Shown here: positions 1 to 53,703 of the stretch, piece after piece | Layout of the letters: each line of letters opens with the position of its first letter | Numbering within the stretch: position 1 is the first letter of the stretch | Virus record (IMG/VR): IMGVR_UViG_3300018939_000022 | Span: 1 to 53,703 of that record | DNA from: a virus | Lineage: Duplodnaviria > Caudoviricetes | Length of the DNA: 53,703 nucleotides | Direction: 5' to 3' (one strand) | The notes under the pieces: model-generated | Database searches by the model: none | What the model saw: the letters and a program-made list of their open reading frames with translations, nothing else | Told to the model about the DNA's origin: nothing | Position numbers and translations under genes: made by a program

Positions 1-255
1 ATGGCAGACATGGACGAGCAGAATGAGCAGTCTTGGCTTCGCGGCAACAAGGCGGCGTACCGTGCGATCATGGCGGAGTGCCTACGCAACCTCGGCCACG
101 GCGACAGGGACGCGCGCTCGTGGGCCTTAGAGCGCGCCGATGTCATCCTAGTGCTGCGTGACCTGTGCGAAAGGTACGGCGACAACGAGTGGCCCGACGA
201 TCTTCACCTCGGCGACGTGCTGAGGAAGCACTTAGAGCCGCACCTTGAGGGGTAG
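1..255 (+). CDS. Hypothetical phage protein
   Basis: 84-aa ORF, first of four tandem small plus-strand ORFs. Confidence 0.55.
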   Translation: MADMDEQNEQSWLRGNKAAYRAIMAECLRNLGHGDRDARSWALERADVILVLRDLCERYGDNEWPDDLHLGDVLRKHLEPHLEG

Positions 256-445
256 AATGGTAGGCACACAGATCAAGTGCGAAGACTGCGGCTGGCAGGG
301 TGACGAGAAGGAACTGCTTACACGGCAGTACCAACCCGACGACGATCTGGCGCACCCCGATTGGACGGAAGATGTCTGCCCTAAGTGCCAAAGCGTGCTG
401 TGGTTTCCATTAGAGGAAGGTGCCGAACAGTCATCCGCTTCATAA
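245..445 (+). CDS. Small zinc-ribbon hypothetical protein
   Basis: CEDC...CPKC pairs; probable ATG at 257. Confidence 0.55.
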   Translation: MRGRMVGTQIKCEDCGWQGDEKELLTRQYQPDDDLAHPDWTEDVCPKCQSVLWFPLEEGAEQSSAS

Positions 446-463
446 TGGCGGGCGTGGAGATAA

Positions 464-679
464 ATGGCGATGGGGCAAGTGATTAACTTTCAGGACGAGG
501 TGGCACGGCCGTTAGAGAAGTTGAACGCGGCACTCAGGGACAAGATCGTCGCCGAGATCGCCGAAGACGACGGGGGCATGGATTCGATGCTCATCATCCG
601 GTTCGCGGACGCCTCCGCGCTACGCATCCGCTACGACTGGATATACGAGTTCGAGATCACCGACCCGCCTCCGCGCTAA
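464..679 (+). CDS. Hypothetical protein
   Basis: GGAG RBS upstream, 71 aa. Confidence 0.55.
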   Translation: MAMGQVINFQDEVARPLEKLNAALRDKIVAEIAEDDGGMDSMLIIRFADASALRIRYDWIYEFEITDPPPR

Positions 680-710
680 GGGTCTGCTTCGTGGCCGCGA
701 GGATTAAGTC

Positions 711-974
711 ATGCGAGTGCCAAACGCCGACGGCGAGGTAATCTTGTTCCGGGGATTGCTCGCCACGATCATCGCCTCCGGCGACTTCCACGCCGGAACG
801 GTGCGGGTGCGCGTCGAAGACGAGCGCGGCGAGGACATCACGCACCTCGCCCGCATGGGTGACACCGTGCAGGACGTGCGGCGCAGCTACGTGGTCATGG
901 AGTTAGATCGCCCCGGCTTCGACGGCCCCTTCTGCACGCCGGATTGGTTCGGTGATGCGCGGTTAGCCGGCTGA
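711..974 (+). CDS. Hypothetical protein
   Basis: GAGG RBS, 87 aa, converges on the tail gene. Confidence 0.55.
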   Translation: MRVPNADGEVILFRGLLATIIASGDFHAGTVRVRVEDERGEDITHLARMGDTVQDVRRSYVVMELDRPGFDGPFCTPDWFGDARLAG

Positions 975-1040
975 GTGCGCCGCGGCCGTGGGCGGCAGTA
1001 GTTTCAGTTCCCCTCCCGCCTCAGTGGTGTATGATCCTCT

Positions 1041-4000
1041 CTAGTCGTGGAAGGCGATGACGTGGATGATGATTGTCTGGGGGGTCGGCAGGTCGTTGAA
1101 CATCCTGATGTAGATGCCCGTGCCTTGGAAGTTACTGTTTTTCCCCCATTCCATCACCCCAACGAAACCACCCTTGTGGGGCGGCCCAGGCGGGAGTTCG
1201 GTCGAGACCTGACAGGTGTAGTTGCCGTCGGCGAACGGCGCGTCGAAGTCCACCTGATAGGTCTGGGTGCTCTGCGCCGCGAGCGTGAAAGTTTGGCGCT
1301 TGTGCTTGACGCCTCCGCCCTGCGCGACGCCCTTCAAAAACTTCACCCGCGCCGTCGTCCCGATCTCAATAGCCGACTGGTTGTTCGCGCCTAAGACGAG
1401 CGGCCGGGCGTTGTAGGTGAGGATGAGGAAGCCGTTGTTGTAAGTGTTGTTGCCGAGGCCCGCGAGCACCGACCAGCCGGCGTCGCCCGTCTTCCCCGGC
1501 AGGTCGGTCAGGAAGAAGTTGTGCGCGTAGGTGTGTCCGTGCGCGAATAACACCATGTAGTTGTTCGACCACTCGGCCGCGCCGGCCGAGTTGCTTACGA
1601 TGATGCCGGGCCGCGCCGTCGCCTGCGAGGAGTTGTAGTGCGCGAGGTTGGCGAAGTCCGTCGTCGTGGTGTCGTTGACGGCAACCGTTTTCACCTGCGC
1701 CGCGCCTTGTATGTCCGACCCGATCTGGAACTTGCTGTTCGGCGTGACGCCGATGCCGACGTTACCGCCAGACTCCGTCACGGCCGAGTCGCCGAGCGTG
1801 TTCGTGCCGGTGAACTTCGCCAGCTTGCCCGAAGTACCCGATCCACTGACGCCGGAGGACGCCGGCAGCCAGCCCGACGCGAGCTTGCCGTCGGAGCCGG
1901 CCTTCGGGATGGCGTTGGCTGCGGGCGTGGCAGTCGCCACCTCGTCACCGCCGCCGTGCTTGTGGGAGGCGGCGTGCGCGCTCGGCGTCATAGCCTGGCT
2001 GAGCATCACCGCGCCTTTGATTGAGGACGTGGCCGAGGGTAGGTCGGCCGGCTGAATCAACGGGAACACGCTGAGCGGCTGCACCACGGACGGTGAAGAG
2101 GGCGTCACCGGCAGCTCCACTTCTGCGGCGACGTATAGGCCCGCCGGGACACCGCCCGGCTGCAAGTTCAGGGCGACCACTACATTCTCGTTCAGCCCGT
2201 CCAGATCGCTTCTGGCAAGTTCGATGCTTGCCAGCTCCCCCCACTGGTCAACGGTGTCGTAAGCGACGACCACGGTGGTACGCCGGACGGATCGGCGTCC
2301 GGAGTCGGAGGCATTAGGCAGTGTGACCGGCACATTGATGGAGCCGACACGGGCCGTTATCGCCCCGATCTGGGGCGTGGGGTTGCCGTAGATCGCTCGG
2401 CTAAACGTGACCGACACCCAATCGACACTCTCGCGCCGCCCACGCGCCAAGGCTTTCACGCGCCAAGCCGTAGTAGGATTGCCCAACCCGTCAACGAGGT
2501 CGGGTATTTGCGGATCGAACCAAGAGTTCGAGTCCACGGTCGTCACGTCATGCCAGCCCGTCACGCCGCCCTGCACCTTGAAACGCTGGACGCGGTAGGC
2601 CCTTACGTCCCACTCGGCGTTGGCGTCCCACCGGAGTTGAACCCCTGCGCGCGAAGCGGACTCGACGGCGAGGCCCGCCACGTTCGCCGGCGGCGGCAGC
2701 GGCAGCACCGTGAAGGAATAAGTGTCCGCGCCCTCTAACCCCCTCGACACCCCCTTCAGACTCTCCGTGACGATCTTAAAATCGTTCGCGCCGAGCGGCG
2801 TGTTCTCCACCTCAAACGTACCCTCGCGCGTTACGGGGTCTGGCGTCACCAGGATGTTCTGGGCGGCGAAGTCGAACTCGCGGACTTCGTTCACGCCCGA
2901 CCCGGCGGACGTGCCGTTGACCGGACTGCCCCCCTGCGTCAGTGCCAACTTGAAGGTGTTCTGCGCCGCGCTGACGACGTAGTAGGGCGTGCCGGCGGCG
3001 AACCCGGCGGGCAGCGCCCCCGCCGTGAACAGCTCCACCTTCGCGCCCGCCGGGTAGCCGTGAGAGGCCGCGGTGAAGGCGTCCGTTGCGGGGTCGAAGG
3101 TGAAGGCTTTGCGAGGCCGTTTCCAATAGACCCGACCTCTCTGCGGGTGCGCGAAGGGCGCGAAGCGGACTGTGCCATGGATGTATGGCACGTGCGTGTC
3201 GTCGGGCGTGAAGCGGTCGAACTTGAGGAGCGTGACCGCCTCTGCGGGCGGCGGGGGCACAGACCAGTGCGGTATGTCGGAGACGACGCGCTGCGGCAGT
3301 ACGGCGTGGGCGTCGTCCGAGTACCAGTCGTCAACGTGCGAGCGGCCGACGAAGGCGCGGGCGTCCGCCGTCTGGTTGGGGGATAGAAACGTCTCCTTCG
3401 TGATGAAGAGTTTAAAAGGGGAGGACTCCCGCACGCCGGAAACTTCGTGCGAATAGGTGATCACGTCGCACTTGGCTGCCTTGTGCGCGTCGGCGAAGCT
3501 GCCGAGGTTCACGAAGTAGGACAGCGCGTGGAGGACGTTCATCTCCGTCTCGGCTATCCGGCTGGCGAGTGAGTGCGTGGCGACGCCGATGTGGGGCAGC
3601 GTGAGAGGGTTTTTCGGCGGCTTCGTCGGGTCTTCCCTCCGATCCGCGGCCACGGAGCGCGTCGAGAAGAAGGGATCGTCCAGATCGTCGTAAGGGACGA
3701 TCAGGTAGTCCGGCCTTCCCTCGCGCGCCAAGGGCGTCAGGCTGAACGATCTGTCAAGAATGTTCGTCCGCTTGGCAGTCTGCGTCAGATCGTAAGTGAG
3801 CGGGAAAGTGACGGCGCGGTCGGGCGTCGTCAGCACGCGGATGGCCCCGTTCACGTCCTGCCAACTCACGCCGGGCGCGCGGCGGAAGACAGCGCGGAAG
3901 GCCGCGGGTGCTGGCGTGCCTGGCGCGAAGGCCATGTGCGCGTTGTACCGTTCGACCGGGCGCGAGGGCGGGATCAGCCTCGATTGCGGGACGATCTCTT

Positions 4001-4952
4001 TCGGAACTGAGGCGTGCGACCACGAGAGGTGCAGCCCGCCAAGGGTCTCGTCCTGCCTGTATTCGACTACGATGTTGTACTCGGTGTTAGCCGCGAGCGT
4101 GACGGTTCCCGAAGACTCCCGCATCCCACCCCCGGCCCAATCGTTGACCAACTGGACGCCGTTCACCCACAGGCGGCAGGCGTCGTCGTACCTCGCGTAG
4201 AACGTCCACGCGCCCGCGTGAGGGGGCTTCACCTTCCCCGTGAACCTCGCGGAGAAGGGTGCCGCGGGAACGTCCGGGGCGGGGCTGACGTAATCCCAAT
4301 CCCTATCCAGATAAGGCTCGTTCCGGGTGTGGGCGAGGGCCGTGAGCGTGCCGTCCGCGTAGTATTGTCCGAGCAGGCCCGTGCCGGCCTCGAAGGGGAT
4401 TACGCCGGGGCAGCGGGCTTTAAAACCCATCCACGATTGACGCCAGCGGTTAAAGCGCGCGAGCGGCATCCCCTGCCGCTCCGTGGCGATGAACAGCGCG
4501 ACGAGCGCGTTATTGGCCGAGACGATCTTGGTCGGCAGGCGCACTAGGCTGCTGCCGCTGATCTCGTAATCGTGAACCTTGAGGGCGTTGATGATCCAGA
4601 GGATCGGCTCCGGCTCGTCCGTGCCTTCGGAGAGTTCCAGGGGCAGCAGCCACTCGACCCACGAGCGCCCCGCCGGGCGGAAGCCCGGCAGACCCGGTAT
4701 GAGTTCGGGCGGGCCGGACTCCACGCCGTCGTCCGAGGTGTGGTATTGCCAGTTGCGAGCACCCGCAGAATCGAACTCCGGTATTTCCCTGCCACTGGCG
4801 TAGTAGGCTTTTAGCACCCCGCCGCCCTCGCCCTTGCCGAGCAGATCGATGCCGGCGAAGCGGCTGCCGACGCGGCCGAACCACTGGCGCGCGCCGTAGG
4901 TGGCCTGCTCGCCGAAGGCGTCTATCAGGCGTGCGTAGCGGCGCATGATCAA
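1041..4952 (-). CDS. Tail tip / host-specificity protein with PA14, FN3-like and C-terminal fibre domains
   Basis: 1303 aa, two genes after the TMP; PA14 signature (GLLGQYY...FSARFTG...DDACRLWVNG...LHLSW); FN3-like PPANVAGL..VQLRW..YRV; fibre-like GNVGIG segment. Confidence 0.85.
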   Translation of the reverse strand: MIMRRYARLIDAFGEQATYGARQWFGRVGSRFAGIDLLGKGEGGGVLKAYYASGREIPEFDSAGARNWQYHTSDDGVESGPPELIPGLPGFRPAGRSWVEWLLPLELSEGTDEPEPILWIINALKVHDYEISGSSLVRLPTKIVSANNALVALFIATERQGMPLARFNRWRQSWMGFKARCPGVIPFEAGTGLLGQYYADGTLTALAHTRNEPYLDRDWDYVSPAPDVPAAPFSARFTGKVKPPHAGAWTFYARYDDACRLWVNGVQLVNDWAGGGMRESSGTVTLAANTEYNIVVEYRQDETLGGLHLSWSHASVPKEIVPQSRLIPPSRPVERYNAHMAFAPGTPAPAAFRAVFRRAPGVSWQDVNGAIRVLTTPDRAVTFPLTYDLTQTAKRTNILDRSFSLTPLAREGRPDYLIVPYDDLDDPFFSTRSVAADRREDPTKPPKNPLTLPHIGVATHSLASRIAETEMNVLHALSYFVNLGSFADAHKAAKCDVITYSHEVSGVRESSPFKLFITKETFLSPNQTADARAFVGRSHVDDWYSDDAHAVLPQRVVSDIPHWSVPPPPAEAVTLLKFDRFTPDDTHVPYIHGTVRFAPFAHPQRGRVYWKRPRKAFTFDPATDAFTAASHGYPAGAKVELFTAGALPAGFAAGTPYYVVSAAQNTFKLALTQGGSPVNGTSAGSGVNEVREFDFAAQNILVTPDPVTREGTFEVENTPLGANDFKIVTESLKGVSRGLEGADTYSFTVLPLPPPANVAGLAVESASRAGVQLRWDANAEWDVRAYRVQRFKVQGGVTGWHDVTTVDSNSWFDPQIPDLVDGLGNPTTAWRVKALARGRRESVDWVSVTFSRAIYGNPTPQIGAITARVGSINVPVTLPNASDSGRRSVRRTTVVVAYDTVDQWGELASIELARSDLDGLNENVVVALNLQPGGVPAGLYVAAEVELPVTPSSPSVVQPLSVFPLIQPADLPSATSSIKGAVMLSQAMTPSAHAASHKHGGGDEVATATPAANAIPKAGSDGKLASGWLPASSGVSGSGTSGKLAKFTGTNTLGDSAVTESGGNVGIGVTPNSKFQIGSDIQGAAQVKTVAVNDTTTTDFANLAHYNSSQATARPGIIVSNSAGAAEWSNNYMVLFAHGHTYAHNFFLTDLPGKTGDAGWSVLAGLGNNTYNNGFLILTYNARPLVLGANNQSAIEIGTTARVKFLKGVAQGGGVKHKRQTFTLAAQSTQTYQVDFDAPFADGNYTCQVSTELPPGPPHKGGFVGVMEWGKNSNFQGTGIYIRMFNDLPTPQTIIIHVIAFHD

Positions 4953-5593
4953 TACAGGAGCGGCCGGTGATCGAGGGTGTCGTCCGACGGGCGGAAAAAG
5001 CCCCCGCCCCGGTAGCCGCCGAAGGATTCAAGGTCGCGCTGCCCCCCACCCGTGTCGCCCCCGACCACGCCCCCGCCGGGGACAACGACCGCGCCGGAGA
5101 CCTCGGCGGCAACCGGGGCCAGCTCCTCCAAAAAGACGCTCTCGCCGCTCATCACCTTCGACGGGTCTGCGTGGTCGGCGATCAGGGTGAAGCGGGCCTC
5201 GCCCTCGTTTACCGTCAGGTGCCGGACGACGAAGTAGCCGATCTCGTCCGTGTGCCACGCGCCCCCGCCCGGCCCCGACACGGCGCGGCTGTACAGGACG
5301 GACGCGCCGTCGAGCGGGCTGACGCCGTTCTCGTCCGTCGCGCCGAACAGCCCGTCCGCGTTCTGCAACGTCATGGGGAAGCGCGCCCCGTCCCCCTGCT
5401 CGTCATCGGAAAAGATCACCTCCGGCAGCTCGCGCACCTCCGGCCCGTAGGACTGCCCCGCGACCGTCACGGCCACGTCCGAGACGTAAACCGTCGCGCC
5501 GCCGTGCAGGGTTATCCTGAACAGGTGCGCCGAGTCGAACCCGCCGGCCGCGAGGGTGGCGTCGTACTCCGGGCTTTGGCCGTCCCTTGGCAT
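4949..5593 (-). CDS. Minor tail / hub protein
   Basis: Lies between the TMP and tail tip genes, stop overlaps the next start. Confidence 0.65.
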   Translation of the reverse strand: MPRDGQSPEYDATLAAGGFDSAHLFRITLHGGATVYVSDVAVTVAGQSYGPEVRELPEVIFSDDEQGDGARFPMTLQNADGLFGATDENGVSPLDGASVLYSRAVSGPGGGAWHTDEIGYFVVRHLTVNEGEARFTLIADHADPSKVMSGESVFLEELAPVAAEVSGAVVVPGGGVVGGDTGGGQRDLESFGGYRGGGFFRPSDDTLDHRPLLY

Positions 5594-5607
5594 CGTTCGC
5601 TTCCCCT

Positions 5608-8600
5608 CTAGACGGGCGCGCGCAGCGCCGATAGCCTCACGCGCGACTCCGAAGTCTCTATGATGACGCGGCGGCCCGCGCCCTGTTCCATCGCTGTCGT
5701 CACGATCCTGATCATGCCCTGGTCGTCGATGACGGCTTCGTTGTGTACGGCGATGTGGATGGGCGCGAGGTTGCCCCCAGACGCGCCGGAACCGCCCGCG
5801 GCAGGGGCGTGGAAGGCCGGGGCGGAAAACGACGGCGTGGGCGCGGTAAACGTCGGCAATGAAGGCGTCGGGGGCAGCGCAGGCATTGAAGCCGCGGGCG
5901 GGATGTTCGCGCCGCCGGAGAGGCCCGTGAGCGTGCCAGAGAGGACGCTGATCGGCACGTCGTAGGTGGCGCGCATGTTCATTCGGTTCGACTCGTCGCG
6001 GGCGCGAACCGCGTCGGCCTCCCGCGCCGCCCGTTCAAGCGTCGGCCACAGTGCGGTGTAGTGCGAGCGGGTGGCGATTGCTATTCGCTTCGTCTTGCTG
6101 TCACGAATCTGAGAGATTGATTGGTCATATCTACGCATCACCTCGTCAAAGGCGGTGCGCGCATCTCTCAGCCCTAACTGCCCCTGCTGCGCCTGCCTGA
6201 TCAAATCCCAAATCGCCGCCCCCGTGTCGTTGTTGATCTGTCCGCGCAGGGTCTCGTCGCGGCGGCGGGCTGCGTTGCGGCGCATGATCAAAGACCCCAC
6301 GACAAGCGCCCCGCCCGCGATGGCGGTAAAGGGGTTTGAGAACAAGGGCGCGAGGAACGATTTTGCGAGGAACGTCGGCGCGGCCGTGAGTCCGATCCCG
6401 GCGAGCAGCCCGCCCGCGCCCCCGATCACAGAACCGATCCCGCCGCCTCCGAGTTGCGCGCCGGCCGACGCGGCGAGCAGCGGCAGCATCGCGGCCATCG
6501 GCCCCCCCGTGCCGGGCTTCATCCCGAAGCCGATGCCGCGGAACAGATCGCCGAAGCGCATGGTCTGCGTCGCCGCGCTAAAGATTTGGCCGCCGCCGCC
6601 TCCGGAAGCTGACACGGGCGGTGCTATGTTCGGCCCGGCGAGTTCGCGGAAGATTGACGCCCCGCCCGACGGGGTGAAGCCGAGGCCCGATCCGGCCGAG
6701 CCGTTGAAGAGGGGCGTGCCGCCGGGGCCGGAGCGGCCGAAGATGCCGCCGAGGATGTTGCCGAGGTTGAAGCCACCGCCACTCTGCTGGCCTCCGCCGA
6801 GGCCACCCTGCGCGGCGAAGAGTTGGCTGAGCGCGATGCGAGCGAAGCCGGAGATCAGGTCTTTAACTAAGCCGCCGATGACGCCGAGCTTGCTAGTCCA
6901 CTTATCCAAACCACGATCAATGAAATCAAAGGTGGATTGAATGACGCCGATCCGCGCGTCGGCTATAACCTCTGTCACGCTGCGCTGCGAGGCAAGGAAC
7001 TCTAAGACGGAAGCGTTCGCGCGGTCGGCGTGGAAGATCGTCTGATCCCCCAACCTGACCTGCGCCCTGATCTGATCCTCTATCGCGTCCACGTCCGCGC
7101 GCCGGAGTGCGTTCAACTCTTCTAACAGCACGACCTGCTGGCGCAGCCCCGCATTCGCGCCCATCGTCACCGACTCGTCCTGCAAAGCGGTAAGCCGCTC
7201 GATCAACTCGATCTCTTCGTTGCGAACCCGCAAAAGCCTCCGCTGCTCCGAGAGTTGATCGTCTGCGGCCTCGCTTCTCAGATTCCGCAGCCGCCCTTCG
7301 GCCCTTTCCAAATCGGCGACGATTTCAAGCCCGCGCTCTAGACGCTCGTTGTCGGCCTCGCGGCGGATCAGTTCTATCTCGTGGATGAAGTTTCGTTGTC
7401 TGTCGTGTAACTCCTGTTCGCGGGCCATCTGCCGGTCATACATTTCCTCAACCGCGCGGCCGTAAGTAGTCGTGGTGCGATCCGTCTTAAACAGCGCGTC
7501 CGCGCCGGCAACGCCCGCACCCCCAACCAAACCCGCTTCCACCGGCTGTGCGTTCTGGCGGGCGCGGATGTCCAAAGCCCGGTTGACGAACCGCGCCACC
7601 GCGTCCGCCGGAATGAGCTGCGAGGTAGCCCCCTCCGGCCGCCCCTCCCGCCGGATGACATCGGGTAGGACTATCTGCCCCTGCGCGTCGCGGACGAGCG
7701 TTAGCCCGGCCTCGTCGCGCGAGCGTGTGACGGCGCGGCTGCGGACGTTCGCGCCGAATCTCTGCGAGCGTTGGCCGACGTGGATATGTGGCCCCGTACT
7801 CCACGGTTCCCTGCCCGTTGATGGTGTGAACGGAATCCCGCGCTCGCGCAGGTAGTCCATGAATAGCCGCCCCTCCGACGAGGCGGGATTCAAATGCACG
7901 TCTGCCGCGTTTCTATGATCCCACCCGCGGCGGTTGTGCAGCGGGGTCTGCCCGGCGCGGTAAGAGAGCATACGTCCGGTCTGACCTTTAAACCACTCAG
8001 CGATCTGGCGCATCTCGGAGAGGTTGAAACGATCTTCCTCGTCGCGGATGGCGGGTGCTTTCCTTCCACGCCCCGTCCCGCCGCCCGGTGAAGTCGTGTC
8101 TGTCGTGTCGCCGGGCGGGCGGCGGCCCCGCGTGCGGCTGTCGAAGATGTCCCAGCCCATCTCCCCCCCGCCAGTGCCCCCGGCCGCGAACAGCGCGCGG
8201 CGGTTCGTCGCCGACCGCGCAATGGTAGCGTTGAGCCGGCCGTAAGCGGCCGTGATGCTGTCGATCTCCGAGCGCATACGCTGCACGTTGGCGGCCCCGC
8301 CGAGATCGGCTTCCGGGATGCGTGCGCCTTCGGGGATGGCAGAAACGCCGCTCACCGCGCCGAGCGCGCGGATGGCCGGGTGATCGAGCGCGCCGAGCAT
8401 CAGGTTGACGCCGCGGATGACGGCGTTAACCTGCGCCTCAACCGCCGCCGTGACGATCCCGGCGATAGAGCCTCCGAAGAGGGCCATCCCGCGCAAGACG
8501 ACCTCGAAGGCGTTGCCTATCGCCTCGACCGTGTTGATCGTGTTGACCTTCGCCAACTCCCACCCTTTAAGGAGAGTGACGAAGAAGCTCTGCTGATCCT

Positions 8601-9699
8601 TGTCGGCGTTCTGAATCTCTTTGGTCAGCCGGCGGTATTCGTTCGACTGCAATTCAAGGGACTTTAAGACGACCGGGTTGCGGGTGATGAGGTCGCCGAT
8701 CTGGCGCAACAGCCCTTCGTAAGCCTGATCGTTCCCGGCCACCGCCCCCGTGTAGCTCTGCATCACCTTGTCCGCGTCGCCGACCTGCGCGGCAGACTCG
8801 ACGAGCAGCCCGTTGTAGAGGGCTTGGCGGGCCGCCGCGCCCTTCGTCTTGTCCGAGAGGTCTTCGAGGCGGAAGCCCCGCTCCTTGAGGATGACGGACA
8901 GGTTTTTCGTGATGCCGGCGTTATCAACTAGGACTGAGTTCTGATTCTTGACGCCCTCGGTCGCGCTGCGGATCGCGTCCCCGTATGAGAGCGCCTGCTG
9001 CTTTCCGAAAGCCGACGCATCCGAAAAACGCTCCATGAGCGTGATGGCCTGCGGCAGACTAAACCCCGTGGCGAGTAGGTTCTTGAGGCCGGTGGCGGCT
9101 TCACCGACCGAGATGATGCCGCCGCGAACGAAGCGCAGATTTTGGACGGCCCGCCGCGCCTCCTGCTCATCAATGCCCTTAAAGGCCGCGATGGATTCCA
9201 GCCCTTTGAAGGCGTTCTGCGTCTCGGCCGAGATGCGCGCGGCCTCGGCCGGTATCTGCCGGAGTTCGGAGATGAACGATCCGACAGCGCGGGCGGCGAG
9301 GCTGCCGAGGAAGTTCGCCCCGAATAGTTGCTTGAAGGTGACACTAATGCCGAGCGCGTTTCTGTCGGCGGCCTGTTTCTCCCGATCCAGCGAGCGGATA
9401 ATCTCGTTGGCCGACTGCCGGGCGTAGCGCACCCGCGCGTCGTTGAGCACCTTATTGCTGCGCTCCATCAGGCGCTCTTGAGTCTCGCCCTGCCTGCGCG
9501 TCTGCTCCCTGATCCGCTGGACTTCCCTTTCGGCCTTGTCGGTGGAACTGACGCGCGAGCGGTTGGCCGCCTCCGTTGACTTGGAAATGTTCGCGGCCAT
9601 CTGCGCGGTGGCGCGATCAACGTCCTTCTGCCCCCGCAACACCTCGCCGGTTTGCAGGTTCAGAACGATGTCAACGCTATATCTCTTTCCGTCGGCCAC
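5608..9699 (-). CDS. Tail tape measure protein with embedded peptidase domain
   Basis: 1363 aa, Ala/Gly-rich helical protein with hydrophobic C-terminal stretches, downstream of the chaperone genes. Confidence 0.92.
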   Translation of the reverse strand: MADGKRYSVDIVLNLQTGEVLRGQKDVDRATAQMAANISKSTEAANRSRVSSTDKAEREVQRIREQTRRQGETQERLMERSNKVLNDARVRYARQSANEIIRSLDREKQAADRNALGISVTFKQLFGANFLGSLAARAVGSFISELRQIPAEAARISAETQNAFKGLESIAAFKGIDEQEARRAVQNLRFVRGGIISVGEAATGLKNLLATGFSLPQAITLMERFSDASAFGKQQALSYGDAIRSATEGVKNQNSVLVDNAGITKNLSVILKERGFRLEDLSDKTKGAAARQALYNGLLVESAAQVGDADKVMQSYTGAVAGNDQAYEGLLRQIGDLITRNPVVLKSLELQSNEYRRLTKEIQNADKDQQSFFVTLLKGWELAKVNTINTVEAIGNAFEVVLRGMALFGGSIAGIVTAAVEAQVNAVIRGVNLMLGALDHPAIRALGAVSGVSAIPEGARIPEADLGGAANVQRMRSEIDSITAAYGRLNATIARSATNRRALFAAGGTGGGEMGWDIFDSRTRGRRPPGDTTDTTSPGGGTGRGRKAPAIRDEEDRFNLSEMRQIAEWFKGQTGRMLSYRAGQTPLHNRRGWDHRNAADVHLNPASSEGRLFMDYLRERGIPFTPSTGREPWSTGPHIHVGQRSQRFGANVRSRAVTRSRDEAGLTLVRDAQGQIVLPDVIRREGRPEGATSQLIPADAVARFVNRALDIRARQNAQPVEAGLVGGAGVAGADALFKTDRTTTTYGRAVEEMYDRQMAREQELHDRQRNFIHEIELIRREADNERLERGLEIVADLERAEGRLRNLRSEAADDQLSEQRRLLRVRNEEIELIERLTALQDESVTMGANAGLRQQVVLLEELNALRRADVDAIEDQIRAQVRLGDQTIFHADRANASVLEFLASQRSVTEVIADARIGVIQSTFDFIDRGLDKWTSKLGVIGGLVKDLISGFARIALSQLFAAQGGLGGGQQSGGGFNLGNILGGIFGRSGPGGTPLFNGSAGSGLGFTPSGGASIFRELAGPNIAPPVSASGGGGGQIFSAATQTMRFGDLFRGIGFGMKPGTGGPMAAMLPLLAASAGAQLGGGGIGSVIGGAGGLLAGIGLTAAPTFLAKSFLAPLFSNPFTAIAGGALVVGSLIMRRNAARRRDETLRGQINNDTGAAIWDLIRQAQQGQLGLRDARTAFDEVMRRYDQSISQIRDSKTKRIAIATRSHYTALWPTLERAAREADAVRARDESNRMNMRATYDVPISVLSGTLTGLSGGANIPPAASMPALPPTPSLPTFTAPTPSFSAPAFHAPAAGGSGASGGNLAPIHIAVHNEAVIDDQGMIRIVTTAMEQGAGRRVIIETSESRVRLSALRAPV

Positions 9700-9703
9700 G
9701 TTC

Positions 9704-10129
9704 TTACGCCTTCTTCGTCCAGCCTTCTATGAACGCCTTCATCATCGCGCCCGTCTCTGCCATGTGAACCGCGAGCGCGTGTCTGTGTTCCTGCTCCCGC
9801 TTCTCCCACGCCAAGATCAATTCCCTCTCTTCGGATAGCACGTCCTTCGGATCGGAGGGGAAGCCGCACCGCCTTTCTAAGATCAGCCGCTCGACGCGGT
9901 CGCAAAATTCCGCCTCCATCTCCCGATCAACTTCGGGCGCGGCGGCCGGCCCGCGCGGACATTTGTGGCAGCCGAACTGCCCTTCGCGCCGGAGCTTCTC
10001 CTGCTGCTCCTCTGCCGTTTTTTTCAAGTCCTGACACTCGTTCGTGCCGGGACAGTCTTGAGCGCCCGTGGTGTTGTACTGGCGATCCACTCGGAAAGCC
10101 ACGGCCCCCACGAGCGCAGCTAGTTTTTT
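9704..10129 (-). CDS. Tail assembly chaperone gpGT extension (-1 frame)
   Basis: Open -1 frame starting at the slippery A AAA AAC and ending 5 nt before the TMP start. Confidence 0.75.
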   Translation of the reverse strand, partial: KKLAALVGAVAFRVDRQYNTTGAQDCPGTNECQDLKKTAEEQQEKLRREGQFGCHKCPRGPAAAPEVDREMEAEFCDRVERLILERRCGFPSDPKDVLSEERELILAWEKREQEHRHALAVHMAETGAMMKAFIEGWTKKA

Positions 10130-10923
10130 CTTACGGCCCTCAACTGCCGCGTGACGTGCGCCGTGACGACCGGAGCTTTGTGGTGCGCCGGCACGACACC
10201 GCCCCGGTAGCCGCGCGCCCCGATCTTGAGCCGGTCGTAGAGCGCGGCCAGATCGAAGATCAGGACGTCCTGTTTGAGCGTGCCGCCGCTGGCGACCTTG
10301 GCGAACAGCGCCAGGAACTCGTTTGCGACCTTCGCATCCGCCTTCTTCAAGGTGTGGCGCGTCACCACCTCGCGGCCGTTGGAGAGGCAGCGCAGGCGCG
10401 TTCCGGCCAACCCCAAGGACTTCCACGAGACCTTGCCGCCCGCCTTCTCGTCTTCGAGGGTTTGCGTGTAGAGGATCGCGGAGTCAACGCAGTTGCGCTT
10501 CTCGTGCGCGCCGATCAGCATCTTCCAGTCGTCGGGCTTCTCGTCTTCGTCGCCCAAACCCTCGATGTCCGTCACCACGGCGTCGAACAGCCATTCGGCG
10601 GCGGCGAGCTGCGCCTCCTCGCGCGCGAGCACGGCCCCCTCGTCCGTTTCCGTCTCACGGACTTGGCTCAGGCGGCGGACGTATTCGCGGAGGTGGTGAT
10701 CGAAGGATTTCCCCTTGGCGCACGGCTCGAAGACCAACGTGACGGACACCGCGCCGTCTTCCGTGGCGAGGATGGCGGGGATGCGCTGGCGCTCCGTGGC
10801 GTCGTATTCGGCCGGGGCTTCCGACTCGGACTCATCCGAGACTTCGTCGGCCAGTTCTAGGGGTTCGGGTGGAGGTGGGGGCTGTGTTTCGAGAGGGGGA
10901 AGATCGAGTAGTTCCGTACTCAT
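10120..10923 (-). CDS. Tail assembly chaperone gpG-like
   Basis: AGGAG RBS before ATG 10923; ends gta agA AAA AAC tag. Confidence 0.8.
   Translation of the reverse strand: MSTELLDLPPLETQPPPPPEPLELADEVSDESESEAPAEYDATERQRIPAILATEDGAVSVTLVFEPCAKGKSFDHHLREYVRRLSQVRETETDEGAVLAREEAQLAAAEWLFDAVVTDIEGLGDEDEKPDDWKMLIGAHEKRNCVDSAILYTQTLEDEKAGGKVSWKSLGLAGTRLRCLSNGREVVTRHTLKKADAKVANEFLALFAKVASGGTLKQDVLIFDLAALYDRLKIGARGYRGGVVPAHHKAPVVTAHVTRQLRAVRKN
10123..10129 (-). other. Programmed -1 ribosomal frameshift heptamer A AAA AAC
   Basis: X XXY YYZ motif in the correct codon phase just before the gpG stop codon. Confidence 0.8.
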
Positions 10924-10958
10924 GCTGGCCGCTCCTAGCTTGAGGCAGCAGGCGCGGC

Positions 10959-11006
10959 AAAAACGAAAAGCCGCAACCTGAACCTTCAAAGGTCAAGTTG
11001 CGACTT
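10959..11006 (-). terminator. Intrinsic terminator downstream of the tail-region moron
   Basis: Minus-strand stem (AAGTCGCAACTTGA...TCAGGTTGCGGCTT) followed by a T-rich tract. Confidence 0.55.
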
Positions 11007-11075
11007 ACAGCACAGCTAAGAGGTCGCCCCGCGGTAAGGCACAGCCAAGAGCGCGGTAGTGCTATACTAACACAA

Positions 11076-11807
11076 CTAGAACGCGGCGGCGGCGTTATTT
11101 TGATCCAAGCTCAAAGAATTTTGCCCTCCCCTGATCTCCACTGGCACATTCCAGATCGCAAAGCCCCGCCGCGTACCCGACATGCCGTAAACCCAATAAC
11201 GCCCCGGCGGCACGTCCGCAAACTGCGCGCGGCCTTGAAAGTCTGTGGTCACAGAGAATTTGGTGTGTGTTCTGACGGCAAATTCGGCAGCTTCAATCTG
11301 TGCGTCGCGTGAGGTGGGGTAGCGCGACCTGATCGCGTAAGTTGATAGCACGCCGATCCCGCCGTCGGCGCGTAGGCCGGCTGCACTCATCAACTTCTCG
11401 GCATCTTCGTCTAACAGGTGGAACTCAGTACGGGCGACGGGTTGGTTCCCGCCCATCTTGTAGATGATGCCGGCCTCTATCAAGAGCGTGCCGGAGGTAG
11501 GCTGCGCGGCCGTTGTGGGTGCTAGAACTGCGGGCCTGTCACCGAAGGAAATCGCCTCTATGTTTTCAAGAGGCAGTGCGAGCGGGCTGCCGGCGACTTC
11601 AAGATGCAAAGTCTTCGCGTCGGCGCGAGAGAACGTGCCCGTGACAGTCTCGCCGCCTTTCAACGCGACGGTTACTTTGTGCGACGGCGCGGGTTGTTCG
11701 GCTACTTGAGGTTGGGGGCGGGACGGCACACGGCCGCGGGGCTGGCCCTGCGCGAAACTGTGAATAGAGAGAACGGTTGTGAAAGCCGCGGCGAGTAGAT
11801 ATTTCAT
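11076..11807 (-). CDS. Secreted hypothetical protein (moron)
   Basis: Signal peptide MKYLLAAAFTTVLSIHSFA; Sm-like segment; C-terminal prealbumin-like motif TTDFQGRAQFADVPPGRY. Confidence 0.8.
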   Translation of the reverse strand: MKYLLAAAFTTVLSIHSFAQGQPRGRVPSRPQPQVAEQPAPSHKVTVALKGGETVTGTFSRADAKTLHLEVAGSPLALPLENIEAISFGDRPAVLAPTTAAQPTSGTLLIEAGIIYKMGGNQPVARTEFHLLDEDAEKLMSAAGLRADGGIGVLSTYAIRSRYPTSRDAQIEAAEFAVRTHTKFSVTTDFQGRAQFADVPPGRYWVYGMSGTRRGFAIWNVPVEIRGGQNSLSLDQNNAAAAF

Positions 11808-11816
11808 GGCGCGAGG

Positions 11817-12929
11817 TTACTCCTGATCTGATTCCGATGCTGACTCCGAGGATGGCAACTCCTTTTTCCCGGCTGCGCGCTCATAGAACGCAAGTAAACG
11901 CTTCATCTTGTCACCGTATTTGTAGATGTCGTTTAGAGAATCAATCGGTATCCGCTCCTCTTTCTTATTCTCATCGAAGATGCCAATCTGCTTGCGCGCC
12001 CGGTTGAAATGCAGGCGGGCTATCGGCTTGCGGTTGTTGTCGTCTAAGAGGATGCCCATGTAACTCTGCGTGTCGCGGTGGGCGATCCTGTCAGGATCGA
12101 CCTGCTCGCGCAAGATCGACTTGACGATGTAAAAGCCCTCCAACTCCTCCTCAGTGGTTACTACCAGCCCCCCGGCCTCTTCTGACTCTAGATCGTCCGA
12201 GACAGTCGGCGCGGCGTGTCCTGACATCGCAGACTTGAGCCTATAATCGATGCGTTCGTTGATGAGCTGATGGAAGCTCCGCGCCGTGATCTGTGCGAAG
12301 TATTCCCGCCGTCCTTGGGTTAGCGCGCCGTTGAACACCTTAGAGGCGCAGAACTTCACGAATTCGTCTGAGGGGTGCTCAAGTTGTTCGGCCAGCAGCC
12401 GCTTGATCTCGCGCGTGTACTTGAGATCGCCTGCCGTGGTCATCATCTCGTCCAAGTTGAAGGCGGGCTTGGTCAGCTTCTTTAACTCGCCAACGACCGT
12501 CTCGTTCAGGTCAAGCATATCGACCTCAAGGAATGGCTTCTCGTCCATCTTGTTCGGGGCTTCCAGATCGGTGAAGAAGCGGTACACCACGCCGTTCGTG
12601 AGCACCCCGATCTTGGCCTCGGTCGTCGCGAAGTAGCGGAACAGTTGTGAGGCGTGTTTGATATTGAGGTCTGCGCCACAATGCTTGACCTCGAATAGCA
12701 TTATGATTTGACCCTCTTTTTTAATCGCATAATCGACCTTCTCGCCTTTCTTGATGCCCACGTCCGCGATGAACTCCGGCACGACTTCCGTGGGGTCGAA
12801 GATGTCGTAGCCGAGAATCTGGATGAAGGGCATGACGAGGGCGTTCTTGGTCGCCTCTTCCGTCTGTAGCAGATCGCACAGCGCGGGAACTTTCGCGGCC
12901 AACGCTTTGAGGTGATCGATGAAGTCCAT
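11817..12929 (-). CDS. HsdR N-terminal-like (PD-(D/E)XK) restriction endonuclease family protein
   Basis: TEEATKNALVMPFIQILGYD...EKVDYAI...FEVK...QLFRYF...LTNG motifs typical of the prophage-associated HSDR_N family. Confidence 0.85.
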   Translation of the reverse strand: MDFIDHLKALAAKVPALCDLLQTEEATKNALVMPFIQILGYDIFDPTEVVPEFIADVGIKKGEKVDYAIKKEGQIIMLFEVKHCGADLNIKHASQLFRYFATTEAKIGVLTNGVVYRFFTDLEAPNKMDEKPFLEVDMLDLNETVVGELKKLTKPAFNLDEMMTTAGDLKYTREIKRLLAEQLEHPSDEFVKFCASKVFNGALTQGRREYFAQITARSFHQLINERIDYRLKSAMSGHAAPTVSDDLESEEAGGLVVTTEEELEGFYIVKSILREQVDPDRIAHRDTQSYMGILLDDNNRKPIARLHFNRARKQIGIFDENKKEERIPIDSLNDIYKYGDKMKRLLAFYERAAGKKELPSSESASESDQE

Positions 12930-13081
12930 CTTGTCCGCCTATCGTGAGTGAGATCGGAACGAGCCGGGGCGTGGATGCTACCAGATCGTGCTATAATCCT
13001 GCAAAAGAAATGCTCCCGCGCCGTGCCACCGGCCGAGAGCGTGGACGAACCGATTCCGGGTTAAAGAAGATCGATCCGACG

Positions 13082-14362
13082 ATGGATAGCTTATCACAAC
13101 CCATCACTGCACACCCTTCCCCTCTAACAGCGGCAAACTGTGAACAATGCGGGAAACCCTTCAAACCGCAGCCGCGTGGTAAGACTCGCGCACCCGCGCG
13201 CTTCTGCTCGCGGGCTTGTTACTACGCCGCAACGCCTCGCAGCCGCGAGATAAAAACTTGCCTAAAGTGCCAAGGGGAGTTTGAAGTTAAACAGAGTCAT
13301 GCCGAACGAAGGCGTTACTGCTCCTATGCATGCATGGGGGCGGCCTACAAAGAACAAACTGGCGCGGCTAACCACAACTTTAGAGGCCGCAAGCAGGAAT
13401 ACACTTGCGCGGCCTGCGGAGAGGTGTTCCAAAGCTATCCGTCCAGAAGTAAGAACCTTCGATTCTGTAGCCGTGAGTGCAGGGGGGCGGGAATAACTCT
13501 CACCTGTCAAGGCTGCGGCGTCATATACCGCAAGCCGCCCTCACGATCCGGTTCGCGCTATTGTAGTCAAACTTGCAAGCATAAGTTCGCGCGCACCAGT
13601 GCACCCTCTACCCCTCGAACAAAAGCCTGCGCACGTTGCGGAAAGTGCTTTCACGTTCCGCCCTCAGAATTTGCTAAGACTAAGTTTTGTTCTCACGCCT
13701 GCGCCTACCCACCCCGAACTATAAATTGTGAAACGTGCGGTAAGTTAATCAATCGGCCACGCCTCGCTCAAAGGTATTGCAATCGGGCTTGCGTGCCGAT
13801 CCGAAGTTTTGAGCGACCCTGCGATAGATGTGGGGAGTCATTTTTAGTGGAACCTTCGCAAGCTAATACTGCTCGGTTTTGTAGTCGAGATTGCCAAAAC
13901 CAACGAATATTAAAAGACTGTGCCTTTTGCGGGGCGATTATGGAAGTTGTTCCGACACGAGCTGATGTGCAGAGATTTTGCGATCTGAAATGCTATGCCA
14001 AATGGCAAAGCGTTTATAAAGTTGGCGAGAACAGCCCCTCTTGGACTGGCGGGAAGCGGGCTGCTTGGGCTAGAAGCCGCGTGCGACGTGGCGCGGCTAT
14101 AAAGGCAACAATCACTGAGAACATCAGTCGCACCCATGTGATATTAACTTACGGACACCACTGTTACATTTGCAATCGCGCCCTTACGCGAAGGGAAATA
14201 TCAATTGATCATGTAATCCCCCTATCTCGCGGGGGTAGCCACACCTTAGATAATCTTCGGGTATGCTGTAAGTCATGCAATTCTCGAAAGTACAATAGGT
14301 TACTCTCTGAGTTCGTCTCCCTACTCCCACTCGACTACTTCGCCCGCCGCGTCACCTCTTAG
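13082..14362 (+). CDS. HNH endonuclease with eight N-terminal CxxC...CxxxC zinc-finger repeats
   Basis: Eight repeats, then CYIC...DHVIPLSRGGSHTLDNLRVCCKSCNSRK; visibly more AT-rich; TGCTATAAT at 12989-12997. Confidence 0.9.
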   Translation: MDSLSQPITAHPSPLTAANCEQCGKPFKPQPRGKTRAPARFCSRACYYAATPRSREIKTCLKCQGEFEVKQSHAERRRYCSYACMGAAYKEQTGAANHNFRGRKQEYTCAACGEVFQSYPSRSKNLRFCSRECRGAGITLTCQGCGVIYRKPPSRSGSRYCSQTCKHKFARTSAPSTPRTKACARCGKCFHVPPSEFAKTKFCSHACAYPPRTINCETCGKLINRPRLAQRYCNRACVPIRSFERPCDRCGESFLVEPSQANTARFCSRDCQNQRILKDCAFCGAIMEVVPTRADVQRFCDLKCYAKWQSVYKVGENSPSWTGGKRAAWARSRVRRGAAIKATITENISRTHVILTYGHHCYICNRALTRREISIDHVIPLSRGGSHTLDNLRVCCKSCNSRKYNRLLSEFVSLLPLDYFARRVTS

Positions 14363-14570
14363 GCTCGACCGTGCACTCGGCGGCGATGTCGGCAATGGGC
14401 GGAAGCTCGTAGCCCGGTTGGGGCGTCAGTACCCACTTCACTTCAACGACTCGGCCCTTGCCGTGCTTCTGTAGCATGTAGTGGCTGACTGCTTCCATGA
14501 GTTCGTTAGAGTCTAGGGTGAACACTTCCACTGCGTGCCCCCCTTCGTGCCCGTTGCCACTTTCGCTCAT
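14352..14570 (-). CDS. Hypothetical protein
   Basis: Small ORF in late-operon orientation. Confidence 0.45.
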   Translation of the reverse strand: MSESGNGHEGGHAVEVFTLDSNELMEAVSHYMLQKHGKGRVVEVKWVLTPQPGYELPPIADIAAECTVEPKR

Positions 14571-14627
14571 GGCGCACAGGATAATTCTACCCAAACGGAA
14601 AGGGCAAGGGGCGGGCTACGCGAGGCG

Positions 14628-15227
14628 TCACAGCGGCCCCGCGTACTGCCGCATCAGCACGGGGAAATTATGCCGGTTGTACCCCTGCCTCTCGACTTCA
14701 AACCTCTTCTGATCAAACCTCACTTTATGCCATGTCTCGTCAACCGGGTCGAAAAGGAAAAAGGGTAAATGTAGCCTGTGGTGGGCGCGGAATGCATTGA
14801 ACTCTTCCCAATCAATCAGACTGCGGTTGACGGGCGCGGCTTCAAACCCGACAACGGCCGAGGAGTTTTTATACCTCACATTCGCCGTCACGCCGTCCTC
14901 GGCCAAGCTGACTAAAGCCGCCTCTTCATCGATCCTCTTGAAGCCCCAATTTAAAATTGTCGGAAACGTTCCGTAAACCGTGAGCGGGGCCGTGTCCTCT
15001 GCCGACCCCGCGTCCGTCGCCGTCACAGTCACCTGCCTGAACTCGTTCGCCACTTCGAGGTAAACGACCGTGAGGAAGTCCGTGCCGTTATAGACCGTGC
15101 GGGGGCTGTCGTCGGAGAGCAGCGTGCCGGAGTTGGCCGACCACACGGCGGGCACGTCCGAGGTGAACTGCGGGATCGGAATCTCGCCGTAGCGATGAAT
15201 ACTCTTGTTGGCGGTGATGTTCGGCAT
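14628..15227 (-). CDS. Minor tail protein (distal-tail / gpM-like C-terminus)
   Basis: Tail module position; aromatic-rich C-terminus resembling minor tail proteins. Confidence 0.55.
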   Translation of the reverse strand: MPNITANKSIHRYGEIPIPQFTSDVPAVWSANSGTLLSDDSPRTVYNGTDFLTVVYLEVANEFRQVTVTATDAGSAEDTAPLTVYGTFPTILNWGFKRIDEEAALVSLAEDGVTANVRYKNSSAVVGFEAAPVNRSLIDWEEFNAFRAHHRLHLPFFLFDPVDETWHKVRFDQKRFEVERQGYNRHNFPVLMRQYAGPL

Positions 15228-15230
15228 CTT

Positions 15231-15267
15231 AAAAAACAGGGGCAGGGCACGTCCGGCCCCGCCCCGT
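15231..15267 (-). terminator. Intrinsic terminator
   Basis: GGGGCGGGGC-loop-GCCCTGCCCC then TGTTTTTT on the minus strand. Confidence 0.65.
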
Positions 15268-15294
15268 TAAATCAACCTCACACGAAAGACAGTT

Positions 15295-15792
15295 TTACGG
15301 CGTGTCGGCCTTCGGGCGGCGGGGCGTTTTGGCGGGCTGCGGGGTGGGCGGTGAAGAACTTTCGCCGCTCGTCCTGGCATCGGCCAAAGGCGGCTCTGCG
15401 GAAGTGCCAGCCGTGGCGTCCGCAGTCGCGCTGGCGTCGGCCGTCCCGCCGTCTGCGGCTTCACCCGATGCCGACCCTTCGCCCGCCTCTTCGGCTTCGG
15501 GCGCGGGCATGATGACCACGCCCCCCTCGCCGGCCGTGACGCGGAACGTAGCAGGCATATTTGCGGCAGCGTCGGCCGTCGTGGCTTCCGCCCGCGCCCG
15601 CCTCTCCCTGTCCCGCTTGCGGTCGGCACGCGCCTCGGCCTCGCGCAAGTCGTGCAGGGTGACGCCTTCGGCGACTTCGATCTCGCGCGCCGGGCGGCGG
15701 CCCGCCTCCCTCCGCACCCGCGCCAGATGGTCGGCGCTAACGGTGAACTCTTTCGGCGCGACTTCCCTCTCCACCTCTTTGGACATCAGCAC
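15295..15792 (-). CDS. Hypothetical Ala/Glu-rich virion-module protein
   Basis: Directly downstream of the tail tube gene with an RBS. Confidence 0.6.
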   Translation of the reverse strand: MLMSKEVEREVAPKEFTVSADHLARVRREAGRRPAREIEVAEGVTLHDLREAEARADRKRDRERRARAEATTADAAANMPATFRVTAGEGGVVIMPAPEAEEAGEGSASGEAADGGTADASATADATAGTSAEPPLADARTSGESSSPPTPQPAKTPRRPKADTP

Positions 15793-15798
15793 ACCCCT

Positions 15799-16872
15799 TT
15801 AGTTGAAGGTCACGCCGCCGTCGTTGCGGACGCGGAACAGGAAGCGCCGGCCCGTGACGGGGTCGGGCTTGACGAAGAAATCGAGGTTGAGCGTGGCGAA
15901 GCCGTTGAAGTTGCCGCGGCCGATGGTGCGGAGCTGCACTAGCGGCGCGACGACCTCGAGCTCGTGGTAGTGAGTCGCCGTGATCTTGTCGCCCCGGAAC
16001 AAATAGGTGAGGTTCGCCAGGGGCGTGCGGTTCAGTATGTAGCTGAGTTCATCGAAGTCGGTGTCGTCGCCGTAAATCTGGATTCCCGCCTCGAATCCGC
16101 GCGGCCCGCGGTTGGCGTACTTCGAGATCGTCCCCGTCGCGTAGTCGTTGTCGGCGAAAGGCGTGTCGCCGGGCAGGGTCGGCACGTCTATGTTGTTCGT
16201 GAAGTAAGCCCGGCCTGAGATCAGCCGTCCGGTCGCGGCGTAGTCGCGCGGAACGCCGTCGTTGAAGGTCACGCGACAGCCCGCCGGGTGCATGTACTCG
16301 TATTCTTCGGCTTCGGGCATCGTGAAGCCGCCGACGATGTCGCCCAGGGGTACGAAGCCCCCAAGGTTGATCAACTCGGACTCGAAGCGCACGGGGTCGC
16401 CGCCCGAAAAGATCAGCCCGAAGGAGTTGACGAGCATGGAGGGCCAGAGGAAGCGGCGGCCCCCGTCCTCCGAAACCATCGTCGTGGCGACCGGCGTAGT
16501 GCCTTCGGACTTCTTCTGCATCCCGGCCGAGGCGTCCCACACGGCCCCGGCGGAGACCACCGCGTTCGTCACCGTGCCGCCCGCGCCGCGCAGTAGCAGC
16601 CGGGCCGCCATCTGTGTGTTCGCCTTGCCGCTAACGGGGATGCGAAAAGGGGGCCAACGGTGGAGGCGCAGTTCCGTCCCGGCCCTGTCCTCATCGCCCG
16701 CGCCGATCTGATCGGAGTCGTCGATGTATTCGGGGGTGGGGACGGGGAAAGGCGCGTTGTCCATCCGCGCGCCGAGGAAGTCGGCGTCGTCCCTGGAGTA
16801 GGTAGCGAGGTCGGTTTGCCGATCTTCGGAGATCGCCACGGTCACTGTGGTGTCTAGGTATTTATCGCCCAT
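15799..16872 (-). CDS. Major tail tube protein
   Basis: 357 aa, beta-rich, follows the head-tail joining genes. Confidence 0.75.
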   Translation of the reverse strand: MGDKYLDTTVTVAISEDRQTDLATYSRDDADFLGARMDNAPFPVPTPEYIDDSDQIGAGDEDRAGTELRLHRWPPFRIPVSGKANTQMAARLLLRGAGGTVTNAVVSAGAVWDASAGMQKKSEGTTPVATTMVSEDGGRRFLWPSMLVNSFGLIFSGGDPVRFESELINLGGFVPLGDIVGGFTMPEAEEYEYMHPAGCRVTFNDGVPRDYAATGRLISGRAYFTNNIDVPTLPGDTPFADNDYATGTISKYANRGPRGFEAGIQIYGDDTDFDELSYILNRTPLANLTYLFRGDKITATHYHELEVVAPLVQLRTIGRGNFNGFATLNLDFFVKPDPVTGRRFLFRVRNDGGVTFN

Positions 16873-16887
16873 CCTGATCTCCTCACT

Positions 16888-17433
16888 TCATCCCGTGTGC
16901 AACGGGTGCAGCCCGACCACCAGTTCGCCGCGCCCCCGGTGGATGACGCTCTCTCCCATGCGCCCCAACGCGACCCTCATGTGCAAGTTGTAGTGGCGAC
17001 CGATCTTCCCTATCCCGGTGAAATCGGGGTCTGAGGCCAGCGCCCACTGCACCCGCATGATTTCATCTCTCAGCCGCGCCTCCGATCCGCCCCCCTCGCC
17101 GTAGTCGTGCGAATAAAAGACCTGCACCTGATAGGTGAGTTTGGTCTGGAGGTCGTGAACGCCCGTATCCTTCTCCGGCTCGGCCCCGGCGAACGTGACG
17201 ACCCACGCGTGGATGCGCTTGTCGTCGTTCTCGTCCTTGTCGGCGTCCGAGAGGAGCGAGGCCGCCCACCGCGCCTCGTCCAAGTTCACCGGGTCTTGCG
17301 TGAGCACCTTCGCCAGAACCACGTCCGGCGCTTCCCCCTCACCTTCGACCGTGACGGCCGCCTCGATGATCTCGGCGATGCGCCCTTGCACGTCCGCCGC
17401 GAGTTTGGGGTATGCGTCGGCGTCGAACGGCAT
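16888..17433 (-). CDS. Tail terminator/completion protein
   Basis: Synteny, 181 aa. Confidence 0.6.
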   Translation of the reverse strand: MPFDADAYPKLAADVQGRIAEIIEAAVTVEGEGEAPDVVLAKVLTQDPVNLDEARWAASLLSDADKDENDDKRIHAWVVTFAGAEPEKDTGVHDLQTKLTYQVQVFYSHDYGEGGGSEARLRDEIMRVQWALASDPDFTGIGKIGRHYNLHMRVALGRMGESVIHRGRGELVVGLHPLHTG

Positions 17434-17795
17434 CAGCCCTCAACCTTCTGCCCGGCCCCGTCCAAGGCGGCCCGTATGTCGGGGTCGGCCTTCCGCAAGC
17501 CTTCCTCGGCCGCGCGCCGGCCGACGTAGTCGTAGTTGCCGCCGCGCCCGCGCTTGATCCAGCCTGAGTAGTGCACGCTATCAATGGTTGCCGTCGCCCC
17601 GTCGCCCGTCACGGTAAACTCGGCCAGCCCTACGGATTCCAGATATGTGCCCGTGCGGATGACGCGCAAATCACGGATTCCGCCCTGCCACCCGTGCTCG
17701 ACCGCCGGGACAACCTCATCGCGCAGCCACGCCGGGCTGAAAGCGGCGAGGATGTCCGGGCCGATGCGATCCGTGTTCTGGGTAATCTGGCTCAC
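17433..17795 (-). CDS. Neck protein (HK97 gp10-like)
   Basis: RTGTYLES motif, synteny, coupled stop/start. Confidence 0.6.
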   Translation of the reverse strand: MSQITQNTDRIGPDILAAFSPAWLRDEVVPAVEHGWQGGIRDLRVIRTGTYLESVGLAEFTVTGDGATATIDSVHYSGWIKRGRGGNYDYVGRRAAEEGLRKADPDIRAALDGAGQKVEG

Positions 17796-18172
17796 GGTTC
17801 AGGTTCGGGGTCGGGCGGGAAGTGGCGCTTACCCGTCGGCAAGACAAACGCGCGATAAAACTGCTCGTCTGCCGCCGGCCGCGTTGAATCGTCCTGCACG
17901 GCGAGCAGTTGGTTGTTCCACACGCCGTCGTCTGAGTTTGTGATGAGCAGGTACGCCACCTCGGCGAGGCCATCGGCGAGGCCAGCGATCTCGATGTACG
18001 CGCCGGGGGCGACCCGGTTGGCGTGCGGCGGGCCGAAACCCGACGCCAGCGTGTCAATGATCGTCTTGTCGGATTTCAGGAGGTGTAGCCGCGCGTCCTC
18101 ACCTAACAGCACCTTCCGTTCGGCGTCGAAGCCGCGCGCGTAAGCCTTCGAGATTTGCGCTACCGCACTCAA
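17792..18172 (-). CDS. Head-tail adaptor/stopper
   Basis: Synteny, overlapping stop/start. Confidence 0.55.
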   Translation of the reverse strand: MSAVAQISKAYARGFDAERKVLLGEDARLHLLKSDKTIIDTLASGFGPPHANRVAPGAYIEIAGLADGLAEVAYLLITNSDDGVWNNQLLAVQDDSTRPAADEQFYRAFVLPTGKRHFPPDPEPEP

Positions 18173-18516
18173 AAGTAAGTCACCGCCGGCACGCTGTAAG
18201 ACCCGCGCGCGTCGCCGACGACTTCCGCGCCAACCGCCCCGGTCAGGCCGTAGCGGGTGCGGACGCGGTAGCGGACTTCGGCGCGCAGATCGGAGGCTTT
18301 CATCTTCACCTTGCCGTCAAGGTCGGCGTGGTTGCCCCGCACGTCCGCGTTCCATTCCTCAATGTCCGCGAGCGTGGCCGCCCACTTCGCGTCTGCCTCC
18401 CCTTGCGTCGCCCCGCCCGAAATCAGCCCGGCGACGAGGGAATAGGAGTTCTCCCCCATCACCTCGCGGGCGAGTTCGATCTGGGCCGGGGTCAGCGTCT
18501 GTGTGGGCGTGGGCAC
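18169..18516 (-). CDS. Head-tail connector
   Basis: Synteny after the capsid gene. Confidence 0.55.
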   Translation of the reverse strand: MPTPTQTLTPAQIELAREVMGENSYSLVAGLISGGATQGEADAKWAATLADIEEWNADVRGNHADLDGKVKMKASDLRAEVRYRVRTRYGLTGAVGAEVVGDARGSYSVPAVTYF

Positions 18517-18519
18517 GGG

Positions 18520-18813
18520 CTACCCCTTCACTTCTGCCTTCTTTGCGGCCTTCTTCGTCGCGCTGTTGTTCGCCTCTTCGTGGGCCTCGCCAGCCGCCTC
18601 GAACTCCCCTTCCCGGCCCTTAGCCCCGTAGGGGGCGACGCCGAAGCCGGTGATTGCCCCGCGCTCCGCGAGGCGGTCGCGCTGCGCCTTCGGCAGCTTC
18701 GAGACCTCGTCCTCGTCCGTCAGCGTGCGGGGCCGCCCCGTGATCCGGCCCTGTTCGTTTCGGACGGCGGGGACTCGCACCCCGCGCGTTACTTCTCTAG
18801 GGTCTTTCGGCAT
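18520..18813 (-). CDS. Small head-module protein
   Basis: GGAGGAG RBS, directly after the major capsid gene. Confidence 0.65.
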   Translation of the reverse strand: MPKDPREVTRGVRVPAVRNEQGRITGRPRTLTDEDEVSKLPKAQRDRLAERGAITGFGVAPYGAKGREGEFEAAGEAHEEANNSATKKAAKKAEVKG

Positions 18814-18824
18814 GACTCCTCCCG

Positions 18825-19874
18825 TTACACGCCTGCGTCAATGACCCAAACCCGCTGCTCGTCGGGGATGGGCATGGCGTTCAGTTGCGCCTCGATCCGA
18901 AGCTCGCGGCCCGTGATCTCCTCGTCGTAGAAGACCGTCACGCCCCGCGTGTCGATGCCGGCCTGCGGGAACTGGCGAACCAAGTCGTAGGCGCGCAGCA
19001 CGGGGACGAAGGCCGATGAGCCGATCCGGTTGTCCGCAGGCACGAAGGCGACGTTGCCGGCCTCAAACACCTTCGTCGAAGAGGTGGCCGTGCCGCCGTC
19101 CGTCGGCAGATCGACCGTGTCCTCGATGACGATGAACTCGAAGGGCGCACCGAGGTCGTCCTGCACGCGCTCGGCCAACTGCGCCCGCGTCATCTGCACG
19201 CCGTTGGCGAGGTCGGGCGCGTCGGCTTGGATCGCGCGCAGCGTGGCGAGGCGCAGCGCGACGCCGCGGCCCGCGCCGACCGCTTCGAGGCCGTCCTCGT
19301 ACCACGCGACCAGCTCGTCGTAGGCATTCACCCCGGCGTCGTCCCAGGCGGTCAAGGCCGTCGTGATGCGCGACGAGTCGATGCCGAACGAGGCGGCGAA
19401 GGTCTCGCCCGTCTGCGGGTGGCGCTGGGTGATTGAGCCGTTCAGCCACGCCTCGAACATGTCGAGTTCCAGCCGTCGGTAGTCCCCCAAGGCCATCTGA
19501 TCGACGCGAGAGGGGATGTCAACGGCCATCTCGCCCGCGACCAAAGCCTGATCGCCGTTGAAGCGCATCATCAGCTTCTGCATCTCCTCCTCGCCGATCA
19601 GGTCGTACATCTCAATCGGCACGATCTTGATCTGCCGGCGGGGCGGGATGCGCTTCGGGAGCAGTCGGCCGCGCTGGTTCCACTCGCGGCGGTCAGCCAC
19701 GGGGCGGAAGTCGAGCGTCGTCACGTCGTCCAAGGTCGTCGAGTTCACGTCCCGGCGGGGCATGAACCCGTTCCAGTAGAGCCGCCCCTGATCGGTGACG
19801 CTCTGCGCCTGAGCGCGCACCGTCAGCACGGCCGGGGACAGGTCTTCGATCTCCTCAATCCATGTCTTCGGCAT
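18825..19874 (-). CDS. Major capsid protein (lambda gpE-like)
   Basis: 349 aa; size, position and gpE-like segments. Confidence 0.85.
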   Translation of the reverse strand: MPKTWIEEIEDLSPAVLTVRAQAQSVTDQGRLYWNGFMPRRDVNSTTLDDVTTLDFRPVADRREWNQRGRLLPKRIPPRRQIKIVPIEMYDLIGEEEMQKLMMRFNGDQALVAGEMAVDIPSRVDQMALGDYRRLELDMFEAWLNGSITQRHPQTGETFAASFGIDSSRITTALTAWDDAGVNAYDELVAWYEDGLEAVGAGRGVALRLATLRAIQADAPDLANGVQMTRAQLAERVQDDLGAPFEFIVIEDTVDLPTDGGTATSSTKVFEAGNVAFVPADNRIGSSAFVPVLRAYDLVRQFPQAGIDTRGVTVFYDEEITGRELRIEAQLNAMPIPDEQRVWVIDAGV

Positions 19875-19899
19875 GGCCTTATCTCCTCGGTAGCCCGGC

Positions 19900-20307
19900 C
19901 TAGGTGCGGGTCAGGTGAATCTTCGAACCGGCTGCGTCGAAGGCGTCGATCTCGTCGGCCGTCAGAGGGCGCCCCAGGTTGTCCTCGATCACGTCGCGGT
20001 GCGCCGTCCCGATTGTCCCGACCGTGACGGGGAACGTGCCGGCGTTGGCGGCGAGCGAATCGTTGGTCGGGCCGTCGGCGACAATCTTGACGGCCTCCAG
20101 GTTGACGCCGTAGAGCACGTCCCCCGCGCCCACCGTGTCGCCCGTCTTCTGGAAGGGCACGCCCGGCTTGAGCCGGCCGTCGGCGTCCACCTCGCCCGTG
20201 GTCAGATCGGAGATGTCCACGAAGACAACGTCCGTGGCGAGGACTTCCAGCATCGGGTAGCCGTACTGCGTGTCCTCCGCCTGCAACTCCGTGATTTGGA
20301 TCGGCAT
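19900..20307 (-). CDS. Head decoration protein
   Basis: 135 aa between scaffold and capsid genes, LKPGVP motif. Confidence 0.75.
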   Translation of the reverse strand: MPIQITELQAEDTQYGYPMLEVLATDVVFVDISDLTTGEVDADGRLKPGVPFQKTGDTVGAGDVLYGVNLEAVKIVADGPTNDSLAANAGTFPVTVGTIGTAHRDVIEDNLGRPLTADEIDAFDAAGSKIHLTRT

Positions 20308-20325
20308 CGGTCTCTACTCCTCTTT

Positions 20326-21060
20326 TCAGGCCGCGGCCTGTCGCTTGAAGACGGGGTTCATGTCGTCAGCCTGCTTGCCCTGATCGGCCTTCGCCGCTTC
20401 GCGCGTGCGCTTGAAAACGTCAGCCGGAGGCGCACCGCCCCCCGGCGTCGAACCCGGAACCCTCACCCCGCCCCGCTGCTCCGACGAGAGCGCCGGCAGC
20501 AGATCGGACAGCTCCGGCGTGGACTTCACCACATCCGCGAAGGGCCGCTCGACAAAGCTGTTGTCGCCCTGTTTAACCTTGGCGACGACCTCTTTCTTCC
20601 CGTCTTTGCCGTCGCGGACTTCAAGGGTCGAGAAGTCGTAAACTTTGGTCGCCAGCCGGGCGGTCTTTTCCTTGTCCCACCCCATCACCGCGCCGACCGA
20701 GTGCGCGTGCGCGGCGGCCTCTGCCGCTTCGGCCGTGGTCTTGTAGTTGTCGCGCTCGGTCTTCAAGGTGTTGAAGTCTTCGGGCTTCGTGATGCCCGCC
20801 GCCTTGACCGCCACGGCGAGATCGTGATCTGCCTTGGGGACGGCGACGTGGCCGTGCGGGATGACCTTGGCGGCGGCGAGCGCGCCCTTCGCCTCGTCAC
20901 GCTCCCGCTCTGCGGTCTGCTTCTCCGTGACGAGCTGGCGGTTGTTCGAGAGGACGGGATGATCGTCCGAGAGTTCGGGGACGTAGCGGCCCCCGACGAG
21001 TTTGTAGTGCTCGCGCAGTGCCTCCGGCACGTCGTCGAGCTTGTCGTAGATTTTCAGCAT
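20326..21060 (-). CDS. Capsid scaffolding protein
   Basis: LDDVPEALREHYK N-terminus, coiled coil, Gly/Pro tail; ATG 21060 with GGAG RBS. Confidence 0.75.
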   Translation of the reverse strand: MLKIYDKLDDVPEALREHYKLVGGRYVPELSDDHPVLSNNRQLVTEKQTAERERDEAKGALAAAKVIPHGHVAVPKADHDLAVAVKAAGITKPEDFNTLKTERDNYKTTAEAAEAAAHAHSVGAVMGWDKEKTARLATKVYDFSTLEVRDGKDGKKEVVAKVKQGDNSFVERPFADVVKSTPELSDLLPALSSEQRGGVRVPGSTPGGGAPPADVFKRTREAAKADQGKQADDMNPVFKRQAAA

Positions 21061-21106
21061 CGGTCTCCGCCTGTTGCTGCTCCCGCGCTCCGGCGAGGTT
21101 GGCTGG

Positions 21107-21141
21107 AAAAAGAAAAAGCCCGCGCTCGAAAGCGACGGGCT
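21107..21141 (-). terminator. Intrinsic terminator upstream of the scaffold gene
   Basis: AGCCCGTCGCT TTCG AGCGCGGGCT followed by TTTTCTTTTT. Confidence 0.7.
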
Positions 21142-21189
21142 GTAAGGCCAAGTCACTAACAAACGCGGGCGGGATGTGAATCCAAACCC

Positions 21190-21393
21190 TTATGCTTTTA
21201 TCAAATCACAGAGGTCGTCGAGTTCGTCTTGCAGGGTGTTGAACCGACGGCGCAGATCAAGGATGCGCGCCTTGACTTCCGGCGGAATGTTAGCACACTT
21301 TTCGCGGTCTGCGGGCGTGCCAGGGAATTTTTTTTCGCCCGCCTTGACCACCCTAATCGGCTGTCGGTGTGCGCTCACGGCTTCACAGAACAT
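21190..21393 (-). CDS. Hypothetical protein
   Basis: 67-aa ORF coupled to its neighbour. Confidence 0.45.
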   Translation of the reverse strand: MFCEAVSAHRQPIRVVKAGEKKFPGTPADREKCANIPPEVKARILDLRRRFNTLQDELDDLCDLIKA

Positions 21394-21574
21394 CCTTCGA
21401 GGGTTCGGGTACGATCTCTAAACCGATGCCCTCGATCTCGATCTTGGCGGTAGTCAACGATTCTTCCTGATTAAACGTCCACTCGATTGACAACACGCCC
21501 TCCACCTCGCCGCCCCCGTCCGCGACGAGTTTCGTACCCTTGCGCGTGCCGTCAGAGATGATCTGAAGTTTCAC
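21383..21574 (-). CDS. Hypothetical protein
   Basis: GTG start with GAGGGGG RBS. Confidence 0.5.
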   Translation of the reverse strand: MKLQIISDGTRKGTKLVADGGGEVEGVLSIEWTFNQEESLTTAKIEIEGIGLEIVPEPSKDVL

Positions 21575-21575
21575 G

Positions 21576-21845
21576 CTATCGCCCCCTCGCCCCCTCGCCC
21601 GTGCGGTCGTCAACCGGGGGCGGCGGCACTACCCTCACCGCTTCCCCCTCCTTCGCGATCCTCTTCAGTTCGGCAGATTTAAGGGGATCAACCCACTTCT
21701 CTCTAGCACGGTCGGGATACAAGTAGATGAATCGGATGATTCTCAACGTGCGCTTTTCTATTTGCCGCGCGCGTTCTCTTGAAACGCCAAGAACCTCTCC
21801 GACTTCGCGCAGGGTTTTACCGCCCATGCGCAGTGAATAAACCAC
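21576..21845 (-). CDS. Sigma-70 region-4-like HTH protein
   Basis: TLREVGEVLGVSRERARQIEKR is the classic region 4.2 motif. Confidence 0.75.
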   Translation of the reverse strand: MVYSLRMGGKTLREVGEVLGVSRERARQIEKRTLRIIRFIYLYPDRAREKWVDPLKSAELKRIAKEGEAVRVVPPPPVDDRTGEGARGR

Positions 21846-21906
21846 TCGTAGCGGCTTTGCCTCATAAGCCCTTTTTGCCTCATAAGTCGGCGGGCTGCCT
21901 CAAAAG

Positions 21907-22104
21907 TCACGCCGCAGCCTTTCCGCTTCGTCGCCTCTTAGGTTCAGGGAAAGGCACTCCGCTATCCCTGAAATGCTCGAAAGAGCGGACGGACTTTTTG
22001 AGCGCGGCGATCTGCCTCTTGGCTTCCGCGATAGCCTCATCCCACTTGCTTAAATTTTTTTCCCCCGATTTGCTTAAAGTTGTGGACGCAGTTGTATTTT
22101 TCAT
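21907..22104 (-). CDS. Small coiled-coil hypothetical protein
   Basis: AAGGAG RBS; divergent from the 22131 gene. Confidence 0.6.
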   Translation of the reverse strand: MKNTTASTTLSKSGEKNLSKWDEAIAEAKRQIAALKKSVRSFEHFRDSGVPFPEPKRRRSGKAAA

Positions 22105-22130
22105 GTATGCTCCTTCCGTTGGAGGTGGTT

Positions 22131-22733
22131 ATGAGCAGCGACTACTGGAAAGAAGTTCTGACGACCGCAAAGGTAAGACTCTCCGAGTTGCGCGCGAGGC
22201 GCGACGAACTCGACGCGGAGCGTGAGGAAGTCAACCTCGAAATAGTGCAGTTGGAGCAGGTCGTGACGAACCTCTCGCCGCTGGTGGCTGAGCGCGCGCA
22301 AAGCCCGCTGATCTACAGCCTCATGTCCCCGCTTCCTACGAACCTCGCCGATGCCTGCCGTGAAGTTCTCAGGCAAGTCAAAAAGTACATGACCCCGATT
22401 GAGATTCGGAACACGCTTGCCGCAAGCGGGTATGACCTTAGCCAGCACAACAACCCGCTCGCGAGCATCCACGGCATTCTTAAGCGGTTGGCGGAGAGCG
22501 GCGAGGTCGAGGCACTCACACACGATCTCAAAGGTACTATGTATAGCTGGAAGAGTACGGGCGGCGTTCGCGTCCCCGGCTCGACCCCCAGTTCGGGTAC
22601 GCCCTACGACTTGCTGCCGCAGCGTCCCGCGAAGCCCGGACACCGCGCAGACCCGCCTCCCGCCGAAGGGCGAGGGCCTCTGAGGCGTCTGCCGCTGCCG
22701 CCTAAAGATAAAGAGGGGAAGAAAAGGGAATGA
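22131..22733 (+). CDS. Coiled-coil plus winged-helix protein
   Basis: GGAGGT RBS; N-terminal heptads, then LADACREVL...MTPIEIRNTL...LASIHGILKRL wHTH pattern. Confidence 0.8.
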   Translation: MSSDYWKEVLTTAKVRLSELRARRDELDAEREEVNLEIVQLEQVVTNLSPLVAERAQSPLIYSLMSPLPTNLADACREVLRQVKKYMTPIEIRNTLAASGYDLSQHNNPLASIHGILKRLAESGEVEALTHDLKGTMYSWKSTGGVRVPGSTPSSGTPYDLLPQRPAKPGHRADPPPAEGRGPLRRLPLPPKDKEGKKRE

Positions 22734-22749
22734 TGAGGAATTAGTTAAC

Positions 22750-22843
22750 GGGGGTCTGGGTGAGTGGTTTAAACCACTGGTCTGAGAAGCCAGCGACGGT
22801 GCTACCACACCGTCCGTCCGTTCAAATCGGACGACCCCCGCCA
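22750..22843 (+). tRNA. Class II tRNA, anticodon GAG (Leu) on a tRNA-Ser-type body
   Basis: Acceptor stem GGGGGTC/GACCCCC; D-arm GGT..GG..ACC; anticodon arm CTGGT-CTGAGAA-GCCAG; 7-bp variable stem; T-arm GTCCG-TTCAAAT-CGGAC; G73 and encoded CCA. Confidence 0.92.
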
Positions 22844-22970
22844 ACTTAGCAGCCACGGCGGAAGCGGTAACTTCCGCCGTGGCATTCAACCACACAGCCG
22901 AAGCTATGCGGCCTAAGCATCCGAAATTATAGCTTGACGCTGTGTGTTCACCAAGTGAGGAACACACGCC

Positions 22971-23225
22971 ATGTCCATCCGCGAACAGAAGGCCCGCCAG
23001 ATCATCGAGCGCGCCAACATCACCCGCAACGGCAACCTCTGGCTTGTCCCTTCCCAGTCGGGACGCGGACGCTACAAAGTTGACGCTGAGAAGCGAAGCT
23101 GCTCCTGCCCTGACTACGACTTTCGCCGCCAGCCCTGCAAGCACATCTTCGCCGTCGAGTTGATCGTCAAGCGCGGTACGATTGAAGATGTTAAATACGG
23201 AAAGACTTGGAAGCATGTTGACTAG
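22971..23225 (+). CDS. SWIM zinc-finger protein (possibly a truncated transposase N-terminus)
   Basis: CSCPDY...PCKH SWIM motif; GAGG RBS; TTGACG upstream. Confidence 0.75.
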   Translation: MSIREQKARQIIERANITRNGNLWLVPSQSGRGRYKVDAEKRSCSCPDYDFRRQPCKHIFAVELIVKRGTIEDVKYGKTWKHVD

Positions 23226-24895
23226 GCGGCCTGCTGCGCGCCCCTCTTCTCACCCGCCGCCGAACTGTCCGGCCTTTCGGAACTGTCGGGCGCGGCCGGC
23301 GTCCCCGTAAGCTGACTCATCCTGACTCGCGCCGCTTCAATCAGTGTGTTTTCTTGATCGGTGTCCTCTACGCCCGTGGCGCGCTGCACCCGCTCTTTAG
23401 ACCAGACCCCCTTCTCCCACAGCGAGACGTACATCGTGACCTCTTCGGGCGTGACAGGCCCCGTGTCTATCCGGCAGTCGGCGTTGGCGCGCAGGGAGTC
23501 GAACCGTCCCGGCTGGCCTGAGAGCGTGGCGGCCATCGCCAGCACGGTTTCGAGCGCCCACCGGCACGCGGCGTCCACCTCGCCCTTCGTCGGGTTCAGG
23601 GAGAGGGCGAAGCCCCCGCGCGCCTGAACCCTTGAAACGCCCGTGGCCTGCGCGTCCCCCGCAATCAGCGTGTGAACCTGCTTGGACTCTTCGAGTATGT
23701 CCCGGTAGTCGGCCCGCTCGCTCCCGATGAACACGTCCACAGGCGACGGCTCACTCCGCTCGATGTAGGGCTGCTCGACGTGCTCCTTGCCTTCCCCGTC
23801 AGTCCACCTGAACCCCGTCCACGCATTGATGACGGGCGGGCCGCGCTTGATCGGGTCGGGCACGAATTTCTGTGAGCCGTCCGGTTGGGTTACGATCTTG
23901 CCGGGCAGATCGACGTTCAGGAGCGTCGTCTCGGCGAAGCCGGCGGTGTTGAGGTTGTGCCCCCTTAAGGTCTTGGCCTTGTTGAGCTGCTTGTTGCTCT
24001 GGACGATCTGCGGCGTGATGAAGGGCTTGCGCCGCATCTCGTAGATGAGCAGACGCCCGCCCAGGTCGAACGTGGCCGGCTCCGCGTCGGCCTCCCGCCG
24101 GGGCGTGGCGGAGAAAATCGACTGGTAGCTCGATTGTGGCGTGTACGGAACGGCCGGGTTGTTCTCATCCCTCAATACCTTCCAGACGGTCTCCTTCGCG
24201 TCGTTCAGGTAAGTTATCTCTGCGACTTCCTCCTCGCCGTCTTTGACCGCGAACACCCCGGCCTGGCGTCGGCTGTACGGGTCGGTCAGCACCGTGGCCT
24301 GATCGTAGGGCAGGGCCTCGACGAAGATTTTCTCTAAGGACTCTTCCAGCGGGGCGGTAGGGATCATCCCATTTTCCCCGACCTCTGCCGGCGGAATGAA
24401 GAGGCGCATCGGTGCGCGGGTCGTCTTGAGCAGCGTCTCGGTCGCGTCCTGAAAGACCTTCAGCATCCGCCGCTCGTTCCACCACACGGTCAGCGCGGCC
24501 TGCGCCTCCCGGATTAGGGCCTGCTCCTTTTCGTTCGGCTTCTCGTCCTCCGTGAGTTCGCGCCCGTCTAGGATTTCACCTTTCTTCGCCAGCGGCCTGC
24601 GGACGGTCAATGCCCACTCGATCTCGCGGCTCACCACCCCGTCGCGGTGGCCGTCCGTGATGTCGCGCACGGCGTTCTTGCTGGCGAACTCCTTTTCGAC
24701 CTTGTCGTAAGACGCCGGGTTGTTGCGGTCGCCGTCGGCCGGCTGCGGCCCCGTCCAGAATCGGCCTTTGTCGAAGTGCTCGCCGTCGTAGAAGAGGAGG
24801 TTGTCGGCCGCGCCCCACTTGTCGGCCTCTTTCTTGGCCCCCGTGACGGCCTCGGCTATCTGGCGGCGGGTCAACGTGTCGAATTGGATTCTCAT
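23222..24895 (-). CDS. Portal protein
   Basis: About 557 aa right after TerL with ATGA overlap; FYDGEHF N-terminal motif. Confidence 0.85.
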   Translation of the reverse strand: MRIQFDTLTRRQIAEAVTGAKKEADKWGAADNLLFYDGEHFDKGRFWTGPQPADGDRNNPASYDKVEKEFASKNAVRDITDGHRDGVVSREIEWALTVRRPLAKKGEILDGRELTEDEKPNEKEQALIREAQAALTVWWNERRMLKVFQDATETLLKTTRAPMRLFIPPAEVGENGMIPTAPLEESLEKIFVEALPYDQATVLTDPYSRRQAGVFAVKDGEEEVAEITYLNDAKETVWKVLRDENNPAVPYTPQSSYQSIFSATPRREADAEPATFDLGGRLLIYEMRRKPFITPQIVQSNKQLNKAKTLRGHNLNTAGFAETTLLNVDLPGKIVTQPDGSQKFVPDPIKRGPPVINAWTGFRWTDGEGKEHVEQPYIERSEPSPVDVFIGSERADYRDILEESKQVHTLIAGDAQATGVSRVQARGGFALSLNPTKGEVDAACRWALETVLAMAATLSGQPGRFDSLRANADCRIDTGPVTPEEVTMYVSLWEKGVWSKERVQRATGVEDTDQENTLIEAARVRMSQLTGTPAAPDSSERPDSSAAGEKRGAQQAA

Positions 24896-26088
24896 CCCGA
24901 ATGCACCCCGCTGAATGACTTGGTGATCTGCGGCTCGCGCGGCAGACTCAGCCACTCCGTGCCGTACCGCCCGCCGTCAATGGCGTGGTTGTCGAAGTCA
25001 ATCACCTCGTCCAAAATCTGCCCGGTTTTCTTATCCTTTTTCCAACTGTAACGCTTGGCCTCTCGCAATAGGTTTGCGCTGCCTTCGTGGATTCGGAGCG
25101 GCCTCGACTTCACGCGATCAATACTGGCCTTGACAGAACCCGGCCCTTTATACGCGCCCACGATCTTGAAGCCCGCGCGCCGTATCTCTTCAATGGTTTT
25201 CGGCTCAGCCGAGTCTGCGACGATGTATGAGGTTGCGAGTTCGGGGATTTCCTTCAACTTCTCTATCAGATCGGCTGTGGTTAATTTTGTTTGGTATAGC
25301 ATCTCACGCCAGTACAACTCGGCGTCATACAGCCGCGTTTCCGTTAGCGCGGTCGGCTCGTTGTAGCCGAAGTCCAAGCCGTAGGCGGCTGCACCCTTGC
25401 CATGGGGGTAGGCGGCATCCGTGACGGTTTTCCAGTGGGTGAAGACCCGCGTAGAACCCGAACCTATCTCTCCGAGTCCGTAAACCTTCCAGTAATCCTC
25501 GTCCACGTCGCGCAGCCTTTCGATCTCAGAGACAAGCGACTCCTCAAGAAACGGGTTGTCTCTGTAGGTGGTCACACACAGTTCGCTGTCGTCGCGCATT
25601 TCCACCTGATCGTAAATCCAAGAGAACGGGTCAGACGGGTTGTAGTCTAAGACGATCTTGTCGGTCGTTCTGAGGGCCAACTGCCGGAATGACTCAAGCT
25701 CATTCTCGTTGGCCTCGTTCAAGAACAAGACGTTGCGCTTGCGCCCCCTCACCCGCTCTGCCTGATCCACTCCGATGAACTCGAAGAGGTTGGAGCCTAA
25801 CTGATACTCGTTATTGCTTTTGTTGTGGCTCGACTCCCGGTATAAATCCAGACGGTTTAGAATCTCGAAGAAGTCGCGCATGGCGGACGCGCGGAGGGCA
25901 GGCAGAGTGTTTCGCGCGACCGTGCAGACTTCCCCCTGCGCGAGTCGCGCCCACACGAGAATGAGAAACAATAGGACGTTGTAGGTCTTCCCCGAACGAG
26001 TGCCGCCGCGCAAAGATGTGATTCGCGCGCGGGACTTGTTCAAGACGCGGAAGACCTTATTCGTCCGAATCTCCATTCGAGTCAACAA
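24892..26088 (-). CDS. terL: Terminase large subunit (PBSX/SPP1-type)
   Basis: Walker A GGTRSGKT, LFLNEANE, DYNPS, GLDFGY, DNHAIDGGRY. Confidence 0.95.
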   Translation of the reverse strand: MLTRMEIRTNKVFRVLNKSRARITSLRGGTRSGKTYNVLLFLILVWARLAQGEVCTVARNTLPALRASAMRDFFEILNRLDLYRESSHNKSNNEYQLGSNLFEFIGVDQAERVRGRKRNVLFLNEANENELESFRQLALRTTDKIVLDYNPSDPFSWIYDQVEMRDDSELCVTTYRDNPFLEESLVSEIERLRDVDEDYWKVYGLGEIGSGSTRVFTHWKTVTDAAYPHGKGAAAYGLDFGYNEPTALTETRLYDAELYWREMLYQTKLTTADLIEKLKEIPELATSYIVADSAEPKTIEEIRRAGFKIVGAYKGPGSVKASIDRVKSRPLRIHEGSANLLREAKRYSWKKDKKTGQILDEVIDFDNHAIDGGRYGTEWLSLPREPQITKSFSGVHSG

Positions 26089-26617
26089 TCCTCACGGTGA
26101 TATTCCTGAACAGGTCTGCGCCGTCCTTGCCGGTGTGTTCGTGCCTTTCCGACCACTCGCCCAACTCCTGCGCCGCCTGCTTCTCGTGCTCGCGCATCTC
26201 CCGCAAAAGCCCCGTATCAACGGCGTACTCTTCAACGACCTGAAAGTCTTCACCCTTCCCGATGCCCTTCACCTGCCGAACCAGAAGGCCGGTATTTCCG
26301 CCGCCCGGCACGCCTTTCAGGTTGTCGGCCCGCTGCGCGATAACTTGGCGCATCCGCTCCCACCGGTCGTTTAAGGCGTCGAGCCGATTCTGCTTTTCAA
26401 CGATGCCGCGCGCGACTAAAGCACGGCGGGTCTCTTCTTTTATCTCCACGACGCGGGCCTGAAAGCCCTTTTCCAATTTCCAGCGAGCTAAGGTACGTCG
26501 TGTAATTGACAGTTCGTCGGCAATGTTTTCGTCGGTCAGACGGTCTTCGGCCACGAGAAAAGCGGCGCGCTCTTTCTTCACAGTCTGCGGGGTGTTTTGT
26601 GTGACATTTTGTGACAT
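26057..26617 (-). CDS. terS: Terminase small subunit
   Basis: N-terminal HTH, C-terminal EHTGKDG motif, upstream of TerL. Confidence 0.85.
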   Translation of the reverse strand: MSQNVTQNTPQTVKKERAAFLVAEDRLTDENIADELSITRRTLARWKLEKGFQARVVEIKEETRRALVARGIVEKQNRLDALNDRWERMRQVIAQRADNLKGVPGGGNTGLLVRQVKGIGKGEDFQVVEEYAVDTGLLREMREHEKQAAQELGEWSERHEHTGKDGADLFRNITVRIVDSNGDSDE

Positions 26618-26702
26618 TCAGGCTTTACGGCTACTCACTTCCTCTGCCCCACTAACCAACACCCCCTGCCTACGGGCGGCCGGTGCGGCCCGGACGCGCG
26701 CG

Positions 26703-27098
26703 TCACGCGACCCCCGCGAAGAAGTTCTCGATGCGCTCGCGCAGCGTCATTGTGTCGTCCGGCTTTTCGAGCAGCAGCACGTCGAGTTCTTTGGCCCGCA
26801 CCCGATTCATCATGTCGCGCTTCACGTGGGCCGAGAGCGCCCACACGGGAACCTGCGACACCTCCCTGATCCTCTCCACGGCCGTCCACCCGTCCACGGG
26901 ACTCATGGCGAGGTCGGTCACGATCAAGTCCCACCGCTCGTCCGCGCCCCGCCGCGCCAAAGTCTCCCCGTCCGTGACGAACTCGGCATCGAAGGCCGCA
27001 CCGCGGAAGAAGAGGCGCAGGTGCGCGACGAGGTCTTCCGCATCATCACAAAAGAGGACGCGGGGGCGGCCGTTCACCTGTAGTGCGCTTGCAGCCAT
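26703..27098 (-). CDS. Stand-alone response regulator receiver domain
   Basis: VLFCDD, LIVTDLAMSPVDG (phospho-Asp), ALSAH and LEKP are all conserved. Confidence 0.88.
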   Translation of the reverse strand: MAASALQVNGRPRVLFCDDAEDLVAHLRLFFRGAAFDAEFVTDGETLARRGADERWDLIVTDLAMSPVDGWTAVERIREVSQVPVWALSAHVKRDMMNRVRAKELDVLLLEKPDDTMTLRERIENFFAGVA

Positions 27099-27514
27099 AA
27101 GGCGAATCCGTAAATCAGGCCGAGGGCCACCGCTAGGGCTATGAAGAACTGCACGACGGGGTGGGCCTTCTTGGAAATCCAGACGAGCACGCCGCGCTGT
27201 TTTCTGTCCTCCTGGTGCTCGCGCCGCGACTGCTCGGTGTGCGCCCGCTGCGCCGCCAGCTCCTCCTGCAACTTCTCGATTTCGACGCGGTGGCGGGCCT
27301 CCTCCTGCTTCGCGCGCTCGACCATGAGCGCCTTGTGTAGTTCCTTGAGTTCGAGGTCTGAGCGGGTCAACTCCTGCACGGAGTTGGCGATCTGCAAGAG
27401 GTCGCGCTGTAGAGGCTCGATCATGTCGCGCAACATGACGACGGGCGCGAGGTGCGTCACCGCCTCCTCAATCCTGACCATCCGCGCCTCCATGCTCCGC
27501 ATCCACTCTTCCAT
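27074..27514 (-). CDS. Coiled-coil protein with C-terminal transmembrane helix (holin-like)
   Basis: Heptad region plus FFIALAVALGLIYGFALWL; lies in the lysis module. Confidence 0.6.
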   Translation of the reverse strand: MEEWMRSMEARMVRIEEAVTHLAPVVMLRDMIEPLQRDLLQIANSVQELTRSDLELKELHKALMVERAKQEEARHRVEIEKLQEELAAQRAHTEQSRREHQEDRKQRGVLVWISKKAHPVVQFFIALAVALGLIYGFALWLQAHYR

Positions 27515-27740
27515 AGCGGTGAGGGAAATCCTTTCTGCGGCCCTTAACTGATTTGTGTTTCGGCCCCCACCGCCATAGAGTTACGCGCGCGGCGCAAGGC
27601 GTGGTCAACTCACGTCTTCGCGTCGAAGGGTCGGGCGGATGTCTTTGACCGGAATCCGCCTGGCCCGCTCCCTCCCTTCCAACGATGAAAGGGAAATCAA
27701 AAAACTGTCATGCGACCGCCCCGGAAGATGAGGGACGCGG

Positions 27741-27938
27741 TCAACACGTCTCGCACACACAACCGTATTCGGGCGGCTCGCCCTGCTTAGACACCTTCGT
27801 GTGATCGTGATCCCCGGTGGGGCTGCCCACGTTGCGCCCGCAGAAGTAGCAGCCGTCGATGCACCGCTCGCCGGGGTGCGGGCAGAACTGCGCGCCCCAC
27901 CACTGGCCCTTGTCGTTCTGTTCTGCCTGTTCGCCCAT
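27741..27938 (-). CDS. Cys-rich hypothetical protein
   Basis: Several CxxC/CxC motifs. Confidence 0.45.
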   Translation of the reverse strand: MGEQAEQNDKGQWWGAQFCPHPGERCIDGCYFCGRNVGSPTGDHDHTKVSKQGEPPEYGCVCETC

Positions 27939-27946
27939 ACAACCTT

Positions 27947-28204
27947 TCAACACCCCGCGACCGCCAACCCCGTCACCACCGACAGCGCGAACCGAGGACA
28001 GGACGATGAGTAGTCGCGGGCCGTCACTTCCCCGCCGCCCTCTGCGATCAACTCCCACTCTGCCGGGTTGTGGATTCGCTGGCGGCGGATGATCGTCACC
28101 GCGCCCCTCCGATCCGCCACCCGCTCAACCGTATAGCCTTCCGCGCCGCCGACGTGGCGGACGACATCGCCGGGCCTCAACTTATGAAAGGCGGCCTCGT
28201 CCAT
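27947..28204 (-). CDS. Hypothetical protein
   Basis: TGATG coupling to the lysin gene; LRPGDVVRH motif. Confidence 0.55.
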   Translation of the reverse strand: MDEAAFHKLRPGDVVRHVGGAEGYTVERVADRRGAVTIIRRQRIHNPAEWELIAEGGGEVTARDYSSSCPRFALSVVTGLAVAGC

Positions 28205-29130
28205 CACCCGGCCCCCCTCGTTGACTTCCAACCGTCGAATTCGACGTCGGCCGTCTCCCGCCGCGCCGCGTTCTGAAACCTGACGGCGTTCAACTCGTTC
28301 GCCGCCCTGATAGCCACGCCCCGCAGATAGACGACGCCCGCGACGCCGACCGCGCCGACGACGGCGAAGGCCGCAATCAGCCACTTGGCGAGCGTGACGA
28401 CCGCATTGAAGACCTCGGGGTTGTCGCGCAGGAACAGGAAGGCGGCGGCGACCGAGGCCAGGGACAGCCCGCCCGTGGCCCCGGCGACTGACTTGACGAT
28501 GGCCGGCACGGAGACGGGCAGCGGGGGGATGGCCGGGATGGTCTTCTCAACCTGATCGCCAAGCGACTCGCCGGCGCGTCGCCCGATCTCTTGAATTTCG
28601 CGGTCTGCGCCCCACGGGGCGGGGGCGGGCGAATCGATGTAGGCCGATCCGACCGGCGGCGCGTCCGCGATAGACTTCGCAACGGCGCGAACCCCCGTGA
28701 CCGCAGCGGGCTTCGCCGGTATCAGCCCGTCCAGCTTCCACGGCGCGGCGTAGTCGTACAGCGACGGATCGGAGTTGACCGAGACGTGGAGGTGTTGCTT
28801 GTGGGCGTTCTTACCCGTGTACTTTTTCCAAGCCTGCGGGTTGCCCTTCTGGGTGATCCGCCCGTCGAAGATCAGGTACTTAATCCGCGTGTCTTTGGAG
28901 GCTTGCAGGGCGGCAGCGAGCTTGTGGCAGTCAACGCCCTTGGCCGGGTCGTGTGTGATGTCCATCGCCGTGACCACCCCCGCAGGGTTGGGGTTGTGAT
29001 CGCTCGCGCTGGCCTGGTGCCGGAGATCGCCCACCGTGCCGTCGCTCGCCTTGCTCCGGTTAGGGAAGGCGTCGTTGATCTGCTTCCGCAGTGTTTCGAG
29101 CGACTTAGCGAGCTGCCATTGTTTTGCCAT
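28204..29130 (-). CDS. Endolysin, M15/LAS-type zinc peptidase with C-terminal membrane helices
   Basis: SDHNP...AMDIT...HKQHLHVS zinc motif; two hydrophobic helices near the C-terminus. Confidence 0.8.
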   Translation of the reverse strand: MAKQWQLAKSLETLRKQINDAFPNRSKASDGTVGDLRHQASASDHNPNPAGVVTAMDITHDPAKGVDCHKLAAALQASKDTRIKYLIFDGRITQKGNPQAWKKYTGKNAHKQHLHVSVNSDPSLYDYAAPWKLDGLIPAKPAAVTGVRAVAKSIADAPPVGSAYIDSPAPAPWGADREIQEIGRRAGESLGDQVEKTIPAIPPLPVSVPAIVKSVAGATGGLSLASVAAAFLFLRDNPEVFNAVVTLAKWLIAAFAVVGAVGVAGVVYLRGVAIRAANELNAVRFQNAARRETADVEFDGWKSTRGAG

Positions 29131-29135
29131 TACAA

Positions 29136-29327
29136 CTACCTCCCCTTCCTCGACTTCGGGGCTTCCCTCTCCCGCGCCCTCTCTTCAACGAGTTCCAGCC
29201 GCTCCCTCTCGCGCGCCGTCTCACGCAGGACGTTTTCGAGTGCCGCTATGTGCTTCATGGCCTGCGCGTCTATCTCGTCGAGCACGATGCGGAGGCGGTT
29301 GCAGTTCTCGGACAGGTCTTGGCTCAT
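29136..29327 (-). CDS. Hypothetical coiled-coil protein
   Basis: GAGG RBS, 63 aa. Confidence 0.5.
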   Translation of the reverse strand: MSQDLSENCNRLRIVLDEIDAQAMKHIAALENVLRETARERERLELVEERAREREAPKSRKGR

Positions 29328-29374
29328 GCTTCGCCTCGCCGGTCTTCGGGATGGGGGTCGCGGGGCATAGGTGC

Positions 29375-29438
29375 AAAAGAAAAACTCGCCGCAGGAGGCA
29401 GCGAGCGCGAAGGCAGGGCTGCCAGACTGACGGCGAGT
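29375..29438 (-). terminator. Terminator-like hairpin upstream of the lysis genes
   Basis: ACTCGCCG/CGGCGAGT outer stem, GGCAGC/GCTGCC inner stem, U-tract on the minus strand. Confidence 0.55.
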
Positions 29439-29659
29439 GGGGTCGTTAGACCGGGACTCTTTTAGTTTTTAGAAGCGGGACGTTTCATCCTCATAGCTCG
29501 GATAGGCACGCCCCGCGAAAGCCTTAGTCGGCGCGGCTAACCTCCGCGCCCCGGTTTTAGGTGTGTGGCTCAGGTCGCTCAGCTGCCGCCCAGCATCCCT
29601 AGCCCGCTAGTGCTCTGACGGCCCCCGCCCTCAATGACCACAACCTAAACTCAAAAATC

Positions 29660-29917
29660 TTATCTCGCGTCTTCGGGTCGAAACCCGTAACGCTCCTGAA
29701 ACTCCCGCGCCCTCTTCTCTAAGGTCGCCCGCTGGCTCATCACCGTGCGGTACTGCCGAAGCGCGAAAGCCCTCTCATCATCGCTAATGATAACAGATTT
29801 CCCGCCCGCCGCACCCTTTTCTTCGGCGGATTTGTCTATCAGCCTGTTGCACGCCCGGCAGTAGTCGCCCACGGGCGGGTCGGGGGGCCGACAGGTGCAA
29901 GTAGGCACGGCGGTCAT
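29660..29917 (-). CDS. Hypothetical protein
   Basis: 85 aa, Cys motifs. Confidence 0.5.
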   Translation of the reverse strand: MTAVPTCTCRPPDPPVGDYCRACNRLIDKSAEEKGAAGGKSVIISDDERAFALRQYRTVMSQRATLEKRAREFQERYGFRPEDAR

Positions 29918-29921
29918 CCGG

Positions 29922-30167
29922 TTAGCGCACCTTCCCCTCGGTGGCCGCGTAGTACACCTCCACCCGCACGCACCTGTTCCCGCGCCTTTTCAGCCACCGC
30001 CAACGCTTCTCCCGCGTGTCGGTACTCTCCGGGTAGTCGTAGCCGGGGTTTTTGCAGAAGTCGCCAATGGCCCAATCGCGGCCGGGCCTGATGGTGAACG
30101 TCAGCAACTCGCCGTCGCCGTTCACGATGCCCCAAGCGCCCTCCCGCCTGCTCTGTCCGTTCGTCAT
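29922..30167 (-). CDS. Hypothetical protein
   Basis: AAGGAGG RBS. Confidence 0.6.
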   Translation of the reverse strand: MTNGQSRREGAWGIVNGDGELLTFTIRPGRDWAIGDFCKNPGYDYPESTDTREKRWRWLKRRGNRCVRVEVYYAATEGKVR

Positions 30168-30285
30168 TTCGTTTGCCTCCTTCCGGCCTTTCCATCAAGT
30201 CTCAAAAAGTGTCGGCCCTTCCCCTCCCCTCGCGCGCCACGCGCTGCCCGTGCGAAGTGTCGGGATGGGCGCATAAACAAAGCAT

Positions 30286-30819
30286 CTATCCGCGCCCCTT
30301 TTCAGGCGCAGGCAGCTCAAGGACTCGCTGCCATTGGGCGCGATCCATTTCCATACCGTACTCATTGCGCCGGAACGCCTCTTGAATGTCGCGCTGGATA
30401 AGGAACTGCGTGTCGGGGGTTATCCGCTGCCAGTTGGCGATGAGGTAGTCAACACAACTATTCACGGCGTAGGTGGCGCGCCCCAAGCAATAACGAAACC
30501 CGTAGAAGATCATCCCCTCTGTGTTTTGGTCGAACGCATCCGCGCCGCCCCTGATACGATCTATGTGTTCCTCCGTGGACAGCCCGCCCGTAAAGTTAGG
30601 GTCGCAGCCGACGAACTTTTCCAGATCGCCCTCGCGGTATTCGGGCAGCACTTGGAAGTGCGCGACGGTGATCGAGTCGTCCAAATCTCCGCCGTAATGC
30701 TGCTCCCCTTCCGGGTCGTCAAGGCTGCAACTGCCGACGACCGAGCGGCCGATGATTTCAAGCGCGATCCGCAACCTTTCGGCGGTCTCGGCCTGTAGTT
30801 GTATGTTGCCTCGGATCAT
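30286..30819 (-). CDS. Hypothetical phage protein
   Basis: GGGAG RBS; C-terminal FRYCLGRATY domain familiar from phage hypothetical proteins. Confidence 0.6.
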   Translation of the reverse strand: MIRGNIQLQAETAERLRIALEIIGRSVVGSCSLDDPEGEQHYGGDLDDSITVAHFQVLPEYREGDLEKFVGCDPNFTGGLSTEEHIDRIRGGADAFDQNTEGMIFYGFRYCLGRATYAVNSCVDYLIANWQRITPDTQFLIQRDIQEAFRRNEYGMEMDRAQWQRVLELPAPEKGRG

Positions 30820-30908
30820 CTTCGTTCTCCCTGAAATCCAACTTATTTCGCCCCCCTCCTCGGCCCGGTGCGGGGCGCGGCCGAACGGGCGGGCGTAGGG
30901 GGTGGGCG

Positions 30909-31535
30909 TCACGCTAAACCCTCAAGCGTCAGCGGCTCGGAGCTGAAGCGGCCGTTCTGCACGACCGTCATCGCGCCGCGCAGGCTCGCGTGGTTGGCAT
31001 AGTGGTTCGGCACGTTCTCGAATATCTCCCGCCACGAAGCGAGCGGGCGCGTTTGCCGGTACGCCGTTACGCGCTCGAAGCACTCCTGCGCCGGGCCGAC
31101 GCCCTTCGTGCAGGGCACACCGCCCACGCCGCCCGGCTCGCGCGCGTCTAAAACCTTGTGCATCGCTCTGGCGTAGTGGCCGTCGAACTGCGGCGTCCCG
31201 CGCCCGTCTGCGGCCCCCGGCTCCACAAGCACGGTGACTTGATCGCCCACCACCGACAGCAGGCCGACGCCGACCCTCTGGCAGCGCGCGACGCCTGCGG
31301 CCCTCGGCTTTGTGCCCACGGCGGCGTAGCGCAGCCGGGTGAACAGGTCGCAGCGGTAGGCTTGGCGAATAACCGCCCCGCTCAGCGTGCGCTTCATTTC
31401 GACGGCCAGCAGTTCAGTACCCTTGCGCCCGACCAAATCAATCGTGTAGCCGACGCAGGAGACTTCGGCGTATGGAGTGAAGCCTAAGTCCCTCATCCAC
31501 TCCGACACCGGCCCGGATAAATCACGCTCAAGCAT
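30909..31535 (-). CDS. PD-(D/E)XK nuclease-like protein
   Basis: E...IDLVG...AVEMK...QA motif spacing. Confidence 0.65.
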   Translation of the reverse strand: MLERDLSGPVSEWMRDLGFTPYAEVSCVGYTIDLVGRKGTELLAVEMKRTLSGAVIRQAYRCDLFTRLRYAAVGTKPRAAGVARCQRVGVGLLSVVGDQVTVLVEPGAADGRGTPQFDGHYARAMHKVLDAREPGGVGGVPCTKGVGPAQECFERVTAYRQTRPLASWREIFENVPNHYANHASLRGAMTVVQNGRFSSEPLTLEGLA

Positions 31536-31661
31536 AATCAAACGGTGGTGCGCGAATACGCGCGCAGTAACGACCCTAGAACGCCCCACCTTCTCTCACT
31601 AAAACTTTCTACCAATTCCCACCCCCAACCGGGGCCGTGCCCCCGGCCCTCTCCAAACTCG

Positions 31662-32504
31662 TCACGACGGCGCAGTGGTAGGGTGTTGCCACACTAAGTC
31701 TTTCAAGGCGGACTCAAGTAACAGCCGATCCCCTCCCCTGTTGACGAACTCCCTCAAGTCCTTCGTCGGCGGCACGTAAACGCAGTTCGTGGCGGGCAGC
31801 GCCTTTCGCAACTTCTCCGCCCCGCGGACGCCCGCCACCACGCCGCGGCTGTCCGGCCGGTCGTTGTCCGTGATGATGACGACCCTCCGCGACTTCTGCC
31901 GCCTGACGTAGCGGGCCACCATCTCGTCGCAGGCGGAGCAGGACGGCCGCCCTATCACGTCCAGCCCGATGGTCAGCGCCGCCGCCGCGTCCGTCGGCCC
32001 CTCGACGACCCACAAGACGCCCCGCGGTGCCGAGTCGGGGACGAACAGGCCGTTTCGCGATCCCCTGACCGCCCACTTGCGGCCCCGCTCGTCCCTGAGC
32101 CTGATCCCGATGATCCGCCCGGCTTCGTCCTTCATCGGGAAGGCCCACTCCCGGCCCGTCCACGCGCAGCCGACGGATCGCAGCGAGTCGGTGCGGACGC
32201 CGAGGGACATGGCGAACCCGTCCAGGTGGTAGATGTCCGTCGCGTCAAACCAGCCTTTCCACAGCCGGCCGAAATCCTGCGGCGGCCGTTCGGCCGGCGC
32301 CGCGCGCCGCTCGGGGGCGGCGGTCGGCTCTCCCGTCCGGTGCAGCCAACCGCCGAGGGCGTTCCTGCTCGGCCGGTCGCTCTCCACCCTCATGCACAGG
32401 GCCAGTCCGACCTCCGGGGCGTAGGTGCAGAAGTCGGGCTTGCCGCAGACGCGGCAGCGATCACGCTTCGTCACCCTCACCCAACGGTATCTTGTTGCCG
32501 CCAT
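31662..32504 (-). CDS. DNA primase (zinc-binding plus TOPRIM)
   Basis: CRVCGKPDFC, VVEGPTD, ITDND, KDLRE. Confidence 0.9.
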   Translation of the reverse strand: MAATRYRWVRVTKRDRCRVCGKPDFCTYAPEVGLALCMRVESDRPSRNALGGWLHRTGEPTAAPERRAAPAERPPQDFGRLWKGWFDATDIYHLDGFAMSLGVRTDSLRSVGCAWTGREWAFPMKDEAGRIIGIRLRDERGRKWAVRGSRNGLFVPDSAPRGVLWVVEGPTDAAAALTIGLDVIGRPSCSACDEMVARYVRRQKSRRVVIITDNDRPDSRGVVAGVRGAEKLRKALPATNCVYVPPTKDLREFVNRGGDRLLLESALKDLVWQHPTTAPS

Positions 32505-32510
32505 CGCTCT

Positions 32511-34154
32511 TCAGTGGGCCGCGTCGGGCCGCCGCCAGTTGTTCTTCGCCAGGGCGTCGATCAGCCTGCTCGCCTCGGCCATCGCCAAGTCCTTCGTCTC
32601 GTAGCCGTGCTTCCGCAACAGGTTCGCCTGCTTGATCGTGCAGAGTTTCTTATCCCACCGCCGGCAAAGCTCGGCTATCAACTGGACGCCCTGCGGGTAC
32701 GGGACTCTCGACGGGTCGATCCCCTGCTTCCTCAGTAGCGCCGCCTGCTTCTCGGTGTACTGCCGCCCGGCGTCCCACCCCCTGACCCTGGCCGGCTCGA
32801 GCTGGAAGGCGTCGAACGGGTTGATCTCGCGGGCCGAGAACTGCGCGCGCCCGATGACGTGCGCCCTCCTCGCCGCCTCCCTGAGCCTCCGCTCCTCCGC
32901 CTCGGCCCGCAGCCGCTGCTCCTCGGCGTTCAGGGCTTCGACGACATCGACGGGCCGCCCCTCGGAAGCCGCTTTGAAGAGGACGCGCTGCACGGCCTGC
33001 TCCGACACCTTCCCGCCGAGTATGTCGGCCGCGGTCATCAGCTTGTGCCGGCCGGCGTTGCCGACGAAGTCGATCACGAGGCAGGACGGCTTGCCGCTTT
33101 GCGCTATCGCCCCACGCCGCTCCGCCTCCGTCGGGAGTCCGTCAACGACGCCGGGGAGGGGCCGGGTGCTGCGGCCGACCATCTGGCTGTACAGGCACCG
33201 GGACTTCGTCGGCCGCGCCATGACCACCACCTCGACGCCGGGGTTGTCGTAGCCCTCGGTCGCCACCCCGACGTTGACGAGAATCTGCGTCGCGCCCTCG
33301 CCGAACTTCCTGAAGGTCTCGTGCCGCTGATCCTTCGGCGTCTTGCCGCACACCCAATCGGCCGCCCCCGGCCGGTGCCGGTTGAATATCTCGGCGTAGC
33401 GTTCGGCCTGCTTGACCGTGACGGCGAAGACGAGTGTGCGCCGCCCGCCGATGATGTCGAGCGTGGCCGAGACGATGCCGTGCAGGTTCTTCTCGGCCTC
33501 CATCACGGCCGCCAGATCGGCCCCGTTCAGATCGCCGGCCGTCGTGCGAATCCCCGAGAAGTCCAGCCCCTCGATTGTCACGAGCTGCTGCCCGACGGGG
33601 ACGAGCCAACCCGCCTCGATGGCGTCGAGGATTTCGTAGTCGAACGCCACGGACTCGAACACCTGGCCGAGCGCCTGCTCGTCGGCCCTGTCCGGCGTCG
33701 CCGTGACGCCCAGGATTTTCAGATCGGAGTTTTTCCGGTAGTAGTCGATGACCCGGCGGTAGCTCGGCGAGGTGGCGTGGTGCGCCTCGTCGATGACGAG
33801 CAGGTTGAAGTCGAACGGGTCGAAGCGCCTCATCCTGCCCCGGCCCGCGATCTGCGTCTGGATGGTCGAGACCACGACGGGCGACGCGCCCCACCAGTGG
33901 TTCTCCGCCGAGAGTTCGGCCATCTCCACGCTCGCGTCCAGGCCGAAGCCCTCCACGCGCTTGACCGCCTGCCAGATCAGCTCCTCCCGGTGGGCCAGCA
34001 CCAGGGCGCGGCACGGCTGCATCCGGCGGATGACCTCGGAAAAAATTTGCGTCTTGCCCGTGCCCGTCGCGGCCACGACGAGCGTGGAAGAGTGCTCCTC
34101 CCACTCCTTCAGCACGGACGAGACGGCCCGCTCCTGGTAGTCGCGCAGCCTCAT
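32511..34154 (-). CDS. SF2 DEAH-box helicase
   Basis: LRDYQ, ATGTGKT, IDEAHH, TATPDR, TEGYD, QMVGRSTR; ATGA overlap at 34151-34154. Confidence 0.95.
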   Translation of the reverse strand: MRLRDYQERAVSSVLKEWEEHSSTLVVAATGTGKTQIFSEVIRRMQPCRALVLAHREELIWQAVKRVEGFGLDASVEMAELSAENHWWGASPVVVSTIQTQIAGRGRMRRFDPFDFNLLVIDEAHHATSPSYRRVIDYYRKNSDLKILGVTATPDRADEQALGQVFESVAFDYEILDAIEAGWLVPVGQQLVTIEGLDFSGIRTTAGDLNGADLAAVMEAEKNLHGIVSATLDIIGGRRTLVFAVTVKQAERYAEIFNRHRPGAADWVCGKTPKDQRHETFRKFGEGATQILVNVGVATEGYDNPGVEVVVMARPTKSRCLYSQMVGRSTRPLPGVVDGLPTEAERRGAIAQSGKPSCLVIDFVGNAGRHKLMTAADILGGKVSEQAVQRVLFKAASEGRPVDVVEALNAEEQRLRAEAEERRLREAARRAHVIGRAQFSAREINPFDAFQLEPARVRGWDAGRQYTEKQAALLRKQGIDPSRVPYPQGVQLIAELCRRWDKKLCTIKQANLLRKHGYETKDLAMAEASRLIDALAKNNWRRPDAAH

Positions 34155-35014
34155 TTGGCACCCCGCAGCTTCTTGATTTCGGCCGGCACGAACGAGCGCC
34201 ACGCGAACTCGGAGATGAACCCCCTCCCTTTGCACAGCGAGCACTTTTTGCGGGCGTGGCCCTGGCAGGAGGTGCAGACCGCGTAAGGCGCGACGCACTT
34301 CAGGGAGGTGTAGGCGTTGTCGAGATCGGCGGCCGTCGTGTTGGTGACTTCGGCGAAGATCGCGTCGCCCTCGGCGAGCGCGTTCTTGAGTTCGGAGCGC
34401 GCCGCCGAGACGTGCGAGAGGAGGGTCTTGGCGGCCTCGGCGGCGCGATCCCACTCGAACAGGATCGCTTCCGGTATGGGGTAGCCGGTCTTATCCAGCC
34501 GCTCCGCCGGGCGTTCGGCTTTAGCCTTCGCCGCCCGCGCGACTTCTGTGACCGTCTTCTCGCCCCGCTCGATTGCGTCGATGTCTTCCGGAGGGGCGTC
34601 GCGCAGAACTTCTTTCGCGCGCTTCACGGTACGTTCGCCGACGCCCAACTCCTCCGCAGCTTGGGCGGTAGTCGTACCCCCGGCGAGGCCGCTCCGCCTG
34701 TCGCCCCCACGTTTGAGGTTGGCGATCTTAGCGGCGATCATCGCGCGCTGACTTTCGGTCAAGTGCCTCCGGCGGACGTTGGCGGAGATGATGAAGGCCA
34801 GCGGGTCGCCGTTCCCGTTGAAGTCCTTGAAGCGCGGCTCCACCCCGGCGATCTGGCAAGCCCTGTATCGGTTGCGCCCGTCGAGAACCTTCCCGTCGAG
34901 CAAGGTTATGGGCGCACGTAGCCCGTTCTGCTTAATGTCCGCCGCCAACTCGGCCAGATCGGTTTCGGGCATCATCGGGAGAATCTGGCTCAACGGATGC
35001 TCTCTGTATTTCAC
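34151..35014 (-). CDS. ParB/Srx N-terminal domain protein
   Basis: HPLSQILP...DIKQNGLRAPI...LDGRNRYRAC...NVRRRHLTESQRA, plus an HTH. Confidence 0.88.
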   Translation of the reverse strand: MKYREHPLSQILPMMPETDLAELAADIKQNGLRAPITLLDGKVLDGRNRYRACQIAGVEPRFKDFNGNGDPLAFIISANVRRRHLTESQRAMIAAKIANLKRGGDRRSGLAGGTTTAQAAEELGVGERTVKRAKEVLRDAPPEDIDAIERGEKTVTEVARAAKAKAERPAERLDKTGYPIPEAILFEWDRAAEAAKTLLSHVSAARSELKNALAEGDAIFAEVTNTTAADLDNAYTSLKCVAPYAVCTSCQGHARKKCSLCKGRGFISEFAWRSFVPAEIKKLRGAK

Positions 35015-35183
35015 GGCCTCACCTCTCAACGATTAGTGCTGACTAGCGATTGCGAGCCGAGCGGTAGGTAAACCTACCCCGTGTAGGCTCACCCACCAGG
35101 TCTGACTGAGCGACCGCTCGCCTCGCTGGCAGTGCCGGTTCTCTCGCACGGAGGAGCGGGGCGCTACGAACCCCGCCGGGCCG

Positions 35184-35209
35184 TTCAAAGGGCCACGTGG
35201 CCCTTTGAA
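35184..35209. repeat. 26-bp perfect palindrome TTCAAAGGGCCACGTGGCCCTTTGAA
   Basis: Read directly; lies in a 350-nt intergenic region with many other stems. Confidence 0.95.
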
Positions 35210-35381
35210 ATTTTTACGTCCTTCTGCGAGACACAGGGCCGGCGGGTTTGGCCTGGGTTGCGCCCCTGAGCGAACAACGGCGGCTTACGCGATGTTGGCC
35301 TTCACCCCTTCGGCTTCGTGTACGGCAAGTGCTACCCCAAAGGACGGACTCCGGTAATGCCGTAGCGGAGTCGGTTAAACT

Positions 35382-35738
35382 TCACGCCGCCTCTTCTTGC
35401 CGCTTCAAAGCGTTGTAGCGGTCGATCAGCGCGGAGGCGTCCCGCTTGGACAGTTCATGCGATCCCTTGTCGTAAAACTTCTGGCACTCCGTTTCGAGGT
35501 CGAGGCGGAGGTCTGCGGCGAGCCTGCGTAGGTAGCCGAGCTGCGCCGCGGACGCCAAGTCCGTCTTCTGCGGGGCCGGGCCAGCCGCAGGCGGTTGCGA
35601 CGAGTCGCCTCGATCTTCGGACTGCCCGCCGTCGGGCACGCCCTCGGCCTCCGCCAGCAGGCGCGCGAGCGAGTTGGTCGTGTCCTTCGACTGGCCGTGC
35701 AGCCTCCTCAGTTCGGCCACCAGTTGTTTCCCGTTCAT
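35382..35738 (-). CDS. Hypothetical protein
   Basis: ASAAQLGYLRRL...LSKRDASALID helical motif common in phage proteins. Confidence 0.7.
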   Translation of the reverse strand: MNGKQLVAELRRLHGQSKDTTNSLARLLAEAEGVPDGGQSEDRGDSSQPPAAGPAPQKTDLASAAQLGYLRRLAADLRLDLETECQKFYDKGSHELSKRDASALIDRYNALKRQEEAA

Positions 35739-35783
35739 AAGATTTTCACCCTTCGGCCCCCGCCCGCGCCGGAGGCGGCGCGC

Positions 35784-36095
35784 TCACCGCCTGTCCCTGC
35801 GCTCCGTGATGATGATCTTCTTGTCCGCGACGAACATGGCGGGCGGCGAGGACGCGCCCCCGTACAGGCGCTTCGTGATCTTCCGCTCGTAAGCGCCGAC
35901 GTTGTCCGTGTACCGGTCGTCTATGTCCGACTGCCGCAAAGGGCGCTCACACTTATTCGGTCGGCGGAGGCGCGAGAGCGTGACCGTCACGCTACGCAGG
36001 GCGGAGCGCACGGCCGCGAGCCTCGACTTTTCCAGCCCGTCCGCGAACTCGATGCGGGTACGGGGAACGTCTTTCAGCATCTCTTCAAGACTCAT
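35784..36095 (-). CDS. Hypothetical protein
   Basis: 103 aa, in operon orientation. Confidence 0.5.
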   Translation of the reverse strand: MSLEEMLKDVPRTRIEFADGLEKSRLAAVRSALRSVTVTLSRLRRPNKCERPLRQSDIDDRYTDNVGAYERKITKRLYGGASSPPAMFVADKKIIITERRDRR

Positions 36096-36101
36096 CGCTT
36101 C

Positions 36102-36389
36102 TTACCCTTCCACCTTCCGCTCGGCGCGGATGCCTTTCAGACCGTACTCTTTTTTCAGGACGTGGAGGGCCGTGTCGTCGTACCTGCCCGACGCCATCTC
36201 GTCGAACACGACCGTCAGCGAAAGCCCGCCGCCGAGTTCTTCGGGGAAGCCAACCGCCCTGACGTTGCGGACGCCGCAGTACGCACCGATCTCGCGCTCT
36301 AAAACCGCCCCGGCGAACTCCGCCTCGTCCAGCCCCGGCCCCTTCAGTCGAATCCTCTCAGTCGGCATCTGCTCTGCCCTCCGTCTCAT
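36102..36389 (-). CDS. Hypothetical protein
   Basis: 95 aa, in operon orientation. Confidence 0.5.
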   Translation of the reverse strand: MRRRAEQMPTERIRLKGPGLDEAEFAGAVLEREIGAYCGVRNVRAVGFPEELGGGLSLTVVFDEMASGRYDDTALHVLKKEYGLKGIRAERKVEG

Positions 36390-36728
36390 GTTGTCGCCGG
36401 GGGAGGCCGCGAACCCTCCCGTTATGTCCCGACCTCCCCCGGCCCCGTCAGCGCGCCCCCCGTGCCTTCGCGTTTAGCAGGGGCGCGCGACCCCGGAAAC
36501 TTTCGCGCCGGCCCTCTCCGTGTCTTGGCGTGTAGGAGGCGGGCCGGGGGGTGAAAATCCATGTCATTCAAGTCAATGCTGCAAAGAACGCGGGCAACGT
36601 CACGCACGAATCCCCGCTCTAGCCGCGCCGCAAACTTGAACCAAGCGTTCACCGATCCAACGCGCACACGGTACGGCGACCGCGAGATAGTCAAATACCG
36701 TATGCTCGGATGTGGTAAAATGCTTCGT

Positions 36729-37313
36729 ATGACAACCTTTGATTTCAGCGACTTCACTGATGAAGCCTTCGCCGCCTACCTCGCGGGCTTCACCGACGGT
36801 GAGGGCTACATCGGCATTGAGCCGACCACGCGGAAAGGCGTCAGCGTCGTCCGCATCATCCTCGCCAACTGCGTCCCCGAAGTCCTGCGGGGCATTCAGG
36901 CGCGGCTTGGATACGGAGCCATCAGAAGTCAACAGTTCAAGCCTCACTGGCGTGAGCGATTCACCCTTTCCGTCACGAATATGCGCGACTGCGAATCCTT
37001 CCTCAGAACGACTCTTCCCTATCTGCACATCCTGCACATCAAACACGGCGTCGCCCTTGACGCCCTCAAGCGGATTGAAGAGGCGCGGACTAAACAAGCG
37101 GCGAAAGCCAAACGAAACGACGCGATAAGAGCCGCAGCCCAAAGCGGCGAGCGGCGCAAAGACATAGCCGTTAGATTTAATCTCAGCCCTCAAGCCATCT
37201 CCCGAATCTGTGAAGGGCATAGGTGGCCCTCTGAACAGTCCCGCGTCGCCAAACTGCGGAAGCGGGATGAGCGCGGTTTGTTCGCCCCGATTAAGCATTC
37301 CCCGTCACCTTGA
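36729..37313 (+). CDS. LAGLIDADG homing endonuclease (free-standing)
   Basis: YLAGFTDGEGYI motif, C-terminal HTH; antisense to the surrounding operon. Confidence 0.88.
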   Translation: MTTFDFSDFTDEAFAAYLAGFTDGEGYIGIEPTTRKGVSVVRIILANCVPEVLRGIQARLGYGAIRSQQFKPHWRERFTLSVTNMRDCESFLRTTLPYLHILHIKHGVALDALKRIEEARTKQAAKAKRNDAIRAAAQSGERRKDIAVRFNLSPQAISRICEGHRWPSEQSRVAKLRKRDERGLFAPIKHSPSP

Positions 37314-38601
37314 CGATGCGATCACCGATCCACTTGGCGACGTTCACACAGACAGCATTCCCAAGCTGGCGGTAACGCGCCGAATCTGACATCGAAACCC
37401 TCTCACCCTTTTCGTTGACACCCCATGCAGTGAAATCGTCTGGAAATCCCTGAAGCCTTTCGCACTCGCGCGGGGTGAGGCGCCGAACGCCGACGCCCTG
37501 ATAACTGTGTGACGCGCCGGAGCGCAGAGCCTTCGCCGTGTCCGTCGGCGTCAGTTGGCCCGACTTGTTTTCGTGCCAGCCGACGAGCATCTGAGCTTCC
37601 ATCGCCGGGTCTGAGTTGTTGTGCTGATTGCTCCGCAGGCAGGGTGCGACAACGAACGTCTCCGTGTCGCCGTCCATGCGCTCGTTGCTTGTTGAGAGGG
37701 ACGTTTCAACGTCCCTCTCCCCGAAGTTGTTGGCGGCGACGATGTGCCCCGACTGCGCGGCGTTGTCGTCAGGCCCGCCCGCGAATGTGTCGATGGAATT
37801 ACAAACGGCGAGCGTGCGGTTGGCCGTCAGGCTGCGCGTTCGCCCCGGCTTGTCTTCGAGCCATGAGCGGGCCTTGCCTCTGAATGAGGTGTCTCCGCTA
37901 CTCCCGGCCTGCCAGTCGAAGGTGTAAGGCTCGCCGTCGCCTCCAATGCCGCCCTGAGCGTCGGCGGCAACTCCCGGCCGCGCTTCTCCGCGCGTCGGAG
38001 GATTCCACGGCACGCTTTCGCGCTCAAAAAGTATTTCGGCGCAACTTCCGTCTCCAAGACTTCCGACAAGGAACACACGGCGGCGTCGCTGTGCCACTCC
38101 GTCAAACTGAGCGTCAAACACCCGCCACGCGACGCGATACCCGATTTCTGTAAGGCCAGCGAGGACGGTCTCAAAGTCGCTAACCTCTTCCACTTCCCAT
38201 TCACCACCTTCCACCGCGTCAGGCGGCGGTTCGACGGGACTCCAAGAGGAGAGAAGGCCGGGGACGTTCTCAACGACAACCCATCGCGGCTCAAGGCCCG
38301 CAACAATTCGTAGAGCCTCAAACCACAGCCCTGATCGCTCTCCGCCCAAGCCCGCGCGCTCTCCGGCCACAGACAGGTCTTGGCAGGGGAATCCGAAGCA
38401 AACAACATCGACTGGCTCAAGTTGCGAGACCTCCACGTTCGTCACGTCGTCAAACCTTCTGGCCTTCGGGAAGTGCCGCGCCAGCACGGATCGGCAGTCG
38501 GCCTCTATCTCGACTTGCCACAGGCCGCGCATCCCGGCCCGCTCGAAGCCGAGATCGAAGCCCCCCACCCCGGCGAACATTGATCCGAAAGTCAGCACCA
38601 T
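37291..38601 (-). CDS. DNA (cytosine-5) methyltransferase
   Basis: FAGVGG, GFPCQD, ENV, QRRRRVF, RRLTPRECERLQGFPD, LGNAV. Confidence 0.95.
   Translation of the reverse strand: MVLTFGSMFAGVGGFDLGFERAGMRGLWQVEIEADCRSVLARHFPKARRFDDVTNVEVSQLEPVDVVCFGFPCQDLSVAGERAGLGGERSGLWFEALRIVAGLEPRWVVVENVPGLLSSWSPVEPPPDAVEGGEWEVEEVSDFETVLAGLTEIGYRVAWRVFDAQFDGVAQRRRRVFLVGSLGDGSCAEILFERESVPWNPPTRGEARPGVAADAQGGIGGDGEPYTFDWQAGSSGDTSFRGKARSWLEDKPGRTRSLTANRTLAVCNSIDTFAGGPDDNAAQSGHIVAANNFGERDVETSLSTSNERMDGDTETFVVAPCLRSNQHNNSDPAMEAQMLVGWHENKSGQLTPTDTAKALRSGASHSYQGVGVRRLTPRECERLQGFPDDFTAWGVNEKGERVSMSDSARYRQLGNAVCVNVAKWIGDRIVKVTGNA
37827..38420 (-). CDS. Nested alternative-frame ORF, M.EcoHK31I beta-like
   Basis: CSLSEVLE...KYFLSAKACRGILRRAEKRGRELP motif in a second frame inside the C5-MTase gene. 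Confidence 0.65.
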   Translation of the reverse strand: MSQSMLFASDSPAKTCLWPESARAWAESDQGCGLRLYELLRALSRDGLSLRTSPAFSPLGVPSNRRLTRWKVVNGKWKRLATLRPSSLALQKSGIASRGGCLTLSLTEWHSDAAVCSLSEVLETEVAPKYFLSAKACRGILRRAEKRGRELPPTLRAALEATASLTPSTGRPGVAETPHSEARPAHGSKTSRGERAA

Positions 38602-38865
38602 TCAGCCTTCACTCCCCGCGCGCGTGTAAGTGCCTCAAGCCACTACCCCCGAAAGCCCTACCTTCTCTCACTAACCTACCCCTTCGTGCCTCCTGACGGC
38701 GTAGAACAGGACGGCGACGAGGAAGACTTCGATGAGGAGTGCCCAGACTGATACATCCGTCGTCATGGCGTAACCTCATTAGGCGGTCAGCCGCGCAGCT
38801 TTGAGCGACAGATCGGACTCGACTTCGTTGCCCCATGCGTCCGCGAGACGTGATAAAATGGCGCA

Positions 38866-39438
38866 ATGAAACAGTGCTCGAAGTGCCTCCAAAGAAAGCC
38901 GGAAACGCGAGAGTTTTTCCCTCCACACAAGCAGTGCAAGAACGGTCTTGCCCCCGTCTGTAGGGATTGTTTTGCTGCGTACCAGCGGCAGTGGAAGGCT
39001 GCGAATAGGGAGCGGTTGAGTACCCGCCGAAGGGATTTGTATGCTCAGAAGCACGCCCCGAAGAGAGCAGAGCAAACCCGCCTGTTGAAAGATTCTCAGC
39101 CGCTTCGATTCAGGGCTTCGATACTGCGACAGGGAATGAGGGAGAGGGCGCGCGAACGCAGCCTGCCCTTCGATAGCAAATTCTTCACCAACGATTACTT
39201 GATGGGCTTGATCCGCAGTACGCCGACCTGTGAGTGCTGCGGCTGCGCCATCAACTACGATTATAAAAGCGGTGTCCGTCAAAACGATTCTCCGTCTATT
39301 GACAGGTTCAACCCTTCAGAGGGCTACGTCGCGGGGAACGTCACTCTGATATGCTGGCGGTGTAACAACCTGAAACGTGATGCGACTCCTGAAGAGCTGG
39401 AGATGGTCGCGCGGTGGATGCGCTCAAAGCCTCTCTAA
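38866..39438 (+). CDS. HNH-type endonuclease (free-standing)
   Basis: CSKC..CRDC, CECC, SIDRFNPSEGYVAGNVTLICWRCNNLK. Confidence 0.85.
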   Translation: MKQCSKCLQRKPETREFFPPHKQCKNGLAPVCRDCFAAYQRQWKAANRERLSTRRRDLYAQKHAPKRAEQTRLLKDSQPLRFRASILRQGMRERARERSLPFDSKFFTNDYLMGLIRSTPTCECCGCAINYDYKSGVRQNDSPSIDRFNPSEGYVAGNVTLICWRCNNLKRDATPEELEMVARWMRSKPL

Positions 39439-40051
39439 TGTCGCGCCCGTCCAAGTCGTTCCCGAACTGATCCCACCCCTCGACCCTCTGCCGCGCGAAT
39501 AACTCGACGCGGGGAACGTCGCCCATGAGTTGCACGATGCGGCTACGTACTTCTTCGGGCTTTTCGCTGTGGCGGGAAACCGGCGAAACAACTATTTGCT
39601 TGACGGACTTGCTGATGCGTTGCGGTCGCCCGCGCCGCCCCAAAAGCACGATCTCCGCGTTGCCGCGCGTCCAGCGTCCGAGGCCGCCGAAGATGTCGAA
39701 CGCCTGCTCCGCGCCGCGTGGCAGGCGTCGGCCCTGCCGCGCCGCCGCGCCGCGGTTCTGTTTTATCCACACGAAAGCGCAGGTAACGTATTCAAAGCCC
39801 CAAGCTGCGATCACGTCGAAGGCCACGGGAAGCAGCGGGAGAGTCGCCCACATGAACAGCGTGCAGTCGGGCGCGGCGAGTTCTCTGACGGGCAGGGCTT
39901 TGATTTCTGCCGCCGACATGGTGGGATACGGGCAGCCACCCCGATACGCACACTTCCCGCTCGGAGGCGCGGCCACGTTGTAACTCCACGGCGGATCGGC
40001 GTAGATGACCGAATACCGTTTCACCGCCCCGTCTTCGTAGTAACTCTTCAT
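39341..40051 (-). CDS. MT-A70 family adenine methyltransferase
   Basis: IYADPPW, LFMWAT, WGFEY, HSEKP, VELFAR. Confidence 0.92.
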   Translation of the reverse strand: MKSYYEDGAVKRYSVIYADPPWSYNVAAPPSGKCAYRGGCPYPTMSAAEIKALPVRELAAPDCTLFMWATLPLLPVAFDVIAAWGFEYVTCAFVWIKQNRGAAARQGRRLPRGAEQAFDIFGGLGRWTRGNAEIVLLGRRGRPQRISKSVKQIVVSPVSRHSEKPEEVRSRIVQLMGDVPRVELFARQRVEGWDQFGNDLDGRDIREALSASTARPSPALQESHHVSGCYTASISE

Positions 40052-40130
40052 TGCCGTCTCCCGCCGCGCCGCGCCGTGGGGCGTCAGACCCTCGCCTTCC
40101 GCCGTCCGGTGCGGCGGTCGAAGAGGGGTT

Positions 40131-40511
40131 TTAAGGGGAGTGGGGAGAGGGAGCGTCAGACTTGGCATCAGAGGGCTTGCCGGCCGCGGCGGGACGACAG
40201 AGGCTTTGCAGCCAGCGCGCCGTCTCCTCGCACTCGCGGTCAAAGTCCTCGTCGGTCTTGCCGAGGAACGTGCGCTCGTACCAGATTTCAAGGGCGGCCC
40301 GCCGCGTCTCAGCCCACCGCTTGATCGCGCCGAGCGTGATCCAGAACAGGGCGCGGAACTCGCCGCCGTGGGCCGACGTGACGACGTGCCAGCAGGCGTA
40401 TGTGTAGGTCGAAACCCGCGTGCTCCGCGACAGCGATTCGACCGCCCGCCGCTTCGCCCACTCGTGCATCCTCTGATTAGGCGGGTTGGTCGCTTCGTCA
40501 ATTTTCGGCAT
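40131..40511 (-). CDS. Hypothetical protein
   Basis: GAGGTG RBS. Confidence 0.55.
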   Translation of the reverse strand: MPKIDEATNPPNQRMHEWAKRRAVESLSRSTRVSTYTYACWHVVTSAHGGEFRALFWITLGAIKRWAETRRAALEIWYERTFLGKTDEDFDRECEETARWLQSLCRPAAAGKPSDAKSDAPSPHSP

Positions 40512-40564
40512 CGTTTCACCTCTCCCGGTGCGCCCCCTCGGAAGGCGGGGGGCGGTTAAAAGTC

Positions 40565-41206
40565 TTAGGTAGAATGGGGAGAAAGACCCTCTGGGGTGGC
40601 GTCAGAGTCCCCGCGTCCCGCGCCGGGGAAGAGAGTGGTTTGCGCGCTCTCGACCTTGCGCTCGACGGTGCAGATGGTGTCGTTGTGGCCGACGCCGTGG
40701 CACACCAGGAGTAGTTCGATAATCTCGAAACCCCGGTGAAGCCCCATGCCCATGCTGTTCCAGCCGAAGGAGAGCACCACACCGCCGACCGGCATCATCC
40801 CGGCGAGCGTGTTGCGTTCGGGATGCCAGTTCGTTTTCATGGCGTCGTGTCGCCCCATCTTCAAGCCGACGCCTTCGTAGCACTCTTTGATTTGCCGGGG
40901 GCTGTAGGGCGGATCGAAGAGCGCAAGATCGGGCCGCGCGCCACTGTTGCGAAGGCGGACGAGGAACTCATCGGCCATCAGGTGCGAGTCGGCGGCTGTC
41001 TCCGGGTTCAGATCGTTCGTATAGGTGGCGAGCCGCTTGTTACGCGCGAACGGGTCAACGGATACTTTCGACTGCGCGAGGTACTTGCGGACGAGCGCGC
41101 GGATCGGCGGTATGTCAAAGGTGTTCTTAGACGGCATCGCCCACACGCGCCGCATAGGTATCTGCGCCGTGCTGGCGTACTCGACTTGTTCGAGAACTGC
41201 GCTCAT
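40565..41206 (-). CDS. Small adenine-specific DNA methylase-like protein
   Basis: VDPFA SAM motif, LFDPPYSPRQ catalytic motif. Confidence 0.8.
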   Translation of the reverse strand: MSAVLEQVEYASTAQIPMRRVWAMPSKNTFDIPPIRALVRKYLAQSKVSVDPFARNKRLATYTNDLNPETAADSHLMADEFLVRLRNSGARPDLALFDPPYSPRQIKECYEGVGLKMGRHDAMKTNWHPERNTLAGMMPVGGVVLSFGWNSMGMGLHRGFEIIELLLVCHGVGHNDTICTVERKVESAQTTLFPGAGRGDSDATPEGLSPHST

Positions 41207-41308
41207 AAAATTCAACCTACCGGCACTGTCTGCGCCCGCCCCTATTCCGCTGAATCCGCCCCCGCCCCCGTTGCCTCACCCGCCCCTCCTGTGGTTGAAT
41301 GCGCGGTC

Positions 41309-41437
41309 ATGGGACACTCAGATAAAGGGATCATCCTCGGCGGCGACGGCTGCACAGACACCATCTGGCCCGACTGTAAAGGGATCATTCAGACCGGCGA
41401 CGGATACCTCGGCACGATCTTGACCGGCGGCGATTAG
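41309..41437 (+). CDS. Short peptide with three G-x-I-x-x-G repeats
   Basis: MGHSDKGIILGGDGCTDTIWPDCKGIIQTGDGYLGTILTGGD; stop lies 10 nt from the TPR gene stop; start uncertain. Confidence 0.55.
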   Translation: MGHSDKGIILGGDGCTDTIWPDCKGIIQTGDGYLGTILTGGD

Positions 41438-41446
41438 GCCGCGCGC

Positions 41447-42142
41447 TCACCCCTCACCCGCCACTTCCGCCCGCATGACAGAGGCCGACGCGAGATTCAT
41501 AGCCCTGCGCGCCTTCCTAAGTAGCCGCGGCTCGTCGAAACGGCGGAACGTCTGCATGGCTTCGAGCGCGAAGCCTTCGGCCTCGTAGAATCGCTTCTCG
41601 CCTATCAACACTTCCGCCGTAGATAAGTTGACTTCTGCCGCCTTGACCGGCTTATCCGCGAACAGCGCACGCGCCTGATCGAACAAATCATGCGCCTCGT
41701 CAAAGCGGCCGAAGCGGGCCTTAAGGAGCGCGAGGTTGTTCAGGGCGCAGCCCGCCTCTTCGCGCTGTTCGTCCGTTCGGAGCTGGTAGTCGATCCCGGC
41801 CTGAAACTCGATAAAGGCGCGGTCTATCAGATCGGGGTTGCCGGCCGCGGCGTCCTTGTAGAGCGCGCCGCGCGTCATGTGGAACCAGCCGCGCTGGCGG
41901 TTGCTCCCCGCGTCGATGCGGGGGACGAACTGATTCAACAGCCCCAAACCTTCGGCATACCGCCCATCGGCGGCCTCCACCTTGGCGGCGAGGATCACGG
42001 CGTCTATGTCGCCGGCACCGACGAGCGGGGCCAATACTTTGCGCGCCCCTTCAATGTCCGACCGCGAGAGCAGTGAGGCAGCCAGGGCGCACTGGTCGCT
42101 TAAAAAGTCGGGCGCGTTTTTAAGTGTTTCCGTCGCGATCAT
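41447..42142 (-). CDS. Tetratricopeptide-repeat protein lacking an HTH
   Basis: TPR pattern ALNNLALLKARFGRFDEAHDLFDQA plus further helical repeats. Confidence 0.85.
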   Translation of the reverse strand: MIATETLKNAPDFLSDQCALAASLLSRSDIEGARKVLAPLVGAGDIDAVILAAKVEAADGRYAEGLGLLNQFVPRIDAGSNRQRGWFHMTRGALYKDAAAGNPDLIDRAFIEFQAGIDYQLRTDEQREEAGCALNNLALLKARFGRFDEAHDLFDQARALFADKPVKAAEVNLSTAEVLIGEKRFYEAEGFALEAMQTFRRFDEPRLLRKARRAMNLASASVMRAEVAGEG

Positions 42143-42189
42143 CTGTAGAATCCCTTCCGACTACCGAGGTCTGTTGAGGTGAACCCCTG

Positions 42190-42429
42190 ATGAAACGACT
42201 ACTGCCCTTGCTGCTCGCCCTTGCCCTCTGCGCCCCCGCCTCCGCCGGCACGATGTATCCCGGCTACGGCCCCTGCTACCCCGAAATCCACGACGACTGC
42301 CCGCCCCCGTGCCAACCCGGCGTCGATTGCCCCGACGACGACGGCGGGACTCAGTCGGCGTCCGCCGGAGAGGGCGAACTGAGCCATGCCGCGCTCGATC
42401 TTCTCCGCGCCGTGCTGGCCCTCTTCTAG
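42190..42429 (+). CDS. Small secreted propeptide
   Basis: TAGAAT at 42146, GAGGTG RBS; signal peptide ending ASA; mature part begins GTMYPG; hydrophobic C-terminus ALDLLRAVLALF. Confidence 0.85.
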   Translation: MKRLLPLLLALALCAPASAGTMYPGYGPCYPEIHDDCPPPCQPGVDCPDDDGGTQSASAGEGELSHAALDLLRAVLALF

Positions 42430-42432
42430 TCC

Positions 42433-43005
42433 TCAGACCGCCTGCCTAGCTTTCTTGTCGCCGATCATCGGCACGCCCGACGCCTGCGCCTCCTTGCGGC
42501 GTATTTCGGCGTCGATGAGCGCCATGCCCTGCTCCGCGTGCGTCCACAGGGACGCCAGTTCGTCGCGAATTTTGTTCAGGTCGTTGATGCTCATCTCGCC
42601 CTGCTGCCTGCCGCCCGCTTCGGAGATCGCCGTCGCGACGTGGAGGTTGATCTCCGCGAGCGTGCGCTGAATGTCTCCGCGCCCGGCCGACCCGTTCAGG
42701 CATCGCCGCGCCCACCTCACGGCCCCGTGCGCCAACTCCAGCGACAGCGGCGGGTCGCACCGCTCCGCCAGGTCTATCTCCGCGCGCTTGCGGATGACTT
42801 CGTAGTAGGCCGCGACTAAAGAGGGGCTGCCCGATCCGAACTCGCCCAGCGGCTCGCATATCCGGTAGGCCATGTTCGGCGTCACGCGCAGGACTTCGGC
42901 CAACTCCTCGCCCCTCTTGAGCCACACGCTGTTGCGGTGGATGAAGGCACGGCGGAGGTCGTCGTTTCCGGGGTTGTCGGCTTGGACGATGACTCTGATG
43001 TGCAC
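42433..43005 (-). CDS. Hypothetical regulator (CII position)
   Basis: LAEVLRVTPNMAYRI HTH-like stretch downstream of cro. Confidence 0.5.
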   Translation of the reverse strand: MHIRVIVQADNPGNDDLRRAFIHRNSVWLKRGEELAEVLRVTPNMAYRICEPLGEFGSGSPSLVAAYYEVIRKRAEIDLAERCDPPLSLELAHGAVRWARRCLNGSAGRGDIQRTLAEINLHVATAISEAGGRQQGEMSINDLNKIRDELASLWTHAEQGMALIDAEIRRKEAQASGVPMIGDKKARQAV

Positions 43006-43116
43006 GATAAAATTCCGTAAAAAGCGCGTACCGTTTTTAAGCCGTTTTACCCTTCGTCTCTGCTAACTTCCCATCGCGCCGTCCGTGGGCGGCGCTCCCC
43101 TCCGTAGGGGAGGGGG

Positions 43117-43371
43117 CTATACGGCGTCGTCGGGGAACGCCCACGCAGACTTCGGCACGCCGGCCGTCCAGCACGATGCGTGCGCCCCGCGGGATTTATT
43201 GCCCGCGCTGTAGCCAGCGAACACCGCCCCGGCTTCGAGGTCTGCCATAGTCAGCAGCCGCCCGCAGACGCGGCACGGCTCGCCCGCGTACATGGGTAAA
43301 ATGAGCCGGCGCGCACGCTCTTTCGAGAGCGTCAGAAAGTTTTCGTCCGTTTGGTCGTGTGTTGCGCTCAT
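43117..43371 (-). CDS. Hypothetical zinc-binding protein
   Basis: CRVC...HASC. Confidence 0.55.
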   Translation of the reverse strand: MSATHDQTDENFLTLSKERARRLILPMYAGEPCRVCGRLLTMADLEAGAVFAGYSAGNKSRGAHASCWTAGVPKSAWAFPDDAV

Positions 43372-43382
43372 GGGGGCGTCCC

Positions 43383-43619
43383 CTACGCGGCGCGGGCGTT
43401 TGACGGCCTCTCGCGCTGCGGCTCACGGCCCACCGCAGAAACGGGGACTCCCAAGTATTTGGCGAGCTTGGCGCGGATTTCCGGGTACACGAACGTGTAG
43501 CGGCGGTGGATGACGCGCGAGACGATTTCCGGGGTCGCGTTCCACTTCCGCGCCAGCCCCGCCACAGTGTCGCCCCGCTTCAATATCTCGACCTTGATTT
43601 CCAGAGCTGACAGTGCCAT
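43383..43619 (-). CDS. Cro/Ner-like HTH protein
   Basis: AAGGAG RBS; TVAGLARKWNATPEIVSRVI HTH; divergent from the repressor. Confidence 0.8.
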   Translation of the reverse strand: MALSALEIKVEILKRGDTVAGLARKWNATPEIVSRVIHRRYTFVYPEIRAKLAKYLGVPVSAVGREPQRERPSNARAA

Positions 43620-43663
43620 TCTCGACTCCTTTACGTGCCTGCTATTGCAGGCTGCGTATAAGC

Positions 43664-43690
43664 ATATAGTACATCCTGTACTAAGTCAAG
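43664..43690 (-). promoter_or_regulatory. Leftward early promoter with operator TAGTACA-N3-TGTACTA
   Basis: TTGACT -35 with a palindrome filling the 17-nt spacer; 26/27 identical to 46184-46210. Confidence 0.85.
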
Positions 43691-43701
43691 GGGCAATATT
43701 C

Positions 43702-44211
43702 TTGTCTCAAAATGGCAAAGGCGAGGGCAGGACGGGGCGGCCCCCTAATCCTGTCCCTGACGACTCATTTGGCGGGCAATTGCGGGCGGCCAGAAAAGCG
43801 GCTGGATATGCCAGTGCTCAGGCATTTGCAGATGATATTCCAGTTGAACGCCCTACCGTGAATAGGTGGGAAGGTAACAAGGTCACACCGCCGCCGCTTG
43901 CGTTAGTACGGATCAATCAACTGTTAGGTACTGACTTTCCGATCCCGAAATCTTCACGTAAAGCAGCGGGCGCAGCTAAGAAAACAGCAACTAAGCAACG
44001 GCAGAGTACAAAGGCGGCAAAGAAAAAACGGCCATCCACGCCTAGTCAGCGGAGGCCGACTGCCCCCGGACTTGTCCACCCCGGCGATCCTGAGACAACC
44101 AAACTAACGCCCGACCAACAGGCGAAGTATGATCGCGTTATCGAGCGCACACGCAAGAAGCACATCGACGCGGGTCTAATCAAAGGGGATCAAGGGGACG
44201 TAGAAGAATAA
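43702..44211 (+). CDS. XRE-family repressor (CI/ImmR-like)
   Basis: LRAARKAAGYASAQAFADDIPVERPTVNRWEGN HTH; TTG start with AAGGGG. Confidence 0.82.
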   Translation: MSQNGKGEGRTGRPPNPVPDDSFGGQLRAARKAAGYASAQAFADDIPVERPTVNRWEGNKVTPPPLALVRINQLLGTDFPIPKSSRKAAGAAKKTATKQRQSTKAAKKKRPSTPSQRRPTAPGLVHPGDPETTKLTPDQQAKYDRVIERTRKKHIDAGLIKGDQGDVEE

Positions 44212-44221
44212 GGGGTGTGGC

Positions 44222-44683
44222 ATGTTATCCCTCGCCAGAAAGTTTCGACGGCAGATCAAGGGGTGGAATCGGAGGCCGCTAACCGAGGATGACTTTCATC
44301 GGCTGCGCGAGAGATACGGCGTGGCTCTCTCCGAAGAGGATTCGGAGGATATGATCTGGAAGGGCATCTATACCGTCATAGACGGCGTGCCGACCATCAT
44401 CATCAACGCAAAGCTAAAAGGGCTTGAGAGGTTGTGGACTCTCTTCCACGAACTCGGCCATCACCTCTTACACTCGCCAGCAACCTGTTTTTTCTCTGAG
44501 GATACAGTCAGAAAAGCGCAGTCCGAGGCCAACGTGTTCGCCGCCATCGCCCTCATCCCCGAAAAGTACGTCCGCCAGATGTACCTTTGGGAACTCTACG
44601 ATTGCGACGAGTTCGCGGCCAAGCTGTTCCAGATCAGGCTTGAGGTTTTCGAGAGATACGAGAAGAAACAACCTTTGACTTAG
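44222..44683 (+). CDS. ImmA/IrrE family metallopeptidase (anti-repressor)
   Basis: TLFHELGHH HExxH motif, EANVFAA, directly after the repressor. Confidence 0.9.
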   Translation: MLSLARKFRRQIKGWNRRPLTEDDFHRLRERYGVALSEEDSEDMIWKGIYTVIDGVPTIIINAKLKGLERLWTLFHELGHHLLHSPATCFFSEDTVRKAQSEANVFAAIALIPEKYVRQMYLWELYDCDEFAAKLFQIRLEVFERYEKKQPLT

Positions 44684-44696
44684 AAACAACTTAATC

Positions 44697-45503
44697 ATGG
44701 ACAAGTGGCAAACGAGGCGCATCCTCATCCTCGGCACGACCTACCCCTCGCACTCACAGAAGTACACGGAGACGGTCTGCACCGGCGGCCTGTTTGAAGA
44801 CACCCTCCAGATGTGCCGGCTGCATCCCGTTCCCCAACGCTATCTAGAGGCTCAACACCGCGTCCATAAATTCCAGTGGATAACGGCGCGCGTTATGAAG
44901 CACGATACTGACCCGCGCCCTGAAAGTTACCGCATCGATCCGCAGTCAATCGAGCCGCAGGAAAAACTATCGGATCACGATGAGCGCCGCCGGCTGTTGG
45001 AAGAGTCGCCCAACCTCTGCCGCTCGGTTGAGGAGTTGTTTGAACACTACGAAGGTCACGGGATGTCCCTGGGGATCGTCGTGCCGGAAAGCATTCTGGA
45101 TTGTTCGGTTGAGATGAGGCGCGAGTCGGAGCGCGAGGCGTGGCAAAATAAGGAGCGTGCGCGGGCGTTACAGGAGAGACTGTTCGGGGAAAAGCCCAAG
45201 CCCCTTGCCTTCCCCGAAGCGCAGTTCTTCGTTCGGTGGAAGTGCCAAGAGCCGGACTGCCCCACGCACAACATGAGCATACTTCAGTGGGGCATCCACG
45301 AACTCTACCGCAAGTACAACGATCCCGAAGTCGCTAAGGAGAAGGTGTTACAGAAGATGCGGCAGGAATTGAACGAGGGGGAAAAGGACATTTTCCTTTT
45401 TCTCGGCAACTTCCGCACGATCATGTACAACTTCGGCCTGATGGATTCCTACTCCGCACCGGCTAGGGCAGCGAACAAAGATCAGTTCAGCCTCTTCCGC
45501 TGA
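44697..45503 (+). CDS. Hypothetical protein of a family I recall next to DUF488 genes
   Basis: TTYPSHSQKYTETVCTGG...RLHPVP N-terminus. Confidence 0.75.
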   Translation: MDKWQTRRILILGTTYPSHSQKYTETVCTGGLFEDTLQMCRLHPVPQRYLEAQHRVHKFQWITARVMKHDTDPRPESYRIDPQSIEPQEKLSDHDERRRLLEESPNLCRSVEELFEHYEGHGMSLGIVVPESILDCSVEMRRESEREAWQNKERARALQERLFGEKPKPLAFPEAQFFVRWKCQEPDCPTHNMSILQWGIHELYRKYNDPEVAKEKVLQKMRQELNEGEKDIFLFLGNFRTIMYNFGLMDSYSAPARAANKDQFSLFR

Positions 45504-46059
45504 ACCGGAACCGCGCGGGGTGAATGAAGGCCGTTTCTTGCAGAGAACGCAGCGGCGACCCCAGGCGGCGGAACGGCCGCATGTCCTCAGACGTGGCTAG
45601 TGGTAAGTGTACGGCGCTCACCCTACGATCCAGCCTCATCAAAAACTCAATCAGCACTGACCTGTGACAGTGTTCGGGTAAACGCTCGTAGCACGTGAGG
45701 CACGCGGGCCGACCTTTTTCGACGGCGAGGCGCACGTACGAGTACAGTTCCTCGACGGCTTCCGGGTGCGCCACAAGATGCTCCCGGTAACGCCCCAAAC
45801 ACTCTTCTGCGCTGGCGGTCGTCTTCCTGATGGACGCGGGGTTGCCCGCTGCCGCGACGTGAATGTAATCGATCCCGCCGCGCGCCAGCCCGTCACCAAG
45901 CGGCCCTTTGATGAAATCCGGCCGGTTACTCCACGGCTTCTCCCGAACGTCAATGACTGCGCCTGCGCCCGCCCGTTGCAGCTCGCGGACGTAGGCGGCG
46001 AGGTTAAGGCCCTGATAGCCGAGCGTGAAAACTCGCATAGGTGTCTCGGTCGCAAACAT
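45487..46059 (-). CDS. DUF488 domain protein
   Basis: FTLGY, VIDVR, LTCYERLPEHCHRS motifs. Confidence 0.88.
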   Translation of the reverse strand: MFATETPMRVFTLGYQGLNLAAYVRELQRAGAGAVIDVREKPWSNRPDFIKGPLGDGLARGGIDYIHVAAAGNPASIRKTTASAEECLGRYREHLVAHPEAVEELYSYVRLAVEKGRPACLTCYERLPEHCHRSVLIEFLMRLDRRVSAVHLPLATSEDMRPFRRLGSPLRSLQETAFIHPARFRFSGRG

Positions 46060-46183
46060 TATCCTTCGCGCCCCTTTTTGTCTAGGCTTATGTTTCCGCT
46101 GCCATTCCACCTCTGTACCAGCCACAGCAGCAACCTCTGAAAACTGAAGTGAAGCCTCTCCGCGAATTATTCTACATTCTCCG

Positions 46184-46213
46184 CTTGACTTAGTACAAGA
46201 TGTACTATATATT
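46184..46213 (+). promoter_or_regulatory. Rightward early promoter with operator TAGTACA-N3-TGTACTA
   Basis: TTGACT-17 nt-TATATT with the operator palindrome in the spacer. Confidence 0.85.
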
Positions 46214-46277
46214 GTTCACATCCTGCACAGGCAGGCACGAACCGCTAAACACCCTCAGACGAGAAAGGCCGGACCCG

Positions 46278-46802
46278 ATGGACAGCGCAGGGCAGACGAA
46301 GGAAAGGCAAGCCGCCGGGACTGAGAAGGCCGCACGGTGCGAATCGCGCGGCACACCTTTCGGCTACTACTGCGACACGCACGACCGCTACCTCGCCGAC
46401 TGCTGGGCGGAGCGCGGGGCCGCCGCCGCCGGGGAGTCGGAAGTCAGGCTTTCGGTGCAACTGCTGGCGGGGGCGCGCTCCGTCACGACCGCCGAAGGCC
46501 ACCTGCTCCAGCGGTTCGGGGCGATCTGGCACGGCTACGTGAAACTCGACGACAGCGACCACACGACGGGCGGCGATGTCATCATGGACGCCGACCGCCG
46601 GTTGGTTAAGTTCCCCTCCGCATCCGCCGCGTACGTCGCCTGCTTGAAGGAGCGCATGAACTCTGAGCGCAAACGCGCGCTGATCCCGTGCGACCCGCGG
46701 TACACCGAGCGCGGCCGATACTGCGACGCCCACAACCGCTACCTGAGCAAATGCTTCGAGGCCCGCGCCGCCATCCGCAAAGCAACGGAGGTTCAGCCGT
46801 GA
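46278..46802 (+). CDS. Hypothetical protein with duplicated Cys/His motif
   Basis: YCDTHDRYLADC and YCDAHNRYLSKC. Confidence 0.65.
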   Translation: MDSAGQTKERQAAGTEKAARCESRGTPFGYYCDTHDRYLADCWAERGAAAAGESEVRLSVQLLAGARSVTTAEGHLLQRFGAIWHGYVKLDDSDHTTGGDVIMDADRRLVKFPSASAAYVACLKERMNSERKRALIPCDPRYTERGRYCDAHNRYLSKCFEARAAIRKATEVQP

Positions 46803-47074
46803 CTACACAACAGCCCGCCGCCGCAACCGACCAACTGAGGAGAAGCGCCGAAGTCCGGCACGCCGACGATCTGAGGCCGGGCGACCGCGTTCAGGTCTCC
46901 GAACTGCGCGGTCTTGAATGGCATACGGTAATCGAGGCTAACAACTTCTGGGTTCGCACCGAGGAAGTGCCGACGGGCTTCCGCCGCGCCTTCGTGGTGG
47001 ATGTGCAGAGGCAGGGCGAGTGCGAGAGCTGCCGGGCGCAGGACGGCACGCCGCACAACAAGAATTGCGGTTGA
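46799..47074 (+). CDS. Hypothetical protein
   Basis: GTGA overlap, ADDLRPGDRV. Confidence 0.55.
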   Translation: MTTQQPAAATDQLRRSAEVRHADDLRPGDRVQVSELRGLEWHTVIEANNFWVRTEEVPTGFRRAFVVDVQRQGECESCRAQDGTPHNKNCG

Positions 47075-47143
47075 GTCCCCCCGCCCCCCGCGTCCGTGAC
47101 ACGGCCCGCGTCGGTTTGAACGCTTAAGAGGAAGAAGAGAGAA

Positions 47144-47644
47144 ATGGGACTCGGCATAACGGCTCACGAAAAACTCGCCTTCATTTCCCCGAAGGACGAA
47201 GCGGACGCGGCGCGGCTTGAGCAAGAATACGAGGACGGCGAGAACGGCGTGATCAAGATTTGGATCAGCCGCGACTTTCCCCGCGCGGCCGACAAGCTAG
47301 CCGACGGGGCGTTCTACCGCTCCGAAGGTAAAGACTTCCGTTTCCGTGCCGGCGCATACAGTTCCTACAACCGTTGGCGCGAGAGCCTTGCGCGCATGAT
47401 CGGCGAGACGGCACGCCGCTTCTGGAACGATCCCCGCCCCGGCCCGTTCGTGGAACTCATCAACTTCTCTGACTGCGAAGGCGTGATCGGCCCGGAGACG
47501 AGCGCAAAGCTGGCGCGTGACTTTCAGGAGTACGCCGAACGCGCCGAACGGTTCCGCGGCGAGGCCGACTGGCTGACGACCTACCAAAACTTTCGCAAGG
47601 CGTTCGAGCTGGCCGCGGGCGGCGGGTGCGTCCGCTTTCACTGA
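47144..47644 (+). CDS. Hypothetical phage protein
   Basis: MGLGI start, ELINFSDCEG motif. Confidence 0.75.
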   Translation: MGLGITAHEKLAFISPKDEADAARLEQEYEDGENGVIKIWISRDFPRAADKLADGAFYRSEGKDFRFRAGAYSSYNRWRESLARMIGETARRFWNDPRPGPFVELINFSDCEGVIGPETSAKLARDFQEYAERAERFRGEADWLTTYQNFRKAFELAAGGGCVRFH

Positions 47645-47664
47645 CGCCCGCCCTTAGTTGACCG

Positions 47665-47997
47665 ATGCCCTACTCCTCTTTCACCAAACCGAGGAAGCAC
47701 CGCATGAGCCGCGGCGCGGGGCCGAACAAGGTGGGCAAGCGGACGAGGCTGTGGCAGAGGGTTCGCAGGGGTCTTAAAGCCGCGTTCGCCGCGATGGGCA
47801 TCACCCGCTGTGAAGTGTGCGGCACGGACGAGAATCTAGGCTTCGCCCATGCGAAGAAAAGGCGTCACTTGGAGAGCGAGGCCGACTGGCGCGAGGTCGC
47901 GTTGCTGTGCAACCGGGATCACGACGCGCTGGAGCTGTTAGGCGAAGAGAAGATGATGTCGGCGATAAGGGCAATCATTCAGCGGAGGCAGATATGA
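47665..47997 (+). CDS. HNH-like zinc-binding protein
   Basis: CEVCG...FAH...LCNRDH. Confidence 0.6.
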   Translation: MPYSSFTKPRKHRMSRGAGPNKVGKRTRLWQRVRRGLKAAFAAMGITRCEVCGTDENLGFAHAKKRRHLESEADWREVALLCNRDHDALELLGEEKMMSAIRAIIQRRQI

Positions 47998-48257
47998 GCG
48001 AAGAAACCAATCATGCGCCGGTTTCGGTCTGCATCGTCGCGGCCGAGTTGATGGACTTGCCGGACAACATCGAGGACGGCATCCGCGAAGACGGCACCAT
48101 TGGTGACACGGTGTTTGAGACTCACTACTGCGAGATCGATCACCTCATCATGGGCGACGGTTACTTGCGCGTGATAGCCGACAACGACTTCACAGACGTG
48201 GAGACGCGCATCCCCTTCGAGATGCTAGAGGCGGCCGGCTGGCAGCGCGTCGGTTGA
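47994..48257 (+). CDS. Hypothetical acidic protein
   Basis: GGAGG RBS, ATGA overlap. Confidence 0.6.
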   Translation: MSEETNHAPVSVCIVAAELMDLPDNIEDGIREDGTIGDTVFETHYCEIDHLIMGDGYLRVIADNDFTDVETRIPFEMLEAAGWQRVG

Positions 48258-48288
48258 GGCACTACCGAAAGATTTTAGCGAGGGCGGA

Positions 48289-48810
48289 ATGAACTGGCGA
48301 CGCATACACAGGGCGCATAGGGCCGGGCGCGAGCTCGCGGATCGCCACTACTCGCGGCAGAAGCCGGGGACGCCGCAGTTCGTCAAGCCGGGCAGTTGCC
48401 TCGTGCTGCACGCGCCCGGCCCGGCCTTGTGGGTTACGTCAGCCCCTTACGCGCGGTTCGTGCGGCACGAGTGGGCGGGCGCGTGGGAGTGTTCGACGTT
48501 TCGGAACGAAGGCCGGTTGCCGTCGTCCGACTTGATCGTGGAGGCCGTCGCGGCGACGCGCGCCCACTACGGCGAGCCGCCCGCGCTCGGCATGATCACC
48601 TTCGTTGACCCGCAGCGGGTGGCCGGCTTCTTCGTCCGCACCCCGCGGGGCCGGGAACTGCGCTGGGGCTACTCATTCTGGAAGGCCGGCTTTGTGTTTT
48701 GCGGCTGGACGAGGGGCTTGAAGTACGCGCTCAGGCTCGCCCCGGAGGCGATGCCGCTACCCCGTCAGGCCGTCGGTTCGCAACTGAGGTTGCTAGAGGC
48801 GGTCACCTAA
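48289..48810 (+). CDS. Hypothetical protein, possibly a Mom-like GNAT DNA-modifying enzyme
   Basis: DRHYS...FRNE...SDLI...ITFVD...GYSFWKAGFVFCG pattern; ORF solid, function tentative. Confidence 0.5.
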   Translation: MNWRRIHRAHRAGRELADRHYSRQKPGTPQFVKPGSCLVLHAPGPALWVTSAPYARFVRHEWAGAWECSTFRNEGRLPSSDLIVEAVAATRAHYGEPPALGMITFVDPQRVAGFFVRTPRGRELRWGYSFWKAGFVFCGWTRGLKYALRLAPEAMPLPRQAVGSQLRLLEAVT

Positions 48811-48893
48811 CACACCCACGCCCCGCCCGACCCTAGAAAGACCTGAAAGCATGTCGAACGAACAGACCAAACGAGCCATAGCCAAAGCCCCGC

Positions 48894-49133
48894 GTGACGA
48901 AAGACCCCGCCGGGGGTTACTGGGTTGCGTCTAACCGGATCGGCGTGAAGCCGCACCACGTCACCGCGGACTTCCTCAACTGCGACTGCGAAGGCCACGC
49001 GCGCACGGGCATGTGTTACCACATAGCGGCGGCACGGATGGCGTGGGAGGCGTCGGCGGGGTTCGAGGCTTACTACGCGGTGAGGGCGAAGGAGCGTCCG
49101 AGGTCAGCTTCGAGGAGGCGACGGCGGGGTTAA
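48894..49133 (+). CDS. SWIM zinc-finger protein
   Basis: CDCEG...CYH. Confidence 0.6.
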   Translation: MTKDPAGGYWVASNRIGVKPHHVTADFLNCDCEGHARTGMCYHIAAARMAWEASAGFEAYYAVRAKERPRSASRRRRRG

Positions 49134-49164
49134 TGCGCCTTGGCGCGCGGAGGGTGAAGGGCTT

Positions 49165-49518
49165 ATGGAGCAACACGAAATCGACGAAATCATCTACGAC
49201 GAACTCGGCATGGCGGGCGCAATGGTCTCCGGCTCGAAGAGGGCGAGGCCCGGCCAAGAGGTCGTCTGGAACGCCAACCTGATCCTCGACGGGCCAGGCA
49301 AGTGCTGGTTCGGTGACGTTGACCTGATTCAATCCGCCGACGCCCTCCAAAGGATCGCCGAACGCACGGGCCGCAAGGTTTACGTTCTGCGCGAACACGA
49401 CGCGCGCTTCGAGACCGAAAAGAACCCCCGCCTTGAGAGGGCCGTCCGCACCTTTGAGCCTTCCAGCGCCGCGGGACGGGGGAACACGTCGGACGCCCCA
49501 CCGGCCCCCTCCGCATAA
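49165..49518 (+). CDS. Hypothetical phage protein
   Basis: 117 aa, WFGDVDL motif. Confidence 0.65.
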   Translation: MEQHEIDEIIYDELGMAGAMVSGSKRARPGQEVVWNANLILDGPGKCWFGDVDLIQSADALQRIAERTGRKVYVLREHDARFETEKNPRLERAVRTFEPSSAAGRGNTSDAPPAPSA

Positions 49519-49562
49519 CCCTCTGACGACTCAGCCGCACCGCCCGAAGGGAGAGAACCGCC

Positions 49563-49910
49563 GTGCCGATGGACAGATCACGCTACCCCGACAGGTGGGA
49601 AGAGTTCAGCCGCTACATCCGTTTCGACCGGGCGGGCGGATTCTGCGAGTGGTGCGGCGCGGAGAACGGCAAGCCCCACCCGGTCACGGGTTCGCGCGTC
49701 GTGCTCACGGTCGCCCACCTCGACTACGCCGGGGGCGTCTGTGATTGCGAGGCGCGGACGGGCCGCAAGTGCGCCGAGAAGGGCCACGTTCGTGCCCTCT
49801 GTCAGCTTGAGCATCTTCGGATCGACGTGCCCCGGCACAGGTTCAACGCGCGCCGCACGCGGGCGGCCAGAGCGGGCCAGATATGGCTCGGAGACTTGGA
49901 GGCAAGATGA
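49563..49910 (+). CDS. HNH-like endonuclease
   Basis: CEWCG...VLTVAHLD...ALCQLEH. Confidence 0.75.
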   Translation: MPMDRSRYPDRWEEFSRYIRFDRAGGFCEWCGAENGKPHPVTGSRVVLTVAHLDYAGGVCDCEARTGRKCAEKGHVRALCQLEHLRIDVPRHRFNARRTRAARAGQIWLGDLEAR

Positions 49911-50275
49911 GCAAAATAAACAAGACGCTTTTGCGTAGAGTCCGCAACCACATCCTCGCCGAACCGCGCCGGTACAACCAGAGGAAGGCCGCCGAGAGAG
50001 TTTCAAAGCGCACATCGTCGTGCTGCACGCGGGCCTGCATCGGCGGGTGGGCCGACATGCTCGAAGGCGACGACGTGCGGAAGCCCGGCGACGTTGACCT
50101 GGACAGGGCGGCAGAGAAGTTGGGCTTCAACGACCGCCAAGCAGTGACCGTCTTTTACGGGGACTGGCCGAAAGAATTCGAGGCGGCGTGGAAGGACAGC
50201 ACGCCCCGCGACGTGGCCGCGCGCCTAGCCGCCGACTACATCAACCGCATCATCAGGACGGGAGAGGTCACATAG
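49907..50275 (+). CDS. Hypothetical protein
   Basis: GGAGG RBS, ATGA overlap. Confidence 0.65.
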   Translation: MSKINKTLLRRVRNHILAEPRRYNQRKAAERVSKRTSSCCTRACIGGWADMLEGDDVRKPGDVDLDRAAEKLGFNDRQAVTVFYGDWPKEFEAAWKDSTPRDVAARLAADYINRIIRTGEVT

Positions 50276-50311
50276 CACCCCCGCGCCTGACACACGGAAA
50301 GGGGTGAGCTG

Positions 50312-50671
50312 ATGGGCGAAGAGAGAGAAGCGGCGGGTGTGATGAGTGCGGAAGAGTTAGCTGCAATGGAAGGAGACTACCTAGTCGAACTCGCCTTCCA
50401 GTTGTACGCGCGGGCGTGCGATCCCCGGTGCTCAGAGGAGTTGCATAACCGGGCGATGCAAATGAAGGGCGAAGTCGCTCGCCGTGTCACCGCCCTGCAC
50501 CATGAGCGCGAGGCGAGGGAGAGGGCCGTTGAAGAGGAGCGGGAGGCGTGCGCTCTCATCGCGGAAGGCGCGTTCAACGACCCGGCTTGGCATCAATACT
50601 ACAGGCAGGCCGCGCATGCGATTTCTAGCGCCATCCGCGACCGCGCCGCCACACAGGAGACTAAGCCGTGA
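50312..50671 (+). CDS. Hypothetical protein
   Basis: EREACA...AIRDR motif common in phage hypothetical proteins. Confidence 0.65.
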   Translation: MGEEREAAGVMSAEELAAMEGDYLVELAFQLYARACDPRCSEELHNRAMQMKGEVARRVTALHHEREARERAVEEEREACALIAEGAFNDPAWHQYYRQAAHAISSAIRDRAATQETKP

Positions 50672-50710
50672 CTGACGGCGCGCGGGGTGCGGGAGCAGGA
50701 GGGGCAGACG

Positions 50711-50914
50711 ATGCTTAAAGATATGCTCGACCGACGAAAATTGTTGACGAAGTACCGCGACCAGATGGTGAAGGAGCCGAACTCTAGCTGGCTTGCGCCC
50801 GTCATCTGCAAACTCAATGAGGAGATTGATGGTCAGACGGCGGCGATTGAAAAGGCCATTAAAGACGGAAGGGCGTCGGTAAAAGACTTGTTCCTACTCC
50901 TTGATCACACGTAA
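50711..50914 (+). CDS. Hypothetical protein
   Basis: AGGAGG RBS. Confidence 0.55.
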   Translation: MLKDMLDRRKLLTKYRDQMVKEPNSSWLAPVICKLNEEIDGQTAAIEKAIKDGRASVKDLFLLLDHT

Positions 50915-50962
50915 CGACGCCCGGTAGTGGCCGCCCGGCGGGGTGGGGAGAGGCACGGGGTA

Positions 50963-51154
50963 ATGACTATGGCAATCAGGACGTTGCGGCAGGCGATCAA
51001 AGAAGGGCTTGAGTGGCAAGAACTCAACGGCGACCCGGACGCCACGGACTCTGACGCGCTTGACGGTCTGATGGACGAATGCGGCCAAGACGCGAGCGGG
51101 TCGTGTTCGATGGCCGGCTCGGAGTATTGCGACTGGGAGTGTCCATTTTCATAA
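50963..51154 (+). CDS. Hypothetical Cys-rich protein
   Basis: ECGQ...CSMAGSEYCDWECP. Confidence 0.6.
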   Translation: MTMAIRTLRQAIKEGLEWQELNGDPDATDSDALDGLMDECGQDASGSCSMAGSEYCDWECPFS

Positions 51155-51267
51155 AGGCTTCGCCCGCCGCAGTCGGACTCACGGAACTCTGCGCGAGGGG
51201 GCGGGGACTTAATTAAGGTGTAAGGCTATGGGGCAGTCGGAAGTTGAACTACTGAAGCGGGGCGGGG

Positions 51268-51483
51268 GTGAGTCATATGGGTGCGGGTGAGTTGGCGGGG
51301 GTCATAGACGCCGCCCTTGAAATTTCCGAGCGGGAGGAGGAAGATGCCCGGCACATCCTCAAGCTCCTGCGTTCGGGCCGAGACTCGGAAGCCTTGGAGC
51401 GTACCAAGGAATTTCTCAAAGAATACTACGGGGGCGGTGATGACGCAGAATCGCGTGATAGAACTCATCCGGGTGTCCACTGA
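51268..51483 (+). CDS. Small protein overlapping the integrase start (possible recombination directionality factor)
   Basis: Position only. Confidence 0.4.
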   Translation: MSHMGAGELAGVIDAALEISEREEEDARHILKLLRSGRDSEALERTKEFLKEYYGGGDDAESRDRTHPGVH

Positions 51484-52969
51484 GGAGCAGGCCGCGGACT
51501 CCCGCGCGTCTATACCCTCGCAGCGGGCCGTCAACCGCGAGACCGAGCGCCGGTACGGCCTGACCATAGTGCGCTCGGTTAAGTTCTGGGACGTGTCCGG
51601 CACGTCCGTTCTGCTCTCGCCGGAAGTCCAGGAGGTCTTGCGCCTCATGGAAAGCCCGGACATCCACGGCGTCGTCGCCCGCGAATTCTCCCGCGTGATG
51701 AGGCCCGAAAACTACGCCGATTTTGCGCTGTTGCAAGCCTTCGTTGACACCCGCACGCTGCTTTATTTGCCGGACGGCCCGATAGATTTCGCCAGCAGAT
51801 CGGGCCGGATGCTGGGGACGATGCAGGCCGTATGGGCGGGCATCCAGCGGATCGACTTCTTGGAGTTAACTTGGAATGCCAAGGAGCAAATGCGCGGCCG
51901 GGGGCAGAACGCCAACGGCCGCGCGTGTCTGCCCCTCGGGGTCAGCTACGATCCCGCGTCGGGCTTCCGCTACACGCCCGACGCGGAGAAGGTACGGGAC
52001 GCCGTCCGCCTGATGCTGGCCGGCAACCTCAGCTACCGTGACGTTGGCCGGCGGGTCGGCGTCAACGAGAACACCCTGAAGGGGGCGGTCAGGAACCCGA
52101 TTTACAAGGGCTGGCGGGTGATAGACAAGAAGCGCGATCCTTCCCCGCAGGCGAAGCGCGTCCGGCCGGACGGCAGGCAGGGCGACCGGCCTAAAATCCC
52201 GCGCCCGGCGCACGAGGTGATCCGCGTCAGGGTCATCGACGAGCCTTTAATTTCGGAGGCCGAGTTCGACCGCCTGCAAGTGATGCTCGACGCCAAGAGG
52301 CGGGCGCATTGGAAAACCGACCCCGGATACCTGCTGACCTACAACGGCCTGCTGTTTTGCACCTGCGGCCAAATCTACTACGCCAAAAGAGTCCGGTGCG
52401 GCTACTACCGCTGCCGGGGGCGGGCGGAACTGAAGACCCAATGCCGCGCCCCCTACATGCGGCGCGACCTCTTGGACTCGGCGCTTGACCGCCTCTTCGC
52501 GGAGCGGCTGACCGACCGGGGCTTTTTAACGGAGGCGGCGAAGGAGCTGGCCCGCCGCTCCGCGCAGCCGGACGCGGGCCGGGCGGAGAGGCTGCTCAGG
52601 CAGTTGGACTCGCTCTCGGCGCGCCGCGAGAGAATCCTGGACGCCTACTTCAACGAGGGACTCATCACGCCCGCGGAGAGGGACGAGAGGCTGCGGGTGG
52701 TGGACGCGGAGTTGACTACCACGCGCTCGTCTCTGGAGGGCGGGCGACCCGCGCCGGAGGTGTCGGCCAGAACGCTCGCCAGCCTGTTCCGACCCTTCCG
52801 CCGGTTCGCACAACTCCCGCGGCCCGCGAAGCGGAAGTTGCTCCTGGCGCTCGCGCCGGAAGTCCGAGTGCGCGACTATCGGGTGGAGAGTCTGGGGCTG
52901 AGGTGGGGCGGGAGCAGCGTCCACCGCACAGCGGCCACTACGGCAACTGGGCGCCCAACCCCGCGATGA
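51440..52969 (+). CDS. Large serine recombinase (integrase)
   Basis: IRVSTEEQ catalytic Ser, DVSG, SRVMR, recombinase domain NPIYKG, zinc ribbon CTCG...YYRC, coiled coil. Confidence 0.95.
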   Translation: MTQNRVIELIRVSTEEQAADSRASIPSQRAVNRETERRYGLTIVRSVKFWDVSGTSVLLSPEVQEVLRLMESPDIHGVVAREFSRVMRPENYADFALLQAFVDTRTLLYLPDGPIDFASRSGRMLGTMQAVWAGIQRIDFLELTWNAKEQMRGRGQNANGRACLPLGVSYDPASGFRYTPDAEKVRDAVRLMLAGNLSYRDVGRRVGVNENTLKGAVRNPIYKGWRVIDKKRDPSPQAKRVRPDGRQGDRPKIPRPAHEVIRVRVIDEPLISEAEFDRLQVMLDAKRRAHWKTDPGYLLTYNGLLFCTCGQIYYAKRVRCGYYRCRGRAELKTQCRAPYMRRDLLDSALDRLFAERLTDRGFLTEAAKELARRSAQPDAGRAERLLRQLDSLSARRERILDAYFNEGLITPAERDERLRVVDAELTTTRSSLEGGRPAPEVSARTLASLFRPFRRFAQLPRPAKRKLLLALAPEVRVRDYRVESLGLRWGGSSVHRTAATTATGRPTPR

Positions 52970-53703
52970 CGCTCGCGCGCCTCATCAGTTCGATGAAGGA
53001 CGACCGGGGCCGCGTGACCATCGCCGGATGGTACGACGACGTTGAGCCGCTGGGCGAAGCCGAGCGTCGCGCCATCACGGAAGCCCCGGCCTACGACGAA
53101 GAACTCAAAAAACAGCTCGGCATCGCCCGACCCGAAGGCGCTGGCAAGTCGCTCCTCGAACTCATCAACGAACCCTCGCTCAACGTCAACGGCATCTCGG
53201 CGGCCGAGACGGGCGCGCTCTCGCGCAACGTCATCCCCACGCACGCCACGGCCGCGCTCGACCTGCGTCTCGTGCGCGGCAACGACCACCGCCGCCAGGT
53301 CGAGAAGCTCATCGAGCACGTCCGCCGCCAGGGCTTCCACGTCATAGACCGCGACCCGACCGACGAGGAGCGCCTGAAACACCCGCTCATCGCCCGTGTC
53401 ACGCAGCGCGGCGGCGGCTACAACGCCGAGCGCACGCCGATGGACTTGCCCGTCTCGCGCGCCGTCGTCGAAGCCCTTCAGACGACGGTTTCACAGCCGG
53501 TCGTACTGATGCCCACGCTCGGCGGCAGCCTCCCGCTCTCGATCTTCCGCGAGCACATCGGGGCCGTCACCATCACCGTCCCCATCGCCAACCACGACAA
53601 CAACCAGCACGCCGAGAACGAGAACATTCGTCTGCAAAACCTCTGGGACGGTATCGAGACGATGGCCGCGCTGATGACACTTAAGCTGCCCGCCGCGCGC
53701 TGA
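52925..53703 (+). pseudogene. 3' half of a host M20/M25/M40 peptidase interrupted by the prophage
   Basis: Begins mid-protein at HSGHYGNWAP; DLRLV, GGSLP, NQHAENEN present; N-terminal metal ligands absent. Confidence 0.85.

Follow-up and report, generated by a model that had tools for sequence, protein, structure and literature searches.

Results

The window analyzed here is the whole 53,703-nucleotide stretch of the viral record IMGVR_UViG_3300018939_000022, and it includes the head genes of a prophage. A gene for a 577-aa portal protein (23222..24955, minus strand) adjoins TerL. Also on the minus strand are a gene in the scaffold position that encodes 244 aa (20326..21060) and, beyond a 135-aa ORF, a gene for a major capsid protein resembling lambda gpE (18825..19874; phrog_29), the homologues of which carry PF03864. 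The order portal, scaffold-position gene, 135-aa ORF, and capsid occurs in the window and in 23 related phage loci. The portal protein belongs to no Pfam or PHROG family, and its relatives were found by tblastn in 18 of the 23 related loci.

The location between the portal and major capsid genes is that expected of a scaffolding protein. We found 154 homologues of this protein, which has no Pfam or PHROG family of its own. None of 58 family members matched PF06810 (Phage_scaffold) or PF20356 at E ≤ 1, placing the protein outside the described scaffold families (PF06810 or DUF6651). The Atlas feature neighbours, labelled "phage scaffold" and DUF6651, at 0.94, are leads only. Foldseek comparison of the scaffold model with the PDB gave no match at E ≤ 0.001, and a PDB sequence search with the scaffold profile returned 0 matches. 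The AF2 model (pLDDT 85.7 overall) contains a folded N-terminal part (residues 1-191), a disordered linker, and C-terminal helices. The decapeptide GGVRVPGSTP is found in the linker at residues 197-206 (20443..20472, minus strand), after the residues LLPAL, and is modelled with low confidence (pLDDT 50-65, falling below 50 for residues 204-209). Across the scaffold family the motif is variable and has the general shape G-[TV]-x-hydrophobic-[PH], after which comes a stretch rich in Gly and Ser.

A transposon-like island (21853..23225), delimited by DNA homology and low G+C, lies between the portal gene, which forms its right flank, and the scaffold gene. Its G+C is 0.57-0.58 versus about 0.66 on either side, and its DNA homology to other loci with a winged-helix gene extends from about 21853 to 23158. 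The island is absent from the 23 related phage loci. A second assembly of the probable source run contains 20300-24000 in one piece, confirming the assembly; this run was the only sequencing run found to hold the stretch, and no RNA run was listed.

Comparison with other loci revealed a conserved module in which a 65-aa ORF and a coiled-coil/winged-helix protein are accompanied by a tRNA whose anticodon varies and by a SWIM-DDE transposase. Elsewhere this module sits among ordinary chromosomal genes, and in the window it is degenerate. The 65-aa ORF (21907..22104, minus strand) is divergent from the winged-helix gene, with start codons 26 bp apart, and its homology cluster lies upstream of that gene on the opposite strand in 26 of 34 loci. 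The DNA upstream of the winged-helix gene is conserved, including GCTTAAA repeats; because these repeats double as coding sequence for the 65-aa ORF, their conservation does not point to an operator. At the other end of the island, an 84-aa SWIM stub (22971..23225, plus strand; SWIM E 1.5e-9) ends at the stop of the portal gene. It is the remnant of a transposase of about 430 aa in which SWIM and DDE_Tnp_1 domains occur together (5/5 full-length relatives tested), and the window holds no intact transposase with both domains of the kind that defines an insertion sequence. A repeat search of the island revealed no terminal inverted repeats, and the promoter and terminator scan gave nothing above shuffles.

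The winged-helix gene (22131..22733, plus strand) is predicted to encode a 200-aa protein with a coiled coil (residues 3-52), a winged-helix domain (72-140), and a disordered tail (141-200). The AF2 model (pLDDT 81) has the topology H-H-H-strand-strand, with helices at 72-83, 89-98, and 109-123 and strands at 126-131 and 135-140, all at pLDDT 93-98. Three helices followed by a two-stranded wing identify a winged helix at the level of the fold. The HARE-HTH family (PF05066) scored 17.6 bits (E 0.005), below its cut-off of 25.9 bits; this domain is present in 14% of the members of one Atlas neighbour cluster. By structure, the neighbours FUR and PadR fell below the Atlas bar, and a PDB sequence search with the winged-helix profile returned coiled-coil matches only (geminin and Rad50, E 0.003-0.6). 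The family comprises 3040 representative clusters at E ≤ 1e-3. In 35 aligned homologues, residues N108, L110, A111, I113, H114, and L117-R119 of the recognition-helix region are invariant and the tails are highly variable, a combination that would fit a conserved nucleic-acid target with a variable ligand-binding tail. The second copy of GGVRVPGSTP is in this tail at residues 144-153 (22560..22589, plus strand), three residues past the last wing strand.

The winged-helix gene is not a phage gene, a point on which the first-pass annotation of this DNA needs correction. Its distribution places it in the transposon-like module, most copies being chromosomal and in genomes without this phage. A scan of IMG/VR with the winged-helix alignment gave 0 confirmed members among 39 pattern matches. 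When the loci of winged-helix homologues were examined over ±10 kb, a scaffold homologue was present only in the genome of the window itself.

Seventeen base pairs past the winged-helix stop is a tRNA (22750..22843, plus strand) that ARAGORN called as Leu(GAG) and that scored 52.5 bits with Rfam RF00005. It has G73, an encoded CCA, and a long variable arm. Compared with the tRNA-Leu and tRNA-Ser of the genome, G73 and CCA are as in tRNA-Ser. A tRNA follows the winged-helix gene in 24 of 30 loci, and different anticodons (Leu, Tyr, Trp, Arg, Ala, Thr, and TTA) are carried on similar backbones. Allo-tRNAs of Acidobacteria also have long variable arms and many anticodons, occur beside transposon-related genes and toxin-antitoxin loci, and have been suggested to act in missense or nonsense suppression or as regulatory RNAs (Mukai et al. 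2017, PMC5389517). The module tRNAs share with them the long variable arm, the transposon-related neighbours, the Ser-like discriminator, and the many anticodons per backbone. Unlike the allo-tRNAs described there, the island tRNA fits the standard model, and in its Rfam alignment (22750-22840) the acceptor stem has 7 bp and the T stem 5 bp, instead of an 8/4 or 9/3 arrangement. The module tRNAs have a winged-helix neighbour, which is not mentioned in the passages on allo-tRNAs in PMC5389517.

Alignment of the two GGVRVPGSTP copies showed that 21 of 30 nucleotides and 2 of 10 codons are identical, and that the remaining eight codons differ only synonymously. Both copies and their codon differences are as the first-pass annotation had reported, and the alignment agrees with its view that it is the protein sequence that has been kept identical, with no recent copying of DNA. 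Translating all six frames of the genome (371 contigs, 4.97 Mb) turned up exactly two occurrences of the decapeptide, and likewise two of its 7- and 8-residue cores. The decapeptide is also the sole word of 9 or 10 residues common to any two of the 622 six-frame ORFs of at least 50 aa in the window. Residue shuffles of the window ORFs gave means of 24 shared 7-mers and 2.7 shared 8-mers, from which we extrapolate about 0.03 shared 10-mers. The window by itself is therefore only suggestive. Taken alone, its shared 10-mer is only about 30-fold unexpected, the composition is biased to G, S, T, and P, and the element does insert beside scaffold genes, as it has here. These points would be in keeping with a match that has no function and arose by chance or as a neutral relic left when scaffold genes and the transposon recombined illegitimately.

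Judged by their sequences, the homologues of both proteins make the case for the match decisive. We compared 57 distinct tails with 144 distinct scaffolds and found exact words of at least 7 residues in 11 tails and of at least 8 residues in 8 tails. The longest words were ETVRVPGGTSGKAG (14 residues) and STGTRVPGSTGG (12), followed by GGVRVPGSTP and RVPGSTGGGG (10), GGTRVPGST and LPAHGAGGG (9), and GTQFVKQP and PGGTSGKA (8). At least six different variants of the motif are matched between the tail and scaffold families. One variant of the peptide is the GTPLPAHGAGGG type. In control comparisons, 20 shuffles of the scaffolds produced a 7-mer in 0-2 tails and nothing longer, the longest word common to 140-aa head domains and the real scaffolds was 7 residues, and the tails shared at most 7 residues, in 1 tail, with 120 real capsid homologues totalling 42,022 aa. 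When 16 tails were aligned with the scaffold alignment, profile to profile, they fell on scaffold residues 192-211 (E 1.6e-4). In the AF2 models the peptide occupies a low-confidence, non-helical segment just after a well-folded domain in both proteins, and the tail match is in frame and at the same site past the wing in all cases. The co-variation between scaffold and winged-helix homologues that the first-pass annotation had proposed looking for is thus present at the family level. Because matched peptide variants occur in relatives of both proteins, the similarity looks like deliberate mimicry and not chance.

The DNA encoding the matched motifs was compared in six cross-locus tail/scaffold pairs and in the pair from the window. 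It is 54-80% identical, and 1-5 of the 6-10 codons for identical residues are the same, so there has been no recent copying. The tail variant GTPLPAHGAG is carried by the distantly related head domains P0130 and L039/L041, and GTKV[LF]GS by P0129 and L037, which are likewise distantly related. AU tests, in which the groups were chosen after the tree had been inspected, rejected a single clade for tails of the same variant (p 8e-4 and 6e-11). Motif variants are also patchily distributed on the scaffold tree. In its distribution the peptide therefore resembles a specificity cassette that can be swapped. A match devoid of function is difficult to reconcile with eight tails having exact 8-14-residue matches versus none in three kinds of control, with a match that is in frame at the same place past the wing every time, with a peptide kept while synonymous sites were randomised, or with the same variants on unrelated head lineages. 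We consider this explanation extremely unlikely.

The matching has a defined range. Among 401 genomes of the family, 18 contain the winged-helix family, 12 contain the scaffold family, and only one (G000) contains both; therefore, the co-variation seen is one between families, the window giving the only same-genome pair. In 137 more distant representatives with 87 parsable tails, no word of at least 8 residues is common to tails and scaffolds. Mimicry of this scaffold is therefore not the general function of the winged-helix family, and scaffold-like tails are confined to near relatives. Other recurrent tail peptides ([FT]KHSPLK, ITGFSGV, LETFAPT, VPTxE[DE], and GLGSLRQ) had no match in 24 phage loci and one match, off-frame, in the genome. 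In genome G149, a search with the RVPGST pattern hit the winged-helix gene and, once and in antisense, the inside of a methyltransferase-like ORF; another 4 matches have a reading other than RVPGST, and reversing the pattern as a control produced 2+2 matches. Genome G119 has a single GTQFVKQP, within the scaffold itself. In the 23 phage loci, the last 95 residues of the scaffold share words of at most 6 residues with any other ORF.

A 97-aa protein (18520..18813, minus strand) contains RGVRVP at residues 10-15. The first-pass annotation had linked this to the decapeptide. The residues are present as described, but the motif does not co-vary with the scaffold variant; we rejected it as a third copy and regard it as a motif of its own family. 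The six-frame genome has 20 instances of GVRVP. Small proteins encoded after the capsid gene at 10 related phage loci repeatedly show the core G[VI]-x-[VI], with Arg as x in about half, and the Pro of the RGVRVP-type motif is found only in the window and L103.

The decapeptide had been interpreted at first as a capsid-targeting or protease-site motif. Searches of the prophage (12 genes scanned with Pfam and 48 with PHROGs) revealed no prohead protease, leaving the protease-site half of that interpretation without support; we rejected it. The peptide, as modelled, would act as a short linear motif in disordered segments, which fits a role in docking or mimicry. A wider version of the enzymatic idea is that one protease or modifying enzyme of phage or host recognises the peptide in both proteins for processing, modification, or degradation. 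The motif is indeed exposed, disordered, and rich in Gly, Ser, Thr, and Pro in both. Against this, no other candidate enzyme was found among the same prophage genes either, and a conserved host enzyme needs no set of at least six sharply different matched variants in one bacterial family, making a common site of this kind very unlikely.

Discussion

We tentatively propose, at a little under an even chance, that GGVRVPGSTP exemplifies a selected, family-wide mimicry of a peptide through which the scaffold docks, and that the mimicry would probably serve in sensing or engaging capsid assembly. The winged-helix proteins would present the scaffold motif, variant for variant, in a disordered tail after the DNA-binding wing. 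This would let a protein of the element occupy the docking site of the scaffold linker motif during procapsid assembly. The lambda-E-like major capsid protein, as the motif's candidate partner, would most probably carry this site, with the scaffold itself as a second possibility. Complex prediction with the capsid protein (alignment A3) and tail residues 134-200 scored 0.00 twice, in runs without controls, and counts neither in favour of binding nor against it.

Other points count against mimicry of a docking peptide. The scaffold of P22 has its capsid-binding element at the extreme C-terminus. The same is true of the 80alpha scaffold (PMC5644958), whereas the scaffold motif described here is about 40 residues before the end. 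In addition, a protein that binds the assembly machinery of its own host phage could harm that phage.

The most likely use of the tail motif, itself a doubtful matter, may be as a phage-sensing switch. Capsid protein from a phage with the matching scaffold type would bind beside the wing and take the winged-helix regulator off its DNA. Release of the regulator would couple expression of the co-oriented tRNA and transposase to late infection. Stl-type repressors of SaPIs are released when they bind a helper-phage protein, and different alleles recognise different phage proteins. Like Stl, a DNA-binding regulator from a mobile element would here take a phage protein as its inducer. Stl binds phage proteins through folded domains, whereas the tail of the winged-helix protein, a putative regulator, copies a phage peptide. 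In the window, the degenerate copy of the element sits in a prophage whose scaffold it matches 10/10.

The closest precedent for the shared motif is CpmB of SaPI1, which has the motif RIIK in common with the 80alpha scaffold and competes with it at a single capsid-protein site (Dearborn et al. 2017, PMC5644958). As with CpmB, a protein of a mobile element distinct from the phage carries a short motif of a phage scaffold; the element here is mostly chromosomal and absent from the 23 related phage loci. The sharing of the motif is observed, and its part as a capsid-binding element is putative. CpmB and the 80alpha scaffold, as described in that source, are both helical dimers with a flexible end, and CpmB has no DNA-binding domain and carries RIIK in a helix-and-hook at its extreme C-terminus. 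The winged-helix protein is not a small helical dimer with a C-terminal motif and no other domain; its motif is internal and disordered and occurs in many variants matched across two families. A winged-helix domain at residues 72-140 and a motif at 144-153 of 200 residues set it apart from the CpmB-like layout. The carriers also differ, one being a packaged satellite of about 15 kb (SaPI) and the other a transposon-like module.

CpmB suggests a more direct role, in which a coiled-coil dimer bearing two scaffold motifs competes on the capsid protein, derailing or remodelling procapsids either as a defence of host or element or to hijack capsids. A coiled coil with a flexible motif resembles a minimal scaffold, matched variants and swappable, patchy cassettes are what an arms race would be expected to produce, and most winged-helix copies are in chromosomes without this phage. 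Interference, however, needs no almost invariant winged-helix domain, and the sole co-resident case matches its own phage 10/10, which would be self-harm. PADLOC detected no credible defence family among the island genes, the best being JetC (E 0.0084) over the coiled coil, and an element of about 1.4-3 kb is far below the size that would fill a capsid. On balance we regard interference or piracy as unlikely.

The decapeptide could alternatively bring a DNA-binding protein into the procapsid together with the scaffold, to be delivered with the DNA. In T4, a capsid targeting sequence of about 10 residues directs unrelated internal proteins to the scaffolding core; this sequence stands at the N-terminus, from which the prohead protease cleaves it. 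Unlike the T4 signal, GGVRVPGSTP is internal, and the prophage lacks a detectable protease to free the cargo. The 10/10 match to the scaffold of the phage that carries the gene fits an encapsidation signal, and an intact gene and tRNA beside a transposase reduced to a stub hint at retention by the phage. It is hard to square with a winged-helix family that is mostly chromosomal, with none confirmed among 39 IMG/VR pattern matches and none present at the 23 related phage loci, and we think it improbable.

Returning to mimicry of the docking peptide, a bolder extension, which we consider a long shot, is that the winged-helix family may be transposon-borne sensors with exchangeable "decoy" tails that copy the assembly peptides of particular phages. 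Capture of the tail by the capsid machinery of the phage would release the regulator and switch on the Ser-like tRNA with its foreign anticodon, the transposase, or both. The phage would thereby trigger mistranslation, or the element would jump into the phage genome, and the window would be the fossil of a jump into a phage that the element recognised.

To our knowledge, a few satellite-helper pairs, CpmB and 80alpha among them, are so far the only known instances of a mobile element copying a scaffold peptide. Our literature search found no published description of such tail-scaffold mimicry by a transposon-like module. Here the copying extends over two large uncultured families, between which at least six variants are matched. 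The presence of tail variants on unrelated heads, together with the patchiness of the scaffold variants, points to a specificity code between elements of soil Acidobacteria and their phages. The finding yields a defined peptide of 10-15 residues for probing an unclassified scaffold family and suggests how a transposon might recognise one phage in particular. It may also give the puzzling variable-anticodon tRNAs of Acidobacteria a functional setting. Should the tails prove to be ligand-specific sensors, further phage targets might be traced from the other recurrent tail peptides.

A decapeptide common to a putative prophage scaffold and a winged-helix protein

Translation confirmed the first-pass annotation's claim that the decapeptide GGVRVPGSTP is encoded both in the 244-aa scaffold-position gene (20326-21060, minus strand; start MLKIYDKL; motif codons 20472-20443) and in the 200-aa winged-helix ORF (22131-22733, plus strand; start MSSDYWKE; motif codons 22560-22589). 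The codon divergence that it had described also held: 21 of 30 bases and 2 of 10 codons are identical between the copies, and all differences are synonymous. Six-frame translation of the entire 4.97 Mb genome located the decapeptide at two sites only, 2.1 kb apart, and it is the sole 9- or 10-residue word common to any two of the 622 six-frame ORFs of the window. Shuffled window ORFs had on average 24 common 7-mers and 2.7 common 8-mers, from which we extrapolate an expectation of about 0.03 shared 10-mers. Taken from the window alone, the match is suggestive, short of decisive.

RGVRVP in the ORF at 18520-18813 had been proposed as a third copy; it was not counted, and it varies independently of the scaffold variant. 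Across 10 related loci, this small protein after the capsid gene has a conserved N-terminal DNRxIxxG[VI]x[VI] whose second-last position is Arg in roughly half of them; the motif Pro occurs only in the window and one other locus (L103). This family (window 18520-18813; L085-L105) has M(A/P)KDNR-x-I-x-x-G[VI]x[VI] at its N-terminus and ...G-x-[IL]-[TE]-G-[DN]-[WF] in its centre.

The prophage, which also encodes a helicase, a primase-like protein, methyltransferases, TerL (24892-26088) and a serine integrase (51317-52969), has the gene order portal (23222-24955), 244-aa gene, 135-aa ORF, capsid gene, as do related prophage and viral loci. The capsid protein (18825-19874) is lambda-gpE-like (phrog_29; homologues with PF03864). 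No Pfam or PHROG family was assigned to the 244-aa gene, and none of 58 homologues of its product matched PF06810 or DUF6651 at E<=1. We call it a putative scaffold because of its position, a helical model and language-model neighbours, the last as leads only. Three small ORFs lie between it and the winged-helix island (21190-21845, minus strand), among them an 89-aa sigma-70 region-4-only protein (21576-21845, minus strand) and a 76-aa ORF (21383-21613, minus strand). A relative of the latter lies upstream of the scaffold in a related locus (L094), and the three therefore seem to be phage morons outside the island. A second stretch of low G+C (0.54-0.58) covers 11000-15000 in the tail region, where a phrog_4225 endonuclease (11817-12929) stands beside ORFs without a family.

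Motif variants are matched across the two families

The co-variation check proposed earlier was run by alignment and exact-word comparison on homologues found at E<=1e-3 (154 for the scaffold, 37 for the winged-helix protein), and it revealed matching peptide variants in both families. In scaffolds, the variable peptide lies between a conserved LLPALK and a conserved helix; in winged-helix proteins, it directly follows the invariant ...MYRWK wing end. The winged-helix tail ETVRVPGGTSGKAG (P0122) is an identical word in scaffold P0003, STGTRVPGSTGG (P0128) in scaffold P0014, with the shorter GTRVPGSTGG recurring in P0011 and P0013, and GTQFVKQP (P0133) in the scaffold of locus L086 (genome G119). 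The tail GTPLPAHGAGGG (P0130) corresponds to ...LPAHGAGGG and ...LPSHGAGGG in scaffolds P0008 and P0039, TRILGSAPGS (P0126) and GTKVLGS (P0129) to GTKVLGSAPGS in P0016, and TRYIAQDAG (P0134) to AYVRQDAGG in P0007.

We compared 57 distinct tails, drawn from 110 family entries after removal of unparsable anchors, duplicates and the locus of an unpublished genome, with 144 distinct scaffolds. Exact words of at least 7 residues were found for 11 of the 57 tails and of at least 8 for eight; the other 46 had no common word beyond 6 residues. With 20 scaffold shuffles, 0-2 tails had a 7-mer and none a longer word. The longest word common to the 140-aa head domains and the real scaffolds was 7 residues, and the same tails reached a maximum of 7, in one tail, against 120 real capsid homologues. 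Sixteen scaffold-like tails, combined into a profile, aligned to scaffold residues 192-211 (E 1.6e-4). In the matched pairs compared as DNA, codons had diverged as expected of independent choice.

Among 137 more distant representatives, none of 87 parsable tails had a word of at least 8 residues in these scaffolds. Distant tails (P0278-P0414, L009-L031) carry other recurrent peptides ([FT]KHSPLK[YW]IGQR, ITGFSGV, AKLKLETFAPT, VPTxE[DE], GLGSLRQ), for which a search of 24 phage loci and the genome gave no source, apart from one off-frame match in the genome. A Lys-rich tip (e.g. KKKD, GKKRE) closes nearly all of these tails.

The motif is predicted to be exposed, and tails vary on related heads

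Structure prediction gives the winged-helix protein a 50-residue helix, a winged-helix domain at 72-140 (pLDDT 93-98) and a disordered tail; its HARE-HTH Pfam match was below threshold. Its motif starts 3 residues past the last wing strand. The scaffold model has a single low-confidence stretch, between a well-folded body (1-191) and C-terminal helices (214-243), and the motif (197-206) lies there. Both copies lie outside the folded parts and are therefore predicted to be exposed linear peptides. Many close homologues have a second conserved tail element after the scaffold-like motif (window 22590-22733), G-x-G-[GH]-DP-[PKQ]-P or PGHRADPPP, which resembles the motif-region forms GHGDPPS and GVGDPPDG of some distant scaffolds (L087, P0025).

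In a head-domain tree, the window protein falls in a 13-member clade (support 98), 12 members of which have scaffold-like tails of at least five different variants. Distant heads carry the same tail, GTPLPAHGAG on P0130 and L039/L041 and GTKV[LF]GS on P0129 and L037, and AU tests on groups named after the tree was seen reject joining same-variant heads (p 8e-4 and 6e-11). Motif variants are patchy on the scaffold tree too.

The winged-helix gene belongs to a transposon-like module

Rather than being a phage gene, the winged-helix gene forms part of a transposon-like module. Of 34 loci with a homologue, 26 have a divergent 65-aa ORF and 25 encode a SWIM protein downstream, which in all five cases tested is an approximately 430-aa SWIM plus DDE_Tnp_1 transposase. 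Four loci have ordinary cellular flanking genes (class I tRNA synthetase, ECF sigma factor, two-component system, dehydrogenases), and such cellular Pfam families were found in 9 of 10 flanking genes tested. The winged-helix gene, 65-aa ORF and SWIM gene are absent from all 23 related phage loci, and an IMG/VR search with the winged-helix family gave no confirmed relative. Among 401 family genomes, 18 (including the unpublished G397) have the winged-helix family and 12 the scaffold family; only the genome holding the window has both.

In the window, the transposase is reduced to an 84-aa SWIM stub whose end lies at the portal stop codon. DNA homology with other modules extends over about 21853-23158, where G+C is lower. 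A second assembly, made from the probable source run and not independent data, contains 20300-24000 in one piece with no difference; an assembly artefact at the island junctions is therefore unlikely. Tandem modules occur in L007 (7216-8578 and 10636-11998) and in L054 (8772-11792 and 11906-15444); in the latter, a small XRE-type HTH gene opens each unit. The L007 repeat unit (89% identical) spans the transposase and starts inside the tRNA 3' end, so the IS end there and the tRNA seem to overlap.

In 24 of 30 loci, a tRNA gene lies within 5-54 bp downstream of the winged-helix ORF (22750-22843 in the window). These tRNAs (window, L001-L070) form few groups with near-identical backbones, all ending ...G-CCA, with a long variable arm in the class II types. 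Besides TTA, which would decode stop, their anticodons are Leu GAG/TAA/TAG, Tyr GTA, Trp CCA, Arg CCG, Ala TGC and Thr. Outside the anticodon stem-loop, those of L057 (Leu TAG) and L058 (Arg CCG) are almost identical. The window tRNA has G73 and CCA, which matches tRNA-Ser of the genome, whereas the genome's tRNA-Leu has A73. Module tRNAs are possibly missense or nonsense suppressors. They resemble acidobacterial allo-tRNAs, reported beside transposon-related genes in PMC5389517, but the window tRNA aligns as a standard 7/5 tRNA. Elsewhere in the genome, contig C40 (about 13010-14150) carries eight or more tightly packed tRNA genes on one strand (Glu, four Leu, two Ser, Tyr), several of unusual length; they may be a phage- or element-borne cluster.

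A candidate phage-sensing protein

Two unrelated families thus have a peptide of 10-14 residues that is identical at the protein level, variant by variant, in exposed segments, and one of the two travels on a mobile module. We consider it very probable that this mimicry is real and under selection. The nearest known case is SaPI1 CpmB, which has an RIIK motif in common with the 80alpha scaffold, both competing on the capsid protein (PMC5644958). Like CpmB, the winged-helix protein has a motif in common with a phage scaffold; it differs in its transposon-like carrier, added DNA-binding domain, internal motif and the many variants matched between families. No description of scaffold-peptide mimicry of this kind was found in the literature searched, supplementary files aside.

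The motif might also serve to encapsidate the winged-helix protein, or be an enzyme site shared with the scaffold; no prohead protease was found among 12 prophage genes scanned with Pfam and 48 scanned with PHROGs. We lean towards the tail binding the scaffold's partner, which it would reach by mimicking the scaffold's docking peptide. Such a protein could interfere as a pseudo-scaffold, as the parallel with CpmB suggests. However, an invariant winged helix beside a hypervariable tail would be more expected of a regulator whose ligand varies than of a pure assembly poison, and co-residence with the phage that it matches exactly would speak against a simple anti-phage role. For these two reasons the reading that we favour, tentative as a sensor role specifically is, is that the winged-helix protein may be a phage-sensing switch.

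What the first reader, a model, noticed from the sequence alone, without database searches (positions are those of the whole stretch)
22750..22843. tRNA with serine identity elements but a leucine (GAG) anticodon: candidate mistranslating tRNA
Seen: an intact cloverleaf with G73, G1-C72, G2-C71, G15:C48, a 7-bp variable stem with no unpaired base before C48, and A37-A38. Established: bacterial tRNA-Leu uses A73, A15:U48 and G37 for CUN readers, whereas these features are tRNA-Ser determinants and SerRS ignores the anticodon. Inference: it would insert Ser at CUC/CUU codons. It could act as a toxin, abortive-infection effector, proteome diversifier or anticodon-nuclease decoy. It recalls allo-tRNAs but has a normal 7/5 acceptor/T-stem fold.
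Basis: partly seen in the sequence, partly recalled or inferred. Interest (0 to 1): 0.86.

Follow-up and report, generated by a model that had tools for sequence, protein, structure and literature searches.

The report
Transposon-borne serine-type tRNA reading leucine codons
A well-conserved tRNA gene built like a serine tRNA but carrying a leucine anticodon sits in a broken transposon inside a prophage, and its relatives in other soil bacteria keep the same body while swapping anticodons, which suggests deliberate mis-reading of the genetic code.

Summary
Window 22750-22843 (+) is a 94-nt, 7/5-fold, long-variable-arm tRNA with anticodon GAG, G73, G15/C48, A37-A38 and encoded CCA. A model built from 30 serine tRNAs of the host and 24 relatives scores it 70.7 bits. 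A model built from 25 leucine tRNAs reports no match.

It is not a lone oddity. It is cargo of a truncated IS-like element (21851-23225) inserted between phage genes of an integrated prophage. The element runs: end repeats, small ORF, winged-helix regulator (ORF200), tRNA, covarying hairpin and leader, then the first ~75 codons of a SWIM-DDE transposase.

Ten other cassettes with the same gene order carry a homologous type-II tRNA in that slot. Its anticodons are GAG, UAG, UAA, CAA, CCA, GUA, UUA and never a serine one, while C32, U33, A37 and A38 are invariant. Twenty of 25 base pairs covary.

A diverged relative in another soil study keeps GAG. No recoding of CUC was found.

Best reading: a serine-charged missense-suppressor tRNA, a canonical-fold cousin of the published acidobacterial allo-tRNAs. 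Charging and expression are untested. This is a new variant of a known kind.

The parts
21851..21909 (.). Left end of the IS-like element: three copies of a GCCTCA(A/T)AAG(T/C) repeat
   Evidence: Read. The same three repeats stand at the left end of the L097 element. That element is bounded by ~42-nt inverted repeats at 8846 and 12022. No right-end copy is found in the window.
21907..22104 (-). ORF65, a small divergent ORF of the cassette, function unknown
   Evidence: ORF. tblastn homologues stand in the same position in L004, L006, L016 and in L018 and L019. No Pfam, PADLOC or NCBIfam family matched.
22131..22733 (+). ORF200: long N-terminal helix plus winged-helix DNA-binding domain, the presumed regulator, ending 17 nt before the tRNA
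   Evidence: 37 homologues found. AlphaFold2 mean pLDDT 81, with helix 3-52 and a wHTH at 72-140. Best Foldseek PDB matches are Zur/Fur/PerR DNA-binding domains, E >= 2.8e-3. Weak HARE-HTH Pfam hit at E 0.005, below the cut-off.
22750..22843 (+). The tRNA: serine-type body (G73, G15/C48, 7-bp variable stem), anticodon GAG at 22784-22786, CCA encoded
22852..22883 (+). 13-bp hairpin directly after the tRNA with no U tract; start of the transposase leader
   Evidence: RNAalifold on 8 loci shows 10 of 13 pairs kept through changes on both sides. The simple terminator scan did not call it.
22884..22970 (+). Conserved leader between hairpin and transposase start: nearly invariant ~50 nt with a predicted 7+5-bp stem, then the ribosome-binding site
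   Evidence: Alignments. No Rfam family matched.
22971..23225 (+). Truncated transposase: SWIM zinc finger only (84 codons, the first ~70-76 homologous); the DDE domain is missing
   Evidence: PF04434 at E 1.5e-09. Full-length homologues of 402-444 aa carry PF04434 plus PF01609. tblastn covers only residues ~1-81 here, whereas host contig C13 holds a full-length copy.
23222..24955 (-). Phage portal gene abutting the truncated element (context)
   Evidence: 22 homologues, one of them with PF05133. Terminase genes lie next to it.
21576..21845 (-). Phage sigma-70 region-4-like HTH gene abutting the element's left end (context)
   Evidence: PF04545 at E 1.3e-09; phrog_351.

Best explanation
The gene encodes a real, selectively maintained tRNA whose body carries bacterial serine-tRNA features but whose anticodon GAG reads the leucine codons CUC and CUU. 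It is cargo of an IS-like transposable element with the order: end repeats, ORF65, winged-helix regulator ORF200, tRNA, hairpin and leader, SWIM-DDE transposase. In this genome the element lies dead, with its transposase cut after ~75 codons, between the sigma-like HTH gene and the portal gene of an integrated prophage.

Inferred mechanism:
- The tRNA is transcribed with ORF200 and cut out by the tRNA-processing enzymes.
- It is charged with serine by the host's single SerRS, which does not read the anticodon.
- It competes with the host tRNA-Leu(GAG) at CUC/CUU, the host's commonest leucine codons, inserting Ser for Leu.
- ORF200 probably holds expression low, so the tRNA acts as a conditional, toxin-like missense suppressor.

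Shown: the structure, the serine-type classification, conservation and covariation, the cassette and its transposon nature, anticodon turnover across the family, and the absence of recoding.

Inferred: co-transcription, serylation, decoding, regulation and toxicity.
For: (1) Serine type.
- Ser model R1 gives 70.7 bits. The host's own Ser-UGA scores 74.3 and Ser-GGA 105.6. Leu model R2 gives no hit at E <= 10, whereas host Leu tRNAs score 66.8-107.3.
- nhmmer gives 15.6 bits on the Ser profile and no Leu hit.
- Local references: G73 in 30 of 30 Ser tRNAs. In 25 of 25 Leu tRNAs, A73 and A15. G37 in 22 of 25 Leu tRNAs.

(2) Selection.
- 97.8% of cells are paired, 20 of 25 pairs show double changes, and 0 of 500 shuffles reach the observed values.
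- The relative in X4 differs only in the variable arm, while its ORF200 (P0024) is only 52% identical.

(3) Family.
- A tRNA lies between ORF200 and the SWIM gene in 11 of 11 loci that have both.
- Ten of these carry a type-II tRNA. Their anticodons are GAG, UAG, UAA x2, CAA, CCA x2, GUA and UUA x2, and none is a serine anticodon.
- Adding the SWIM-less L013 (GCA) gives the 11 type-II tRNAs aligned in A6: 0 of 11 serine anticodons, and C32, U33, A37 and A38 are 11 of 11.
- The window, L004 and L023 share one scaffold but carry GAG, UAG and GUA.

(4) Precedent. The Silvibacterium (8/4) allo-tRNA-GAG and (9/3) allo-tRNA-UAA inserted Ser at CUC and UUA in E. coli, and induction arrested growth (PMC5389517, section 15 read).

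(5) One SerRS and one LeuRS score over the cut-off in the host.

(6) CUC makes up 49% of host Leu codons.
Against: - No charging or expression data exist.
- The phage does not avoid CUC (32.5% of its Leu codons). Its 13 portal CUC codons align with Leu (49%) and other hydrophobic residues in 12 homologues, not with Ser.
- The transposases of sister cassettes keep the cognate codons at conserved Trp, Tyr and Leu positions. Strong mistranslation would therefore hurt the element and the phage.
- The discriminator is A73 in 3 of 11 members (L004 UAG, L027 UAA, L012 UUA).
- The window's lineage seems to have moved UAA to UAG to GAG, staying within leucine codons. This is an inference.
- The sequence-only Ser score is far below true Ser tRNAs (15.6 bits against >= 48.1).
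- The host tRNA-Tyr also scores 78.8 bits on the Ser model, so the model separates Ser/Tyr-like from Leu-like tRNAs, not Ser alone.
- G36-A37 lacks the m1G37 context of CUN readers.
- The element is truncated here.
Confidence: 0.55

Rival explanations
1. The tRNA is kept mainly as an RNA-processing or regulatory element of the transposon (tRNA punctuation). RNase P and 3' processing would cut the ORF200-tRNA-transposase transcript and leave a transposase mRNA that starts with a protective hairpin. On this reading the tRNA is little used, or not used, in translation.
For: - The hairpin and leader begin right after the CCA in 8 loci, and the hairpin covaries.
- Solo transposase copies carry a promoter-like sequence in place of ORF200 and the tRNA, followed by a similar ACTTAGCA-plus-hairpin start in L097.
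- The elements' own transposases keep the cognate codons at conserved positions.
- Mukai et al. found allo-tRNA-UAU variants inactive in translation and suggested regulatory roles (PMC5389517, section 16 read).
Against: - Pure processing does not explain why 0 of 11 anticodons are serine ones, or why C32, U33, A37 and A38 are invariant and A36 is kept in 9 of 11.
- It does not explain why CCA is encoded and G1-C72/G2-C71 are invariant.
- A serine-type body with a harmless serine anticodon would serve processing equally well.
Confidence: 0.2
2. It is a working leucine tRNA of unusual design, charged by LeuRS, that supplies extra decoding capacity for CUC/CUU or replaces a host tRNA-Leu cut by a defence nuclease.
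For: - Five of the 11 type-II members carry leucine anticodons, and the window's close kin stay within the leucine boxes (GAG, UAG).
- Two serine-scaffold members with leucine anticodons have A73, the key LeuRS determinant.
- CUC is the most used Leu codon in the host and is common in the phage.
- Phage tRNAs that evade tRNA-cutting defences are documented (search listing and abstracts only).
Against: - This copy has G73, G15/C48, no unpaired base before C48, and A37.
- The Leu model gives no hit, whereas true Leu tRNAs score 66.8-107.3 bits.
- 25 of 25 local Leu tRNAs have A73 and A15.
- The same scaffold carries GUA with G73 in L023, and UUA (ochre), CCA and GCA elsewhere, which cannot all be leucine acceptors.
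Confidence: 0.12
3. It is a silent relic: a passenger left in a dead transposon copy, no longer expressed and of no consequence to phage or host.
For: - The transposase is truncated to its first ~75 codons and no right end is found.
- The region has lower G+C than its surroundings, 0.57-0.58 against about 0.65.
- No sigma-70-like promoter was found in 21000-23400 by the simple scan.
Against: - ORF200 is intact, and the tRNA has a perfect cloverleaf with CCA.
- An independent soil contig keeps the acceptor, D, anticodon and T arms unchanged although the flanking ORF has diverged strongly. This argues for ongoing purifying selection.
Confidence: 0.1

Closest known systems
Allo-tRNAs of Acidobacteria (Mukai et al. 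2017, Nucleic Acids Res, PMC5389517; sections 13-16 read)
   Same: - Long variable arm and G73 serine-type identity with non-serine anticodons. The published set includes GAG, UAA and the ochre anticodon.
- Acidobacterial hosts.
- Links to transposon-related genes and toxin-antitoxin neighbourhoods.
- An ORF200-family gene here is followed by a 9/3 allo-like tRNA in L110.
- Ser insertion at CUC was shown experimentally for the 8/4 GAG species.
   Different: - This tRNA has the canonical 7/5 acceptor/T fold, a 3-bp D stem with a normal serine-type D loop, and a 5-bp anticodon stem.
- A defined cassette (ORF65, winged-helix ORF200, SWIM-DDE transposase, terminal repeats) and a prophage location are not described in the sections I read. 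The paper's figures and supplements were not seen.
tRNA-Ser(CAG) of CUG-clade yeasts (recalled; passages of PMC11415595 seen)
   Same: A serine tRNA body with a leucine-box anticodon, made possible because SerRS ignores the anticodon. Ser and Leu tRNAs compete at one codon in Ascoidea.
   Different: The yeast case is eukaryotic and chromosomal, and goes with genome-wide codon reassignment or avoidance. Here CUC stays a normal, abundant leucine codon and the gene rides on a mobile element.
Streptomyces tRNA-ProA/ProX mistranslation systems (PMC10404621; search listing and abstract only)
   Same: A naturally encoded bacterial tRNA whose identity and anticodon disagree, proposed as regulated mistranslation.
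   Different: Recalled from memory: those systems work with a dedicated ProRS paralogue. No extra SerRS or LeuRS was found here, and the amino acid and codons differ.
Phage tRNAs that counter tRNA-cutting defences (PARIS, retron and anticodon-nuclease evasion; abstracts only)
   Same: A tRNA gene carried by a phage genome, with sequence variation focused on the anticodon loop.
   Different: Those tRNAs keep the identity that matches their anticodon. This one has the wrong identity for its anticodon and belongs to a transposon rather than to the phage core.

Membership tests
Bacterial tRNA-Ser (SerRS substrate) | Type-II body: a long variable arm whose stem abuts position 48 with no unpaired 3' base | tested here: met
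   A 7-bp stem plus 6-nt loop, followed directly by C48. Local Ser tRNAs have 5-6-bp variable stems that also abut C48.
Bacterial tRNA-Ser (SerRS substrate) | Discriminator G73 with G1-C72 and G2-C71 | tested here: met
   Read. G73 is found in 30 of 30 reference Ser tRNAs. G1-C72 and G2-C71 are found in 11 of 11 family members.
Bacterial tRNA-Ser (SerRS substrate) | Serine-type D arm (A14, G15 pairing with C48, 20a/20b insertion) and overall profile | tested here: met
   The D loop AGUGGUUUA is identical in layout to the host Ser-CGA. The Ser covariance model scores 70.7 bits, E 2.3e-14. Caveat: the host tRNA-Tyr also scores 78.8 bits on this model.
Bacterial tRNA-Ser (SerRS substrate) | Serine anticodon (NGA or GCU); defines the isoacceptor but is not a SerRS determinant | tested here: not met
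   The anticodon is GAG.
Bacterial tRNA-Ser (SerRS substrate) | Actual serylation by SerRS | not testable with these tools
   This needs an aminoacylation assay.
Bacterial tRNA-Leu | Discriminator A73 | tested here: not met
   The window tRNA has G73, whereas 25 of 25 reference Leu tRNAs have A73.
Bacterial tRNA-Leu | A15 (pairing with U48), leucine-type D loop, unpaired bases 3' of the variable stem, and G37 in CUN readers | tested here: not met
   The window tRNA has G15, C48 and A37, with no unpaired base before C48. The references have A15 in 25 of 25 and G37 in 22 of 25. The Leu covariance model gives no hit at E <= 10 with default filters.
Bacterial tRNA-Leu | Leucine anticodon | tested here: met
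   GAG reads CUC and CUU.
Allo-tRNA (Mukai 2017) | 12-bp acceptor branch in an 8/4 or 9/3 arrangement | tested here: not met
   The arrangement is 7/5. U8 faces C65, so the acceptor stem cannot extend. ARAGORN and the Rfam tRNA model fit a standard cloverleaf.
Allo-tRNA (Mukai 2017) | Long D stem with tetraloop and a lengthened anticodon stem (tRNA-Sec-like) | tested here: not met
   The D stem has 3 bp with a 9-nt loop, and the anticodon stem has 5 bp.
Allo-tRNA (Mukai 2017) | Serine (G73, long variable arm) identity combined with a non-serine anticodon | tested here: met
IS element with SWIM-DDE_Tnp_1 transposase | Intact transposase and two terminal inverted repeats | tested here: not met
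   Only the left-end repeats (21851-21909) and the first ~75 transposase codons are present. Intact sister elements exist in L097 and others.
Phage counter-defence tRNA | Identity matching the anticodon, so that it can replace the cleaved host tRNA | tested here: not met
   The body is serine-type while the anticodon is a leucine one.

The most novel reading that the evidence does not exclude
A family of transposable elements in Acidobacteriota carries a 'programmable' missense or nonsense-suppressor tRNA as functional cargo. The tRNA has a constant serine-accepting body, and its anticodon is under diversifying selection (Leu, Trp, Tyr, Cys, ochre). A winged-helix repressor controls it. Together they would act as a toxin-antitoxin-like, addiction or defence module in which the toxin is a tRNA that rewrites one codon. 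The published allo-tRNAs would be one structural branch of this system and the 7/5 tRNA in this prophage another.
Probability: 0.3. Interest if true: 0.8.

Novelty: new variant of a known kind. Interest (0 to 1): 0.62.

Why it matters
Natural tRNAs that deliberately mis-read sense codons are rare, and few have been studied. The acidobacterial allo-tRNAs showed that such molecules exist and work in E. coli, but their biology is unexplained.

This locus adds three things:
- The same identity/anticodon mismatch occurs on an ordinary 7/5 cloverleaf, so it is not tied to the exotic allo fold.
- The tRNA has fixed protein partners and terminal repeats. It is cargo of a transposon that also lands in prophages, which gives a route for horizontal spread of codon-specific mistranslation.
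- Closely related copies differ almost only in the anticodon and never carry a serine anticodon, which is the pattern expected if mis-decoding itself is selected.

If serylation and decoding are confirmed, this would give a testable system for asking what regulated mistranslation does for mobile elements. It would also supply a set of natural, orthogonal-looking suppressor scaffolds.

Tried and rejected
- No match for the tRNA +-50 nt in 50,697 phage records (blastn).
- Three exact or IUPAC patterns from the tRNA found nothing in IMG/VR.
- Portal and ORF200 protein scans of IMG/VR found no relative.
- DNA search in 61 related genomes found only a partial 39-nt match. That match later proved to be the L007 tRNA.
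- The portal relative in an Acidobacteriota MAG (L003) has no tRNA within 6 kb.
- No RNA holder was listed among the sequencing runs, so expression could not be examined.
- The 243-nt contig of X2/X3 covers 22749-22820 with 6 differences whose positions were not listed, so its anticodon is unknown.
- Recoding of CUC to Ser in the phage is rejected: portal CUC codons align with Leu and other hydrophobic residues.
- 'Codon lock' (the element's transposase needing its own tRNA) is rejected. Cognate TGG, TAY and TTR codons sit at conserved Trp, Tyr and Leu columns.
- Ochre read-through of the L100 transposase is rejected: the gene is frameshifted, not interrupted by an in-frame stop with the frame continuing.
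- The 8/4 or 9/3 fold is rejected by inspection.
- PADLOC and NCBIfam gave nothing meaningful for ORF200, the SWIM ORF or ORF65.
- No dedicated SerRS or LeuRS paralogue was found.
- Whole-length identity to host tRNAs barely discriminates: Ser 68% and 66%, Tyr 64%, Leu 63%.
- Earlier-findings look-up was not open.
- Literature searches for transposon- or prophage-borne missense suppressor tRNAs returned only Mukai 2017 as relevant. The supplements and figures of that paper were not seen and may show similar gene neighbourhoods.

Full report
**1. The observation**

ARAGORN calls one tRNA in the window, at 22750-22843 (+), Leu(GAG). Rfam's tRNA model matches at 52.5 bits.

Read base by base, the molecule has these parts:
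- A 7-bp acceptor stem (G1-C72, G2-C71, G3-C70 and so on), G73 and an encoded CCA.
- A 3-bp D stem with loop A14 G15 U16 G18 G19 U20 U20a U20b A21.
- A 5-bp anticodon stem with loop C U G A G A A.
- A 7-bp variable stem with a 6-nt loop that runs straight into C48.
- A 5-bp T stem.

An 8/4 or 9/3 fold is excluded because U8 would face C65.

RNAfold alone gives -45.1 kcal/mol (z -3.36) but mis-pairs the D and anticodon region. The cloverleaf therefore rests on the tRNA-specific programs and on covariation (section 5).

**2. Is the anticodon real?**

- A 60,983-nt contig of run X1, which may be the source sample and so is not independent, is identical over 22000-23600.
- A 4,431-nt contig at depth 27.7 from another soil study (X4) covers 22727-22946 with 9 differences. 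Eight are listed: five in the variable arm (22794, 22802, 22805, 22807, 22813) and three downstream. None is at 22784-22786. One difference is unlisted.
- The same X4 contig covers ORF200 only in patches, with many differences. The ORF200 homologue on a 4,431-nt contig (P0024) is 52% identical.

The tRNA is thus conserved far better than its neighbour.

**3. Serine or leucine?**

I collected 30 distinct Ser and 25 distinct Leu tRNAs from the host and 24 relatives and built a covariance model from each set.

Scores in bits, Ser model / Leu model:

| tRNA | Ser model | Leu model |
|---|---|---|
| Window tRNA | 70.7 | no hit at E <= 10 (default filters) |
| Host Ser-GGA | 105.6 | 25.4 |
| Host Ser-UGA | 74.3 | 52.4 |
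| Host Tyr | 78.8 | 52.3 |
| Host Leu-GAG | 47.1 | 107.3 |
| Host Leu-UAG | 56.5 | 92.7 |
| Host Leu-CAA | 49.2 | 66.8 |

- The body is clearly not leucine-type. The Ser model does not separate Ser from Tyr. G73 and the variable-arm base do that.
- In the references, G73 is found in 30 of 30 Ser tRNAs. In the Leu tRNAs, A73 and A15 are each found in 25 of 25, and G37 in 22 of 25.
- A sequence-only profile is weaker. It gives 15.6 bits on the Ser profile and no Leu hit, where true Ser tRNAs score >= 48.1. Whole-length identity hardly discriminates.
- The host has one SerRS and one LeuRS over the family cut-offs.

**4. Where it sits**

- The window is a temperate phage. It holds terminase small and large subunits, portal, major head protein, primase, helicase and a serine-type integrase.
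- The first ~36 kb of the contig carries ordinary chromosomal genes: an HtrA-like protease, an amidotransferase, TyrRS and a TonB-type receptor. The phage is therefore an integrated prophage.
- Sources name homologous proteins 'Pyrinomonadaceae bacterium'. The one portal relative found in genomes lies in an Acidobacteriota MAG.
- The tRNA lies on the strand opposite the head genes, in a low-G+C patch.

**5. The cassette**

- ORF200 (22131-22733) ends 17 nt before the tRNA. It has a long N-terminal helix and a winged-helix DNA-binding domain.
- An 84-codon SWIM zinc-finger ORF follows the tRNA. A small ORF65 is divergent upstream.
- A metagenome pattern scan found L004. ORF200 protein searches of 401 phylum-level and 401 class-level genomes each gave 13 genomes with hits; the class tally includes one unpublished genome.
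- In 11 of 11 loci that have both ORF200 and the SWIM gene, a tRNA lies between them.

Their anticodons differ:

| Locus | Anticodon | Discriminator and notes |
|---|---|---|
| Window | GAG | G73 |
| L004 | UAG | A73, no CCA |
| L006 | UAA | G73 |
| L016 | CAA | G73 |
| L007 | CCA | G73 |
| L018 | CCA | G73 |
| L023 | GUA | G73 |
| L012 | UUA | A73 |
| L026 | UUA | G73 |
| L027 | UAA | A73 |
| L019 | UGC | type I, U73 |

- Three further ORF200 loci that lack the SWIM gene carry GCA (L013), UGC (L017) and UGC (L022).
- On the model-fitted alignment of 11 type-II members, 97.8% of cells pair, 20 of 25 pairs show double changes, and 0 of 500 shuffles reach the observed values.
- C32, U33, A37 and A38 are 11 of 11. 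A36 is 9 of 11. G73 is 8 of 11. No anticodon is a serine one.
- The window, L004 and L023 share nearly the same D arm, anticodon stem and variable stem, yet carry GAG, UAG and GUA.
- Six of the anticodons (UAA, UUA, CAA, CCA, GUA, GCA) are single position-35 changes of the serine anticodons UGA, CGA and GGA. UAG and GAG are further steps inside the leucine boxes. This is an inference from the code table.

**6. It is a transposon**

- In the other loci the SWIM ORF is the N-terminus of a 402-444-aa protein with a DDE_Tnp_1 transposase domain.
- The L097 element is bounded by ~42-nt inverted repeats. Its left-end triple repeat recurs at window 21851-21909.
- In the window, only about the first 75 transposase codons remain, and no right end is found. 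The host has one full-length solo copy on another contig.
- None of the window's other phage genes is found within +-10 kb of nine other cassettes, so the cassette moves on its own.
- Between the tRNA and the transposase start lies a 13-bp hairpin, in which 10 of 13 pairs covary across 8 loci, followed by a nearly invariant ~50-nt element.

**7. Tests of what the tRNA is for**

- No recoding. The 13 CUC codons of the portal gene align with Leu (49%) and other hydrophobic residues in 12 homologues.
- No avoidance. CUC+CUU run at 33.5 per 1000 codons in the phage and 51.5 per 1000 in the host, where CUC is 49% of Leu codons.
- No 'private code'. In sister elements the cognate codons of the transposase sit at conserved Trp, Tyr and Leu columns.
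- No known defence family matched.
- ORF200 relatives are very common in another acidobacterial family: 126 of 301 genomes, a tally that includes two unpublished genomes. Of the 30 best loci there, only three have a tRNA directly downstream.
- One of these, L110, has an ochre-type tRNA followed by a tRNA that hits the tRNA-Sec model at 43.6 bits and reads as a 9/3 allo-tRNA with GCA. This ties the ORF200 family to the published allo-tRNAs.

**8. Comparison with what is known**

Mukai et al. (PMC5389517; sections 13-16 read) reported the following:
- Ser insertion at CUC and UUA by two of them in E. coli, with growth arrest on induction.
- Links to transposon-related genes, toxin-antitoxin systems and polycistrons of irregular 7/5 and 8/4 tRNAs.

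The present tRNA fails the structural definition of an allo-tRNA but matches it in identity logic and host phylum. Searches for transposon- or prophage-borne missense suppressors found nothing else relevant. I could not see that paper's figures or supplements.

**9. Verdict**

The most likely mechanism is serylation and low-level or conditional Ser-for-Leu insertion at CUC/CUU under ORF200 control, as cargo of a now-dead transposon copy in a prophage (confidence 0.55).

The rival readings are:
- A processing or regulatory RNA (0.2).
- A true leucine acceptor (0.12).
- A silent relic (0.1).

This is a new variant of a known kind.

Noticed in passing
G000 contig C245:8167-8253 (locus L029:2001-2087): A second identity/anticodon mismatch in the same genome. 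It is an 87-nt type-II tRNA with A73 and a leucine-type D arm (Leu model 69.9 bits, Ser model 56.7), but its anticodon is AGG (proline codons) and its T loop is the odd UCCGAAC. A 357-aa ORF on the opposite strand next to it reads by eye like an IS1595-type zinc-ribbon transposase; this was not tested.
   Followed up: partly
G000 contig C40 (14.4 kb), about 8960-14150: An array of 36 tRNA genes on one short contig. It includes three short (73-75 nt, type-I-length) tRNAs with leucine anticodons and A73. This may be a phage- or element-borne tRNA array.
   Followed up: no
window 22852-22970: A conserved untranslated leader between the tRNA and the transposase start. It consists of a hairpin with extensive covariation and a nearly invariant ~50-nt element (...GGCCUAAGCAACCAAGAUUAUA...). 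No Rfam family matches it. It may be a new structured RNA or an operator.
   Followed up: partly
window 11817-14362: A low-G+C (0.54-0.56) two-gene insert in the prophage. One protein has a type-I restriction HSDR_N domain. The other is a 472-aa protein whose C-terminal HNH resembles PtuB of Septu-type defence systems. It is a possible prophage defence moron.
   Followed up: no
window 20326-21162 (-) and 22131-22733 (+): The C-terminal tails of ORF200 and of the 278-aa head-module protein share the motif GGVRVPGSTP. The meaning is unknown.
   Followed up: no
L110:1233-1411 (-): Downstream of an ORF200 homologue lie two tandem odd tRNAs. The first has an ochre-type UUA anticodon. The second is an 88-nt tRNA with a 9-bp acceptor and 3-bp T stem, anticodon GCA and G73, and it hits Rfam tRNA-Sec at 43.6 bits. 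This looks like the published allo-tRNA polycistrons.
   Followed up: partly
L020, directly downstream of the ORF200 homologue: An ORF that reads by eye like a HicA-type toxin occupies the place held by the tRNA in the cassettes. This hints that ORF200-family proteins serve as antitoxin-like partners. It was not tested against any family library.
   Followed up: no
L097:14189-15523, L098:12277-13500, L100:15407-16681: Second, solo copies of the SWIM-DDE transposase lie 2-5 kb from the tRNA cassettes. They have promoter-like palindromic sequences in place of ORF200 and the tRNA.
   Followed up: partly
G000 contig C18:7896-7957: A partial copy (nt 29-90, 97% identical) of the host tRNA-Ser(CGA). 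It may be an attachment-site remnant of an integrated element.
   Followed up: no
f35 genomes, table: Many ORF200-family matches are reported with one to three in-frame stop codons (TGA, TAG or TAA). These could be alignment overruns past the true stop or broken copies. I did not check whether any co-occur with suppressor-type tRNAs.
   Followed up: no
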